A stretch of DNA of 64,000 nucleotides, taken from Escherichia phage vB_Eco_F26. Location of the stretch: the sequence record OP870145.1; one strand, given 5' to 3'. Shown here piece by piece: positions 1 through 64,000 of the stretch. The notes under the pieces were generated by a model that made no database searches, was not told the DNA's origin, and saw only the letters and a list, made by a program, of their open reading frames with translations. The first letter of the stretch is position 1; every line of letters starts with the position of its first letter. Made by a program: the position numbers and the translations under genes.

Positions 1-111
1 TCCTGCTGCTTTTGATGCCTCACGAATCTCATTGTTAATTTGACGAAACTCCGACTCAAAGTGACGACGAAGCTTATTTCGACGGATAAAAACTTCTGTA
101 TTGATAGTCAT
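1..111 (-). CDS. hypothetical protein, N-terminal part only (gene runs off window start)
   Basis: ATG at 111-109 preceded by GAGGAG Shine-Dalgarno; frame open to window edge (MTINTEVFIRRNKLRRHFESEF...). Confidence 0.4.
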   Translation of the reverse strand, partial: MTINTEVFIRRNKLRRHFESEFRQINNEIREASKAAG

Positions 112-170
112 GTTGTTCTCCTCTTGACTGATAGAAAAATTATACCACAGTCAAGAGGAAAAGTAAACAG

Positions 171-449
171 TTATTCTTTAAATCTAATCAATTTATTCAT
201 AGACTTTGAAACTTCTGCACGAACCTCATGTAGATTTTTGAGCTGTTCAAGACGCTGCTCATAGTAAGCAATTTCATCTTCTTCGAGACAGTCCTGTGAA
301 TCTTCTTTAAGATAGCGTGCATAGTCCTGGAAAGCGTTACGGACTACTTCCTGGAAATCATCAAGACTTTGAATTTTCTTAGGAGCAACAGATACACGAC
401 GAGGGGCAGTATAATACTCATAACCAAACCCTGCGCTTAATTGAGCCAT
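171..449 (-). CDS. hypothetical small protein (92 aa from ATG at 449)
   Basis: ORF track 171..491; internal ATG at 449 has GAGGAAA SD and overlaps upstream stop (TAATG). Confidence 0.5.
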
Positions 450-715
450 TAATATTTTTCCTCTGGTTGGAACACAGCACGACAAGCCCACATACTGGCT
501 TCTTTGAGTTTCGTTTTAGCAATAGTTAACTGATCGAGGCTTTCGGCATAATTCTTCGCGAATTCACAGTCTTCACAATTATCTAGTGCTTCCCAGAATT
601 CATCGTATAAAGCATCAAAGATAAGTCCTAAACGAACTTCAGCGTCTTTGATGGCATTCACTTTACCGATTTTCTTTTCAGTATGCGGCTTATAACCCTT
701 AATATCTTCAATCAT
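449..715 (-). CDS. hypothetical small protein (88 aa)
   Basis: ORF track 449..751; ATG at 715 preceded by GAGGAAG SD; tightly packed with neighbours. Confidence 0.45.
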
Positions 716-929
716 ATTTGACTTCCTCACCAGTACATAAATCATATTCAACTAAACGAATAGGTTCATGAATGCCATATCCCTGAACAGAAATTTCTGT
801 AGTAGGATAAATTCCATCAATATCACCCATGTTCCATGCTTCGTTAAATTGCTGTTCGCCTGAATTACTAAACCATTCGGCGAAAGCATTTAGCACATCT
901 TCAGAACCTTCAATAATTATCTTTGCCAT
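708..929 (-). CDS. hypothetical protein (73 aa)
   Basis: ORF; ATG overlaps stop of grcA-like gene (TAATG). Confidence 0.5.
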   Translation of the reverse strand: MAKIIIEGSEDVLNAFAEWFSNSGEQQFNEAWNMGDIDGIYPTTEISVQGYGIHEPIRLVEYDLCTGEEVKYD

Positions 930-1291
930 TACAAACTCTCGGTAAAGGTACGAGCAATAACGTCGCGTTGCTGTTCCGGAGTCAGAGAGTTAAAGCGAAC
1001 TGCATAACCGGATACACGGATGGTCAGCTGCGGATATTTTTCCGGATGCTTAACTGCATCTTCCAGAGTTTCACGACGCAGAACGTTAACGTTCAGGTGT
1101 TGACCACCTTCAATTTTAACTGTAGGCTGTTGCTCAATTTCAATTTCACGGGCATGCAAACCGTAGAAAATTTCTGGGTCTACAAAAGAGTCCTCTTTAA
1201 AGGTTTTAGAGACAATAATTCGTGCTTGAATACCATCTTCAAAATAAATAGTACCTTTATGTGTGCCTTCAAGAATTTGATATGCTTTCAT
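929..1291 (-). CDS. grcA: autonomous glycyl radical cofactor, GrcA/YfiD-like
   Basis: C-terminal 60 aa ([60 protein letters not shown]) matches E. coli GrcA as recalled, including the RVSGY glycyl radical motif; GAGG SD. Confidence 0.85.
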
Positions 1292-1298
1292 ATAAACC

Positions 1299-1628
1299 TC
1301 AATTAAAAAATAAATTTATCCAAGATTGTTCTTTAATTAAAAATGGCTCAGAATCATATGCCATTAAACTCTGTGTGATTAGTCCTTTAAAAGGCCCATC
1401 AATAAATTCCATGGTAAAATATGGAATTTTATTCATTAGCCGTGCATTAGGAGCAGTACATAAAACTCTGCATCCTTTGAATACACCCTTTTGTAATTTG
1501 TATTGCTTGGGATAAAATTCGCTCAAAATGTTATTATTCGCTAAAATTTCAAAATGATTCACCAATTTATTTTTAATAGTTTTTGGTGAAAAATAGAGAT
1601 ATTCGAAAAGCTGTGCGTCTGTCATCAT
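1299..1628 (-). CDS. hypothetical protein (109 aa), translationally coupled to upstream P-loop gene
   Basis: ORF track 1299..1679; ATGATG at 1628-1623 overlaps the TGA stop of the upstream gene (ATGA coupling). Confidence 0.5.
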
Positions 1629-2164
1629 TGCATTCCGATTACGAAAAACTGTGGACGAGTAATACCACCAATGCAACATTTACTATTGCAACAGTACTGT
1701 ACAGTGTCAATATGAGCATCATAAATCTTATCCATATCAGGAGATTTGACAGGCTCGTCAATTATATACAAAATTCGCGAAAGCGATAAACCTCTGAACT
1801 TGCTTCCTTTATTACCAATAAAACTGCGCACAGAATCAGTAAATAAACGAAAACGTATATCATCATTAGAATAACGCGAAAATTCCTTTTTAATGTCATC
1901 TGCGGAATTTTTAGCATAAACTGAAGTATTAGAAAGAACAATAACTGTTCCGCCATCATACAACCAGTTAGCAGCGAAGTTAGTCACAGCAATTGATTTA
2001 CCGGATTGACGTCCACCATCTATACGAAGTGTGCAATACTGCTTAAGTAAGTCTTCAAATGGCGGGATATATTCGTTTTTACAAATTTCTTCTACTCTAG
2101 CATCAGAATGGTGTGTAAAAGCATTCATCAGGGATAGATAAGGACCAGTTAAAAATGTTCTCAT
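1625..2164 (-). CDS. P-loop NTPase of unknown function (179 aa)
   Basis: Walker A GGRQSGKS near aa 50 and Walker B-like ILYIIDEP near aa 130 in the translated ORF. Confidence 0.6.
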   Translation of the reverse strand: MRTFLTGPYLSLMNAFTHHSDARVEEICKNEYIPPFEDLLKQYCTLRIDGGRQSGKSIAVTNFAANWLYDGGTVIVLSNTSVYAKNSADDIKKEFSRYSNDDIRFRLFTDSVRSFIGNKGSKFRGLSLSRILYIIDEPVKSPDMDKIYDAHIDTVQYCCNSKCCIGGITRPQFFVIGMQ

Positions 2165-2245
2165 TTAGTTTCTCTTTTAGGTTGGGCCATTCCTTGGCGC
2201 ATGAATTGTCCATTTCTGTATTTACCCCTCCAAGTAATTATGAAT

Positions 2246-2275
2246 ATACTATCACAATTCTAGGAGAAAGTAAAC
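2246..2275 (-). promoter_or_regulatory. T4 early-type promoter (minus strand GTTTAC -35, 18-nt spacer, TAGTAT -10)
   Basis: Motif read on minus strand upstream of the P-loop operon; near-identical copy at 2635..2664. Confidence 0.45.
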
Positions 2276-2277
2276 TG

Positions 2278-2580
2278 TTATTTACCTTTAATTACTTTAG
2301 CTGCTTCGATAGCCGCTTGCTGAAGGTCATCCATAGACATACCGAATTTAGAAGCAAAGTTATCAATTTTCTTTTCGACAGCATTCAAAGGCTTGGCCTG
2401 TTTACCTTCATTAGCGCCAGGAAGAGCGAGAATACGCTCTTTGTCAATATAAAGGCTTACAAGTTTCTTACGGTCTTTATCGGACAAATCATGAAATGAA
2501 TGGGCCTTTTTATTTATAGCGGCTTCTAATTTACCTGCACTCACTCGCGCTTCAGTAATAAATTCTTGATATGTTTTCAT
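2278..2580 (-). CDS. internal protein (IP) family, 100 aa, with capsid-targeting sequence
   Basis: N-terminus MKTYQEFITEA is the T-even IP capsid-targeting sequence ending in an I-x-E prohead-protease site; size and position next to e resemble T4 ipII. Confidence 0.75.
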   Translation of the reverse strand: MKTYQEFITEARVSAGKLEAAINKKAHSFHDLSDKDRKKLVSLYIDKERILALPGANEGKQAKPLNAVEKKIDNFASKFGMSMDDLQQAAIEAAKVIKGK

Positions 2581-2634
2581 ATGTTTCCTTTAAATATTTT
2601 AATTAATAATTTATCTATTCAAGTAACTGTGAAT

Positions 2635-2664
2635 ATACTATCACAATTCTAGGAGAAAGTAAAC
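2635..2664 (-). promoter_or_regulatory. T4 early-type promoter for IP gene (GTTTAC -35 / TAGTAT -10)
   Basis: Minus-strand motif about 55 nt upstream of ATG 2580. Confidence 0.45.
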
Positions 2665-2668
2665 AACT

Positions 2669-3199
<531 letters not shown>

Positions 3200-3655
3200 T
3201 TAAAAGAGGCTGTTCATTATTCGGTAAAGTGAAGGACCCATCACGTATTGCCACTGAGTACGAGGAATAAGAGCAAAAGCGTCCATCTCTGGAATCATAA
3301 CACCATCTTTATTTTCAAAATAAGACTCACAATAGCAATTTCTGAACATCTCATGCTCTACTGGAATCGTATAATAAAATAACTGTAAGTCTTTATTACT
3401 AGAATATTTAAATACACCTAGGTCTTCTAGAAGGTCTGGATTATAATTGCTAAAACCGGTCTCTTCTAAACATTCTCTTCGTGCTGCATCTAGTGCACTT
3501 AAATCAGAATTTTCTACACGGCCCTTTGGAATATCCCAGCGATGTGCCATCATTCCAGGCTTACGAGAACCAGTAACCCGACCCATAAATAAATCTTTAT
3601 CTTCTGTCATGAAGATAATACCAGCTGATAATGTTTTCATTTTAATTTCCTGCAA
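3200..3655 (-). CDS. nudE: Nudix hydrolase NudE (e.1)
   Basis: 151 aa; Nudix box-like GRVENSDLSALDAARRECLEETGF; position next to e as in T4. Confidence 0.85.
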   Translation of the reverse strand: MQEIKMKTLSAGIIFMTEDKDLFMGRVTGSRKPGMMAHRWDIPKGRVENSDLSALDAARRECLEETGFSNYNPDLLEDLGVFKYSSNKDLQLFYYTIPVEHEMFRNCYCESYFENKDGVMIPEMDAFALIPRTQWQYVMGPSLYRIMNSLF

Positions 3656-3999
3656 TCACTCACAAACTCTTTCATTGATTCATTTTCAATATAAGACATG
3701 TAGCTATTATATTCTTTTAATTGTATTTTGTAATCCTTTTTTCTTTGCCAATTTATTTTAAAATTATCATAATGAAAATATAGCATGGTACCAAAGAATG
3801 AAAATAATGAAATAATTTTAGTATAGCGAAGTTCACTCCAAACTTCTATTATATTTACTGTGCCGTCGATGTTTAAAATAAGACAGTCAATTAATAATCC
3901 AAAAAGACTACCCGCAAGAGCTGCAGCCAACGCCACAGCAAAAATTAAAAATGACTCAGGAAGCGAATATTTGACTTTATTTAGTTTTGGCTTTTGCAT
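3637..3999 (-). CDS. small membrane protein (120 aa)
   Basis: ORF with hydrophobic segment LIFAVALAAALAGSLFGLLIDCLIL. Confidence 0.55.
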   Translation of the reverse strand: MQKPKLNKVKYSLPESFLIFAVALAAALAGSLFGLLIDCLILNIDGTVNIIEVWSELRYTKIISLFSFFGTMLYFHYDNFKINWQRKKDYKIQLKEYNSYMSYIENESMKEFVSDCRKLK

Positions 4000-4394
4000 C
4001 GTGATTCCTTAACAAATTTCATAATTTCATCAAATTCATACGCAGCAAGTTTAAGCTGATGTTCCTTTTTAATCTTTTTACACTGTGCTTTCCAATCACG
4101 TACGCGTTTACGATAATGCCTTCCTTGATACCAGTATCCTACCCAATTTACAGGTACTAATAAAAGTGGAACTATTAATGGAAGAATTAGCATTAACACA
4201 AGTATTTCGCCAGAATCAATATCAGTCATAACATCTAAAACACCTCCAATAATCAATAGAATTACAAATGATATGAGTATAACAGGACCTATTAATACAT
4301 CAGTAGGAATTAGCTGGCGCTTTGATTCATACTTCAAAGGTTTACTTGGAAGGTATAGTGATGGCTTTGACATATTCTCTACATTCCTTAACAA
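3981..4394 (-). CDS. membrane protein (about 130 aa; start may be ATG at 4373)
   Basis: ORF with two hydrophobic helices (VLIGPVILISFVILLIIGGVL, ILVLMLILPLIVPLLLVPV). Confidence 0.55.
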   Translation of the reverse strand: MLRNVENMSKPSLYLPSKPLKYESKRQLIPTDVLIGPVILISFVILLIIGGVLDVMTDIDSGEILVLMLILPLIVPLLLVPVNWVGYWYQGRHYRKRVRDWKAQCKKIKKEHQLKLAAYEFDEIMKFVKESRCKSQN

Positions 4395-4950
4395 ATTTTT
4401 CTAGTAATAAATCACTTTCAAAATTAGGATTTTCCACTAATTTATCAAAAAGATCATCAACAATATTCAAGATATTTCTTTTACTAAGAATACGTTTATT
4501 TTCATGCTTCGTTTCAGAATCAACTATAAGAGTAAAGAAATATTTCTTTCCCTGAAATTTTACTGTAGTATCAATATAGAATAAATTTGACTTTTGTAAG
4601 TTACGTTTAAACCATGCGTCACTTAAACTATAAACACCGAGATAATCAAAATCGTCGTTTAAATAACAAACTGTCCATTCAGGAGAAATGAAATCAGTAA
4701 ATTCAACATCAAAATCACATGTCAATAAATGAATTGATTCAATATTGTTAATAAGTATTCCAGGACGTATTAAAGACTTTTTACCTCTGGAAAATCTTCC
4801 AGAAAGACTTTCATCAGTTTCATATGAAGAACCCCAATAATAATTACGTCCTTCTGCCATACGTTTAAGAGCATTTAGTAATTGATCTGGAACATCAACC
4901 TGTCTTTGGAACTCTTCAAACATTGAATTGAAATCACTTTGCATTTTCAT
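4342..4950 (-). CDS. hypothetical protein (202 aa)
   Basis: Long ORF in AT-rich DNA, protein-like composition. Confidence 0.6.
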   Translation of the reverse strand: MKMQSDFNSMFEEFQRQVDVPDQLLNALKRMAEGRNYYWGSSYETDESLSGRFSRGKKSLIRPGILINNIESIHLLTCDFDVEFTDFISPEWTVCYLNDDFDYLGVYSLSDAWFKRNLQKSNLFYIDTTVKFQGKKYFFTLIVDSETKHENKRILSKRNILNIVDDLFDKLVENPNFESDLLLEKFVKECREYVKAITIPSK

Positions 4951-4970
4951 TCCTATTTACTCCAAGTAAT

Positions 4971-4986
4971 AGGGGCCGAAGCCCCT
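4971..4986 (-). terminator. GC hairpin GGGGC-CGAA-GCCCC (tetraloop), putative terminator or processing signal
   Basis: Perfect 5-bp GC stem with CGAA loop directly after the stop of the 4992..5585 gene; identical hairpin at 48098..48111. Confidence 0.4.
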
Positions 4987-4991
4987 TATCA

Positions 4992-5585
4992 TTATTTCAG
5001 AGAATTAATGTATTCCTGAACATCGGCAGAAGTAGTTTCAACCCCAGAAATATTACCGTTAAAGGTTTCAACTCGAGCAAGGGTATCTTCAATATCAACC
5101 TTAGTCAGTGCTGCAATTTCAACTACATCATCAGCAGTACTAATTCCAAGGGCATTTGCTGCACGAGTTTCACGGATATATTCCAATTTAACTGCAAGTT
5201 CTTGGCGAGCATCATCCAATTCAACTACTTTCTTGGCGATTTCAATTCGCATTTCAGCATACCCATCAGCTTTAGTAGTCAACTGTTCAGCTGTTCGACG
5301 ATATAGCAAGCCGAGTTTAGCATGCATTGTTACATCTTGACCTTCGGAAAGAAGCTTGCGAATTTCACGCTCTTTTGATTCAGCCTGTTTATTCTTTTCA
5401 ATAACAAGTTCACGAATACGTTTTTCTTCATTAATAGATTTAACAGAAGCAGTTTTTAGGTCTTTAATTTTATCAAGTAATTTTGCTGCTGCAGCAGTGT
5501 ACTGTTCTTCAACAGATAGATTTTTAGCCATAGCAGAACCAAGTTTAGTGCGAATAAAATCAACAATTTTCTTCAGTGTGTTCAT
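4992..5585 (-). CDS. coiled-coil protein (197 aa), possibly PspA/IM30-like
   Basis: ORF; N-terminal amphipathic segment followed by heptad-rich helical sequence; family assignment is an unverified impression. Confidence 0.6.
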
Positions 5586-5629
5586 AGTATTTCCTTAGGT
5601 TAATTAAGATTTAAAATCCATGAGAGTAT

Positions 5630-5806
5630 TATACTCCGGATAGTTTGTAAACTATTTCAACATCGCCTTTTGCTGCTTTATAACCTTCAGCCCAAGATAC
5701 AACCGAGTTTTTATCTGAAGATTCAAATTCTGGCATTGGACTTTCATCAATGTTCACACAGTATGTTTCTTCATTTTCGTCAAACCAAATAGTTAAAGTA
5801 GTCATT
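5630..5806 (-). CDS. small hypothetical protein (58 aa), below ORF-track cutoff
   Basis: ATG at 5806 preceded by GGAGAAATAA SD; translates to MTTLTIWFDENEETYCVNIDESPMPEFESSDKNSVVSWAEGYKAAKGDVEIVYKLSGV. Confidence 0.4.
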
Positions 5807-5873
5807 TATTTCTCCGCTTCTGTGATTGTTTTGATAAGTCTATAATAACACCGTCCTTGGTGTTTGTACACAC

Positions 5874-6137
5874 TTATTTCATATTATTGAAATATTCTTC
5901 TGCGATTTCATCGTTATCGTGGTAAACTTTAGAAGACAGTTTAACATAACCTTCAGCAGTGAACATATTAATCACAACTTTTACAGTATACCACTGACCG
6001 TCTTCATTACCCATTACTGCGTAAGTTTCAAACATCGGATGGTCAGGACCGATAACTTTAATATCATTCACTGTACGACCGAAATCTTCTGAAACGCATT
6101 TCATAAAGAAGTTGAACAGTTCGCCGTAATTATCCAT
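5874..6137 (-). CDS. hypothetical small protein (87 aa from ATG; ORF track gives 5874..6149 from TTG)
   Basis: ATG at 6137 with GGAG SD 7 nt upstream; first 8 codons lie inside the 350-bp tandem repeat. Confidence 0.55.
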   Translation of the reverse strand: MDNYGELFNFFMKCVSEDFGRTVNDIKVIGPDHPMFETYAVMGNEDGQWYTVKVVINMFTAEGYVKLSSKVYHDNDEIAEEYFNNMK

Positions 6138-6180
6138 TTCATTCTCCAAGTTGTTTTCTGTATCAGTAGTTGATAGTTGT

Positions 6181-6210
6181 ATAGTACCACGGAAGAACAG
6201 AGATGTAAAC
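6181..6210 (-). promoter_or_regulatory. T4 early-type promoter (GTTTAC -35 / TACTAT -10 with A/T-rich upstream region), repeat copy 1
   Basis: Minus strand TTTTCACAAAACTGTTTACATCTCTGTTCTTCCGTGGTACTAT upstream of ATG 6137. Confidence 0.5.
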
Positions 6211-6341
6211 AGTTTTGTGAAAAATTTTTTAAAAAGTTTTAGGGAATTCTAGGGAAGGGAGGGGCAATTAAAGGATAGGATAATATATTATAAAGGGTAG
6301 AAACTAAATGATGCCTAGAGAGGTCCAGAAAGGCCTAGATG

Positions 6342-6368
6342 CCAAAAAGCCCTATCATTTAGATAGGG
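6342..6368 (-). terminator. intrinsic terminator (hairpin CCCTATC-taaat-GATAGGG + T-run), repeat copy 1
   Basis: Minus strand CCCTATCTAAATGATAGGGCTTTTTGG. Confidence 0.5.
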
Positions 6369-6530
6369 ATTTAAAATTATTTATCTAGTTTAGTTATTAT
6401 AGCTTCTACGGCAGCTTTTAGCTTAGATGCGGTGTTAATACGATTTTTAATTTCAGTATACGCGAACAGTTCGCCGTAATTATCCATTTCATTCTCCAAG
6501 TTGTTTTCTGTATCAGTAGTTGATAGTTGT

Positions 6531-6560
6531 ATAGTACCACGGAAGAACAGAGATGTAAAC
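6531..6560 (-). promoter_or_regulatory. T4 early-type promoter, repeat copy 2
   Basis: Duplicate of 6181..6210. Confidence 0.5.
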
Positions 6561-6691
6561 AGTTTTGTGAAAAATTTTTTAAAAAGTTTTAGGGAATTCT
6601 AGGGAAGGGAGGGGCAATTAAAGGATAGGATAATATATTATAAAGGGTAGAAACTAAATGATGCCTAGAGAGGTCCAGAAAGGCCTAGATG

Positions 6692-6718
6692 CCAAAAAGC
6701 CCTATCATTTAGATAGGG
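6692..6718 (-). terminator. intrinsic terminator, repeat copy 2, directly after IP gene stop
   Basis: Duplicate of 6342..6368; follows stop codon at 6727. Confidence 0.5.
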
Positions 6719-6726
6719 ATTTAAAA

Positions 6727-7290
6727 TTATTTATCTAGTTTAGTTATTATAGCTTCTACGGCAGCTTTTAGCTTAGATGCGGTGTTAATACGATTTTTAA
6801 TTTCAGTATACGCATCGCCAAGAACATCAAGGCTATCAGAATAAACACTTACACTATTGCGTTCGCTATTTGAAATAGAACCTTTAGTTTTACGATCAAA
6901 ATCGGTGTACACGTCTTGAAGATCACGCGCTGCCTTCTTTGCATCATCCAATGCATCAAGAGCTTTATTCAAAGCATTAACGTATTTTTTAGTGTCGAAC
7001 ATATTCTTAGAAATTTTAGCAGGTGCACGTTCAGGAGTAGCTAATACAGATTTAGGAACCTGAGCGCCAGATGCCAATTTCTTAGAAATTTTGAAAAACG
7101 CTTTATTGAATTTATTTTCTTGACTCATCGTAAAAGAACTATTATCGATGTTGTACATTTCAATAGCTTTAGCTTTCCACTTAAGAAAATCGCCGCGGTC
7201 TTTTGGGTCCAAGTGGAAAAATACTTTAGTAAGATCTGCTTCAGATGGTAATTTTGCTGCTTCGGTTAAAAATTCGGCATAGGTTTTCAT
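6727..7290 (-). CDS. internal protein (IP) family, 187 aa, with capsid-targeting sequence
   Basis: N-terminus MKTYAEFLTEA (CTS with L-x-E protease site); size similar to T4 IPIII. Confidence 0.7.
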   Translation of the reverse strand: MKTYAEFLTEAAKLPSEADLTKVFFHLDPKDRGDFLKWKAKAIEMYNIDNSSFTMSQENKFNKAFFKISKKLASGAQVPKSVLATPERAPAKISKNMFDTKKYVNALNKALDALDDAKKAARDLQDVYTDFDRKTKGSISNSERNSVSVYSDSLDVLGDAYTEIKNRINTASKLKAAVEAIITKLDK

Positions 7291-7380
7291 TTAAAATCCT
7301 TGAAATAATTTATCGGTTGGTTATTAATTATTTATTACTTTGTTATTATCCGTAACAGCATTCTCTATGTGATTCAAACT

Positions 7381-7405
7381 AAAAACCCCAACCTTTCGGT
7401 CGGGG
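7381..7405 (-). terminator. intrinsic terminator (CCCCGACC-GAAAGG-TTGGGG hairpin + T5)
   Basis: Minus strand GCCCCGACCGAAAGGTTGGGGTTTTT directly after the out-of-frame stop at 7415. Confidence 0.55.
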
Positions 7406-7551
7406 CTAAGAATGTTATTTGATTTGTTTAGCAGACCAAATGCGGTCTTTGATGATTTTTTGAATGTCTTCAACATACTCAAGAGAGTGAACATGTGGAT
7501 TATCTTTGAAACTATAAGCACGGGCTAACTTTTGGCCTTCGGTTTTGATTA

Positions 7552-7887
7552 CTAAAAGCTCTTTAAGGATAGCTTCATATTTAGCGATAATTCCTTTAAC
7601 GATATTTTTTCTTGTGCAGCTTTAGGATCTGCTTTAGGAGCAGGTTTACCCGAAGCCTTTGCAAAAGCAGCACCAGTAGCAACTAAACTTTTCCAGGCCA
7701 TACTAACCGCATTTCCTGTAAATCCTTCTGCTTTCATGTCGCGAGCAAACTGGAATCGTGATTCGTCAGAAGCATCTTTATAGGAATATTTACCCGCTGC
7801 AATGGCTGCTTTTGCGACAGCTTGAATTTCGGTGCTAGATGCTTCATTTAACACCGCTTCATTTAAAAATTGAGCATATGATTTCAT
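7552..7887 (-). CDS. internal protein (IP) family with CTS; reading frame as given ends early, likely frameshifted at T6 run 7605..7610
   Basis: N-terminus MKSYAQFLNEA; after the homopolymer a second frame stays open for 62 codons to a stop at 7415 that abuts the terminator. Confidence 0.6.
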   Translation of the reverse strand: MKSYAQFLNEAVLNEASSTEIQAVAKAAIAAGKYSYKDASDESRFQFARDMKAEGFTGNAVSMAWKSLVATGAAFAKASGKPAPKADPKAAQEKISLKELSLNMKLSLKSF

Positions 7888-7937
7888 CTTATTTCCTGTT
7901 TTAATTCGTGGATTTAATATACTACTATATTTATACT

Positions 7938-7964
7938 AAAAAGCCCCAACCTTTCGGTCGGGGC
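7938..7964 (-). terminator. intrinsic terminator (second copy of the CCCCGACC-GAAAGG-TTGGGGC hairpin + T5)
   Basis: Minus strand GCCCCGACCGAAAGGTTGGGGCTTTTT. Confidence 0.55.
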
Positions 7965-7968
7965 TAAG

Positions 7969-8276
7969 CCTTGCGGCAACCTTGTCGGGGTTCCACCTGC
8001 TAAGGCAAGTGTTTGTACGAAACGCCGGGATTCGAACCCGGTTATTAAGCAGTTGACGCTACTTAATATTTTTAAAAGGCCATATCTCGACCATATCCGA
8101 ACGTTCCGTCAAAAACGCTACTCGGCTTACGGCAAAGATATTTCCTCGAATCGATAATTCGGTGCGCCGTTTCTGCTGTGATGTAAGAGGGCATCAACAA
8201 ATCATAAAGATTTATTAACACAATTCCTTACCCAGGGAACATCAGTCCGACGACTTACCGGTAGCGACCCGGTTTC
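7969..8276 (-). ncRNA. putative stable small RNA region distal to the tRNA cluster
   Basis: About 300 nt with no ORF >=60 aa on the minus strand, GC-rich paired segments, a tRNA-like T-arm (CCGGGTTCGAATCCCGG) without a canonical acceptor stem, terminator immediately downstream; T4 has species 1/2 RNAs near its tRNAs. Confidence 0.25.
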
Positions 8277-8627
8277 TTAATATTCTTTTAAAGCATCAAT
8301 CTGTTCACGACGTTTACGCCATAAATCAATTGCTTCATACGCAGATTCAGCATTTCGAATTGGACGGCATTTATATAAAGACTTGTGATTTTGATATTGC
8401 GTAGATAACGGAATTTTATCTAAAAGGTCTTTACGTTCAAAGTATTCGTAACCATCTAAGCCAAATGAACGATTTTTGAGAAATTGCCAATGACCGTATT
8501 CGTTTTCGACATAAACATAATCTGCGTGCTGATAAAGCAAATTAATTACACGTTCAGAAATAACAGTGTCATTATGATTAAAATAGAATGTTAAATCATG
8601 AACTACTAAATAAACATTACCTTTCAT
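8277..8627 (-). CDS. hypothetical protein (116 aa)
   Basis: ORF between tRNA-Arg and the putative small RNA region. Confidence 0.55.
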   Translation of the reverse strand: MKGNVYLVVHDLTFYFNHNDTVISERVINLLYQHADYVYVENEYGHWQFLKNRSFGLDGYEYFERKDLLDKIPLSTQYQNHKSLYKCRPIRNAESAYEAIDLWRKRREQIDALKEY

Positions 8628-8643
8628 ATTTTCCTCACTTAAT

Positions 8644-8719
8644 TGGTCGAGACAGTAGGGATCGAACCTACGACCTAGGACTTAGAAGGTCCTTGCTCTT
8701 CCTTCTGAGCTATGCCCCG
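8644..8719 (-). tRNA. tRNA-Arg (anticodon TCT)
   Basis: Manual fold: acceptor CGGGGCA/TGTCTCG (2 G-U), anticodon loop CTTCTAA, T-arm GTAGG-TTCGATC-CCTAC, encoded CCA. Confidence 0.7.
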
Positions 8720-8723
8720 TAAT

Positions 8724-8799
8724 TGGGGTGACCGATGGGAGTCGAACCCATGACTACGAGAATCACAATCTCGAGTTCTACCAACTGAACTACGGCCAC
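8724..8799 (-). tRNA. tRNA-His (anticodon GTG)
   Basis: Manual fold: acceptor GTGGCCG/CGGTCAC, D-arm TAGTTCAGTTGGTAGAAC, anticodon loop TTGTGAT, T-loop TTCGACT, CCA. Confidence 0.7.
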
Positions 8800-8913
8800 A
8801 TTAATACCTACTCCAACAATCAAGATGTCTTCACACGAAATTAAGAGAAGAGTGATCAGTTCAACCCCTATAATCGCGTCAAGTAGATATTAATGTGACA
8901 GTTGTCACAAATT

Positions 8914-8988
8914 TGGCGGACGTGATAGGATTCGAACCTATAACCAATCGCTTAACAGGCGATCGCTCTGCCATTGAGCTACACATCC
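8914..8988 (-). tRNA. tRNA-Asn (anticodon GTT)
   Basis: Manual fold: acceptor GGATGTG/CACGTCC, anticodon stem ATCGC/GCGAT with loop CTGTTAA, T-loop TTCGAAT, CCA. Confidence 0.7.
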
Positions 8989-8992
8989 AAAT

Positions 8993-9079
8993 TGGTGGGG
9001 AGTGGTGGAGTCGAACCACCCGAGTCGCAATGACAATGGATTTACAGTCCACACCGCTACCTCTACGGGATAACTCCCC
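8993..9079 (-). tRNA. tRNA-Tyr (anticodon GTA), long variable arm
   Basis: Acceptor GGGGAGT/ACTCCCC, anticodon loop CTGTAAA, T-arm GGTGG-TTCGACT-CCACC, CCA; D-arm pairing not cleanly resolved by hand. Confidence 0.6.
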
Positions 9080-9088
9080 AAATTAATT

Positions 9089-9163
9089 TGGTGGCCCTGG
9101 GTGGAATTGAACCACCATCTGGCGATTATGAGTCGCTTGCTTGAACCTTCCAGCTACAGGGCC
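9089..9163 (-). tRNA. tRNA with CAT anticodon (Ile-lysidine type as in T4, or Met)
   Basis: Acceptor GGCCCTG/CAGGGCC, anticodon loop CTCATAA, T-arm GGTGG-TTCAATT-CCACC, CCA. Confidence 0.6.
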
Positions 9164-9171
9164 AAATTTTC

Positions 9172-9657
9172 TTATTTTATGTAATATTTATTTAAAAACT
9201 TTCTAGCTTGAGTATGGCTAACATTTATAGCGTTTGCATAATTTTTAATAAAACCTCGTTCATCCATATTAAAATTTTCTAATATTTTTAATCGTCTAGT
9301 TATCTCATCTTGGCTTAAGGTACTTGCATTATTTTTAGAAATTTTTTCTAAGGACTGTGCCGAGTGTTTTCGACCATTAAAATTAAAATTTTTAGATTTT
9401 GGAGGAAATCTATTATTTAGTCTCGCATCTTTTGTATTTTGATTATTAGTTGCGCAATATATGTTATTTAATGAATATGGTCCTTTATCGCCGAAACGGC
9501 ACATGCAGTATTCATGACCCTTTCTTCCACGCTTATCATATTTTCCCGTTGATTTCCACCAATGCAGCCATTCATCAAAAGTTAAATTCCATTCAATGTT
9601 TCTACGTATAGCAGAATTCCGCTGAGAAATATATTTTGCATAATCTTCTTTCATCAC
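9172..9657 (-). CDS. HNH-family homing endonuclease-like protein with NUMOD-type DNA-binding motifs, embedded in the tRNA cluster
   Basis: 161 aa; GHEYCMCRFGDKGPYSLNNIYCATNNQN (HNH_3-like), GRKHSAQSLEKI repeat, C-terminal helix-turn-helix-like segment; T4 has a GIY-YIG seg gene in the analogous region. Confidence 0.6.
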   Translation of the reverse strand: MMKEDYAKYISQRNSAIRRNIEWNLTFDEWLHWWKSTGKYDKRGRKGHEYCMCRFGDKGPYSLNNIYCATNNQNTKDARLNNRFPPKSKNFNFNGRKHSAQSLEKISKNNASTLSQDEITRRLKILENFNMDERGFIKNYANAINVSHTQARKFLNKYYIK

Positions 9658-9701
9658 AAATTTCTCTACTTATTCAATACACCAAGCTAAATCAGCAAAA
9701 C

Positions 9702-9791
9702 TGGCGGAGGCGATAGGATTTGAACCTATGAGTCGCCGGAGCGACTGCCGGTTTTCAAGACCGATGCATTAAACCACTCTGCCACGCCTCC
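9702..9791 (-). tRNA. tRNA-Ser (anticodon TGA), long variable arm
   Basis: Acceptor GGAGGCG/CGCCTCC, anticodon loop CTTGAAA, T-loop TTCAAAT, CCA; sits 2 nt after tRNA-Pro as in the T4 Pro-Ser dimeric precursor. Confidence 0.7.
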
Positions 9792-9793
9792 AG

Positions 9794-9867
9794 TCTCCGT
9801 GGCAGGATTTGAACCTACGACATTCTGCTCCCAAAGCAGACGCTCTACCAAACTGAGCTACACGGAG
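9794..9867 (-). tRNA. tRNA-Pro (anticodon TGG), CCA not encoded
   Basis: Acceptor CTCCGTG/CACGGAG, anticodon stem TCTGC/GCAGA with loop TTTGGGA, T-loop TTCAAAT. Confidence 0.7.
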
Positions 9868-9877
9868 TAAATTAAAT

Positions 9878-9951
<74 letters not shown>

Positions 9952-9956
9952 AAATT

Positions 9957-10043
9957 TGGTGCGAGAAGTGGGACTCGAACCCACAAGGAAATCATTCCGC
10001 AGCATTTTAAGTGCTGTGCCTTTACCAATTTGACCATTCTCGC
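9957..10043 (-). tRNA. tRNA-Leu (anticodon TAA), long variable arm
   Basis: Acceptor GCGAGAA/TTCTCGC, anticodon stem CAGCA/TGCTG with loop CTTAAAA, T-loop TTCGAGT, CCA. Confidence 0.7.
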
Positions 10044-10044
10044 G

Positions 10045-10117
10045 CTGGGAATAAAGGACTCGAACCTTTGCATCTAGCAGTCAAAGTGCTATGCCTTACC
10101 AACTTGGCTAATTCCCA
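10045..10117 (-). tRNA. tRNA-Gln (anticodon TTG), CCA not encoded
   Basis: Acceptor TGGGAAT/ATTCCCA, anticodon stem TAGCA/TGCTA with loop CTTTGAC, T-loop TTCGAGT; abuts tRNA-Leu as in the T4 Gln-Leu dimer. Confidence 0.7.
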
Positions 10118-10214
10118 ATTATTAACAAAGGCTCTCAAACAAGAACCCTTGATGATAGAGGGTATTAATCAGTGCGGTATGAGTTAATAATAACAAATAA
10201 TTCTTAAAGCATAT

Positions 10215-10508
10215 TTACCATTTATGATGATACATACTTACGATGCATTCAAGACCTAAAGGATTCTTGAAAATATCATATTCAAGAGGACCTTTTTCTG
10301 TTTCAATAAAGAAATCAAAATTTACTGTATTAAATTTACGGTCTTCCTTTACTAATTTAACTTGAGAAGATGAACGGTCAATGTAAACCTTTTCAACTTC
10401 AAAACACGTTAAAATGCCATAATCATCAATCAAGGCTTTAGCTGCTTCTTGATCATATTTATATCCATTTTCAATGGATGATACTTTAGCATAAAGAATC
10501 ATTATCAA
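10215..10508 (-). CDS. hypothetical protein (97 aa)
   Basis: ORF. Confidence 0.5.
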   Translation of the reverse strand: MIMILYAKVSSIENGYKYDQEAAKALIDDYGILTCFEVEKVYIDRSSSQVKLVKEDRKFNTVNFDFFIETEKGPLEYDIFKNPLGLECIVSMYHHKW

Positions 10509-10687
10509 CCTTTAGAAATTTTATCCATAACGATAGCAATTAAACCAATTAAAAATGCTACTACAAGTGAAAACACATTTTCTGCTGTAGTTAATAATCC
10601 ACATATAAATCCAACAAACATTGAAAAGCTAAATGCAGAAGCAGAAATTGCAATAGCAACATTTCGAATTAATTCACAACGTTTCAT
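10505..10687 (-). CDS. small membrane protein (60 aa)
   Basis: ORF with two hydrophobic stretches; early promoter upstream. Confidence 0.45.
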   Translation of the reverse strand: MKRCELIRNVAIAISASAFSFSMFVGFICGLLTTAENVFSLVVAFLIGLIAIVMDKISKG

Positions 10688-10715
10688 TTTATTCTCCTCG
10701 GTAGTTGATAGGGTA

Positions 10716-10745
10716 ATAGTATCACAACTAAAACCCTATGTAAAC
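10716..10745 (-). promoter_or_regulatory. T4 early-type promoter (GTTTAC -35, 18-nt spacer, TACTAT -10)
   Basis: Minus strand GATTTAAAATAATTTCACAAAGTTGTTTACAT...TACTAT; the 32-nt upstream block is identical to that at 11046..11100. Confidence 0.5.
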
Positions 10746-10757
10746 AACTTTGTGAAA

Positions 10758-11015
10758 TTATTTTAAATCTTCTAATCGTTTCTTCATCTTAGAACCATTT
10801 TTAGCGATTTCGCCTGCATCAGAGCATAATGCTAAAAGCGCTTTAACTTTAGTTTGGTCTCCTTTAAAAGATGAAGGATCGACTGCAGCAGCAAGTTCTT
10901 TAATACGAGAGAAAAGACGCTCAGCTTCAGCTAAAGCCATTCCAAGCTTTACTTCCATACCGTGTGAAGATTCAGTGATAGTAGTTTTTGTAGCAAACTC
11001 TTTGAAAGTTTTCAT
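10758..11015 (-). CDS. internal protein (IP) family, 85 aa, at the ipI position next to 57B
   Basis: N-terminus MKTFKEFATKTTITE (CTS-like, I-T-E protease site); early promoter upstream. Confidence 0.7.
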   Translation of the reverse strand: MKTFKEFATKTTITESSHGMEVKLGMALAEAERLFSRIKELAAAVDPSSFKGDQTKVKALLALCSDAGEIAKNGSKMKKRLEDLK

Positions 11016-11045
11016 TTTATTTTCCTAATTAATTTTGATGAGATA

Positions 11046-11075
11046 ATAGTATCACTACCTCATCAGCATGTAAAC
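11046..11075 (-). promoter_or_regulatory. T4 early-type promoter for the ipI-position gene
   Basis: Same architecture and identical upstream block as 10716..10745. Confidence 0.5.
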
Positions 11076-11087
11076 AACTTTGTGAAA

Positions 11088-11784
<697 letters not shown>

Positions 11785-11785
<1 letters not shown>

Positions 11786-12510
11786 TATAGTACCTTTAGT
11801 GTATTTTTAATTTTAGAAAAAAGTTCTTCAAGAGAACCATCGTTTGTAATTACTAAATCGCCATCACGAATTGGCAATCCAGCTTCTGTAATATGTGTAT
11901 CATTGGATTTTTGACCAGGACGAACTACATGAATTACTGTAGCACCCATCGCCCTAGCCGCATCCATTTCATGATCTTGACGAGTATCAGGAACGATATA
12001 ATAATCATAACCTGAGTTAAATTTATCAAGATAATCTAAAGCAAATAATTTTACCCAGTACATGCGATCGAAGTTATTAACAATCAAATCCGTACCTAGG
12101 GCTTGCATCAGACGACGGACTGACCATTGATCTTCAATATTATTTATAACGTCAATAATCTTGTTAAATGCTACGGAATTAACTGATTCTTGTCCTTCGT
12201 CATCAAAAACAAACACACCCTTAATTGGGCTTTTACCATCAAGATAGCAAAATGCTTGTTCCATAATCGTGATTACTTCTGATTTAGTCAGATTTAAATT
12301 AGTCTCACGATCATAGTCAATTCCTTCAAACTCTTTACGAGTTAAGCAAGGATAGTCAGTGTTTGCTGCAAATACGCCCCATGCATAAGCCAATGCATCC
12401 TTAATAGGACCAGCAAGTTGGTATTTAACTGCAGAATAATTGCTCATGATAAAATCAGCAGTAGTATCTTTTCCACTACGCTTTACACCGCTTAAAAAGA
12501 TTAGTTTCAT
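11785..12510 (-). CDS. 1: deoxynucleoside monophosphate kinase gp1
   Basis: P-loop GVKRSGKDT; 241 aa from ATG at 12510 (GAGGAG SD); ORF track start 12549 is upstream in-frame. Confidence 0.9.
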
Positions 12511-12559
12511 GTGTTTCTCCTCAAATTTAATTAAGATTATAACACACAAAACTGAAGCA

Positions 12560-13090
12560 TTAAACTTCTGCTATAATTTTTCCATCTTTTTCTACTTGAA
12601 AATAGGTGTAAGGAATCGTTGCAGTACATACTAAAGCTGGGTCTGAATCTTCCGTATAGCTAAATTCTACTTCAGATAGGTCAGAAACCCAAGGCTTATA
12701 AAAATTTATTGACATCACGATTTCAGTTTTGCTATTATCTAAAATGTAAAGCGTAATGTACTCAGGACCTGTTTTTTGGGCAGTATTTTCACCTGTAAGA
12801 TAGTTGCTAGTTCCTAGCATCCATTCATACATTCCTATCCACGACTTAAGTTCTTCATCAACTATAAATCTCACAATGAGTGGATCATACTCAAATGTAA
12901 CACCCGGTCGTTGTGCTCGACCTAGTCCAAACGGCCCAGTCACGGTATCAGTAACAGGTATTCTAATTCCTGGAATAGGAACTGACTGAGCATTTAAAGT
13001 AAAAGCAGATGTAGTATTACTGTGTGGTATTGATACTACAAAGTTAGTTGTATTTGCTTGGTTAAAAATTTGTTGCAGAGCTTGCGACAT
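12560..13090 (-). CDS. 3: tail completion protein gp3
   Basis: 176 aa from ATG at 13090 (GAGGAA SD); synteny 1-3-2-4. Confidence 0.8.
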   Translation of the reverse strand: MSQALQQIFNQANTTNFVVSIPHSNTTSAFTLNAQSVPIPGIRIPVTDTVTGPFGLGRAQRPGVTFEYDPLIVRFIVDEELKSWIGMYEWMLGTSNYLTGENTAQKTGPEYITLYILDNSKTEIVMSINFYKPWVSDLSEVEFSYTEDSDPALVCTATIPYTYFQVEKDGKIIAEV

Positions 13091-13196
13091 ATATTCCTCA
13101 TAATGCTTTATAATTGTTGGTGGTATAATGGGTCTAAGTCCCTTCCATTCAATTCCATTTAGAACAAACAACAGAAAAGAATGGAAGATAATAGAA

Positions 13197-14021
13197 TTAG
13201 ATATTTGACCAGACTTTGTTTGCAGAGAAACGTTTTCCTTTGGAGTAGAAGCTTTGAAGTGGCATTAACACAACGTTCGCCCAGTCTTTCGGGGCGATTT
13301 CAACAAGGCTACCCATAATATTACCAGGTATATATGCCTTAATCATTTGGTCTGCACCCCTAAATCCTTTCACTTGACTCCAATCAATTTTTAATTTCGT
13401 TTTATTAGTAATAGTAGGTGTATTTGCATATTGCTTTAAAAGCTCTTCTAGAAATTGCTGACGAGCTTTAGGTGGAATATAGTGCAAGTTTAATCCGTAC
13501 ATTAAATTATGCTTACCTAAACCAAGGTAAATTATCAAAGGAAATTTATCCCAGTAAGGAAGAGTTTCCTTGTGTTTAGCATCGTAAGCAAAAGCATATA
13601 TTCGTCCCGGCTGCGGGCGAACAACTTTATGTCCTTTTATCTGCTTAATAGTTTCAGCAAACCACTTTCTGGTTTTATTATTAATTGCTGCACCTTCATT
13701 ACGAATTTTATCACGCAATGTTTGTCTGAATGAATTTATCATAAGCAGTTGTCTTTCTTGCTTATTGAGTTTATTCATTGGTTTTGATTCAAGCTTTTGA
13801 ATCTTTTCAGCCGTTTTAATTCCTGAAGCATATTTTGACATTGCTGAAGTAAACGTAGAGTATTTAATTCCTCTTTCTTCAGCAAATTGCTTTCCTGTCA
13901 TTCCTTTTGCTTTGGCCTTTTTGTATTCAAGACCTATCTGAATCCATTTCTTTTCGTTTAATGATTGCTTAACCTTTGGAACTTGGGGAGTGCTTTCATT
14001 AATTATTTGAAAAATAGCCAT
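13197..14021 (-). CDS. 2: DNA end protector protein gp2
   Basis: 274 aa; synteny. Confidence 0.85.
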
Positions 14022-14473
14022 TATGCCCCCTTAAAGCCAAGAGCTCGTAATCCATCTTCTGTTAGAATTCTAAATTTTATTCCACGCTTTTCAGCTAAAG
14101 ATTGTGCTGCTTTCCATTTGTCAGTGTTCACAGACCAGGTATAAATTTCATTCATAAATCTTTTCTTCGCTGCAGTTGTTAGATGTGCTGGTTTAACTGG
14201 TGGTTGTGTTTCTTTTTTAGGTTTTATTTCAATAAAAAATTCTTGCCCAGAAGAATCTTTCATCCAAATATCCATGAAGTATCTACGTTTTTTCCCTTCT
14301 GCATTACAAAAATAAGGAATTACTGCTGTTTCACTACCCCATGCAATAATTTCTGGATTTTTATCTAACCATTCAAAAAAGAATTTTTCCCAATTTGATC
14401 TATACGTAATTTTTTTAGGGTCACCTCTATACTTTGATATATTTTTAGGAACCCATTTTCCAGAATATGCCAT
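14021..14473 (-). CDS. 4: head completion protein gp4
   Basis: 150 aa; synteny. Confidence 0.85.
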
Positions 14474-14484
14474 TGGATTCTCCT

Positions 14485-14507
14485 TATAAATAGATAATAT
14501 ATTTATA
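14485..14507. promoter_or_regulatory. divergent late promoters (TATAAATA on both strands) for gene 53 and gene 4
   Basis: Plus TATAAATA 14485..14492 (29 nt before ATG 14521); minus TATAAATA 14507..14500 (27 nt before ATG 14473). Confidence 0.6.
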
Positions 14508-14520
14508 AACAGGAGGGCCC

Positions 14521-15111
14521 ATGCTCTTTACATTTTTTGATCCGATTGAATATGCGGCCAAAACGGTGAATAAAAACGCGCCGACTATTCCTATGACAGA
14601 TATTTTTAGAAACTATAAAGACTATTTTAAACGTGCTCTTGCGGGATACCGCTTACGTACTTATTATATCAAAGGTTCACCACGCCCGGAAGAATTAGCA
14701 AATGCTATATATGGAAATCCACAGCTGTATTGGGTTTTATTGATGTGTAATGATAATTATGACCCGTATTATGGATGGATTACTTCACAAGAAGCTGCTT
14801 ATCAAGCATCTATACAAAAATACAAAAACGTAGGTGGAGACCAAATAGTATATCATGTGAATGAGAACGGTGAAAAATTTTATAATTTAATATCATACGA
14901 TGATAATCCATATGTTTGGTATGATAAAGGCGATAAAGCTAGAAAATATCCTCAATATGAAGGAGCACTTGCTGCGGTCGATACGTATGAAGCGGCTGTT
15001 CTTGAAAATGAAAAACTTCGTCAAATAAAAATAATAGCAAAATCAGACATCAATTCATTTATGAACGACCTTATACGTATAATGGAGAAATCTTATGGAA
15101 ATGATAAGTAA
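14521..15111 (+). CDS. 53: baseplate wedge protein gp53
   Basis: 196 aa; AGGAGG SD; synteny. Confidence 0.85.
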   Translation: MLFTFFDPIEYAAKTVNKNAPTIPMTDIFRNYKDYFKRALAGYRLRTYYIKGSPRPEELANAIYGNPQLYWVLLMCNDNYDPYYGWITSQEAAYQASIQKYKNVGGDQIVYHVNENGEKFYNLISYDDNPYVWYDKGDKARKYPQYEGALAAVDTYEAAVLENEKLRQIKIIAKSDINSFMNDLIRIMEKSYGNDK

Positions 15112-16867
15112 TAACCTCAACTGGTTTGTTGGTGTTGTTGAAGATAGAATGGACCCATTAAAATTAGGTCGTGTTCGTGTTCGTGTGGTTGGTCTGCATC
15201 CACCTCAAAGAGCGCAAGGCGACGTAATGGGTATTCCAACTGAAAAATTACCATGGATGTCAGTTATTCAACCTATAACTTCTGCAGCAATGTCTGGAAT
15301 TGGAGGTTCTGTTACTGGACCGGTAGAAGGAACTAGAGTTTATGGTCATTTTTTGGACAAATGGAAAACTAACGGAATTGTCCTTGGCACGTATGGCGGA
15401 ATAGTTCGCGAAAAACCGAATAGACTTGAAGGATTTTCTGACCCAACTGGGCAATATCCTAGACGTTTAGGAAATGATACTAACGTACTAAACCAAGGCG
15501 GAGAAGTAGGATATGATTCGTCTTCTAATATTATCCAAGATAGTAACTTAGACACCGCAATAAATCCCGATGATAGACCGTTATCAGAAATTCCAACCGA
15601 TGATAATCCAAATATGTCAATGGCTGAAATGCTTCGCCGTGATGAAGGATTAAGACTAAAAGTTTATTGGGATACCGAAGGATATCCGACAATTGGTATT
15701 GGTCATCTTATCATGAAGCAGCCAGTTCGTGATATGGCTCAAATTAATAAAGTTTTATCGAAACAAGTTGGTCGTGAAATTACAGGAAATCCAGGTTCTA
15801 TTACAATGGAAGAGGCGACGACTTTATTTGAGCGTGATTTGGCTGATATGCAACGTGACATTAAATCACATTCTAAAGTAGGACCAGTCTGGCAAGCTGT
15901 CAACCGTTCTCGCCAAATGGCATTAGAAAATATGGCATTTCAGATGGGTGTTGGCGGTGTAGCTAAATTTAACACAATGTTAACTGCTATGTTAGCAGGA
16001 GATTGGGAAAAAGCATATAAAGCCGGTCGTGATTCATTGTGGTATCAACAGACAAAAGGCCGTGCATCCCGTGTTACTATGATTATTCTTACGGGAAATT
16101 TGGAATCATATGGTGTTGAAGTGAAAACCCCAGCTAGGTCTCTATCAGCAATGGCTGCTACTGTAGCTAAATCTTCTGACCCTGCTGATCCTCCTATTCC
16201 AAATGACTCGAGAATTTTATTCAAAGAACCAGTTTCTTCATATAAAGGCGAATATCCTTATGTGCATACAATGGAAACTGAAAGCGGACATATTCAGGAA
16301 TTTGATGATACCCCTGGGCAAGAACGATACAGATTAGTTCATCCGACTGGAACATATGAGGAAGTATCACCGTCAGGAAGAAGAACAAGAAAAACTGTTG
16401 ATAATTTGTATGATATAACAAATGCTGATGGTAATTTTTTGGTAGCCGGTGATAAAAAGACTAACGTCGGTGGATCAGAAATTTATTACAACATGGACAA
16501 TCGTCTTCACCAAATAGATGGAAGCAATACAATATTTGTGCGCGGCGATGAAACTAAGACGGTTGAAGGTAATGGAACTATCCTAGTTAAAGGTAATGTT
16601 AAAGTAGTTATTCAAGGAACAGCAGATATAACTGTTGAACAGGAAGCATACATAACTGTTGAAAAAGACACGACTGTTAATGTTAACCAAAACGCAGACA
16701 TAAGTGTTAAAAATAAAGCAACTGTTAATGCTGAAAATATGGATGTCAACGTTGAGCAAGATTTAAATTTTTCAGCGACAAATATTAATTTAAGTGCATC
16801 TAATACTGTTCATATGGATGGCGGGGTTCTTTCTAAAGTATCAGGTGGAAACGTACAGGTTGGTTAA
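15095..16867 (+). CDS. 5: baseplate hub and tail lysozyme gp5 (cell-puncturing spike), variant C-terminal beta-helix
   Basis: N-terminus MEMISNNLNWFVGVVEDRMDPLKLGRVRVRVVGLHPPQ and internal lysozyme domain (MAEMLRRDEGLRLKVYWDTEGYPTIGIGH) match T4 gp5 as recalled; 590 aa vs 575; last ~90 aa differ. Confidence 0.92.
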   Translation: MEMISNNLNWFVGVVEDRMDPLKLGRVRVRVVGLHPPQRAQGDVMGIPTEKLPWMSVIQPITSAAMSGIGGSVTGPVEGTRVYGHFLDKWKTNGIVLGTYGGIVREKPNRLEGFSDPTGQYPRRLGNDTNVLNQGGEVGYDSSSNIIQDSNLDTAINPDDRPLSEIPTDDNPNMSMAEMLRRDEGLRLKVYWDTEGYPTIGIGHLIMKQPVRDMAQINKVLSKQVGREITGNPGSITMEEATTLFERDLADMQRDIKSHSKVGPVWQAVNRSRQMALENMAFQMGVGGVAKFNTMLTAMLAGDWEKAYKAGRDSLWYQQTKGRASRVTMIILTGNLESYGVEVKTPARSLSAMAATVAKSSDPADPPIPNDSRILFKEPVSSYKGEYPYVHTMETESGHIQEFDDTPGQERYRLVHPTGTYEEVSPSGRRTRKTVDNLYDITNADGNFLVAGDKKTNVGGSEIYYNMDNRLHQIDGSNTIFVRGDETKTVEGNGTILVKGNVKVVIQGTADITVEQEAYITVEKDTTVNVNQNADISVKNKATVNAENMDVNVEQDLNFSATNINLSASNTVHMDGGVLSKVSGGNVQVG

Positions 16868-16868
16868 T

Positions 16869-18905
16869 ATGAATTATAACGAAATTGTTGATGAATTAGT
16901 TGATACCATACAATCAGCTTGTTCAATTATTCCCGAAGGTTATTATAGACGAGTTAAATGGGAATTATACAATCCCAATAAAGAAATGATTCAACCCGAT
17001 AATGGGGTTGAATGGGACACTGAAATTATTAAATTAGATACCCATCTTTACACTGAAAATCCATTTGGTCATTCTTCTGATACATTTACTGAATCATCTG
17101 ATGGAGAAACCCAAACTGGTGTTTTTTGTCATAAAATCGGCGTGTATTTTCCAACTCAAACTGCGTTAGAAGATTACGTTGAACAAATTGGTGCAACTTT
17201 ACTTCCGGGTAATACTTGGTATGGTGCTGATTTATCGAAACGTGAATTTTTTAAAACTGAAATTGAATATGATATGTATCGCATTGAAAATCGCGGAGGT
17301 ACATGGCATCATACGGGTCCTAGAATAGATGCTAGGACAATGATCGGTGTTAACAATGACTATACAATGTATGTTAACTTTAACGGTTTAGGAGATTATC
17401 GAAGAGCATATTTAAAATATTATGAAGATAAACCATGTACATATGTCGGTTTAACACTAAATTTAAATATAGATACATCAATTCCCGGTATTCCTTATTC
17501 ACCTCCATCAATTATTGGAGAGCTTCCACTTAATGCAATTTCATGCGTTAATTTTACTGCCCAATTTCCATACAATGGCTTAACATCTGCAATTATTGAG
17601 GCTTGGAACACCTCAAGAGATTCATTTAAACTATATTGGGATATGTTGCCTGGTATGCCGGCAATTAGCGGAAGTGATTTCGAAAAATATTTTAATTCGG
17701 CATATACACATTTATCTGTAGCAATGGAAGAGCTTGGAAATTCGGCAATTGCTATGTGTCAATATGTTCAGCAACAAGCCTTTATGGTTTTTAAAAATTC
17801 TGTTTCACAAGTTCTAAATATTGTCGGTGGCGGATGGGATTTATTAAAAAGTTTTTTACCTAAAATAACAATAATGGGCATATCTATTGATATTGAAGAT
17901 TTATGTACATCAACAGATGGTGTTCAAAAATTGAAGGAAACCTTTGAAAATTTTAATCTGGAAGATACTATTAGTTCAATTTATTCTGCAATGGGTTCTG
18001 CATATGACTATTCTATAGAACGCGTTAAAATGTATTCGCGGGATTTAGTTGATGCAATAACAGATTTATATGATTGGGCCTGGTCAAAATTAATGATGGC
18101 TGGTGTCGCTTTATCAAAATTATGTGTTGATTTAGCACAAATCTGGAGCATGCCACCAATTATTCCAAATCCAGTGTGGTCTGTTATCACTTTAGTGAAG
18201 GAAATGATGAAACAAATTCCTCCATTAGATATGATTATGTCAGGTAATTTTCCTGGATTTACTGCTTCTGATGTATATCAGATGGTTATGTCTATTGTAT
18301 CTGAAAAAATTAAACAAGTTTATACTGAAATAGAATCATTAAAAACCCAAGCATTGGATGTATGGAATGAAATTAAACTAAAAACACAGGAATATAAAAA
18401 GCAAACGATTGAATTTAAACAATATTTATCAGGAATGGCTGAAAAGGTTGAAGATGAAATAACTATAGCAAAAGAGAAAGCATTACAAGAAGCTGAATCC
18501 GCTTTAAATGTTTTAAAGGATAAATATAACAGTATTAAAGACTTAATAAAAAATAAGCAGATTTCTGTGTCTGATGTATTAGATTTAGCTTTGACTGAAT
18601 TTCGAAAAATTCCATTAATTTCACAAATGGAATCATTATTATCTTTAGCTGGAGCATCTATCGATGATATAATGAAAGTATATGAAAATAGCGTTACTAA
18701 AGCAAAATCATTATATCACGAATTCACCGATGGCGCTCGGTCAATGAAAGATCTATGCAAATCATTATACAATCAAATTTCGACTTTATGTTTGAGTAAG
18801 GTTGTGCAATGGATTAATAAAATGCTTGGAATATTTGGATTAAGTATTACATTTCCAACAGTATCAATATGCATTCCATGCTTAAAAACTCCTATGAGGA
18901 ATTAA
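16869..18905 (+). CDS. large uncharacterised protein (678 aa) between genes 5 and 6
   Basis: Uninterrupted 2037-nt frame in AT-rich DNA; ATG 1 nt after the gp5 stop; predicted coiled coil plus hydrophobic segments; no counterpart recalled in T4. Confidence 0.7.
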   Translation: MNYNEIVDELVDTIQSACSIIPEGYYRRVKWELYNPNKEMIQPDNGVEWDTEIIKLDTHLYTENPFGHSSDTFTESSDGETQTGVFCHKIGVYFPTQTALEDYVEQIGATLLPGNTWYGADLSKREFFKTEIEYDMYRIENRGGTWHHTGPRIDARTMIGVNNDYTMYVNFNGLGDYRRAYLKYYEDKPCTYVGLTLNLNIDTSIPGIPYSPPSIIGELPLNAISCVNFTAQFPYNGLTSAIIEAWNTSRDSFKLYWDMLPGMPAISGSDFEKYFNSAYTHLSVAMEELGNSAIAMCQYVQQQAFMVFKNSVSQVLNIVGGGWDLLKSFLPKITIMGISIDIEDLCTSTDGVQKLKETFENFNLEDTISSIYSAMGSAYDYSIERVKMYSRDLVDAITDLYDWAWSKLMMAGVALSKLCVDLAQIWSMPPIIPNPVWSVITLVKEMMKQIPPLDMIMSGNFPGFTASDVYQMVMSIVSEKIKQVYTEIESLKTQALDVWNEIKLKTQEYKKQTIEFKQYLSGMAEKVEDEITIAKEKALQEAESALNVLKDKYNSIKDLIKNKQISVSDVLDLALTEFRKIPLISQMESLLSLAGASIDDIMKVYENSVTKAKSLYHEFTDGARSMKDLCKSLYNQISTLCLSKVVQWINKMLGIFGLSITFPTVSICIPCLKTPMRN

Positions 18906-18906
18906 A

Positions 18907-20886
18907 ATGACAACCCCTGTAAATTATCAATTAACAAGAACAGCAAATGCTATTCCCGAGATATTCGTCGGGGGTACGTTTGCTGAAATAAAACAAAACC
19001 TCATTGAATGGCTTAATGGCCAAAATGAATTTTTGGATTATGATTTTGAAGGCTCAAGATTAAACGTTCTGTGTGACCTTTTGGCTTATAATACGCTGTA
19101 CATTCAACAGTTTGGTAATGCTGCTGTGTATGAAAGCTTTATGCGTACTGCTAACTTACGAAGTTCAGTTGTTCAAGCTGCACAAGATAACGGATATTTA
19201 CCTACTTCAAAATCCGCTGCGCAGACCGAAATTATGTTAACATGCACCGACGCATTGAATAGGAATTACATTACTATTCCTCGCGGAACTCGCTTTTTAG
19301 CATATGCAAAAGATACTTCTGTTAATCCATATAACTTCGTTTCTACCGAAGACGTTATTGCCATTCGTGATAAAAATAACCAATATTTTCCACGTTTAAA
19401 ATTGGCCCAGGGACGTATAGTAAGAACTGAAATCATTTATGATAAATTAACACCTATTATCATTTATGATAAAAATATTGATAGAAACCAGGTTAAATTA
19501 TATGTTGATGGAGCGGAATGGATTAACTGGACGAGAAAGTCAATGGTTCATGCTGGTTCAACATCAACGATTTATTATATGCGTGAAACTATTGATGGAA
19601 ACACTGAATTCTATTTTGGTGAAGGTGAAATTTCTGTTAATGCTTCTGAAGGAGCTTTGACCGCTAATTATATCGGAGGTCTTAAACCTACTCAGAACTC
19701 TACGATTGTTATTGAGTACATCAGTACTAATGGTGCTGACGCGAACGGAGCAGTCGGATTTTCATACGCAGATACATTAACAAATATAACTGTCATCAAT
19801 ATTAATGAAAATCCAAACGATGACCCAGATTTTGTTGGTGCAGATGGCGGCGGTGATCCAGAAGATATTGAGCGTATTCGCGAATTGGGTACTATTAAAC
19901 GCGAAACCCAGCAACGCTGCGTAACTGCAACTGACTATGATACATTCGTTTCAGAAAGATTTGGTTCTATTATTCAAGCAGTTCAGACTTTCACTGATTC
20001 TACTAAACCTGGTTATGCATTTATTGCTGCTAAACCTAAATCAGGTCTGTATTTAACTACTGTACAGCGCGAAGATATTAAAAATTATCTCAAAGACTAT
20101 AATTTAGCTCCTATTACGCCATCAATTATTTCTCCTAATTATCTTTTTATTAAGACTAATTTAAAAGTCACATATGCTTTAAATAAACTGCAAGAATCCG
20201 AACAGTGGCTCGAAGGTCAAATAATTGATAAAATTGATCGTTATTATACCGAAGATGTAGAAATTTTTAACTCGTCTTTCGCTAAATCTAAGATGTTAAC
20301 TTATGTAGATGATGCAGATCATTCTATCATTGGTTCATCAGCGACAATTCAAATTGTTCGTGAAGTACAAAACTTCTATAAAACGCCTGAAGCAGGTATT
20401 AAATACAATAATCAAATAAAAGATCGTTCTATGGAATCTAATACGTTTTCATTTAATTCTGGACGAAAGGTTGTAAATCCTGATACTGGTTTAGAAGAAG
20501 ATGTATTATATGACGTTCGCATAGTATCAACAGACCGAGATTCTAAAGGAATTGGTAAAGTTATTATTGGTCCATTTGCTTCTGGCGATGTTACAGAAAA
20601 TGAAAACATTCAGCCGTATACAGGCAATGATTTTAATAAATTAGCAAATTCTGATGGACGTGACAAATATTATATTATCGGTGAAATAAATTATCCAGCT
20701 GACATGATTTATTGGAATATCGCTAAAATTAATTTAACATCTGAAAAATTTGAAGTTCAGACCATTGAATTATATTCTGACCCAACCGATGATGTTATCT
20801 TTACTCGCGATGGTTCACTGATTGTATTTGAAAATGACTTACGTCCACAATACTTAACTATCGATTTGGAGCCTATATCACAATGA
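18907..20886 (+). CDS. 6: baseplate wedge protein gp6
   Basis: 659 aa; synteny and size match T4 gp6. Confidence 0.9.
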   Translation: MTTPVNYQLTRTANAIPEIFVGGTFAEIKQNLIEWLNGQNEFLDYDFEGSRLNVLCDLLAYNTLYIQQFGNAAVYESFMRTANLRSSVVQAAQDNGYLPTSKSAAQTEIMLTCTDALNRNYITIPRGTRFLAYAKDTSVNPYNFVSTEDVIAIRDKNNQYFPRLKLAQGRIVRTEIIYDKLTPIIIYDKNIDRNQVKLYVDGAEWINWTRKSMVHAGSTSTIYYMRETIDGNTEFYFGEGEISVNASEGALTANYIGGLKPTQNSTIVIEYISTNGADANGAVGFSYADTLTNITVININENPNDDPDFVGADGGGDPEDIERIRELGTIKRETQQRCVTATDYDTFVSERFGSIIQAVQTFTDSTKPGYAFIAAKPKSGLYLTTVQREDIKNYLKDYNLAPITPSIISPNYLFIKTNLKVTYALNKLQESEQWLEGQIIDKIDRYYTEDVEIFNSSFAKSKMLTYVDDADHSIIGSSATIQIVREVQNFYKTPEAGIKYNNQIKDRSMESNTFSFNSGRKVVNPDTGLEEDVLYDVRIVSTDRDSKGIGKVIIGPFASGDVTENENIQPYTGNDFNKLANSDGRDKYYIIGEINYPADMIYWNIAKINLTSEKFEVQTIELYSDPTDDVIFTRDGSLIVFENDLRPQYLTIDLEPISQ

Positions 20887-23800
20887 CAGTAAAAGCACCT
20901 TCAGTCACTAGTCTCAGAATTTCCAAGTTATCCGCAAATCAGGTGCAAGTACGCTGGGATGACGTTGGTGCTAATTTCTACTATTTTGTAGAAATCGCTG
21001 AGACAAAAACAAACTCGGGGGAAAAACTCCCGAGTGATCAATATCGTTGGATTAATTTAGGATATACAGCAAATAATAGTTTCTTTTTTGATGATGCTGA
21101 TCCATTAACAACATACATTATTAGAGTAGCTACGGCGGCGCAAGATTTTGAGCAGTCTGATTGGATTTATACCGAAGAGTTTGAAACTTTTGCTACAAAT
21201 GCTTATACATTTCAAAACATGATTGAAATGCAATTAGCTAATAAATTCATTCAGGAAAAATTTACTCTTAATAATTCTGATTATGTTAATTTTAATAATG
21301 ACACTATAATGGCTGCATTGATGAATGAATCATTTCAATTCAGCCCATCATATGTTGATGTTTCATCAATCAGTAATTTTATTATTGGTGAAAATGAGTA
21401 TCATGAAATACAAGGTTCTATTCAGCAAGTATGTAAGGATATTAACCGAGTTTATTTGATGGAATCAGAAGGGATTCTATATCTTTTTGAGCGTTATCAA
21501 CCTGTAGTTAAAGTATCTAATGATAAAGGACAAACCTGGAAAGCTGTAAAGCTCTTCAATGACCGCGTAGGATATCCTTTATCTAAGACTGTATATTACC
21601 AATCTGCAAACACAACATACGTTCTAGGATACGACAAGGTCTTCTATGGCCGTAAATCGACTGACGTTAGATGGTCAGCCGATGATGTCAGATTTAGTTC
21701 TCAGGATATAACATTTGCTAAATTAGGAGACCAACTTCATTTAGGATTCGATGTTGAAATCTTCGCTACTTATGCTACTTTACCAGCGAATGTATACCGT
21801 ATAGCTGAGGCTATTACTTGCACGGATGATTATATCTATGTTGTTGCCAGAGATAAAGTTAGATACATAAAAACGAGTAATGCACCTATAGATTCTGACC
21901 CATTATCTCCAACATATTCGGAAAGACTTTTTGAACCTGACACAATGACTATAACCGGAAATCCTAAAGCAGTATGCTATAAAATGGATTCTGTTGGTGA
22001 TAAAGTTTTTGCTCTTATTATTGGTGAAGTTGAAACATTAAATGCCAATCCGAGAACTTCAAAAATAATTGATTCCTCTGATAAAGGAATATATGTTTTA
22101 AATCATGACACAAAAACGTGGAAAAGAGTTTTTGGTAATACCGAAGAAGAAAGAAGACGTATTCAACCCGGATATGCGAATATGTCAACTGATGGTAAAT
22201 TAGTTTCTCTGTCTTCGAGTAATTTTAAATTTTTAAGCGATAATGTTGTTAATGACCCTGAAACTGTGGTGAAATATCAGTTAATCGGTGCTGTTAAATA
22301 TGAATTTCCTCGTGAATGGTTAGCTGATAAGCATTATCATATGATGGCATTTATAGCGGATGAAAAATCTGATTGGGAGACTTTTACTCCTCAACCAATG
22401 AAATACTACGCAGAACCATTCTTTAACTGGTCTAAAAAATCTAACACACGTTGTTGGATAAACAACTCCGATAGGGTTGTAGTAGTTTATGCTGATTTAA
22501 AATACACCAAAGTTATAGAAAATATTCCGGAAACATCACCAGATAGATTAGTTCATGAATACTGGGATGATGGTGATTGCACTATAGTAATGCCAAATGT
22601 TAAATTCACTGGATTTAAAAAATACGCATCAGGAATGCTTTTCTACAAAGCCTCCGGTGAAATAATTTCTTACTATGATTTTAACTATCGTGTGAGAGAT
22701 ACAGTAGAAATTATTTGGAAACCTACTGAAGTATTTTTGAAAGCATTTTTACAAAACCAAGAGCATGAGACTCCTTGGTCACCAGAAGAAGAGCGTGGAC
22801 TAGCTGACCCCGATTTAAGACCATTAATTGGCACAATGATGCCTGATTCTTATTTGCTACAGGATTCGAATTTTGAAGCATTTTGCGAAGCATATATTCA
22901 GTATCTTTCTGATGGATATGGAACTCAATACAATAATTTACGAAATTTAATTCGTAACAAATATCCACGAGAAGAGCATGCATGGGAATATTTGTGGTCA
23001 GAGATATATAAAAGAAACATTTATTTAAATGCTGATAAACGCGATGCTGTTGCGAGATTCTTTGAATCACGTAGCTACGATTTTTATTCTACTAAAGGAA
23101 TTGAAGCATCATACAAGTTTCTTTTTAAAGTTCTTTATAATGAAGAAGTTGAAATTGAAATTGAATCTGGGGCTGGTACTGAATATGATATAATCGTTCA
23201 ATCTGATTCTTTGACTGAAGATTTAGTAGGACAAACGATTTATACAGCTACAGGAAGATGTAATGTTACTTATATAGAAAGAAGCTATTCTAATGGTAAA
23301 TTGCAATGGACCGTAACTATTCATAATCTTTTGGGACGATTAATTGCTGGTCAAGAAGTTAAAGCAGAAAGACTCCCTAGTTTTGAAGGCGAAATTATTC
23401 GTGGCGTTAAAGGAAAGGATTTGCTTCAAAACAATATAGACTATATTAATAGAAGTAGATCATACTATGTAATGAAAATTAAATCCAATTTACCTTCTTC
23501 CCGCTGGAAATCTGACGTTATTCGTTTTGTTCATCCAGTAGGATTTGGATTTATAGCAATTACCCTTTTAACAATGTTTATTAATGTTGGTTTAACTCTT
23601 AAACATACAGAGACTATAATTAATAAATACAAAAACTATAAATGGGATTCTGGATTGCCTACTGAATACGCTGGTAGAGTAGCTAAATTAACTCCAGCTG
23701 GTGAAATTGAACATGATCCAGTAACAGGCGAAGCAATTTATGAACCTGGTCCAAAGGCTGGTGTAAAATATCCTCTTCCTGATGACTATAATGCTGAAAA

Positions 23801-23981
23801 TAATAATTCAATATTTCAAGGTCAATTGCCGTCTGAACGACGTAAATTAATGAGTCCTTTATTTGATGCATCTGGAACAACATTTGCGCAATTTAGGGAT
23901 TTAGTTAATAAACGTCTAAAAGATAATATAGGAAATCCAAGAGACCCTGAAAATCCAACACAGGTTAAAATAGATGAATGA
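20883..23981 (+). CDS. 7: baseplate wedge protein gp7
   Basis: 1032 aa, same length as T4 gp7; synteny. Confidence 0.9.
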   Translation: MTVKAPSVTSLRISKLSANQVQVRWDDVGANFYYFVEIAETKTNSGEKLPSDQYRWINLGYTANNSFFFDDADPLTTYIIRVATAAQDFEQSDWIYTEEFETFATNAYTFQNMIEMQLANKFIQEKFTLNNSDYVNFNNDTIMAALMNESFQFSPSYVDVSSISNFIIGENEYHEIQGSIQQVCKDINRVYLMESEGILYLFERYQPVVKVSNDKGQTWKAVKLFNDRVGYPLSKTVYYQSANTTYVLGYDKVFYGRKSTDVRWSADDVRFSSQDITFAKLGDQLHLGFDVEIFATYATLPANVYRIAEAITCTDDYIYVVARDKVRYIKTSNAPIDSDPLSPTYSERLFEPDTMTITGNPKAVCYKMDSVGDKVFALIIGEVETLNANPRTSKIIDSSDKGIYVLNHDTKTWKRVFGNTEEERRRIQPGYANMSTDGKLVSLSSSNFKFLSDNVVNDPETVVKYQLIGAVKYEFPREWLADKHYHMMAFIADEKSDWETFTPQPMKYYAEPFFNWSKKSNTRCWINNSDRVVVVYADLKYTKVIENIPETSPDRLVHEYWDDGDCTIVMPNVKFTGFKKYASGMLFYKASGEIISYYDFNYRVRDTVEIIWKPTEVFLKAFLQNQEHETPWSPEEERGLADPDLRPLIGTMMPDSYLLQDSNFEAFCEAYIQYLSDGYGTQYNNLRNLIRNKYPREEHAWEYLWSEIYKRNIYLNADKRDAVARFFESRSYDFYSTKGIEASYKFLFKVLYNEEVEIEIESGAGTEYDIIVQSDSLTEDLVGQTIYTATGRCNVTYIERSYSNGKLQWTVTIHNLLGRLIAGQEVKAERLPSFEGEIIRGVKGKDLLQNNIDYINRSRSYYVMKIKSNLPSSRWKSDVIRFVHPVGFGFIAITLLTMFINVGLTLKHTETIINKYKNYKWDSGLPTEYAGRVAKLTPAGEIEHDPVTGEAIYEPGPKAGVKYPLPDDYNAENNNSIFQGQLPSERRKLMSPLFDASGTTFAQFRDLVNKRLKDNIGNPRDPENPTQVKIDE

Positions 23982-24978
23982 TTCAAGTGTTATCTATCGT
24001 GCGATAGTTACTTCAAAATTTAGAACAGAAAAAATGTTGAATTTTTATAATTCAATTGGAAGTGGTCCGGATAAAAACACTATCTTTATCACATTTGGAA
24101 GATCAGAACCGTGGTCATCAAATGAAAATGAGGTGGGCTTTGCCCCACCTTATCCAACCGATTCTGTATTAGGCGTAACTGACATGTGGACGCATATGAT
24201 GGGAACAGTAAAAGTTCTTCCATCAATGCTTGATGCAGTTATTCCTCGTAGAGATTGGGGAGATACTCGATATCCTGATCCATACACATTTAGAATTAAT
24301 GACATTGTAGTGTGTAACTCAGCTCCTTACAACGCTACTGAATCCGGCGCAGGCTGGTTAGTATATCGTTGTTTAGACGTTCCTGATACTGGAATGTGCT
24401 CAATAGCATCTTTAACTGATAAGGATGAATGCCTTAAATTAGGCGGAAAATGGACACCTTCTGTTAGATCAATGACTCCTCCTGAAGGTCGAGGAGATGC
24501 TGAAGGAACAATTGAACCCGGAGACGGGTATGTGTGGGAATATCTATTTGAGATTCCGCCTGATGTATCTATAAATAGATGCACAAATGAATATATCGTA
24601 GTTCCTTGGCCAGAGGAATTAAAAGAAGACCCGACTAGATGGGGATATGAAGATAATCTCACTTGGCAACAAGATGATTTTGGATTAATTTATCGCGTTA
24701 AGGCAAATACTATCCGGTTTAAAGCATATTTAGATTCAGTTTATTTTCCTGAAGCTGCATTGCCGGGAAATAAAGGATTTAGACAAATATCAATAATCAC
24801 GAATCCTCTTGAAGCTAAAGCTAATCCAAATGACCCAAACGTTAAAGCTGAAAAGGATTATTATGATCCGGAAGATTTAATGAGACATTCGGGCGAAATG
24901 ATTTATATGGAAAATAGGCCACCTATTATCATGGCAATGGATCAAACAGAAGAAATCAATATTCTGTTTACATTTTAA
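23974..24978 (+). CDS. 8: baseplate wedge protein gp8
   Basis: 334 aa; synteny. Confidence 0.9.
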   Translation: MNDSSVIYRAIVTSKFRTEKMLNFYNSIGSGPDKNTIFITFGRSEPWSSNENEVGFAPPYPTDSVLGVTDMWTHMMGTVKVLPSMLDAVIPRRDWGDTRYPDPYTFRINDIVVCNSAPYNATESGAGWLVYRCLDVPDTGMCSIASLTDKDECLKLGGKWTPSVRSMTPPEGRGDAEGTIEPGDGYVWEYLFEIPPDVSINRCTNEYIVVPWPEELKEDPTRWGYEDNLTWQQDDFGLIYRVKANTIRFKAYLDSVYFPEAALPGNKGFRQISIITNPLEAKANPNDPNVKAEKDYYDPEDLMRHSGEMIYMENRPPIIMAMDQTEEINILFTF

Positions 24979-24983
24979 CTTAA

Positions 24984-25007
24984 GGGAGCCCATGGGCTCC
25001 CTTTTTC
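24984..25007 (+). terminator. intrinsic terminator after gene 8 (GGGAGCCC-ATG-GGCTCCC + T5)
   Basis: Perfect inverted repeat followed by TTTTTC. Confidence 0.6.
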
Positions 25008-25009
25008 TT

Positions 25010-25017
25010 TATAAATA
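25010..25017 (+). promoter_or_regulatory. late promoter TATAAATA for gene 9
   Basis: Exact T4 late promoter octamer 25 nt upstream of ATG 25042. Confidence 0.6.
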
Positions 25018-25041
25018 CTATAAACTCATAAGGAAACCGCT

Positions 25042-25908
25042 ATGTTCATTCAAGAACCAAAGAAATTGATTGATACCGGCGAAATTGGTAACGCTTCTAC
25101 TGGTGATATCTTATTCGACGGTGGTAATAAAATTAATAGTGATTTTAACGCAATTTATAATGCGTTTGGCGATCAACGTAAAATGGCAGTAGCAAATGGC
25201 ACTGGAGCAGATGGTCAAATTATCCATGCTACTGGATATTATCAAAAACACTCTATTATAGAGTACGCAACTCCAGTAAAAGTTGGCACTAGACATGATA
25301 TTGATACCTCTACTGTAGGTGTTAAAGTTATCATTGAAAGAGGCGAACTCGGCGATTGTGTTGAATTCATTAACTCTAATGGATCAATATCAGTTACTAA
25401 TCCTTTGACAATTCAAGCTATTGATTCAATTAAAGGTGTTTCAGGTAATTTAGTAGTAACTAGCCCATATAGTAAAGTAACTTTACGCTGTATTTCATCT
25501 GATAATTCTACTTCGGTTTGGAATTATTCTATTGAAAGTATGTTTGGACAAAAGGAATCACCAGCTGAAGGTACATGGAATATTTCTACATCTGGATCAG
25601 TTGACATTCCATTATTTCATCGCACTGAATACAATATGGCTAAATTGCTCGTTACGTGCCAATCGGTAGATGGAAGAAAAATTAAAACAGCAGAAATAAA
25701 TATTCTTGTGGATACTGTTAATTCAGAGGTAATTTCTTCTGAATATGCTGTCATGCGAGTTGGGAATGAAACCGAAGAAGACGAAATCGCTAATATTGCA
25801 TTTAGTATTAAAGAAAATTATGTAACGGCGACTATAAGTTCTTCAACTGTCGGTATGAGAGCAGCAGTTAAAGTTATCGCTACGCAGAAAATCGGGGTGG
25901 CTCAATAA
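25042..25908 (+). CDS. 9: baseplate wedge / long tail fiber attachment protein gp9
   Basis: 288 aa; synteny. Confidence 0.9.
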   Translation: MFIQEPKKLIDTGEIGNASTGDILFDGGNKINSDFNAIYNAFGDQRKMAVANGTGADGQIIHATGYYQKHSIIEYATPVKVGTRHDIDTSTVGVKVIIERGELGDCVEFINSNGSISVTNPLTIQAIDSIKGVSGNLVVTSPYSKVTLRCISSDNSTSVWNYSIESMFGQKESPAEGTWNISTSGSVDIPLFHRTEYNMAKLLVTCQSVDGRKIKTAEINILVDTVNSEVISSEYAVMRVGNETEEDEIANIAFSIKENYVTATISSSTVGMRAAVKVIATQKIGVAQ

Positions 25909-27716
25909 TGAAACAAAATATTAATATCGGTAATGTTGTAGATGATGGTACCGGTGACTACCTGCGTAAAGGTGGTATAAAAATAAATGAAAACTTTGAT
26001 GAGCTTTATTATGAACTTGGTGATGGTGATGTTCCATATTCAGCCGGTGCCTGGAAAACTTATAATGCTTCATCAGGACAAACATTAACAGCAGAATGGG
26101 GAAAATCATACGCTATTAATACATCTTCTGGAAGAGTGACTATAAATCTTCCAAAGGGCACAGTTAATGATTACAACAAGGTAATTAGAGCTAGAGACGT
26201 ATTTGCTACATGGAACGTCAACCCAGTTACACTAGTAGCTGCTTCCGGCGATACGATTAAAGGGTCTGCAGTACCAGTTGAAATTAATGTTCAATTCAGC
26301 GATTTAGAACTAGTGTATTGTGCCCCAGGACGTTGGGAATATGTCAAAAATAAACAAATTGACAAAATTACCAGTTCAGACATTAGTAATGTAGCTCGTA
26401 AAGAATTTTTAGTTGAAGTTCAAGGACAAACAGACTTTTTAGATGTTTTCCGTGGAACTAGTTATAATGTAAATAACATCAGAGTAAAACATCGTGGTAA
26501 CGAATTGTATTACGGTGATGTATTTAGCGAAAACAGCGATTTTGGCTCTCCGGGCGAAAATGAAGGAGAACTAGTTCCTCTTGATGGATTTAATATTCGA
26601 TTAAGACAGCCTTGTAATATTGGTGACACTGTTCAAATTGAAACATTTATGGATGGTGTATCGCAGTGGAGAAGTTCATATACAAGACGTCAAATTAGAT
26701 TGTTAGATTCAAAATTAACGTCAAAAACTTCTTTAGAAGGAAGCATTTACGTTACTGATTTATCAACAATGAAATCAATTCCATTTTCTGCTTTTGGATT
26801 AATTCCAGGAGAACCTATTAATCCTAACTCTCTTGAGGTTCGTTTTAACGGGATTTTGCAGGAATTGGCTGGCACAGTTGGAATGCCATTATTTCATTGT
26901 GTTGGTGCCGATTCAGACGATGAAGTAGAATGCTCTGTTTTAGGTGGAACTTGGGAACAATCTCATACCGATTATTCAATTGAAACTGATGAAAACGGCA
27001 TACCGGAAATTTTACATTTCGATAGAGTATTTGAGCATGGTGACATTATCAATATCACCTGGTTTAATAATGATTTGGGTACATTATTAACAAAAGACGA
27101 GATTATTGATGAAACTGATAATCTCTATGTATCGCAAGGGCCGGGAGTAGATATTTCTGGCGATGTAAATTTAACAGACTTCGATAAAATTGGTTGGCCA
27201 AATGTAGAAGCAGTTCAATCTTATCAACGCGAATTTAATGCTGTTTCAAATATCTTTGATACGATTTATCCTATTGGAACTATATATGAAAACGCTGTTA
27301 ATCCAAACAACCCTGTTACATATATGGGATTCGGCTCATGGAAATTATTTGGGCAAGGAAAAGTTTTAGTTGGATGGAATGAAGATATTTCGGATCCGAA
27401 TTTCGCTCTAAATAACAACGATTTAGATTCTGGTGGAAGTCCTTCGCATACTGCAGGTGGAACAGGTGGTTCTACTTCGGTTACATTGGAAAATGCTAAT
27501 CTTCCTGCAACTGAAACAGATGAAGAAGTTCTAATAGTTGATGAAAATGGATCAGTCATTGTTGGTGGGTGTCAATACGATCCAGATGAATCCGGTCCAA
27601 TTTACACTAAATACCGTGAAGCTAAAGCATCTACTAACTCTACTCACACTCCGCCAACATCAATAACTAACATTCAACCATATATTACAGTTTATCGTTG
27701 GATAAGGATTGCATAA
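25908..27716 (+). CDS. 10: baseplate wedge protein gp10
   Basis: 602 aa; synteny. Confidence 0.9.
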
Positions 27717-28375
27717 TGAGTTTACTTAATAATAAAGCGGGAGTTATTTCCCGCTTAGCCGATTTTCTTGGTTTTAGACCTAAAGCTGGTAATATAGATG
27801 TAATGAATCGTCAATCAGTTGGGTCAGTGACAATTTCTCAATTAGCGAAAGGATTTTATGAACCAAACGTAGAATCAGCTATTAATGACGTTCATAATTT
27901 TTCTATAAAAGACGTTGGTACAATTATTACTAATAAAACTGGTGTTTCTCCTGAGGGTGTTTCTCAAACCGATTATTGGGCATTTTCTGGAACTGTAACA
28001 GACGATTCTCTTCCTCCGGGTTCTCCTGTTACGGTATTAGTATTTGGTCTTCCAGTTTCAGCAACAACCGGAATGACGGCAATTGAGTTTGTTGCAAAAG
28101 TTCGTGTTGCCCTTCAAGAAGCTATTGCGTCATTTACTGCTATCAACTCATATAAAGACCATCCAACAGATGGTAGTAAATTAGAAGTTACTTATTTAGA
28201 TAATCAAAAACATGTATTAAGCACATATTCTACATATGGAATAACTATTTCGCAGGAAATTATTTCTGAGTCTAAACCTGGCTACGGTACATGGAATTTA
28301 TTAGGCGCACAAACGGTAACTTTAGATAATCAGCAGACTCCTACAGTATTTTATCATTTTGAGAGAACAGCATGA
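27716..28375 (+). CDS. 11: baseplate wedge protein gp11 (short tail fiber attachment)
   Basis: 219 aa from ATG 27716 (TAATG overlap with gene 10); [19 protein letters not shown]... Confidence 0.9.
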
Positions 28376-29955
28376 GTAATAATACATATCAACACGTTTC
28401 TAATGAATCTCGTTATGTAAAATTTGATCCTACCGATACGAATTTTCCACCAGAGATTACTGATGTTCAGGCTGCTATAGCAGCCATTTCTCCTGCTGGC
28501 GTAAATGGAGTTCCTGATGCATCGTCAACAACAAAGGGAATTTTATTTCTTGCCACTGAACAGGAAGTTATAGATGGAACTAATAATACCAAAGCAGTTA
28601 CACCAGCAACGTTGGCAACAAGATTATCTTATCCAAATGCGACTGAAACTGTTTACGGATTAACAAGATATTCAACCAATGATGAAGCCATTGCCGGAGT
28701 TAATAACGAATCTTCTATAACTCCAGCTAAATTTACTGTTGCTCTTAATAATGCGTTTGAAACTCGTGTTTCAACTGAATCCTCGAATGGTGTTATTAAA
28801 ATTTCATCTCTACCGCAAGCATTAGCTGGTGCAGATGATACTACTGCAATGACTCCGTTAAAAACTCAACAGTTAGCTATTAAACTAATTGCGCAAATTG
28901 CTCCTTCTGAAACTGCAGCTACCGAATCGGCCCAAGGCGTTGTTCAATTAGCAACAGTAGCACAGGTTCGTCAAGGAACTTTAAGAGAAGGTTATGCAAT
29001 TTCTCCTTATACGTTTATGAATTCTACTGCTACTGAAGAGTATAAAGGTGTAATTAAATTAGGAACACAGTCAGAAGTTAACTCAAATAATGCTTCTGTT
29101 GCTGTTACTGGTGCAACTCTTAATGGTCGTGGTTCTACAACGTCAATGAGAGGCGTAGTTAAATTAACTACAACCGCCGGCTCACAGAGTGGAGGTGATG
29201 CTTCATCAGCATTAGCTTGGAATGCTGATGTTATCCACCAAAGAGGTGGTCAAACTATTAATGGAACACTCCGCATTAATAACACGCTTACAATAGCTTC
29301 AGGTGGAGCAAATATTACCGGAACAGTTAACATGACCGGTGGTTATATTCAAGGTAAGCGTGTCGTAACACAAAATGAAATTGATAGAACTATTCCTGTC
29401 GGAGCTATTATGATGTGGGCCGCTGATAGTCTTCCTAGTGATGCTTGGCGTTTTTGTCACGGTGGAACTGTTTCAGCGTCAGATTGTCCATTATATGCTT
29501 CTAGAATTGGAACAAGATACGGCGGAAGCTCATCAAATCCTGGATTGCCTGACATGCGTGGTCTTTTTGTTCGTGGCTCTGGTCGTGGCTCTCACTTAAC
29601 AAATCCAAATGTTAATGGTAATGACCAATTCGGCAAGCCTAGATTAGGCGTAGGTTGTACTGGTGGGTATGTTGGCGAAGTACAAAAACAGCAGATGTCT
29701 TATCATAAACACGCTGGCGGATTTGGTGAGCATGATGATTCTGGAGCATTCGGTAATACCCGTAGATCAAATTTTGTTGGTACACGTAAAGGACTTGACT
29801 GGGATAACCGTTCATACTTCACCAATGATGGATATGAAATTGACCCAGCATCACAGCGAAATTCCAAATATACATTAAATCGTCCCGAATTAATTGGAAA
29901 TGAAACACGTCCATGGAACATTTCTTTAAACTACATAATTAAGGTAAAAGAATGA
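28372..29955 (+). CDS. 12: short tail fiber protein gp12
   Basis: 527 aa; synteny; repetitive fibre-like sequence. Confidence 0.9.
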
Positions 29956-31415
29956 CAGATATTGTACTGAATGACTTACCATTCGTTGACGGCCCTCCTG
30001 CAAAGGGCCAGAGCCGCATTTCCTGGATTAAAAACGGCGAAGAAATATTAGGAGCTGACACACAGTATGGAAGTGAAGGCTCAATGAATAGACCTACGGT
30101 TTCTGTACTAAGAAATGTTGAAGTTCTTGATAAAAACATTGGAATACTTAAAACATCTTTAGAAACCGCAAATAGTGATATTAAAACCATCCAGGGCATC
30201 TTAGATGTATCTGGTGATATAGAAGCTTTAGCACAAATAAGTATCAATAAAAAGGATATTTCTGATCTCAAAACGCTAACCAGTGAACATACAGAAATAT
30301 TAAATGGAACTAATAGTACTGTTGACAGCATTCTTGCTGATATTGGTCCATTTAACTCCGAGGCCAACTCTGTATACAGAACGATCAGAAATGATTTACT
30401 GTGGATAAAGCGTGAACTTGGACAATACACTGGTCAAGATATTAATGGTCTTCCTGTTGTAGGAAATCCTAGTAGTGGAATGAAGCATCGCATTATTAAT
30501 AATACTGATGTCATTACTTCACAGGGAATACGTTTAAGTGAATTAGAAACAAAATTTATTGAATCTGATGTAGGTTCTTTGACCATTGAAGTTGGTAATC
30601 TTCGCGAAGAGCTTGGACCGAAACCACCGTCTTTTTCACAAAACATTTACAGCCGCTTAAATGAAATTGACACTAAACAGACAACAGTTGAGTCTGACAT
30701 TAGTGCTATTAAGACCTCAATAGGATATCCAGGAAATAATTCGATTATTACGAGTGTTAATACAAACACTGATAATATTGCATCTATTAATTTAGAGCTA
30801 AATCAAAGTGGAGGTATTAAACAGCGTTTAACAGTTATTGAAACTTCCATTGGTTCAGATGATATTCCTTCGAGTATTAAAGGTCAAATCAAAGATAATA
30901 CAACTTCAATCGAATCTCTAAATGGAATCGTCGGTGAAAACACTTCATCTGGTTTAAGAGCGAATGTTTCATGGTTAAACCAAATTGTTGGAACTGATTC
31001 TAGCGGTGGACAACCTTCTCCTCCTGGGTCTCTTTTAAACCGAGTTTCTACAATTGAAACTTCTGTTTCAGGCTTGAATAATGATGTTCAAAACCTACAA
31101 GTAGAGATTGGTAATAACAGCACAGGAATTAAAGGGCAAGTTGTAGCGTTAAATACTTTAGTAAATGGAACTAATCCAAACGGTTCAACTGTCGAAGAGC
31201 GCGGATTAACCAATTCAATAAAAGCTAACGAAACCAACATTGCATCAGTTACACAAGAAGTGAATACAGCTAAAGGCAATATATCTTCTTTACAAGGCGA
31301 TGTTCAAGCTCTCCAAGAAGCTGGTTATATTCCTGAAGCGCCAAGAGATGGGCAAGCTTACGTTCGTAAAGACGGCGAATGGGTATTGCTTTCTACCTTT
31401 TTATCACCAGCATAA
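29952..31415 (+). CDS. wac: fibritin (whisker antigen control), wac
   Basis: 487 aa; heptad-rich coiled coil; C-terminal foldon [27 protein letters not shown]. Confidence 0.95.
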
Positions 31416-31444
31416 CATGGGCCGCAAGGCCCAAAGGATTTTAA

Positions 31445-33955
<2,511 letters not shown>

Positions 33956-33996
33956 TAAATATTATAAACTAATTAAAGCCCAGATTAGGAGAAATC

Positions 33997-37137
<3,141 letters not shown>

Positions 37138-37165
37138 TATTAAAGCATATTAAAGAGGATTAAAA

Positions 37166-39145
37166 ATGACTTTATTATCTCCGGGCATTGAGCTCAAAGA
37201 AACTACGGTTCAAAGCGCCGTGGTTAATAACTCTACTGGTACAGCAGCTTTGGCCGGTAAATTCCAGTGGGGTCCTGCTTTTCAGATTAAACAGGTTACA
37301 AATGAAGTAGATTTAGTTAATACTTTTGGTCAACCAACCGCTGAAACTGCTGACTATTTTATGTCTGCGATGAATTTCTTGCAGTACGGAAATGACTTAC
37401 GAGTAGTTCGTGCTGTTGATAGAGATACCGCTAAAAACTCATCACCAATTGCTGGTAATATTGAATACACAATTTCTACCCCAGGTAGTAACTACGCGGT
37501 TGGAGATAAAATCACGGTCAAATATGTTTCAGACGATATTGAAACTGAAGGTAAAATTACTGAAGTAGACGCAGATGGAAAAATTAAGAAAATTAATATT
37601 CCTACTGCAAAAATTATCGCTAAAGCAAAAGAAGTCGGTGAATATCCAACATTAGGTTCTAACTGGACTGCGGAAATTTCTTCATCTTCCTCTGGTTTAG
37701 CTGCAGTAATAACTCTTGGAAAAATTATTACTGATTCTGGTATTTTATTAGCTGAAATTGAAAATGCTGAAGCTGCTATGACAGCGGTTGACTTTCAAGC
37801 AAATCTTAAAAAATACGGAATTCCAGGAGTAGTAGCGCTTTATCCAGGCGAATTAGGCGATAAAATTGAAATTGAAATCGTATCTAAAGCTGACTATGCA
37901 AAAGGAGCTTCTGCATTACTCCCAATTTATCCAGGTGGTGGTACTCGTGCATCTACTGCCAAAGCAGTGTTTGGATATGGACCACAAACTGATTCACAAT
38001 ACGCTATTATAGTTCGTCGCAATGATGCTATTGTTCAAAGCATTGTTCTTTCAACTAAGCGCGGTGAAAAAGATATTTACGATAGTAACATCTATATCGA
38101 TGACTTTTTCGCAAAAGGTGGTTCAGAATATATTTTTGCAACTGCACAAAACTGGCCAGAAGGCTTCTCTGGAATTTTAACTCTGTCTGGTGGATTATCA
38201 TCAAATGCTGAAGTATCAGCAGGAGATTTGATGGAAGCTTGGGACTTCTTTGCTGACCGTGAATCCGTTGATGTTCAACTGTTTATTGCGGGTTCTTGTG
38301 CCGGTGAATCTTTAGAAACAGCATCTACTGTCCAAAAACACGTCGTTTCAATTGGGGATGCTCGCCAAGATTGCTTAGTATTGTGCTCTCCTCCGCGTGA
38401 AACTGTAGTTGGAATTCCTGTAACTCGTGCTGTTGATAACTTAGTCAATTGGAGAACCGCAACAGGTTCATACACTGATAATAACTTTAATATCAGTTCA
38501 ACCTACGCAGCAATTGATGGTAACTACAAGTATCAGTATGACAAATATAATGATGTGAATCGTTGGGTTCCATTAGCAGCTGATATTGCTGGTTTATGCG
38601 CAAGAACTGATAACGTATCTCAGACTTGGATGTCTCCAGCTGGTTATAATCGTGGTCAGATTCTTAACGTTATTAAACTGGCTATTGAAACTCGCCAGGC
38701 TCAGCGCGACCGTTTATACCAAGAAGCTATCAACCCAGTAACTGGTACAGGTGGCGATGGTTACGTATTGTATGGTGATAAAACAGCTACTTCTGTTCCT
38801 TCTCCATTTGATCGTATTAACGTTCGTCGTCTGTTTAATATGTTGAAAACGAATATCGGACGTAGTTCAAAATATCGTTTGTTCGAATTAAACAACGCGT
38901 TTACTCGTTCATCATTCCGCACAGAAACTGCCCAATACTTGCAGGGAATTAAAGCTCTCGGTGGAATTTATGAATATCGTGTAGTTTGCGATACAACAAA
39001 TAATACTCCGTCAGTAATTGATAGAAATGAGTTTGTTGCAACATTCTACATCCAACCGGCTAGAAGCATTAACTACATTACCTTAAACTTCGTAGCAACT
39101 GCTACTGGTGCAGATTTCGATGAGTTAACTGGTCTTGCTGGTTAA
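37166..39145 (+). CDS. 18: tail sheath protein gp18
   Basis: 659 aa; synteny. Confidence 0.93.
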   Translation: MTLLSPGIELKETTVQSAVVNNSTGTAALAGKFQWGPAFQIKQVTNEVDLVNTFGQPTAETADYFMSAMNFLQYGNDLRVVRAVDRDTAKNSSPIAGNIEYTISTPGSNYAVGDKITVKYVSDDIETEGKITEVDADGKIKKINIPTAKIIAKAKEVGEYPTLGSNWTAEISSSSSGLAAVITLGKIITDSGILLAEIENAEAAMTAVDFQANLKKYGIPGVVALYPGELGDKIEIEIVSKADYAKGASALLPIYPGGGTRASTAKAVFGYGPQTDSQYAIIVRRNDAIVQSIVLSTKRGEKDIYDSNIYIDDFFAKGGSEYIFATAQNWPEGFSGILTLSGGLSSNAEVSAGDLMEAWDFFADRESVDVQLFIAGSCAGESLETASTVQKHVVSIGDARQDCLVLCSPPRETVVGIPVTRAVDNLVNWRTATGSYTDNNFNISSTYAAIDGNYKYQYDKYNDVNRWVPLAADIAGLCARTDNVSQTWMSPAGYNRGQILNVIKLAIETRQAQRDRLYQEAINPVTGTGGDGYVLYGDKTATSVPSPFDRINVRRLFNMLKTNIGRSSKYRLFELNNAFTRSSFRTETAQYLQGIKALGGIYEYRVVCDTTNNTPSVIDRNEFVATFYIQPARSINYITLNFVATATGADFDELTGLAG

Positions 39146-39180
39146 TACGGTGCATTCTAAAGGCCTGTTTCGGCAGGCCA

Positions 39181-39247
39181 TATAAATACACTATATCCTT
39201 AATTTTTTAATTCTATATGCCCTAGGTTAAACATAGGGATATAAATA
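39181..39247 (+). promoter_or_regulatory. two late promoters (TATAAATA at 39181..39188 and 39240..39247) for gene 19
   Basis: Exact octamers; the second is 14 nt before ATG 39262. Confidence 0.55.
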
Positions 39248-39261
39248 CTACAGAGGCTAAT

Positions 39262-39753
39262 ATGTTTGTAGATGATGTAACACGAGCGTTTGAATCTGGT
39301 GATTTTGCTCGACCTAACTTATTCCAAGTAGAAATTTCTTATCTTGGACAAAATTTTACGTTTCAATGTAAAGCCACTGCTTTACCAGCTGGTATTGTAG
39401 AAAAAATTCCAGTCGGATTTATGAACCGTAAAATTAACGTAGCAGGCGATCGTACATTTGATGACTGGACTGTTACAGTAATGAACGATGAAGCTCATGA
39501 TGCTCGTCAGAAGTTCGTTGATTGGCAAAGCATTGCTGCGGGACAAGGAAACGAAATTACTGGTGGAAAACCTGCAGAGTATAAAAAGAGCGCTATCGTT
39601 CGTCAATATGCTCGTGACGCTAAAACAGTAACAAAAGAAATTGAAATTAAAGGTCTGTGGCCTACTAACGTGGGTGAACTTCAATTAGATTGGGATTCAA
39701 ACAATGAAATCCAAACCTTTGAAGTAACTCTTGCTCTCGATTATTGGGAATAA
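39262..39753 (+). CDS. 19: tail tube protein gp19
   Basis: 163 aa; synteny. Confidence 0.93.
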   Translation: MFVDDVTRAFESGDFARPNLFQVEISYLGQNFTFQCKATALPAGIVEKIPVGFMNRKINVAGDRTFDDWTVTVMNDEAHDARQKFVDWQSIAAGQGNEITGGKPAEYKKSAIVRQYARDAKTVTKEIEIKGLWPTNVGELQLDWDSNNEIQTFEVTLALDYWE

Positions 39754-39785
39754 AATGAATGGGGAGAAATCCCCATCCTGCTTAA

Positions 39786-41410
<1,625 letters not shown>

Positions 41411-41411
<1 letters not shown>

Positions 41412-41650
41412 TGGAAGGTTTAATTGAAGCTATTAAATCAAACGACCTCGTAGCCGCTCGTAAATTATTTGCTGAAGCCATGGCTGCAAGAACGATTGAT
41501 TTAATTAAAGAAGAAAAAATCGCTATCGCTCGTAATTTCTTAATCGAAGGTGAAGAACCTGAAGACGAGGATGAAGATGATGACGAAGATAGTGATGATA
41601 AAGACGACAAAAAAGACAAAGACTCTGACGAAGACGAGGATGATGAATAA
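41411..41650 (+). CDS. 67: prohead core protein gp67
   Basis: 79 aa with acidic C-terminal tail ([16 protein letters not shown]...). Confidence 0.85.
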
Positions 41651-42075
41651 TGCTTCTGATCCCTGAAACTCATGAATTAGTTCTCGAGAATGTCGAAGCA
41701 CTTATTCCTGAAGCACAGGGTCGCTTTGACGAATTGTCTTCCGCTTTAAATAAAGACGATATAAATACAATTGTCGAGAATATGCTTGATGATGAAACTG
41801 ATTTAGCGGTTGCATTAGCTTCTATTAATGAAAATATGCCGTTAAATGAATTTATCGTTAAACATGTTTCTGCCCGTGGTGAAATTACTCGCACTAAAGA
41901 TCGCAAAACCCGCGAACGTAATGCATTTCAAACTACCGGGTTGTCTAAAGCAAAACGTAGACAAATTGCTCGTAAAGCTACCAAAACGAAGATTGCCAAT
42001 CCAGCAGGTCAATCTCGTGCTCAGCGTAAGCGTAAAAAAGCTCTTAAACGCCGTAAAGCATTAGGATTAAGCTAA
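41650..42075 (+). CDS. 68: prohead core protein gp68
   Basis: 141 aa; synteny. Confidence 0.85.
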
Positions 42076-42713
42076 TGAATGAACCCCAATTACTAATTGA
42101 AACTTGGGGTCAACCTGGCGAAATTATTGATGGCGTACCAATGCTTGAATCTCATGATGGAAAAGACTTAGGTTTAAAACCGGGTTTATACATCGAAGGA
42201 ATATTCATGCAAGCGGAAGTCGTCAATAGAAATAAACGTCTTTATCCAAAACGTATATTAGAAAAAGCGGTAAAAGACTATATTAATGAGCAAGTTTTAA
42301 CTAAACAAGCTCTCGGAGAATTAAATCATCCTCCACGCGCTAATGTTGACCCGATGCAAGCCGCTATCATTATAGAAGATATGTGGTGGAAAGGAAATGA
42401 CGTATACGGACGAGCTCGTGTTATTGAAGGTGACCACGGTCCTGGAGATAAATTAGCAGCTAATATTCGTGCCGGATGGATTCCAGGAGTTTCTTCTCGT
42501 GGATTAGGTTCATTGACTGACACAAATAAAGGTTATCGTATCGTAAACGAAGGATTCAAATTAACTGTAGGTGTTGATGCAGTATGGGGTCCAAGTGCTC
42601 CAGATGCATGGGTAACTCCTAAGGAAATTACCGAATCACAGACGGCGGAAGCCGATACAAGTGCCGATGACGCCTATATGGCTCTCGCAGAGGCCATGAA
42701 AAAAGCGTTATAA
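42075..42713 (+). CDS. 21: prohead core scaffold protein and protease gp21
   Basis: 212 aa; synteny. Confidence 0.9.
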   Translation: MNEPQLLIETWGQPGEIIDGVPMLESHDGKDLGLKPGLYIEGIFMQAEVVNRNKRLYPKRILEKAVKDYINEQVLTKQALGELNHPPRANVDPMQAAIIIEDMWWKGNDVYGRARVIEGDHGPGDKLAANIRAGWIPGVSSRGLGSLTDTNKGYRIVNEGFKLTVGVDAVWGPSAPDAWVTPKEITESQTAEADTSADDAYMALAEAMKKAL

Positions 42714-42743
42714 ATATTATTATCTAAACAACAGGACTACAAA

Positions 42744-43553
42744 ATGCTTAAAGAACAACTGATTGCCGAAGCGCAGAAAATTGATGCTTCCGTTGCTCTT
42801 GATAGTATTTTCGAATCAGTTAATATTTCTCCGGAAGCAAAAGAAACTTTCGGCACTGTATTCGAAGCTACCGTCAAGCAGCACGCCGTTAAATTAGCTG
42901 AATCTCATATCGCTAAAATTGCTGAAAAAGCAGAAGAAGAAGTAGAAAAAAATAAAGAAGAAGCAGAAGAAAAAGCTGAGAAGAAAATCGCTGAGCAAGC
43001 TTCTAAATTCATTGACCATCTTGCAAAAGAATGGCTCGCTGAAAATAAATTAGCAGTTGATAAAGGCATCAAAGCCGAACTGTTTGAATCCATGCTTGGT
43101 GGATTAAAAGAGCTCTTTGTTGAACACAACGTTGTTGTTCCAGAAGAATCAGTTGATATTGTAGCTGAAATGGAAGAAGAGCTGCAAGAACATAAAGAAG
43201 AATCAGCTCGTCTGTTCGAAGAACTCAATAAGCGTGACGCATATATCAATTATGTGCAGCGTGAAGTGGCATTGAGCGAAAGTACTAAAGATCTGACTGA
43301 GTCTCAAAAAGAAAAAGTCTCTGCTCTGGTCGAAGGTATGGGTTATTCAGATGCATTCTCAAGTAAATTGAGTGCAATCGTAGAAATGGTGAAGAAATCT
43401 AATAAAGATGAAAGCACTATTACTGAGAGTATAAATACTCCTGATACTGAAGCAGCCGGACTGAATTTCGTCACTGAAGCTGTAGAAGATAAAGCTGCAC
43501 AGGGTGCAGAAGATATTGTAAGTGTATATGCGAAAGTCGCATCTCGTTTCTAA
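42744..43553 (+). CDS. 22: prohead core scaffold protein gp22
   Basis: 269 aa; highly charged helical; synteny. Confidence 0.9.
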   Translation: MLKEQLIAEAQKIDASVALDSIFESVNISPEAKETFGTVFEATVKQHAVKLAESHIAKIAEKAEEEVEKNKEEAEEKAEKKIAEQASKFIDHLAKEWLAENKLAVDKGIKAELFESMLGGLKELFVEHNVVVPEESVDIVAEMEEELQEHKEESARLFEELNKRDAYINYVQREVALSESTKDLTESQKEKVSALVEGMGYSDAFSSKLSAIVEMVKKSNKDESTITESINTPDTEAAGLNFVTEAVEDKAAQGAEDIVSVYAKVASRF

Positions 43554-43571
43554 TTTTAAAGGTTAACACAA

Positions 43572-45137
43572 ATGACTATCAAAACTAAAGCTGAACTTTT
43601 GAACAAATGGAAGCCATTACTGGAAGGTGAAGGTTTACCGGAAATTGCTAATAGCAAACAAGCGATTATCGCTAAAATCTTTGAAAACCAGGAAAAAGAT
43701 TTCCAGACAGCTCCAGAGTACAAAGACGAAAAAATCGCTCAGGCGTTCGGTTCTTTCTTAACAGAAGCTGAAATTGGTGGTGACCACGGTTACAATGCTA
43801 CCAACATCGCTGCAGGTCAGACTTCTGGCGCAGTAACCCAGATTGGCCCGGCTGTTATGGGTATGGTACGTCGTGCTATTCCTAACCTGATTGCTTTCGA
43901 TATTTGCGGTGTTCAGCCGATGAACAGCCCGACTGGTCAGGTATTCGCACTGCGCGCAGTATATGGTAAAGACCCAATCGCTTCCGGCGCTAAAGAAGCA
44001 TTCCACCCAATGTATGGTCCAGATGCAATGTTCTCTGGTCAGGGTGCTGCTAAGAAATTCGCTGCTTTGAAAGCAAATGATACTCTTGAAGTCGGAACTA
44101 TTTACACCCACTTCTTCCAGGACACTGGTACTGTGTATCTGCAAGCTACAGAAGTTAAGCAAATTGACACTAGTGCAACTGACGCAGCTAAATTAGATGC
44201 TGAAATTAAGAAACAAATGGAAGCTGGTGTACTGGTAGAAATCGCTGAAGGTATGGCTACTTCTATCGCTGAACTCCAGGAAGGTTTCAATGGTTCTACC
44301 GATAACTCATGGAATGAAATGGGCTTCCGTATCGATAAACAAGTTATCGAAGCTAAATCTCGTCAGCTGAAAGCTGCTTACTCTATTGAATTAGCACAAG
44401 ACCTTCGCGCTGTTCACGGTATGGATGCTGATGCTGAACTGTCCGGTATTCTGGCTACCGAAATTATGCTGGAAATCAACCGCGAAGTTGTTGATTGGAT
44501 TAACTACTCAGCTCAGGTTGGTAAATCTGGTATGACCCTGACTCCGGGTTCTAAAGCTGGTGTATTTGACTTCCAGGATCCGATTGATATTCGTGGTGCT
44601 CGCTGGGCGGGTGAATCCTTTAAAGCTCTGTTGTTCCAGATTGACAAAGAAGCAGTTGAAATTGCTCGTCAGACCGGTCGTGGTGAAGGTAACTTCATTA
44701 TCGCTTCCCGTAACGTAGTTAACGTTCTGGCTTCAGTTGATACCGGCATTTCTTATGCTGCACAAGGTCTGGCTACCGGCTTTAACACTGATACTACCAA
44801 GTCAGTATTTGCTGGTGTTCTGGGTGGTAAATACCGTGTATATATCGACCAGTATGCTAAACAGGATTATTTCACTGTAGGTTATAAAGGTCCGAACGAA
44901 ATGGATGCTGGTATTTACTATGCTCCATATGTAGCTCTGACTCCGCTGCGTGGTTCCGATCCGAAGAACTTCCAACCAGTAATGGGATTCAAAACTCGTT
45001 ACGGTATCGGTATCAACCCATTTGCAGAATCCGCTGCTCAGGCTCCGGCTTCTCGCATTCAGAGCGGTATGCCTTCTATTCTGAATAGCCTTGGTAAAAA
45101 CGCTTACTTTAGACGTGTATATGTTAAAGGTATCTAA
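43572..45137 (+). CDS. 23: major capsid protein gp23
   Basis: 521 aa; MTIKTKAELLNKWKPLLEGEG... recalled as T4 gp23. Confidence 0.97.
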   Translation: MTIKTKAELLNKWKPLLEGEGLPEIANSKQAIIAKIFENQEKDFQTAPEYKDEKIAQAFGSFLTEAEIGGDHGYNATNIAAGQTSGAVTQIGPAVMGMVRRAIPNLIAFDICGVQPMNSPTGQVFALRAVYGKDPIASGAKEAFHPMYGPDAMFSGQGAAKKFAALKANDTLEVGTIYTHFFQDTGTVYLQATEVKQIDTSATDAAKLDAEIKKQMEAGVLVEIAEGMATSIAELQEGFNGSTDNSWNEMGFRIDKQVIEAKSRQLKAAYSIELAQDLRAVHGMDADAELSGILATEIMLEINREVVDWINYSAQVGKSGMTLTPGSKAGVFDFQDPIDIRGARWAGESFKALLFQIDKEAVEIARQTGRGEGNFIIASRNVVNVLASVDTGISYAAQGLATGFNTDTTKSVFAGVLGGKYRVYIDQYAKQDYFTVGYKGPNEMDAGIYYAPYVALTPLRGSDPKNFQPVMGFKTRYGIGINPFAESAAQAPASRIQSGMPSILNSLGKNAYFRRVYVKGI

Positions 45138-45150
45138 TCTTTGACGATTT

Positions 45151-45181
45151 AAGGGACCTTCGGGTCCCTTTAGTTGTTTTT
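45151..45181 (+). terminator. intrinsic terminator after gene 23 (AAGGGACC-TTCG-GGTCCCTT + T-rich)
   Basis: Perfect 8-bp stem, TTCG tetraloop, followed by TAGTTGTTTTT. Confidence 0.6.
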
Positions 45182-45185
45182 ATGG

Positions 45186-45193
45186 TATAAATA
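45186..45193 (+). promoter_or_regulatory. late promoter TATAAATA for gene 24
   Basis: Octamer 27 nt upstream of ATG 45221. Confidence 0.6.
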
Positions 45194-45220
45194 AATCATA
45201 TAAACCAAAAGGAAAGCGCA

Positions 45221-46504
45221 ATGGCTAAAATCAACGAACTTCTGCGCGAATCAACCACAACGAATAGCAACTCAATCGGTCGCCCAAATCTCGTTGCTTT
45301 GACTCGCGCTACCACTAAATTAATATATTCTGACATTGTAGCAACGCAGAGAACTAATCAACCTGTTGCTGCTTTTTATGGTATCAAATACCTTAACCCA
45401 GACAATGAATTTACATTTAAAACTGGTGCTACTTATGCTGGCGAAGCTGGATATGTAGACCGAGAACAAATCACAGAATTAACAGAAGAGTCTAAATTAA
45501 CTCTCAATAAAGGCGATTTATTCAAATATAATAATATCGTTTATAAAGTATTAGAAGATACACCATTTGCTGATATTGAAGAAAGTGATTTAGAATTAGC
45601 TCTTCAGATTGCAATTGTTCTTTTAAAGGTTCGTCTATTTTCTGATGCTGCAGTAACAAGCAAATTTGAAAGCTCTGATAGTGAAATTGCGGATGCTAGA
45701 TTCCAGATTAATAAATGGCAAACCGCAGTTAAATCTCGCAAACTTAAAACTGGTATCACAGTTGAATTAGCACAAGATTTAGAAGCAAATGGATTCGATG
45801 CTCCTAATTTCTTGGAAGATTTGCTTGCAACTGAAATGGCAGATGAAATCAATAAAGATATTCTGCAATCTTTGATCACAGTGTCAAAACGCTATAAAGT
45901 TACAGGAATTACTGATAGTGGATTCATCGATTTGAGTTATGCATCTGCACCTGAAGCTGGTCGTTCATTATACCGAATGGTATGTGAAATGGTTTCACAT
46001 ATCCAAAAAGAATCAACTTATACAGCAACGTTCTGTGTTGCTTCAGCTCGTGCTGCTGCGATTCTTGCTGCATCAGGTTGGTTAAAACATAAACCGGAAG
46101 ATGATAAATATCTTTCACAAAATGCCTACGGGTTCTTAGCTAATGGTTTACCGCTTTATTGCGATACTAACAGCCCATTAGATTATGTAATCGTTGGTGT
46201 AGTAGAAAATATCGGTGAAAAAGAAATTGTTGGATCAATTTTCTATGCTCCGTATACAGAAGGTCTCGACTTAGATGACCCTGAACATGTAGGTGCGTTT
46301 AAAGTTGTTGTTGATCCAGAAAGCTTACAGCCGTCTATCGGTTTATTAGTTAGATATGCTTTATCAGCAAATCCTTATACCGTAGCAAAAGATGAAAAAG
46401 AAGCAAGAGTAATTGATGGTGGAGACATGGATAAAATGGCGGGTCGTTCAGATTTGTCTGTTTTATTAGGTGTTAAGCTACCAAAAATTATCATTGATGA
46501 ATAA
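45221..46504 (+). CDS. 24: capsid vertex protein gp24
   Basis: 427 aa; gp23-like fold expected; synteny; no segD between 23 and 24 here. Confidence 0.93.
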   Translation: MAKINELLRESTTTNSNSIGRPNLVALTRATTKLIYSDIVATQRTNQPVAAFYGIKYLNPDNEFTFKTGATYAGEAGYVDREQITELTEESKLTLNKGDLFKYNNIVYKVLEDTPFADIEESDLELALQIAIVLLKVRLFSDAAVTSKFESSDSEIADARFQINKWQTAVKSRKLKTGITVELAQDLEANGFDAPNFLEDLLATEMADEINKDILQSLITVSKRYKVTGITDSGFIDLSYASAPEAGRSLYRMVCEMVSHIQKESTYTATFCVASARAAAILAASGWLKHKPEDDKYLSQNAYGFLANGLPLYCDTNSPLDYVIVGVVENIGEKEIVGSIFYAPYTEGLDLDDPEHVGAFKVVVDPESLQPSIGLLVRYALSANPYTVAKDEKEARVIDGGDMDKMAGRSDLSVLLGVKLPKIIIDE

Positions 46505-46507
46505 AAC

Positions 46508-46532
46508 AAAGGGACCTTTCGGTCCCTTTTTA
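46508..46532. terminator. bidirectional intrinsic terminator between gene 24 and rnlB
   Basis: AAAGGGACC-TTTC-GGTCCCTTT flanked by A-run and T-run. Confidence 0.6.
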
Positions 46533-46533
46533 T

Positions 46534-47538
46534 TTAACTTACCAATTCAATCCAAGCCGGACGAAGTACATCTTGTACCATTTTAACTAATTCCTTTTTA
46601 ATCAAAGAAGGATTATCCGCTTGAGTTAGAGTAATACCTTCACGAGAAGTTTCTTCCAAAATATCTTGAACAGTTAGCCCCATCACCTTTCCAAAATCCT
46701 TTGGACCAATTTCGCCAATTTTAGAAATAACGTTATTTACTCGGTTCAGTGTAACGTAACAAGCTAAAATCCCCACCAATTTGTTATCAGCTTCTGACAG
46801 TTCAACTTTAGCTTTAATAGGCTTATCAGACTTTTTCTTTTCACTAAATTTGGAATTCTTGCATTTAATCGCTACACGATTGCGATTAGGCAGCCAAGAA
46901 GGATAACAAGGTTTCAATACATATCCTTCAGCAGTAAATACTTCGCCTTTTGCTTCGGCATTCCAGACGCATTTATTTGCATCAACTAACCCAGCATGGT
47001 CTACTGTAAAATTATAATCTTGGACGACAGAATCTAAATCATTTGGCAATTTAATAAGATCTTCAAATTTACCACGACCCAAAAGTGGAGCGATTTTAAA
47101 CCCAAATGAATTACAAAACGATTCCATCATGTAATCATCAACATAAGTTACATCACCACTTTCTGTAGTGACAATAATGTCAAATACATAAAAATCTTTA
47201 TCGCCATAATCGACATTCTTCTGAATGCCAGGTCCAGCGAATTCGCCAAAGACTTGATAAGATACAACCGCTGAGGTTTCCATAATATCTTGTACTGCTT
47301 TAATAGAATCTTCGTAATTCTTTAGAATAATTTCATACCCAAAGAAATCTTCAGCAGGAAGAATTGGTCCAGTACGTTTAGCGCAAGTTACTTTATCACG
47401 CTCAATAATCAATGAGAAATTTGTGCCGTGAATCTTTTCACGAGCTACCCACTCCCCACCAGTCAATCCCAAGCTATAAAGTTTTTCAATAAATTTAGAG
47501 TTGTAATGATTTTCAAGACTGCTATACTTTTTAAACAT
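46534..47538 (-). CDS. rnlB: RNA ligase 2 (RnlB)
   Basis: 334 aa; nucleotidyltransferase lysine motif EKIHGTN; synteny. Confidence 0.9.
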
Positions 47539-47547
47539 AATTAATCC

Positions 47548-47826
47548 TCAAAATGTAATTTCTAACCAATCACCATCACGCTGATCACTATTGACTTTAA
47601 AGCTGAATCCTTCTTTTCTCAGCCAATCACCAATTTCTTCAGTAATCAATTTATCACGAGCAATACAATAATAATTAAAATGTGTTTTACCTTGTTCAGC
47701 TGCTTTATTAGCAAGTTCCGAAAAATCTTTAATAAAACACTCTAGCTTAAACTGTTTACTTTTTAATGCTTTTTCGCGCAATTGATTAGCAAAAGATTCA
47801 TTTTCATAAAGATCATACTGTTCCAT
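47548..47826 (-). CDS. hypothetical protein (24.2 position)
   Basis: 92 aa ORF. Confidence 0.6.
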   Translation of the reverse strand: MEQYDLYENESFANQLREKALKSKQFKLECFIKDFSELANKAAEQGKTHFNYYCIARDKLITEEIGDWLRKEGFSFKVNSDQRDGDWLEITF

Positions 47827-48028
47827 TTTTCACCTTTTTATTGATATGTCTTTTTCTATAGACAACTTTTTCTCGAGTCTCAAATTTATTCTTAGCAGTC
47901 ATAGCTCGAGCCCATAATACAGCCACTTCTTTTGCCTGTAAGTTCAATTCACGAGCAATTTCAATGAATGACTTTCCAGACTCATGAAGCGTAAACACCA
48001 CAACCTCAGTTCTCATAATTAATCTCAT
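47813..48028 (-). CDS. hypothetical protein (24.3 position)
   Basis: 71 aa ORF. Confidence 0.55.
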   Translation of the reverse strand: MRLIMRTEVVVFTLHESGKSFIEIARELNLQAKEVAVLWARAMTAKNKFETREKVVYRKRHINKKVKNGTV

Positions 48029-48097
48029 GTTATCGAGTTGGTGCCATTATATACATCATTTTCTGATTGTGTTTTGCGTGCTTTCAAAATGAAGAAA

Positions 48098-48111
48098 GGG
48101 GCCGAAGCCCC
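48098..48111 (-). terminator. GC hairpin GGGGC-CGAA-GCCCC after hoc
   Basis: Identical to the hairpin at 4972..4985. Confidence 0.4.
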
Positions 48112-48117
48112 TTATGA

Positions 48118-49533
48118 TTATGGATAGGTATAGATGATACCAGTTTCTAAAGCAGTTTTATGAATGATGTATCCATTACGCGATTCTTGGACATCAACTT
48201 CTGGATAGTCTTTAATCATCTTCTGAAGAGTGTAACGATGCAGGTAGTATTTACTATCTGGGTCGTCAGTTTTCCAATCTTTACCTTCTTCGGTCATTTT
48301 TTGGATTTCATCCATAACCCACCAACCGCACCAGATATAAGCTGAAGTACGATGTGGAAGAGGATGAACATAAGGTAGTTCACCTTCTGGTTCAATTGGA
48401 GTCCGTTCAGCAATAACAACTTCAGCTGTTGAACTAATTGTCTTTGAAGTGTAATTATCTTTAGTTAATACTGCTTCAACTTTAATTGTATGAGTACCCG
48501 CTGAGGAGGTATCAATACTATAAGTATTAGTAGAATTACTTTCTGCTACGTTGTCTTTCTTCCAAGAGTACACAATATTAGTATCACCAGGAGCACCAGT
48601 AACAGATGCTGTTAAAGTTGCAGTTCCACCAACAGTAGTATTAACTGATGGCGGAGATAAAGAAATGGTGGCACTATTAAATGTCGCATTATTAGTTACT
48701 ACTGTTGCTTCTGCTGAAATTTCTTTTGTAACATAATTTGTTGCAGAAACAGATGCGGTGCATTTAAGAGTTTTACTTCCGACTTCGGTCGGAGTGAATT
48801 TATACGTAGCAGAAGTTGCATCCGGAATATTACTGTCATCCATTGACCATTGGAATGTTATAGTAGCACCTGAAGGTGCACTAGAGACATTTGCAGTTAA
48901 AGTAATAGGAACACCAAAGACTGTAGTCGGAGACTCGGGTGTAATTTTTAGCGTCGAAGAATTAGCCTTTTTATTTACAGTCAAAGAAACCGCTGATGAT
49001 TCTACTGTTTTATCAACGTAATCAGTTGCAGTCACTGTGACAGAGCAAGTTATAGACTTAGTTCCTTCAGTTGTTGGTGTATATTCAAAGGTTGATTGCT
49101 TTTGACCGTCAACATCGACCCCGTCAACTTTCCATGTATAATCAATAGCAGCACCAATAGGTTGATTGCTTACATTAGCAGTGAATGTTGTTGCTGTTCC
49201 AATTTCTACTGCCGCAGGAGAAGCCGGAGTAACAGTGATAGTGGAATTATTTTCTTTCTTATTAACAGTGATAGTTGTTGATGCTTCAGCTATTTCCGGA
49301 TCTCCTGCGGAAAGTGTATTAGTTGCAACCACTTTAATTTTTTTTGTTCCTGCTGGAGAAGCAAGAGTATAATCCATTGTAGCAGCCGTAGAGCCCTGTG
49401 TTATATCATCTACAGTCCAGACGTATGTAATAGTACCGTCTGGGGTTTCACCTGCAGGTGTAGCAGTGAATGTTTGTGAACCTCCAATAACCCCTGTAGG
49501 AGTTAGAGGAGATAACGTGACAGTGAATGCCAT
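48118..49533 (-). CDS. hoc: highly immunogenic outer capsid protein Hoc, 4 Ig-like domains
   Basis: 471 aa; four ~90-aa Ig-like repeats plus conserved C-terminal capsid-binding region; T4 Hoc recalled as 376 aa with three. Confidence 0.85.
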   Translation of the reverse strand: MAFTVTLSPLTPTGVIGGSQTFTATPAGETPDGTITYVWTVDDITQGSTAATMDYTLASPAGTKKIKVVATNTLSAGDPEIAEASTTITVNKKENNSTITVTPASPAAVEIGTATTFTANVSNQPIGAAIDYTWKVDGVDVDGQKQSTFEYTPTTEGTKSITCSVTVTATDYVDKTVESSAVSLTVNKKANSSTLKITPESPTTVFGVPITLTANVSSAPSGATITFQWSMDDSNIPDATSATYKFTPTEVGSKTLKCTASVSATNYVTKEISAEATVVTNNATFNSATISLSPPSVNTTVGGTATLTASVTGAPGDTNIVYSWKKDNVAESNSTNTYSIDTSSAGTHTIKVEAVLTKDNYTSKTISSTAEVVIAERTPIEPEGELPYVHPLPHRTSAYIWCGWWVMDEIQKMTEEGKDWKTDDPDSKYYLHRYTLQKMIKDYPEVDVQESRNGYIIHKTALETGIIYTYP

Positions 49534-49542
49534 AAGTTATCC

Positions 49543-50223
49543 TTATTTTAATGTTATGAAAGAAGAATTACGAGTTTCGCGAATTAGAACTGATCCATCG
49601 CGATTAATATAATAAATTAAGCTAAATAATGTTTGGTGTGCTGACGCATGTTCAAAACTAGTTGGGTGAGATTTCCAATCCGGAGTTTCAGCAATCCATT
49701 GATAAATCCACCAAGGAACAGTGCAGAATCCTGGATTTTTTCCAATCAGTTGAAGATTCGGACTAAAGTTTTCCGGAAGAGTAAATACAGACGGCTTTTC
49801 AGATTCAATAATCTCAGCTACAGCTTGTTCAAACTTTTCTTCAACAAACGGAGTGTCTTCAATCAAAACTGAGGTATTTTCAGGAATTTTATCCGTTTCT
49901 ACTACTTCAATTTTAATGTCAGATTTAACCGGAGAATCAATCAAAAGTGCTGCTTCTGGATTGACTTCTTCATCGTCATATTTTAATCCCTCTGCGGCAT
50001 CAGCAGCATCAATTAAGTCTTTAATAGATAACCCATCAGTCTCCGGCATAGGTTCACTAGCGAGCTTCTGGAGGGCTTCTTCAATATCAACAACGATATT
50101 ATCAAAAGATTTATTCTTTTTGACTTTTATACCAAACTGTTCAGCATATTCAGCTAATTTAGCTTTAGCTTCTTTATTATCATCAAGAGCCTTCAGCTCT
50201 GCAATATAATCTTTATCTATCAT
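49543..50223 (-). CDS. inh: inhibitor of prohead protease Inh
   Basis: 226 aa; synteny. Confidence 0.8.
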   Translation of the reverse strand: MIDKDYIAELKALDDNKEAKAKLAEYAEQFGIKVKKNKSFDNIVVDIEEALQKLASEPMPETDGLSIKDLIDAADAAEGLKYDDEEVNPEAALLIDSPVKSDIKIEVVETDKIPENTSVLIEDTPFVEEKFEQAVAEIIESEKPSVFTLPENFSPNLQLIGKNPGFCTVPWWIYQWIAETPDWKSHPTSFEHASAHQTLFSLIYYINRDGSVLIRETRNSSFITLK

Positions 50224-50236
50224 AATATTTCCTCAG

Positions 50237-50244
50237 TATAAATA
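50237..50244 (+). promoter_or_regulatory. late promoter TATAAATA upstream of uvsW
   Basis: Octamer 29 nt upstream of ATG 50274. Confidence 0.55.
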
Positions 50245-50273
50245 TAGATATATTTATTACATGGTATTTAGAC

Positions 50274-51785
50274 ATGACTGACATTAAAGTACATTTTTAT
50301 GATTTTAGTCACGTGAGAATTGATTGTGAAGAAAGCACATTTCATGAACTCCGTGATTTCTTTAGCTTTGAAGCTGATGGGTATCGTTTTAACCCTCGCT
50401 TCAGATATGGCAACTGGGATGGACGAATCCGTCTTTTAGATTATAATCGTCTTCTTCCATTCGGTTTAGTCGGGCAAATTAAAAAGTTCTGTGATAACTT
50501 TGGCTATAAAGCCTGGATTGACCCACAGATTAACGAAAAAGAAGAATTATCAAGAAAAGATTTTGATGAATGGCTTTCTAAATTAGAAATCTATTCAGGA
50601 AATAAAAGAATTGAACCACACTGGTATCAAAAAGATGCAGTGTTCGAAGGATTAGTTAATCGTCGTAGAATTCTTAATCTTCCAACATCTGCAGGTAAAT
50701 CGTTAATTCAAGCTCTGCTTGCTCGGTATTATTTGGAAAATTATGAAGGTAAAATTCTTATCATTGTTCCAACAACTGCTCTAACAACTCAGATGGCTGA
50801 TGACTTCGTTGACTATCGTTTATTCAGTCATGCAATGATAAAGAAAATTGGTGGCGGAGCATCAAAAGATGATAAATATAAAAATGATGCACCAGTCGTT
50901 GTTGGTACATGGCAAACTGTAGTAAAACAACCGAAAGAATGGTTCTCACAGTTTGGAATGATGATGAATGATGAATGCCATCTTGCTACAGGAAAAAGTA
51001 TTTCATCTATCATATCAGGTTTAAATAACTGCATGTTTAAATTTGGTCTATCAGGTTCATTACGTGACGGCAAAGCCAATATCATGCAGTATGTTGGAAT
51101 GTTTGGTGAAATATTTAAGCCAGTAACGACCTCTAAATTAATGGAAGATGGACAAGTAACTGAGTTAAAAATTAATAGTATTTTTCTTCGCTATCCCGAT
51201 GAGTTCACTACTAAATTAAAGGGAAAAACTTACCAAGAAGAAATAAAAATTATTACTGGGCTCAGTAAAAGAAATAAATGGATCGCTAAATTAGCTATTA
51301 AGCTTGCACAAAAAGATGAAAACGCTTTTGTCATGTTTAAACATGTATCGCATGGTAAAGCTATTTTCGATTTAATTAAAAATGAATACGATAAAGTTTA
51401 TTACGTATCAGGGGAAGTTGATACCGAAACCCGCAACGTAATGAAAACCTTAGCTGAAAATGGTAAAGGAATAATTATAGTAGCTAGTTATGGTGTATTT
51501 TCTACTGGTATTTCAGTTAAAAATCTGCATCATGTTGTTTTAGCGCACGGCGTTAAATCAAAAATCATTGTATTACAAACAATCGGTCGTGTATTACGTA
51601 AGCATGGTTCTAAGACAATCGCAACTGTCTGGGACCTCATAGATGACGCGGGCGTGGTTTCTAAATCAAAAACATCTTCTAAAAAATACTCGCATTTAAA
51701 CTATCTTTTAAAACATGGACTTGATCGTATTCAGCGTTATGCTGATGAAAAGTTTAATTATGTGATGAAAGAGGTTAAACTTTGA
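50274..51785 (+). CDS. uvsW: RNA-DNA and DNA-DNA helicase UvsW
   Basis: 503 aa; SF2 helicase motifs (Walker A PTSAGKS, DEAH-like MMNDECH). Confidence 0.92.
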   Translation: MTDIKVHFYDFSHVRIDCEESTFHELRDFFSFEADGYRFNPRFRYGNWDGRIRLLDYNRLLPFGLVGQIKKFCDNFGYKAWIDPQINEKEELSRKDFDEWLSKLEIYSGNKRIEPHWYQKDAVFEGLVNRRRILNLPTSAGKSLIQALLARYYLENYEGKILIIVPTTALTTQMADDFVDYRLFSHAMIKKIGGGASKDDKYKNDAPVVVGTWQTVVKQPKEWFSQFGMMMNDECHLATGKSISSIISGLNNCMFKFGLSGSLRDGKANIMQYVGMFGEIFKPVTTSKLMEDGQVTELKINSIFLRYPDEFTTKLKGKTYQEEIKIITGLSKRNKWIAKLAIKLAQKDENAFVMFKHVSHGKAIFDLIKNEYDKVYYVSGEVDTETRNVMKTLAENGKGIIIVASYGVFSTGISVKNLHHVVLAHGVKSKIIVLQTIGRVLRKHGSKTIATVWDLIDDAGVVSKSKTSSKKYSHLNYLLKHGLDRIQRYADEKFNYVMKEVKL

Positions 51786-52474
51786 ATTATAAATTAATAT
51801 ATGATAATTTAATTAATAGAGCCCAGAATCGGGCTCGCCTTAATGGATACACTGAAACACATCATATAATTCCTAGATGTATGGGTGGTACAAATGATAA
51901 GTGTAATTTAGTAGAACTAACGGCTGAAGAACATTTTATAGCCCATAAACTTTTAGCTAAAATTCATCCAAATCATTACGGTATAATTAAAGCCGTTATA
52001 TGTATGGGAATGAACTCAAAGACTCATGAAAGACACGTTAATAAATCTTACGCGTGGGAACGTCGTAAAATGGCAGAACTTCAATCCGGCGAAGGTAATC
52101 CATTTTACGGAAAACACCATACGGAAGAACATAAACAATATATGTCAAAACTCATGAAAAGTCGTCCAATTACATGGGGAAATAAAATTAGTAAAACTAA
52201 AAGAATGAACCCAACGAAATGGACTGAAGAAGCTAAAAGATTACATTCAATCAATCAATCGGGTAAAAATAACGGCATGTATGGAAGGAAACATTCCGCT
52301 AAATCTATTCAGAAAATTAAAGATAACATGCCAGATAATTCAGGAGCTAATAACCCAGCTGCTAAACCTATAGAAGTAAATGGTGTTAAATATAAATGTA
52401 TGAAAGATGCTTCTAAAGCTACTGGATTATCAATGTACAAACTAAGAATACTTAGAAAAACAGTTAATTTATAA
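51782..52474 (+). CDS. freestanding HNH homing endonuclease with NUMOD3-like repeats, inserted between uvsW and uvsW.1
   Basis: HNH motif ETHHIIPRCMGGTNDKCNLVELTAEEHFIAH; GKHHTEEHKQYMSK / GRKHSAKSIQKI repeats; TTG start overlapping uvsW stop; paralogue of 32371..33183. Confidence 0.75.
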   Translation: MNYKLIYDNLINRAQNRARLNGYTETHHIIPRCMGGTNDKCNLVELTAEEHFIAHKLLAKIHPNHYGIIKAVICMGMNSKTHERHVNKSYAWERRKMAELQSGEGNPFYGKHHTEEHKQYMSKLMKSRPITWGNKISKTKRMNPTKWTEEAKRLHSINQSGKNNGMYGRKHSAKSIQKIKDNMPDNSGANNPAAKPIEVNGVKYKCMKDASKATGLSMYKLRILRKTVNL

Positions 52475-52499
52475 GGGCTTCGGCCCTTTGGAGAAAAAG

Positions 52500-52730
52500 A
52501 TGTTACTAGGATTTAAACAATTTCTTTATGAAGCTTCTATTGATGAATTTATGGGTAAAATTGCCTCTTGTCAAACATTAGAAGGTTTAGAAGAACTTGA
52601 AGCTTATTATAAGAAAAGAGTCAAAGAAACTGAATTAAAAGATACTGATGACATCTCTGTAAGAGATGCTTTGGCAGGAAAAAGAGCTGAATTAGAAGAT
52701 TCAGACGATGAAGTAGAAGAAAGCTTTTAA
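52500..52730 (+). CDS. uvsW.1: UvsW.1-like small acidic protein (76 aa)
   Basis: ATG at 52500 with GGAG SD; size and position as T4 uvsW.1. Confidence 0.65.
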   Translation: MLLGFKQFLYEASIDEFMGKIASCQTLEGLEELEAYYKKRVKETELKDTDDISVRDALAGKRAELEDSDDEVEESF

Positions 52731-52785
52731 ATTAAAAAAGGCCCAACCAAAAAGGAAGGGCCAAAACTATAGACTAAAGGTCACA

Positions 52786-52953
52786 CTATAGCAAAAGTTG
52801 TGTTTCATTTAATTGTTCTTCCGAACTTTCTGAAACTGGTAGTTCTTTAATGTAATTATAGCAAGGCCCAGGATGTACAGGACCTTTGTCTGTTTCAACA
52901 ACCAATGCAGAATCGATTGGAGTTTTACAGACAACACAAATCTTATCTGACAT
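52786..52953 (-). CDS. small Cys-containing protein (55 aa; uvsY.-2 position)
   Basis: ATG at 52953 with AAGGAGA SD; CVVC...C motif; ORF track gives 52786..53016. Confidence 0.5.
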   Translation of the reverse strand: MSDKICVVCKTPIDSALVVETDKGPVHPGPCYNYIKELPVSESSEEQLNETQLLL

Positions 52954-53076
52954 GATTGTCTCCTTTTGAATATAGTAATATTTATAAACCCATTTTAATC
53001 CGCATTTCTTGTACACGGATTAAGCAGGCTTCCATCTCTGCTAATAGTCGAAATACTTCTTTATAATCTGTCATAT

Positions 53077-53304
53077 TTACCCCATATCTCTCATATGCAT
53101 ATCAATGCCCATATCTTTAGAATAAAAATATTCATCAAGATATCCGGCAAATTTTCCTTTAATATAAAGGACATCTTCACCACATGGGTGGTCGGCCAGG
53201 ATACGAATATCCTGACGCTTAAGATTATGCTTTTTCATTAAGAATTGAATTTCCGTTTCAAATTCTTCTTCATAATTAAAAGCATCATCAATGTTATATC
53301 TCAT
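53077..53304 (-). CDS. hypothetical protein (uvsY.-1 position)
   Basis: 75 aa ORF. Confidence 0.6.
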   Translation of the reverse strand: MRYNIDDAFNYEEEFETEIQFLMKKHNLKRQDIRILADHPCGEDVLYIKGKFAGYLDEYFYSKDMGIDMHMRDMG

Positions 53305-53717
53305 TATTTTCCAGCCTCAAATGCTCGCATGTCTTGAATATGCTTAATAGCAAATCCACGCGATTTAATAGCATCAAGAGCTCCGCTACAGAAATCTAAT
53401 AAAATTCCCCAATATTGTAATGAAGTATCAACCTTTAAAACATCCTTATCAGCTGATAGAACTGTTTTCATTTCTGATTTCTCGTAACGATCCATACTAA
53501 ATTCATCACCATCTCCTCGTCCCGAGTAGTAGTCTAATTTAGCTTTAAGAGCAACTTTTTTCTGTGCATCAATTCTAAGCATTTCCTTTTTAATACTTGA
53601 ATGCTTATTGAGCCATTTACTATATAACATCACATTATTAGCTGCTTCATACTGTAATTTAGTCGAATCTATAAACACATCTTTCTTCAATTCTTCTTGA
53701 AGATCTTCTAATCTCAT
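53304..53717 (-). CDS. uvsY: recombination mediator protein UvsY
   Basis: 137 aa; recalled as T4 UvsY. Confidence 0.92.
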   Translation of the reverse strand: MRLEDLQEELKKDVFIDSTKLQYEAANNVMLYSKWLNKHSSIKKEMLRIDAQKKVALKAKLDYYSGRGDGDEFSMDRYEKSEMKTVLSADKDVLKVDTSLQYWGILLDFCSGALDAIKSRGFAIKHIQDMRAFEAGK

Positions 53718-53783
53718 ATTGTTCTCTATTCAATTGTTATTGGATGGACTTAGATTCATTATACCACGTTTTAACGTGAAGCA

Positions 53784-54182
53784 TTATACTCTATTACTGG
53801 AAGCCAGCTGCAGTTTTATCTGCTCAATATCATCAGGGTTATCGATGACCGAAAAGCGTATTTCTACTATCAGAGTATAATCATCATAAACTGGTATCAC
53901 ATTAACTGATAATTTATCAATACGTGGCTCATAGTTTCTTACTGCGCTTTCAATATTGCGCTCAACTGTGTCAGCAGTAAGAGGAGTCATATTTTCAAAA
54001 AGCTGGTCTGATAAATCACATCCAAATTCAGGGTCAAACGGTCTTGAACCTTTTCTTGTTGTAATAATTCCCAAAAGACTGTTTTTAATTGACCTTAATC
54101 CAAGTGATCTGGAAACATCTTTGTTCCAATCCATTTTCATTTCCGGGTCAATATCAGAATAAAGCTTATTAATATTTGCCAT
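53784..54182 (-). CDS. 25: baseplate wedge protein gp25
   Basis: 132 aa; synteny. Confidence 0.9.
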   Translation of the reverse strand: MANINKLYSDIDPEMKMDWNKDVSRSLGLRSIKNSLLGIITTRKGSRPFDPEFGCDLSDQLFENMTPLTADTVERNIESAVRNYEPRIDKLSVNVIPVYDDYTLIVEIRFSVIDNPDDIEQIKLQLASSNRV

Positions 54183-54808
54183 TATAGTAACTCAAAGAAC
54201 TCTTTGAGGCCTCTTATTACGTGAGCATGGGTTTTTCCACACTCTGGACACTTAATTGGAACAGCCAAATAAACGGTAGGTTTTAAAAGCATATCTTTTA
54301 TAGCTACAATATCTGACTCTGTGATGATAGAATATAAATCTTCTAGTTCCTTTTCATTTAAGTCTTCAACTGGAATGCTTTCCCCGTTAGCATGAATCGT
54401 TTCTATACATGATACTATCATGTGGGCTATATTTTTATCATCAAAAATTTTAGGGTAATGGAATTTAATTTTAATGTCACCCAGTGTATACCAGAGGTCT
54501 TCTGGTGCATCTATTTGTGTATGTAATAGATTTATATGGGTTGGTATTTCAGTTCCACAGGTGCACTTCCAGGAGTTTTCGTGATTAACTTCACCAAGAG
54601 AATGTGCCCATAAATGAATCAACAATAGTTCTGATTCTTGGCGGTTTAAATCTTTTGCATTTGTGCAGTCTTTGATTAGCTTTTTAACAATTACTTCTAC
54701 AGAACCATTATTTTTGGCAGTAATAAGTTCTAGATATTCTTTAAGCGTGAATGCGCGACAATTGATTATTTTAGAACCAACTCTCACATCAAATTTGTAT
54801 TCATACAT
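54182..54808 (-). CDS. 26: baseplate hub protein gp26
   Basis: 208 aa; synteny. Confidence 0.88.
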
Positions 54809-54829
54809 ATTTAGCTCCTTTATTTATCA

Positions 54830-54841
54830 TATTTATAAATA
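54830..54841. promoter_or_regulatory. overlapping divergent late promoters for gene 26/25 (minus) and gene 51 (plus)
   Basis: Plus TATAAATA 54834..54841 and minus TATAAATA 54837..54830. Confidence 0.6.
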
Positions 54842-54858
54842 GAATAAAAGGAGCATCT

Positions 54859-55608
54859 ATGGCAAACATTATTCGTTGTAAATTACCAGATGGTGTTCAT
54901 CGTTTTAAACCATTTACGGTAGAAGATTATCGAGATTTTTTGTTAGTTCGAAACGATATAGAACATCGGTCACCACAAGAACAAAAAGAAATAATTACTG
55001 ATTTAATTGATGATTATTTTGGAGACTATCCGAAGACTTGGCAACCATTTATATTTTTGCAGGTATTTGTAGGGTCAATAGGTAAAACAAAAGTACCAGT
55101 CACATTCGTATGTCCAAAATGTAAAAAAGAAAAGACAGTTCCATTTGAAATATATCAAAAAGAATTAAAGGAACCTGTTTTTGATGTAGCTAATGTTAAA
55201 ATTAAATTAAAGTTTCCTTCTGAGTTTTATGAAAATAAAGCAAAGATGATTACTGAAAATATTCATTCTGTTCAAGTAGATGAAATATGGTATGATTGGA
55301 AGGAAATTAGCGAATCAAGTCAAATAGAACTTGTTGATGCCATCGAGATAGAAACATTAGAAAAAATTCTCGATGCAATGAATCCTATTAATTTAACTCT
55401 ACATATGTCATGCTGTAATAAGTACATTAAAAAATACACTGATATAGTAGACGTGTTTAAGCTATTAGTTAACCCAGATGAAATATTTACTTTTTATCAA
55501 ATTAATCACACACTCGTAAAAAGTAATTATAGCTTAAATTCAATAATGAAAATGATTCCTGCTGAGCGCGGATTCGTATTAAAACTGATTGAGAAGGATA
55601 AACAATAA
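54859..55608 (+). CDS. 51: baseplate hub assembly protein gp51
   Basis: 249 aa; synteny. Confidence 0.88.
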
Positions 55609-56783
55609 TGAGTATGTTGCAACGCCCAGGATATCCAAATCTCAGCGTTAAATTATTTGATAGCTACGACGCTTGGAGTAATAATAGATTTGTTGAATTA
55701 GCTGCTACTATTACAACATTAACTATGCGGGATTCTCTTTATGGCCGAAATGAAGGAATGCTGCAGTTTTATGATTCTAAAAACATCCATACAAAAATGG
55801 ATGGAAATGAAATAATTCAGATTTCTGTAGCTAATGCAAATGATATTAATAATGTTAAAACACGAATTTATGGATGTAAGCATTTTTCCGTGTCAGTAGA
55901 TTCAAAAGGTGATAACATCATTGCTATTGAATTGGGAACTATTCATTCTATAGAAAATCTTAAATTTGGTAGACCATTTTTCCCTGATGCAGGTGAATCT
56001 ATAAAAGAAATGCTTGGCGTCATTTATCAAGACCGTACATTATTAACTCCAGCGATAAATGCTATAAATGCTTATGTTCCTGATATTCCATGGACTAGCA
56101 CATTTGAAAACTATTTGTCATATGTAAGAGAAGTTGCTCTAGCTGTAGGAAGCGACAAATTTGTATTTGTGTGGCAAGACATCATGGGAGTTAACATGAT
56201 GGACTATGATATGATGATAAATCAAGAACCATATCCAATGATTGTCGGTGAGCCATCTTTAATAGGTCAATTCATCCAAGAATTAAAATATCCATTAGCA
56301 TATGATTTCGTTTGGTTGACTAAATCGAATCCTCATAAACGCGACCCAATGAAAAACGCTACTATCTATGCTCATTCATTTTTAGATTCTTCATTGCCAA
56401 TGATTACTACAGGAAAGGGAGAAAACTCTATTGTAGTGTCAAGGTCAGGTGCTTATTCTGAAATGACTTATAGGAATGGATATGAAGAAGCTATTCGTCT
56501 TCAAACTATGGCACAATATGACGGCTATGCTAAATGTTCTACTGTCGGTAATTTTAACTTGACTCCTGGTGTTAAAATTATATTTAATGATAGTAAAAAC
56601 CAATTTAAAACAGAATTTTACGTTGATGAAGTTATCCATGAATTATCCAATAATAATTCAGTAACTCATCTATATATGTTCACTAATGCAACGAAACTGG
56701 AAACAATAGACCCAGTTAAGGTTAAAAATGAATTTAAATCTGATACTACCACTGAAGAAAGTAGTTCTTCCAATAAGCAATAA
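55608..56783 (+). CDS. 27: baseplate hub protein gp27
   Basis: 391 aa; synteny. Confidence 0.9.
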
Positions 56784-57261
56784 AGAAGTTTCTATTCCTA
56801 AAATGGGTCTTAAACATTATAACATTTTAAAGGATGTTAAAGGTCCTGATGAAAATTTAAAACTTCTTATTGATTCTATTTGTCCGAATTTATCACCGGC
56901 AGAAGTTGATTTCGTTTCTATTCATTTATTAGAATTTAATGGAAAGATTAAATCTCGTAAAGAAATAGATGGCTATACTTATGACATTAATGATGTCTAT
57001 GTATGCCAAAGATTAGAATTTCAATACCAAGGAAATACATTTTATTTTAGACCTCCTGGAAAATTTGAACAATTTTTAACGGTGAGCGATATGTTATCTA
57101 AATGCTTGCTTAAGGTCAATGATGAAGTTAAAGAAATTAATTTTCTTGAGATGCCAGCATTCGTTTTAAAATGGGCAAATGATATTTTTACAACTTTAGC
57201 AATTCCTGGCCCTAATGGTCCAATAACTGGAATTGGCAATATTATTGGATTATTTGAATGA
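56728..57261 (+). CDS. 28: baseplate hub distal protein gp28
   Basis: 177 aa; overlaps gene 27 end in another frame. Confidence 0.85.
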
Positions 57262-59030
57262 AAAAGCCACAAGAAATGCAAACGATGCGTAGAAAAGTTA
57301 TTTCAGATAATAAACCAACACAGGAAGCGGCTAAATCCGCTTCTAATACTTTATCTGGACTTAATGATATATCTACGAAATTGGATGATGCTCAAGCTGC
57401 CTCTGAATTAATAGCTCAAACTGTCGAAGAAAAATCGAATGAAATAATTGGAGCAATTGATAACGTAGAAAGCGCAGTGAGTGATACTACTGCCGGTTCT
57501 GAGTTAATTGCTGAAACTGTCGAAATTGGCAACAATATTAATAAAGAAATTGGTGAATCACTCGGAAGCAAATTAGATAAATTAACGAGTTTATTAGAAC
57601 AAAAAATTCAGACAGCTGGAATTCAACAGACTGGGACTAGTTTAGCCACAGTTGAAAGCGCTATTCCTGTTAAAGTCGTTGAGGATGATACTGCTGAATC
57701 TGTGGGTCCTTTATTACCAGCTCCCGAAGCAGTTAATAATGATCCTGACGCTGATTTTTTCCCTGCCCCTCAACCAGTTGAACCCAAACAAGAATCACCA
57801 GAAGAAAAACAGAAAAAAGAAGCATTTAACTTAAAATTATCTCAAGCTTTAGATAAATTAACAAAGACAGTTGATTTTGGATTTAAGAAATCCATTTCAA
57901 TTACTGATAAAATATCAAGCATGCTATTTAAGTACACCGTCAGTGCTGCTATTGAAGCTGCTAAAATGACTGCAATGATATTGGCTGTTGTTGTTGGAAT
58001 AGACCTTTTGATGGTTCACTTTAAATATTGGTCAGATAAATTTTCGCAGGCTTGGGATTTGTTTAGTACAGACTTTACTAAATTCTCTAGCGAAACCGGA
58101 ACATGGGGTCCTTTATTACAGAGCATCTTTAGTTCTATTGATGAAATTAAAAAGTTCTGGGAAGCGGGAGATTGGGGTGGATTAACAGTAGCTATTGTTG
58201 AAGGGCTTGGAAAGGTTCTTTTTAATTTAGGTGAACTTATTCAGCTTGGAATGGCTAAATTATCTGCTGCAATTCTTCGAGTCATTCCTGGCATGAAGGA
58301 TACTGCTGATGAAGTAGAAGGAAGAGCACTAGAAAATTTCCAAAATTCTACTGGAGCATCTCTCAATAAAGAAGACCAGGAAAAAGTTGCAAATTATCAA
58401 GATAAACGAATGAATGGAGACCTTGGTCCGATAGCAAAAGGATTAGATAAAATTGCTAATTGGAAAACTCGTGCATCTAATTGGATTCGTGGGGTTGATA
58501 ATAAAGAAGCACTGACTACCGACGAAGAACGTGCAGCAGAAGAAGAAAAATTAAAGCAACTTTCACCTGAAGAAAGAAAAAATGCTTTAATGAAGGCTAA
58601 TGAAGCCCGTGCCGCAATGATTCGCTTTGAAAAATATGCTGATTCAGCTGATATGAGTAAAGACTCAACGGTTAAATCAGTTGAATCTGCCTATGAAGAC
58701 CTTAAAAAACGGATGGATGACCCGGATTTAAACAATTCACCGGCAGTTAAAAAAGAACTTGCTGCTCGATTTTCTAAAATTGATGCTACTTATCAAGAGC
58801 TCAAGAAAAATCAGCCTAATGCCAAACCTGAAACTTCTGCTAAATCGCCAGAAGCGAAACAGGTCCAGGTTATTGAAAAGAACAAAGCACAGCAAGCTCC
58901 CGTTCAGCAAGCATCTCCTTCAATCAATAATACTAATAATGTTATTAAGAAAAATACTGTCGTTCATAATATGACACCCGTAACGAGCACAACTGCTCCT
59001 GGTGTATTTGATGCGACTGGAGTTAATTAA
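57258..59030 (+). CDS. 29: baseplate hub / tail length determinator gp29
   Basis: 590 aa; synteny. Confidence 0.9.
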   Translation: MKKPQEMQTMRRKVISDNKPTQEAAKSASNTLSGLNDISTKLDDAQAASELIAQTVEEKSNEIIGAIDNVESAVSDTTAGSELIAETVEIGNNINKEIGESLGSKLDKLTSLLEQKIQTAGIQQTGTSLATVESAIPVKVVEDDTAESVGPLLPAPEAVNNDPDADFFPAPQPVEPKQESPEEKQKKEAFNLKLSQALDKLTKTVDFGFKKSISITDKISSMLFKYTVSAAIEAAKMTAMILAVVVGIDLLMVHFKYWSDKFSQAWDLFSTDFTKFSSETGTWGPLLQSIFSSIDEIKKFWEAGDWGGLTVAIVEGLGKVLFNLGELIQLGMAKLSAAILRVIPGMKDTADEVEGRALENFQNSTGASLNKEDQEKVANYQDKRMNGDLGPIAKGLDKIANWKTRASNWIRGVDNKEALTTDEERAAEEEKLKQLSPEERKNALMKANEARAAMIRFEKYADSADMSKDSTVKSVESAYEDLKKRMDDPDLNNSPAVKKELAARFSKIDATYQELKKNQPNAKPETSAKSPEAKQVQVIEKNKAQQAPVQQASPSINNTNNVIKKNTVVHNMTPVTSTTAPGVFDATGVN

Positions 59031-59038
59031 GGAATAAT

Positions 59039-60133
59039 ATGGCAATTGTTAAAGAAATAACTACTGATTTAATTAAAAAGTCCGGTGAGAAAATTTCAGC
59101 CGGACAGAGCACTAAATCAGAAGTAGTAACTAAAACATATACTGCCCAGTTTCCAACTGGGCGTGCTAGTGGTAATGACACTACAGGGGACTTCCAGGTA
59201 ACAGATCTATATAAGAATGGATTATTATTTACTGCATACAATATGTCATCTAGGGATTCTGGAAGTCTTAGATCGATGAGATCTAACTACTCTTCTTCAT
59301 CTTCGAGTATTTTACGTACAGCTAAAAACACTATTAGTAGTACAGTATCAAAACTATCAAATGGATTAATATCAAATAATAATTCAGGAACAATAAGTAA
59401 AGCTCCTGTCGCAAATATTCTTTTACCGAGATCTAAATCTGATGTTGATACATCATCACATAGATTTAATGATGTTCAAGAAAGTCTTATCAGTAGAGGT
59501 GGAGGCACTGCTACCGGTGTGCTAAGTAATGTTGCTTCAACTGCAGTATTTGGGGCGCTGGAAAGTATAACACAAGGTATAATGGCTGATAATAATGAAC
59601 AGATTTATACGACAGCCAGAAGTATGTATGGTGGTGCTGAAAATAGAACTAAAGTGTTTACATGGGATTTGACTCCGCGTTCAACAGAAGATTTAATGGC
59701 TATTATTAATATCTATCAATATTTTAACTATTTTTCTTATGGTGAAACGGGTAAATCTCAATATGCTGCTGAAATAAAGGGGTATTTAGATGATTGGTAT
59801 CGTTCTACGTTAATTGAACCTTTATCTCCGGAAGACGCAGCTAAAAATAAAACACTATTTGAGAAAATGACAGCAAGTTTAACGAACGTTCTAGTAGTTT
59901 CAAACCCGACAGTTTGGATGGTGAAAAACTTTGGCGCAACATCTAAGTTTGATGGAAAAACGGAAATATTTGGTCCATGCCAAATACAGAGCATTAGATT
60001 TGATAAAACACCTAATGGTAACTTTAACGGATTAGCTATTGCTCCAAACCTCCCTAGTACATTTACTCTCGAGATTACTATGAGAGAAATTATCACGTTA
60101 AACCGTGCTTCTTTATATGCGGGGACTTTTTAA
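59039..60133 (+). CDS. 48: baseplate tail tube cap gp48
   Basis: 364 aa; synteny. Confidence 0.9.
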   Translation: MAIVKEITTDLIKKSGEKISAGQSTKSEVVTKTYTAQFPTGRASGNDTTGDFQVTDLYKNGLLFTAYNMSSRDSGSLRSMRSNYSSSSSSILRTAKNTISSTVSKLSNGLISNNNSGTISKAPVANILLPRSKSDVDTSSHRFNDVQESLISRGGGTATGVLSNVASTAVFGALESITQGIMADNNEQIYTTARSMYGGAENRTKVFTWDLTPRSTEDLMAIINIYQYFNYFSYGETGKSQYAAEIKGYLDDWYRSTLIEPLSPEDAAKNKTLFEKMTASLTNVLVVSNPTVWMVKNFGATSKFDGKTEIFGPCQIQSIRFDKTPNGNFNGLAIAPNLPSTFTLEITMREIITLNRASLYAGTF

Positions 60134-61056
60134 TGTATTCTTTAGAGGAATTTAATAATCAAGCAATAAACGCAGATTTCCAACGTAATAATATGTTTAG
60201 CTGCGTTTTTGCAACAACTCCATCAACTAAAAGCTCTTCGTTGATAAGTTCAATTAGCAACTTTTCTTATAATAACTTGGGCCTAAATTCAAATTGGTTA
60301 GGATTAACTCAAGGTGATATTAATCAGGGAATTACCACGCTAATTACAGCTGGCACACAAAAACTGATAAGAAAATCAGGGGTTAGTAAATATCTTATTG
60401 GTGCCATGAGTCAACGTACAGTTCAAAGTTTATTAGGCTCATTTACAGTTGGTACATATTTAATTGACTTCTTTAACATGGCATATAACTCATCTGGATT
60501 GATGATATATTCTGTAAAAATGCCAGAGAATAGATTATCCTATGAAACTGACTGGAACTATAATTCTCCTAATATTCGTATAACTGGAAGAGAATTAGAC
60601 CCTTTGGTTATTTCATTTAGAATGGATTCAGAAGCTTGTAACTATCGTGCAATGCAAGACTGGGTTAACGCTGTTCAAGACCCAGTAACTGGACTGCGTG
60701 CTTTGCCACAAGATGTCGAGGCAGATATTCAGGTTAATCTTCATTCTCGTAATGGATTGCCTCATACTGCGGTGATGTTCACCGGATGCATTCCAATATC
60801 AGTGAGCGGTCCTGAGTTATCATATGATGGAGATAACCAAATAACTACATTTGATGTTACTTTTGCGTATAGAGTGATGCAGGCTGGAGCGGTTGATAGA
60901 CAAGCTGCGCTTGAATGGCTTGAATCTGCTGCTATAAATGGTATTCAAAGCGTTCTCGGAAATAGTGGAGGTGTTACTGGACTATCTAATTCGCTTTCAC
61001 GACTCAGTAGATTAGGGGGAACCTCAGGAAGCATTTCAAATATTAGTATACTATGA
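60133..61056 (+). CDS. 54: baseplate tail tube initiator gp54
   Basis: 307 aa; synteny. Confidence 0.88.
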   Translation: MYSLEEFNNQAINADFQRNNMFSCVFATTPSTKSSSLISSISNFSYNNLGLNSNWLGLTQGDINQGITTLITAGTQKLIRKSGVSKYLIGAMSQRTVQSLLGSFTVGTYLIDFFNMAYNSSGLMIYSVKMPENRLSYETDWNYNSPNIRITGRELDPLVISFRMDSEACNYRAMQDWVNAVQDPVTGLRALPQDVEADIQVNLHSRNGLPHTAVMFTGCIPISVSGPELSYDGDNQITTFDVTFAYRVMQAGAVDRQAALEWLESAAINGIQSVLGNSGGVTGLSNSLSRLSRLGGTSGSISNISIL

Positions 61057-61104
61057 CAGGGATTGTCAATTCGCAGAGTAAAATATTAGGAGCAATATAA
61101 CAAT

Positions 61105-61130
61105 GGGGACCTTTCGGTCCCCATATTTTT
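61105..61130. terminator. intrinsic terminator between gene 54 and the alt region (GGGGACC-TTTC-GGTCCCC + T-run)
   Basis: Perfect 7-bp stem with tetraloop, followed by ATATTTTTATTT. Confidence 0.6.
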
Positions 61131-61419
61131 ATTTACGGAATGAAATGAAAGCAGAAACTGAAGCAACTAAACTGTCTTCAATATAAACTTCAATTTTTAC
61201 CGGAGCTTCTGACTCAAATTTACCTGTTACTACACCCTGAAAAATACTTTCAGTCTGTTCTGGCTTTGAAAAATTTTCAGAAGGAAAAATTCCAAACTTT
61301 TTATCTGTTCCGAAAATTTTGATAAATTCATCATAAACTGCTTCATTAAAAGCATTATCAGCAGGAATAACGCCTTCAACTACAAGTTCTTGACCTAAAA
61401 AGCGTAAAGAAGATTTCAT
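61129..61419 (-). CDS. hypothetical protein (96 aa; alt.-3 position)
   Basis: ORF. Confidence 0.55.
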   Translation of the reverse strand: MKSSLRFLGQELVVEGVIPADNAFNEAVYDEFIKIFGTDKKFGIFPSENFSKPEQTESIFQGVVTGKFESEAPVKIEVYIEDSLVASVSAFISFRK

Positions 61420-61451
61420 TTTGTGTTCCTCATGTTATGTCAGTAAGAATA

Positions 61452-61837
61452 CTATAACACAACATGAGGGACTTGTAAACTACATTTTGAACTTTTTAGT
61501 ACGCGTAATAGGCATGCGTCGATTTTATACTGTTTCATTGTTTGAAGAGCAGTATCAAAAACAGCATTAATGACACCAATTGGATTTCCACCCAAGTTTT
61601 TAAGCTTAACTAATGATAGTTTCTCATTAACACCTATCATTACGATATGCATCATTTTGTCGCCTGGTTTAACGTTTTATCTGTATCACCGCCAGAGGTG
61701 TATGTACAAAATCTAAATCCAGGAAGCACGCTTTCTTCGCCGGTTTGAATAGCAAAAATTTGTGGTATTTTATGCTTAGGATTTAAGTTAACAACCGGCG
61801 CCGAAGCGCCGTCAAATAATTATGTAATAAGTTCCAT
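61452..61837 (-). pseudogene. degenerate duplicate of the alt 5-prime end (codons ~1-125), interrupted by a stop at codon 6
   Basis: Minus strand reads MELIT*-LFDGASAPVVNLNPKHKIPQIFAIQTGEESVLPGFRFCTYTSGGD...MMHIVMIGVNEKLSLVKLKNLGGNPIGVINAVFDTALQTMKQYKIDAC, parallel to the Alt N-terminus; ORF track 61452..61655 is its 3-prime part. Confidence 0.6.
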
Positions 61838-61840
61838 GAT

Positions 61841-63937
61841 TTATCCTTGAACGAACTTGTAAGGCATGTTTGCAATATCTATGCAAGACGCAATAATTCC
61901 AAGAGATGATTCTACTTTCTGTTTAACATTTGATGAAACAAATGATGCAAAGTCAACTCTGTCTTCTATTTCAATATCACCTGTCATTGCAACTACTTCG
62001 CCAGTTTCCATTAGACGGTCACCGTCATAAATTACTGATTCGGTGAGTTCTTCCGTAGTCATAACTTCAGCTTGAATGAGTTTTGTATTATTAGATGTTG
62101 TTCCGTCATTATTAGAAGCATCAGTTATTTTATTAACTTTGACCATCAATCCGCGCGGTAGAATAACTTCAGCTTCTGTTGCTATTCCGAGACTTCCTGG
62201 ATATACAACATTAACTTTATGAGCTCCATCAATTGCCCATCCTATTTGAACTTTAACGTATTCAGGATTTTCTTTATACGCTCTTATTTCGTTTGGATTA
62301 ATAGTTATTCCTTCTTCATTTTTATCAACTGTTAATTCATTGCGAGCTTCTGGTTCTAAAAGACCGATACCAGCATGTGTAATTCCAAAACGTCCAAAAA
62401 TGATAGGAGTTAAAGAAGTAGATACAAAATTTCTGAAATAGAACACTTTATTTTTAACTAGTGCTTCGTATATAGGAGCAGTCATGCTTTGAGCACGATA
62501 AACTGTAATGCCTTCTGGTATACGGTCACCATTTTCAAAAGCTGAATCTAAATTATTTATCGCAGATTCAATTTCTTTTTCACTCATTACATCATATCGT
62601 TCTGGATTGTAGCGGCCTAAAAGAAGATTATTGATGTCAGTATATCCTGATCCACAATATTCTCTAATGCCGCGCTTTTGTGATGGAGTATATTTAGAAC
62701 CATCACGGGCAATAGTAATATCAATCATTGGACCTGCACCAATTCCAGAAAAACTATAAATCATTCGTTTGAGGAATTTAGTTTTTGCTGCGTTCCAGGA
62801 ATTTTTAGTTATTTCTTCCCAGACTTCATCTGGCTGTCCTTTACGGGTTTTATTATGTTTATCAAGCCAATTATCTTTATATTCTTCAAAGAATTTATTA
62901 ACAGCTGCTGCGTATTTCTCTAAACATTTTATTGAAGTAGTTGGTTCATTTTTAATCGCATTAAGAATTACATCTTTAATTTTTTCAGAAACTTCATCAA
63001 CCTCACTTTTTGAAAAGAATTTATAGTCATAGTGAAGTTCATTTGCAGTTCCTTCAGCAATAATTTTTGCTGCCTTAGTTTTAGAAGCTAATGAATTAAT
63101 TCCAAGCTTCATTTCTTCTGCTTCGGGAATTAAAGGAGCGGTAGCAGGTTTATTAAAATTAGCTGCGGTAGATTCATACTTCTGGAATAATTCACTTTCA
63201 AATCTAGAAGATTCTAATGATTGACTTTGCGCAATTGCTCTACGGGAAATTTTAACTTTAACAATAACAGCTTGGTCAGAACGTTTATCATTTTCTTGTG
63301 CAATAGATGCTGCAATTGCCTCATTTTTAGTTACTTGAGCTCCGGTATCTTTATTGATATAAACATCGCCGACCTTCGATTCAACTTTAGTAAAGAGCTC
63401 GGTACTAATTTCCGGAACTCCTGGAATGTCTTCTAGTGATACATTTTTGCGATGTATAAGAATATATGCATACTTTTTATCATAATCCCAGAGTTCCTTA
63501 AGAAGGACGTATCTGCCGCCTGAACGACTACGGATAAGTCTATCAGCAATAACTTGAATTTGTCGAGCTTGACCAGCAGTTTTAGACTTAAGAATACGAA
63601 GCATACAGGCATCAATTTTATACTGACGCATTGTTTGCATTGCAACAGTAAAAACTGAATTGATGTAATTAATTGGGCTTGGACCGAGACCTTTTAATTT
63701 AGCAATTGAACCTTTAGCAGTTAGTGTAAAAGGAACAATGTGCATCATTTTATCGCCCATCTTTAAATCACGGTTAGTATCACCTCCAGATGTATAGGTA
63801 CATAAACGAAAGCCTGGTTGTTCAATTGCGTCATCAACATGAACTGAAAAAATTTGCGGTATTTTCTTCTTTGGATTTAAGTTTGTAATCGGAAGAGTAG
63901 TATCTTCGTCAAATAATTCTGTAATTAGTTCCATCAT
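61841..63937 (-). CDS. alt: ADP-ribosyltransferase Alt (virion-packaged)
   Basis: 698 aa ORF (T4 Alt recalled as 682 aa); synteny after gene 54. Confidence 0.88.
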   Translation of the reverse strand: MMELITELFDEDTTLPITNLNPKKKIPQIFSVHVDDAIEQPGFRLCTYTSGGDTNRDLKMGDKMMHIVPFTLTAKGSIAKLKGLGPSPINYINSVFTVAMQTMRQYKIDACMLRILKSKTAGQARQIQVIADRLIRSRSGGRYVLLKELWDYDKKYAYILIHRKNVSLEDIPGVPEISTELFTKVESKVGDVYINKDTGAQVTKNEAIAASIAQENDKRSDQAVIVKVKISRRAIAQSQSLESSRFESELFQKYESTAANFNKPATAPLIPEAEEMKLGINSLASKTKAAKIIAEGTANELHYDYKFFSKSEVDEVSEKIKDVILNAIKNEPTTSIKCLEKYAAAVNKFFEEYKDNWLDKHNKTRKGQPDEVWEEITKNSWNAAKTKFLKRMIYSFSGIGAGPMIDITIARDGSKYTPSQKRGIREYCGSGYTDINNLLLGRYNPERYDVMSEKEIESAINNLDSAFENGDRIPEGITVYRAQSMTAPIYEALVKNKVFYFRNFVSTSLTPIIFGRFGITHAGIGLLEPEARNELTVDKNEEGITINPNEIRAYKENPEYVKVQIGWAIDGAHKVNVVYPGSLGIATEAEVILPRGLMVKVNKITDASNNDGTTSNNTKLIQAEVMTTEELTESVIYDGDRLMETGEVVAMTGDIEIEDRVDFASFVSSNVKQKVESSLGIIASCIDIANMPYKFVQG

Positions 63938-63957
63938 ATCCTCTCTAGTGTTTATTC

Positions 63958-63965
63958 TATTTATA
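63958..63965 (-). promoter_or_regulatory. late promoter TATAAATA for alt
   Basis: Minus-strand octamer 21 nt upstream of ATG 63937. Confidence 0.55.
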
Positions 63966-64000
63966 AAATTAAAGGCCCGAAGGCCTTTAGTAATCTAGTG

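Follow-up and report, generated by a model that had tools for sequence, protein, structure and literature searches.

At the uvsW locus of Escherichia phage vB_Eco_F26 (OP870145.1), a free-standing HNH homing endonuclease gene (HEG) is placed between the helicase gene uvsW and its downstream neighbour uvsW.1. The window, the whole stretch of DNA that was analysed, spans 64,000 nucleotides, and all features that bear on HEG are collected in Table 1. Judged from the sequence, HEG stands between two phage genes and outside any intron or intein; an Rfam search of positions 50000–53500 gave no intron, its sole match being a chance miRNA (E = 0.52). A 230-residue HNH reading frame that begins at a TTG overlapping the uvsW stop codon had been the original prediction, and both ORF calling and comparison with the family bear it out. 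A second, paralogous gene of the same type is lodged between genes 13 and 14 of the window.

Table 1 Features at the uvsW–HEG–uvsW.1 locus and the paralogous locus (window coordinates)
Feature	Position	Strand	Details
T4-type late-promoter consensus TATAAATA	50237..50244	+	Exact match, 30 nt 5′ of uvsW ATG
uvsW helicase gene	50274..51785	+	503 aa; Pfam UvsW_N 6.9e-43, ResIII, DEAD, Helicase_C
HEG-linked divergent 3′ tract of uvsW	51645..51785	+	Last ~130–140 nt; comparison with T4
Predicted AU-rich RNA hairpin	51749..51783	+	11 bp; pairs Shine–Dalgarno GG and UU of UUG start
Shine–Dalgarno sequence GAGGT	51771..51775	+	6–7 nt ahead of TTG
Free-standing HNH homing endonuclease gene (HEG)	51782..52474	+	230 codons, TTG start, ORF intact
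Internal GC-rich hairpin GAGCCC-agaatc-GGGCTC	51819..51836	+	34 nt past start codon
HNH (beta-beta-alpha-metal) nuclease core	51845..51949	+	ORF residues ~22–56
NUMOD3 repeat 1	52061..52147	+	Residues 94–122, GEGNPFYGKHHTEEHK...; Pfam
NUMOD3 repeat 2	52250..52339	+	Residues ~157–186, SGKNNGMYGRKHSAKSIQKIKDN; Pfam; aligned to I-TevI DNA-binding domain 1i3j
I-TevI-like strand + helix-turn-helix DNA-binding module	52358..52456	+	C-terminal; predicted
Captured UvsW tail AAAACAGTTAATTTATAA	52457..52474	+	Last 18 nt of HEG ORF, encoding KTVNL*; sequence comparison
Hairpin GGGC-TTCG-GCCC	52475..52486	+	Native uvsW/uvsW.1 spacer; phage comparison, folding
uvsW.1	52500..52730	+	76 aa; ATG 52500; own Shine–Dalgarno GGAG 52490–52493; Pfam UvsW-1 1.7e-30
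Paralogous Mob-type HNH HEG between genes 13 and 14	32371..33183	+	ATGA overlap; Shine–Dalgarno in last codons of gp13; hairpin 32406–32427

HEG and uvsW meet in the four nucleotides TTGA (context cTTTGA), where the TTG of HEG (51782–51784) overlaps the TGA of uvsW (51783–51785), and the two genes are read in different frames. An in-frame TAA at 51776–51778, one codon 5′ of the TTG, makes a start further upstream impossible, and TTG is the sole usable start, the next in-frame ATG being codon 34, past the catalytic HH. The junction is identical in six HEG-carrying tequatroviruses, which rules out a sequencing error; together with the TAA, these junctions exclude an in-frame ATG upstream after sequence correction, which the original prediction had named as evidence against itself. 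Comparison of the junction across related phages, which had also been proposed, strongly backs the TTG: a start codon lies at exactly this position, as NTGA, in 14 same-family loci from about nine lineages, among which ATG, GTG and TTG interchange and the N-terminus MNY.KIY is kept. Non-ATG starts escape annotators: in the SP18 and pEC-M719-6WT.2 records the annotated HEG start lies 93 nt downstream, leaving the gene too short by as much, yet both phages align with the rest of the family, as DNA and as protein, from exactly the TTG onwards.

The other end of the reading frame is also built from uvsW. The final 18 nt of HEG, stop codon included, are identical to the native uvsW 3′ end and stop of HEG-less T4-type phages. 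Directly beyond them stands the small hairpin that had been noticed between the ORF and uvsW.1; it is present where it was predicted, but GGGCTTCGGCCC is not a feature of HEG, as HEG-less phages (T2, RB14, IME537, KAW1E185 and ESh17) have it too.

The HEG product carries the HNH motif ETHHIIPRCMGGTNDKCNLVELTAEEHFIAH at its N-terminus, with the His...Asn...His arrangement of Mob-type enzymes, and residues H27/H28, N42, H51 and H55 are invariant or nearly so across the family. The Pfam NUMOD3 model (PF07460) matches in two stretches (7.4e-14; 51.8 bits against a cut-off of 20.4), and the HNH and I-TevI_DNA-bd models score under their cut-offs (16.3 bits against 21.4 and 14.7 bits against 27, respectively). 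At 3e-60, PHROG 655, ‘homing endonuclease’, matches the same product. Its domain content makes the protein a fusion: at the N-terminus an HNH nuclease like those of MobE and MobB, and after it a DNA-binding half of I-TevI type with two NUMOD3 repeats and a putative helix-turn-helix.

Aligning this protein with the gene 13/14 endonuclease upheld the N-terminal match that had been predicted, with 40% identity over the N-terminal ~113 residues (E = 2e-22). The further idea of one family at two loci holds for the nuclease module of the N-terminal ~110 residues and not for the DNA-binding halves: the C-terminal halves are unrelated, and that of the gene 13/14 paralogue has Cys-rich zinc-ribbon-like repeats. 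As the sequence reads, the paralogue follows an integration logic like that of HEG. A repeat shared with a tRNA-cluster endonuclease had been predicted as well, and the motif is there, as GRKHSAQSLEKI in the ORF at 9172–9657 (− strand) against GRKHSAKSIQKI in HEG; the endonuclease label is unsupported. Beyond this motif of 12 residues, that ORF has no match to HEG and no Pfam NUMOD3 or nuclease match, and it falls in PHROG 16521, ‘unknown function’. We rejected it as a third endonuclease paralogue.

The T4-type late-promoter consensus has 23 exact matches in the window against 9.9 expected, and the one ahead of uvsW is the only late-promoter site 5′ of HEG in its operon. Signals for translation come from uvsW itself, whose divergent 3′ tract provides both the Shine–Dalgarno sequence GAGGT and the TTG; the former arises from a Thr-to-Glu change (ACA to GAG) in the UvsW tail relative to T4. 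A good Shine–Dalgarno sequence (GAGGT or AGGT, spacing 6) accompanies the start in 4/4 TTG lineages, and the four ATG lineages have no Shine–Dalgarno sequence. The earlier view that a TTG start keeps expression low is plausible from the sequence yet oversimple, since the Shine–Dalgarno sequence covaries with the start codon: the start region looks tuned, not merely weakened. Translation of HEG is probably low, riding on that of uvsW.

Two RNA hairpins could act on this expression. The AU-rich hairpin over the ribosome-binding site is a weak prediction, with a z-score of −3.2 in a 121-nt fold and a structure other than the minimum-free-energy one in a 56-nt fold, and shuffled sequences fold at least as well as the equivalent regions in SP18, Roth04 and PSD2002 (z +0.3 to +1.4). 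Being restricted to the tequatrovirus allele, it was rejected as a conserved regulator that sequesters the ribosome-binding site. The internal GC-rich hairpin is found in 9/11 family members, mobE included, and also in the gene 13/14 paralogue; in nine cases at most 6 of 500 synonymous recodings are as stable as the native sequence. The window's own copy is marginal by this measure (33/500 recodings equally stable) and is followed by GCCUUAAU in place of a U-tract, which together make its function as a terminator doubtful.

HEG is sporadic among its closest relatives. At ≥95% identity, 48 records carry it, next to ~449 tequatrovirus-level records with an uninterrupted uvsW/uvsW.1 junction, or about 10% of records at this level; T6, HY03 and PST have it at the same site, and T4, T2 and most other tequatroviruses are without it. 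More distant relatives are faithful to the locus. All seven homologues at 51–68% identity sit at the uvsW|uvsW.1 site with the NTGA overlap, and every full-length homologue examined, across several T4-like genera, occupies this junction. The six tequatrovirus copies compared are all intact and show purifying selection, with dN/dS at 0.02–0.16.

Carriers differ from non-carriers in the adjoining gene as well. The divergent tract is 62–75% identical to T4, in contrast to 97–100% for the remainder of uvsW, and identity returns to ~100% directly 3′ of HEG. The last 130 nt of uvsW are near-invariant among six HEG-less tequatroviruses, ~40 fixed differences in them are common to all HEG-carrying tequatroviruses examined, and a blastn search with the tract at ≥90% identity matches HEG-carrying tequatroviruses only. 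The same flank asymmetry arises independently in Jiaodavirus (Roth04 against Mexia), and at the gene 13/14 paralogue HEG-linked polymorphism extends into the adjoining gene too, at a smaller scale. These patterns make the tract a candidate target or immunity region for HEG.

The history of the tract is less sharply drawn. Its left boundary is identical in all six HEG-carrying tequatroviruses, with only the upstream uvsW backgrounds and segE status varying, and variable co-conversion boundaries thus failed as proof of repeated homing. A shared boundary suits repeated homing no better than a single ancient acquisition whose descendants inherited it vertically and recombined upstream. Comparison of the last 132 nt among 14 HEG-carrying and HEG-less lineages found no donor lineage (best 63–73% identity). 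We also considered whether the Jiaodavirus HEG and its tract were imported from an L015-like lineage (last 100 nt 87%, against a background of ~72%), and dropped this because the signal is too weak and confounded by protein conservation.

HEG is likely a free-standing T-even ‘Mob’ (HNH) gene that is expressed late, in coupling with uvsW, and then homes into the uvsW 3′ ends of HEG-less phages. Lacking a promoter of its own, it would be read from the uvsW late transcript, and ribosomes ending at the uvsW TGA would re-initiate at the overlapping UUG, aided by the GAGGT Shine–Dalgarno sequence. The internal GC hairpin, which is placed like the T4 mobE terminator, may attenuate expression further. 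During mixed infection with an HEG-less phage such as T4 or T2, the enzyme would nick or cut that phage's DNA, either in the highly conserved final ~130 bp of uvsW or at the uvsW/uvsW.1 junction. Repair by recombination with the HEG-carrying genome would then copy HEG plus the adjoining ~130–140 nt of uvsW by gene conversion. The carrier's own copy would escape cleavage because its tract is heavily substituted and its junction split.

A different account, which we regard as improbable, takes HEG for a domesticated or beneficial nuclease that is kept not for homing but for some benefit to the phage, for instance the exclusion of competitors' markers, nicks that provoke recombination and so supply UvsW/UvsX-dependent replication, or amplification of neighbouring genes. 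The purifying selection among the six compared copies (dN/dS 0.02–0.16 at dS up to 0.18) exceeds expectation for a purely selfish element at fixation and is consistent with such a benefit. The family stays at one junction in many T4-like genera, HEG appears to share a transcript and translational coupling with the gene for a recombination helicase, and SegB, a T-even HEG, gives a host-range benefit, a recent precedent (PMC13096335). However, a beneficial gene sits poorly with presence in just ~10% of tequatrovirus-level records, and all four genotypes of segE presence or absence combined with HNH presence or absence occur, so the phage can do without HEG. A divergent tract linked to HEG is, moreover, a classic homing signature, and the DNA-binding module is tied to no function but site recognition.

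Similarly low is the probability we give to HEG as a long-lived lineage that selection has kept and that evolved together with this single junction in many T4-like genera, with a conserved regulatory design and perhaps a non-homing function. That design may comprise the NTGA coupling, the compensation between start codon and Shine–Dalgarno sequence, the 5′ hairpin shared with mobE and the capture of the UvsW tail, which would keep both neighbours expressed. The function might be marker exclusion between phages or nick-initiated recombination linked to UvsW/UvsW.1.

Far less probable is a decaying, unexpressed remnant whose TTG is an ATG mutated en route to pseudogenisation. The non-ATG start codon would fit, as would the left boundary common to every tequatrovirus copy, a hint of old vertical inheritance, and T4 I-TevIII offers the precedent of a defunct HNH enzyme (PMC2790892). 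Yet 6/6 compared copies keep the 230 codons and the TTG intact with dN/dS well under 1, the catalytic residues are conserved, and independent lineages again use TTG or GTG at this position, TTG always with a good Shine–Dalgarno sequence. An artefact of annotation or sequence, the gene beginning at an internal ATG or uvsW, the ORF and uvsW.1 forming one gene split by an intein or intron, is barely credible. The shortened SP18 and M719 entries would favour it, as would a T4 reference record in which a sequencing error has joined uvsW to uvsW.1. But homology in those two phages begins at the TTG, and a start at an internal ATG would cost the HNH domain its first part. In HEG-less phages uvsW and uvsW.1 are distinct genes, and they form separate ORFs in resequenced T4 and in five T4-like genomes compared with T4 (PMC1524935). 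The locus also combines the lack of an Rfam intron with a HEG frame other than that of uvsW.

As a Mob-type gene that probably homes, HEG belongs to ordinary biology and adds modest detail, and it is already known as an annotated gene in T6-like genomes. It is a clean natural case of a free-standing HEG insertion that spares a translationally coupled gene pair. Its ribosome-binding site and start codon are made from the final codons of uvsW, its reading frame ends in a retained copy of the uvsW tail, and the ~130 bp beside it form an allele confined to carriers that is presumably resistant to cleavage. The T6-type uvsW 3′ end is a foreign tract, and caution is advisable when uvsW serves as a phylogenetic marker. 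Crosses of T6 with T2 or T4 would be a ready test system for the HNH/NUMOD3 enzyme and for the mobE-type 5′ hairpin as a general attenuator of HEGs.

The same gene is found in T6 (EcT6_00183, AP018814 110699..111391), HY03 (YP_009284046), Yersinia phage PST and ~45 other records. Copies of the T6/HY03/PST type are 96–99% identical to that of the window at the nucleotide level, with the same 693 nt and equal TTG/TGA overlap and flanks. The window as a whole is identical to no record (best ~97% over 24 kb), and T6 and HY03 have a segE-like HEG upstream of uvsW that it lacks. Existing annotation calls these genes ‘homing endonuclease’, and the PST record says ‘mobD’. Orthology to T4 mobD was rejected, by position alone: T4 mobD sits between nrdC.11 and mobD.1 (table in PMC2988022), whereas HEG sits at uvsW/uvsW.1.

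Our literature search found no paper describing a uvsW/uvsW.1 HEG, and a review of T4 mobile elements names SegE alone at uvsW (PMC2988022). SegE, the other mobile endonuclease tied to this gene, is a GIY-YIG HEG that T4 carries between inh and uvsW (PMC2988022); it belongs to an enzyme family unrelated to HEG, lies at the opposite end of uvsW and is absent from the window. The 5′ end of the window's uvsW shows segE-linked polymorphism.

Intron-encoded enzymes resemble HEG in part. I-TevI, the source of the DNA-binding domain compared here (PDB 1i3j/1t2t), has a GIY-YIG nuclease and is intron-encoded, whereas HEG is HNH and free-standing. The HNH nicking endonuclease I-HmuI (PDB 1u3e) is intron-encoded in a Bacillus phage and has low similarity to HEG. 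Assignment to the intron-encoded HNH endonucleases of the I-HmuI or I-TevIII type was rejected, as HEG lies in no self-splicing group I intron.

The nuclease domain finds its nearest counterparts in two free-standing T4 genes. MobB matches the HEG product at 44% over the N-terminal ~125 residues, with 80% DNA identity over the HNH core, but it differs in its locus (a-gt.2/a-gt) and C-terminus and is without the 5′ hairpin (z −0.4; 298/500 recodings equally stable). MobE of T4/RB3, an HNH HEG between nrdA and nrdB, matches at 47% over the N-terminal ~130 residues, and the DNA at ~73% over the first ~160 nt. It lacks the two NUMOD3 repeats and the putative I-TevI-type helix-turn-helix module, and the C-terminal halves are unrelated; its start is AUG and not TTG, and its target gene lies downstream, whereas uvsW, the proposed target of HEG, lies upstream. 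With residues 1–124 alone aligning and the loci differing, HEG was rejected as a mobE orthologue; it is a paralogue by its nuclease domain only. The two are alike in organization: both have a start codon that overlaps the upstream stop, have no promoter of their own, carry a GC hairpin in the 5′ coding region and adjoin a polymorphic tract in a conserved gene (PMC2790892, PMC2988022). The internal terminator hairpin mapped in T4 mobE (PMC2790892) is the positional counterpart of the HEG hairpin at 51819..51836, the latter without a clear U-tract. For mobE, experiments have established promoterless co-transcription, this internal terminator, a polymorphic target and a nick that falls 122–126 nt inside the adjacent gene (PMC2790892; reviewed in PMC2988022).

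The homing endonuclease gene (HEG) at the uvsW–uvsW.1 junction lies in a Tequatrovirus (T4/T2/T6-like) segment with the gene order hoc, inh, uvsW, HEG, uvsW.1, uvsY.-2, uvsY.-1, uvsY, 25, 26. No deposited phage is identical to the window; the closest, T6, AV121, HEMP5 and others, have ~97% identity over 24 kb. The start codon TTG (51782–51784) overlaps the uvsW stop codon TGA (51783–51785), as originally predicted. No in-frame ATG lies upstream, where a TAA one codon 5′ of the TTG closes the frame, and the first in-frame ATG inside the gene is codon 34, past the catalytic His-His, so the TTG is the sole start giving the whole nuclease domain.

Positions of features discussed in the text, in window coordinates
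Feature	Position	Strand	Description
HEG ORF	51782–52474	+	230 codons, TTG start
Hairpin GGGC-TTCG-GCCC	52475–52486		3′ of HEG
uvsW.1	start ATG 52500		real start; Pfam UvsW-1, 1.7e-30
Late-promoter consensus TATAAATA	50237–50244		just upstream of uvsW
TATAAATT	51788–51795		just inside HEG ORF; 7/8 match to T4 late-promoter consensus
GC hairpin	51819–51836		34 nt past HEG start codon; −13.2 kcal/mol, z −3.3
AU-rich hairpin	51749–51783		weaker; pairs part of SD and of UUG
Gene 13/14 paralogue ORF	32371–33183	+	Mob-type HNH HEG
tRNA-cluster ORF	9172–9657	−	161 aa, between tRNA-Met and tRNA-Ser

The same 693-nt gene, with the same position and TTGA overlap, occurs in T6, HY03, PST (whose record labels it ‘mobD’), ACG-C40, PYPS2T and others. 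It is found at ≥95% identity in 48 phage records, as a ‘homing endonuclease’ in most annotations, and is absent from T4 and T2. Since ~449 tequatrovirus-level records have an uninterrupted uvsW|uvsW.1 junction, roughly one in ten tequatroviruses carries it. We found no description of this gene in the literature, and a review of T4 mobile elements gives SegE as the sole entry at uvsW (PMC2988022). The HEG is real as observed, an ordinary, previously annotated Mob-type homing endonuclease gene, and the original prediction was essentially right. The junction comparison that it proposed yielded forms with and without the HEG, with an NTGA-type overlap kept in carriers. In the T4 reference (L003, AF158101.6), uvsW and uvsW.1 still form a single 587-aa CDS owing to an old sequencing error at 3680–3700: the record has ...TTAATAAGCTTCGGCCC where T2, RB14, IME537, KAW1E185, ESh17 and the window (52457–52486) have ...TTATAAGGGCTTCGGCCC.

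The window uvsW is 97–100% identical to T4 from 50394 to about 51640 and only 62–75% identical over the last ~140 nt, with 18 codons changed synonymously and 11 non-synonymously; identity returns to ~100% directly 3′ of the HEG. The last 130 nt of uvsW are near-invariant in six HEG-less tequatroviruses (T4, T2, RB14, IME537, KAW1E185 and ESh17), and ~40 fixed differences there are common to all HEG+ phages examined. By blastn, this divergent tract is present at ≥90% identity in ~49 records only, matching the number of HEG carriers, with all other phages at ≤86% over part of its length. Within it, a Thr→Glu change near the end of UvsW (ACA→GAG) gives rise to GAGGT 6–7 nt ahead of the HEG start, and TTATAA→CTTTGA creates the TTG/TGA overlap. 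The predicted initiation signals of the HEG are encoded by the divergent tract.

The HEG ORF closes with an 18-nt stretch, AAAACAGTTAATTTATAA, that encodes KTVNL*. In HEG-less phages, the native uvsW end and spacer have exactly the same sequence as this stretch, the HEG stop codon and the GGGCTTCGGCCC hairpin. The hairpin noted after the HEG is therefore present but ancestral to the locus, occurring in HEG-less phages too. Judged by sequence, a copy of the UvsW tail has been retained and forms the in-frame end of the HEG. This arrangement is clearer in Gaprivervirus than in the window: SP18 and pEC-M719-6WT.2 (M719) have attaaacaggtggaaat at the uvsW end and again at the HEG end, the second copy having the same sequence as the native junction in VR25, which lacks the HEG. 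In Jiaodavirus (Roth04 and PSD-D1 versus HEG-less Mexia), the HEG sits exactly within the ATGA stop/start overlap and recreates this overlap at its own 3′ end, with likewise one-sided divergence over the last ~180 nt of uvsW.

Full-length members (51–70% identity) of a set of 963 HEG homologues were followed back to the contigs that encode them. Seven were looked up, among them those of Morganella phage Rgz1, Escherichia phage PSD2002 and five metagenomic T4-like contigs, and every one occupies the uvsW|uvsW.1 junction with a start overlapping the uvsW TGA. Among about nine lineages surveyed, the start is ATG in Roth04/PSE-D1, Rgz1, L011 and L013, TTG in tequatroviruses, SP18/M719, L012 and PSD2002, and GTG in L014 and L015, and the N-terminus MNY.KIY is kept across all. 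The conserved position and N-terminus settle the TTG start, and show that SP18 and M719 are annotated too short. Both of these Gaprivervirus-type HEGs (L007 and L006, each 2497–3192) are annotated from an internal ATG; the true TTG, overlapping the uvsW stop, is 93 nt upstream, so that 32 N-terminal residues, with the beginning of the HNH domain among them, are missing from the deposited proteins. All four TTG lineages have GAGGT or AGGT at a spacing of 6 (anti-SD duplex ΔG −5.9 to −6.5 kcal/mol), an SD is absent in all four ATG lineages (−0.4 to −3.0), and SD strength is intermediate with GTG, which suggests that start codon and SD compensate each other across lineages that are not phylogenetically independent.

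The predicted HNH motif and NUMOD3 repeats are borne out by two Pfam NUMOD3 matches (7.4e-14), a match to PHROG 655 ‘homing endonuclease’ (3e-60) and conserved H/N/H columns in a 63-sequence family alignment; the Pfam HNH and I-TevI DNA-binding matches are sub-threshold. Over its N-terminal ~130 residues the protein is 47% identical to RB3 MobE and 44% to T4 MobB. The protein is thus a predicted Mob-type HNH nuclease joined to an I-TevI-type DNA-binding half (two NUMOD3 repeats plus a putative HTH), and we infer that it has nuclease activity.

Paralogy to the gene 13/14 ORF extends over the N-terminal ~113 residues (40% identity, E 2e-22) and stops there, the C-terminal half of that paralogue being Cys-rich and unrelated to the HEG C-terminus. 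Its locus (32340–33185) shows the same integration logic: the ATG overlaps the gp13 TGA (ATGA), 11 substitutions relative to T4 within the final 35 nt of gene 13 create GGAG and the ATG (F→V, I→V), and the first 78 nt of gene 14 are identical to T4. This second HEG, carried by 46 phage records, has an internal hairpin (32406–32427; −14.1 kcal/mol; 2/500 synonymous recodings as stable). The tRNA-cluster ORF, also proposed as an endonuclease, does share the NUMOD3-like motif GRKHSAxSxxKI with the HEG, and that motif only, but has no nuclease or NUMOD3 family match. Its distribution is sporadic (25 records, T2 among them; ‘hypothetical protein’ in most), and it has no Pfam matches and belongs to PHROG 16521, function unknown. 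A SegB-like identity was ruled out, the GIY-YIG motif being absent.

No late-promoter consensus lies between the site just upstream of uvsW and the HEG; a transcript from TATAAATT could not encode the full enzyme. Of 11 family members, nine (RB3 mobE is one) have a hairpin at the position of the GC hairpin, as does the gene 13/14 paralogue, and the stem sequences differ. For nine such hairpins at most 6/500 synonymous recodings are as stable as the native sequence; the GC hairpin of the window's HEG itself does less well, with 33/500. For the AU-rich hairpin, conservation in other genera was not found.

Polymorphism is also seen at the 5′ end of uvsW. The window has no segE-type GIY-YIG HEG between inh and uvsW (50224–50393), where T4, T6 and HY03 carry one, and its uvsW matches theirs at only ~73% identity over the initial ~120 nt, so that each end of uvsW has an HEG-linked polymorphic tract. 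Four segE/HNH genotypes are found: T4 +/−; T6 and HY03 +/+; the window and Killian −/+; and T2 −/−. The uvsY.-2/uvsY.-1 spacer (52974–53100), which the window shares with HY03, G2540-3 and SYGD1, has no relation to its counterparts in T4 and T6 (22–25/60 matches to T4) and splits the alignment of most HEG+ relatives in two.

By analogy with MobE, the HEG most likely spreads by intronless homing. The enzyme would be expressed late and at a low level through translational coupling, and would nick or cut a HEG-less co-infecting phage either at the junction or within the conserved 3′-terminal ~130 bp of uvsW; with the HEG+ genome as repair template, the HEG would be copied together with the resistant tract. 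The changes in the tract are densest (VKPKSANTKKKYV→VVSKSKTSSKKYS) between about −130 and −94 relative to the uvsW stop, and this cluster is our best guess for a candidate catalytic contact. One old acquisition followed by vertical descent is also compatible with the evidence, as 6/6 tequatrovirus copies share one left boundary of the tract; the upstream uvsW backgrounds and segE status differ among the six. All six copies are intact, and dN/dS of 0.02–0.16 (dS up to 0.18) places the protein under purifying selection. Such selection, with fidelity to one locus, might indicate a domesticated or beneficial nuclease, an unlikely role for a gene dispensable in ~90% of relatives. That the HEG is a decaying remnant is very improbable given intact copies and low dN/dS, and an annotation artefact or intron can practically be dismissed, with homology beginning at the TTG and no intron match in Rfam at the locus.

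Apparently undescribed in the searchable literature are the HEG-linked uvsW tract in which the gene's own initiation region is encoded, the UvsW tail captured by the HEG, the junction-specific family, in which ATG, GTG and TTG starts are interchangeable, and its conserved mobE-type hairpin, all refinements of a well-known kind of element. By experiment, T4 mobE is promoterless and co-transcribed with the upstream gene, and its hairpin 27 nt past the AUG is a weak internal terminator (30–50%) (PMC2790892); unlike this proven terminator, the GC hairpin in the window has no clear U-tract, which makes it uncertain how this hairpin acts. MobE nicks 122–126 nt into the neighbouring conserved gene (PMC2790892), and for mobE+ phages both a polymorphic target and co-conversion have been demonstrated (PMC2790892; PMC2988022).
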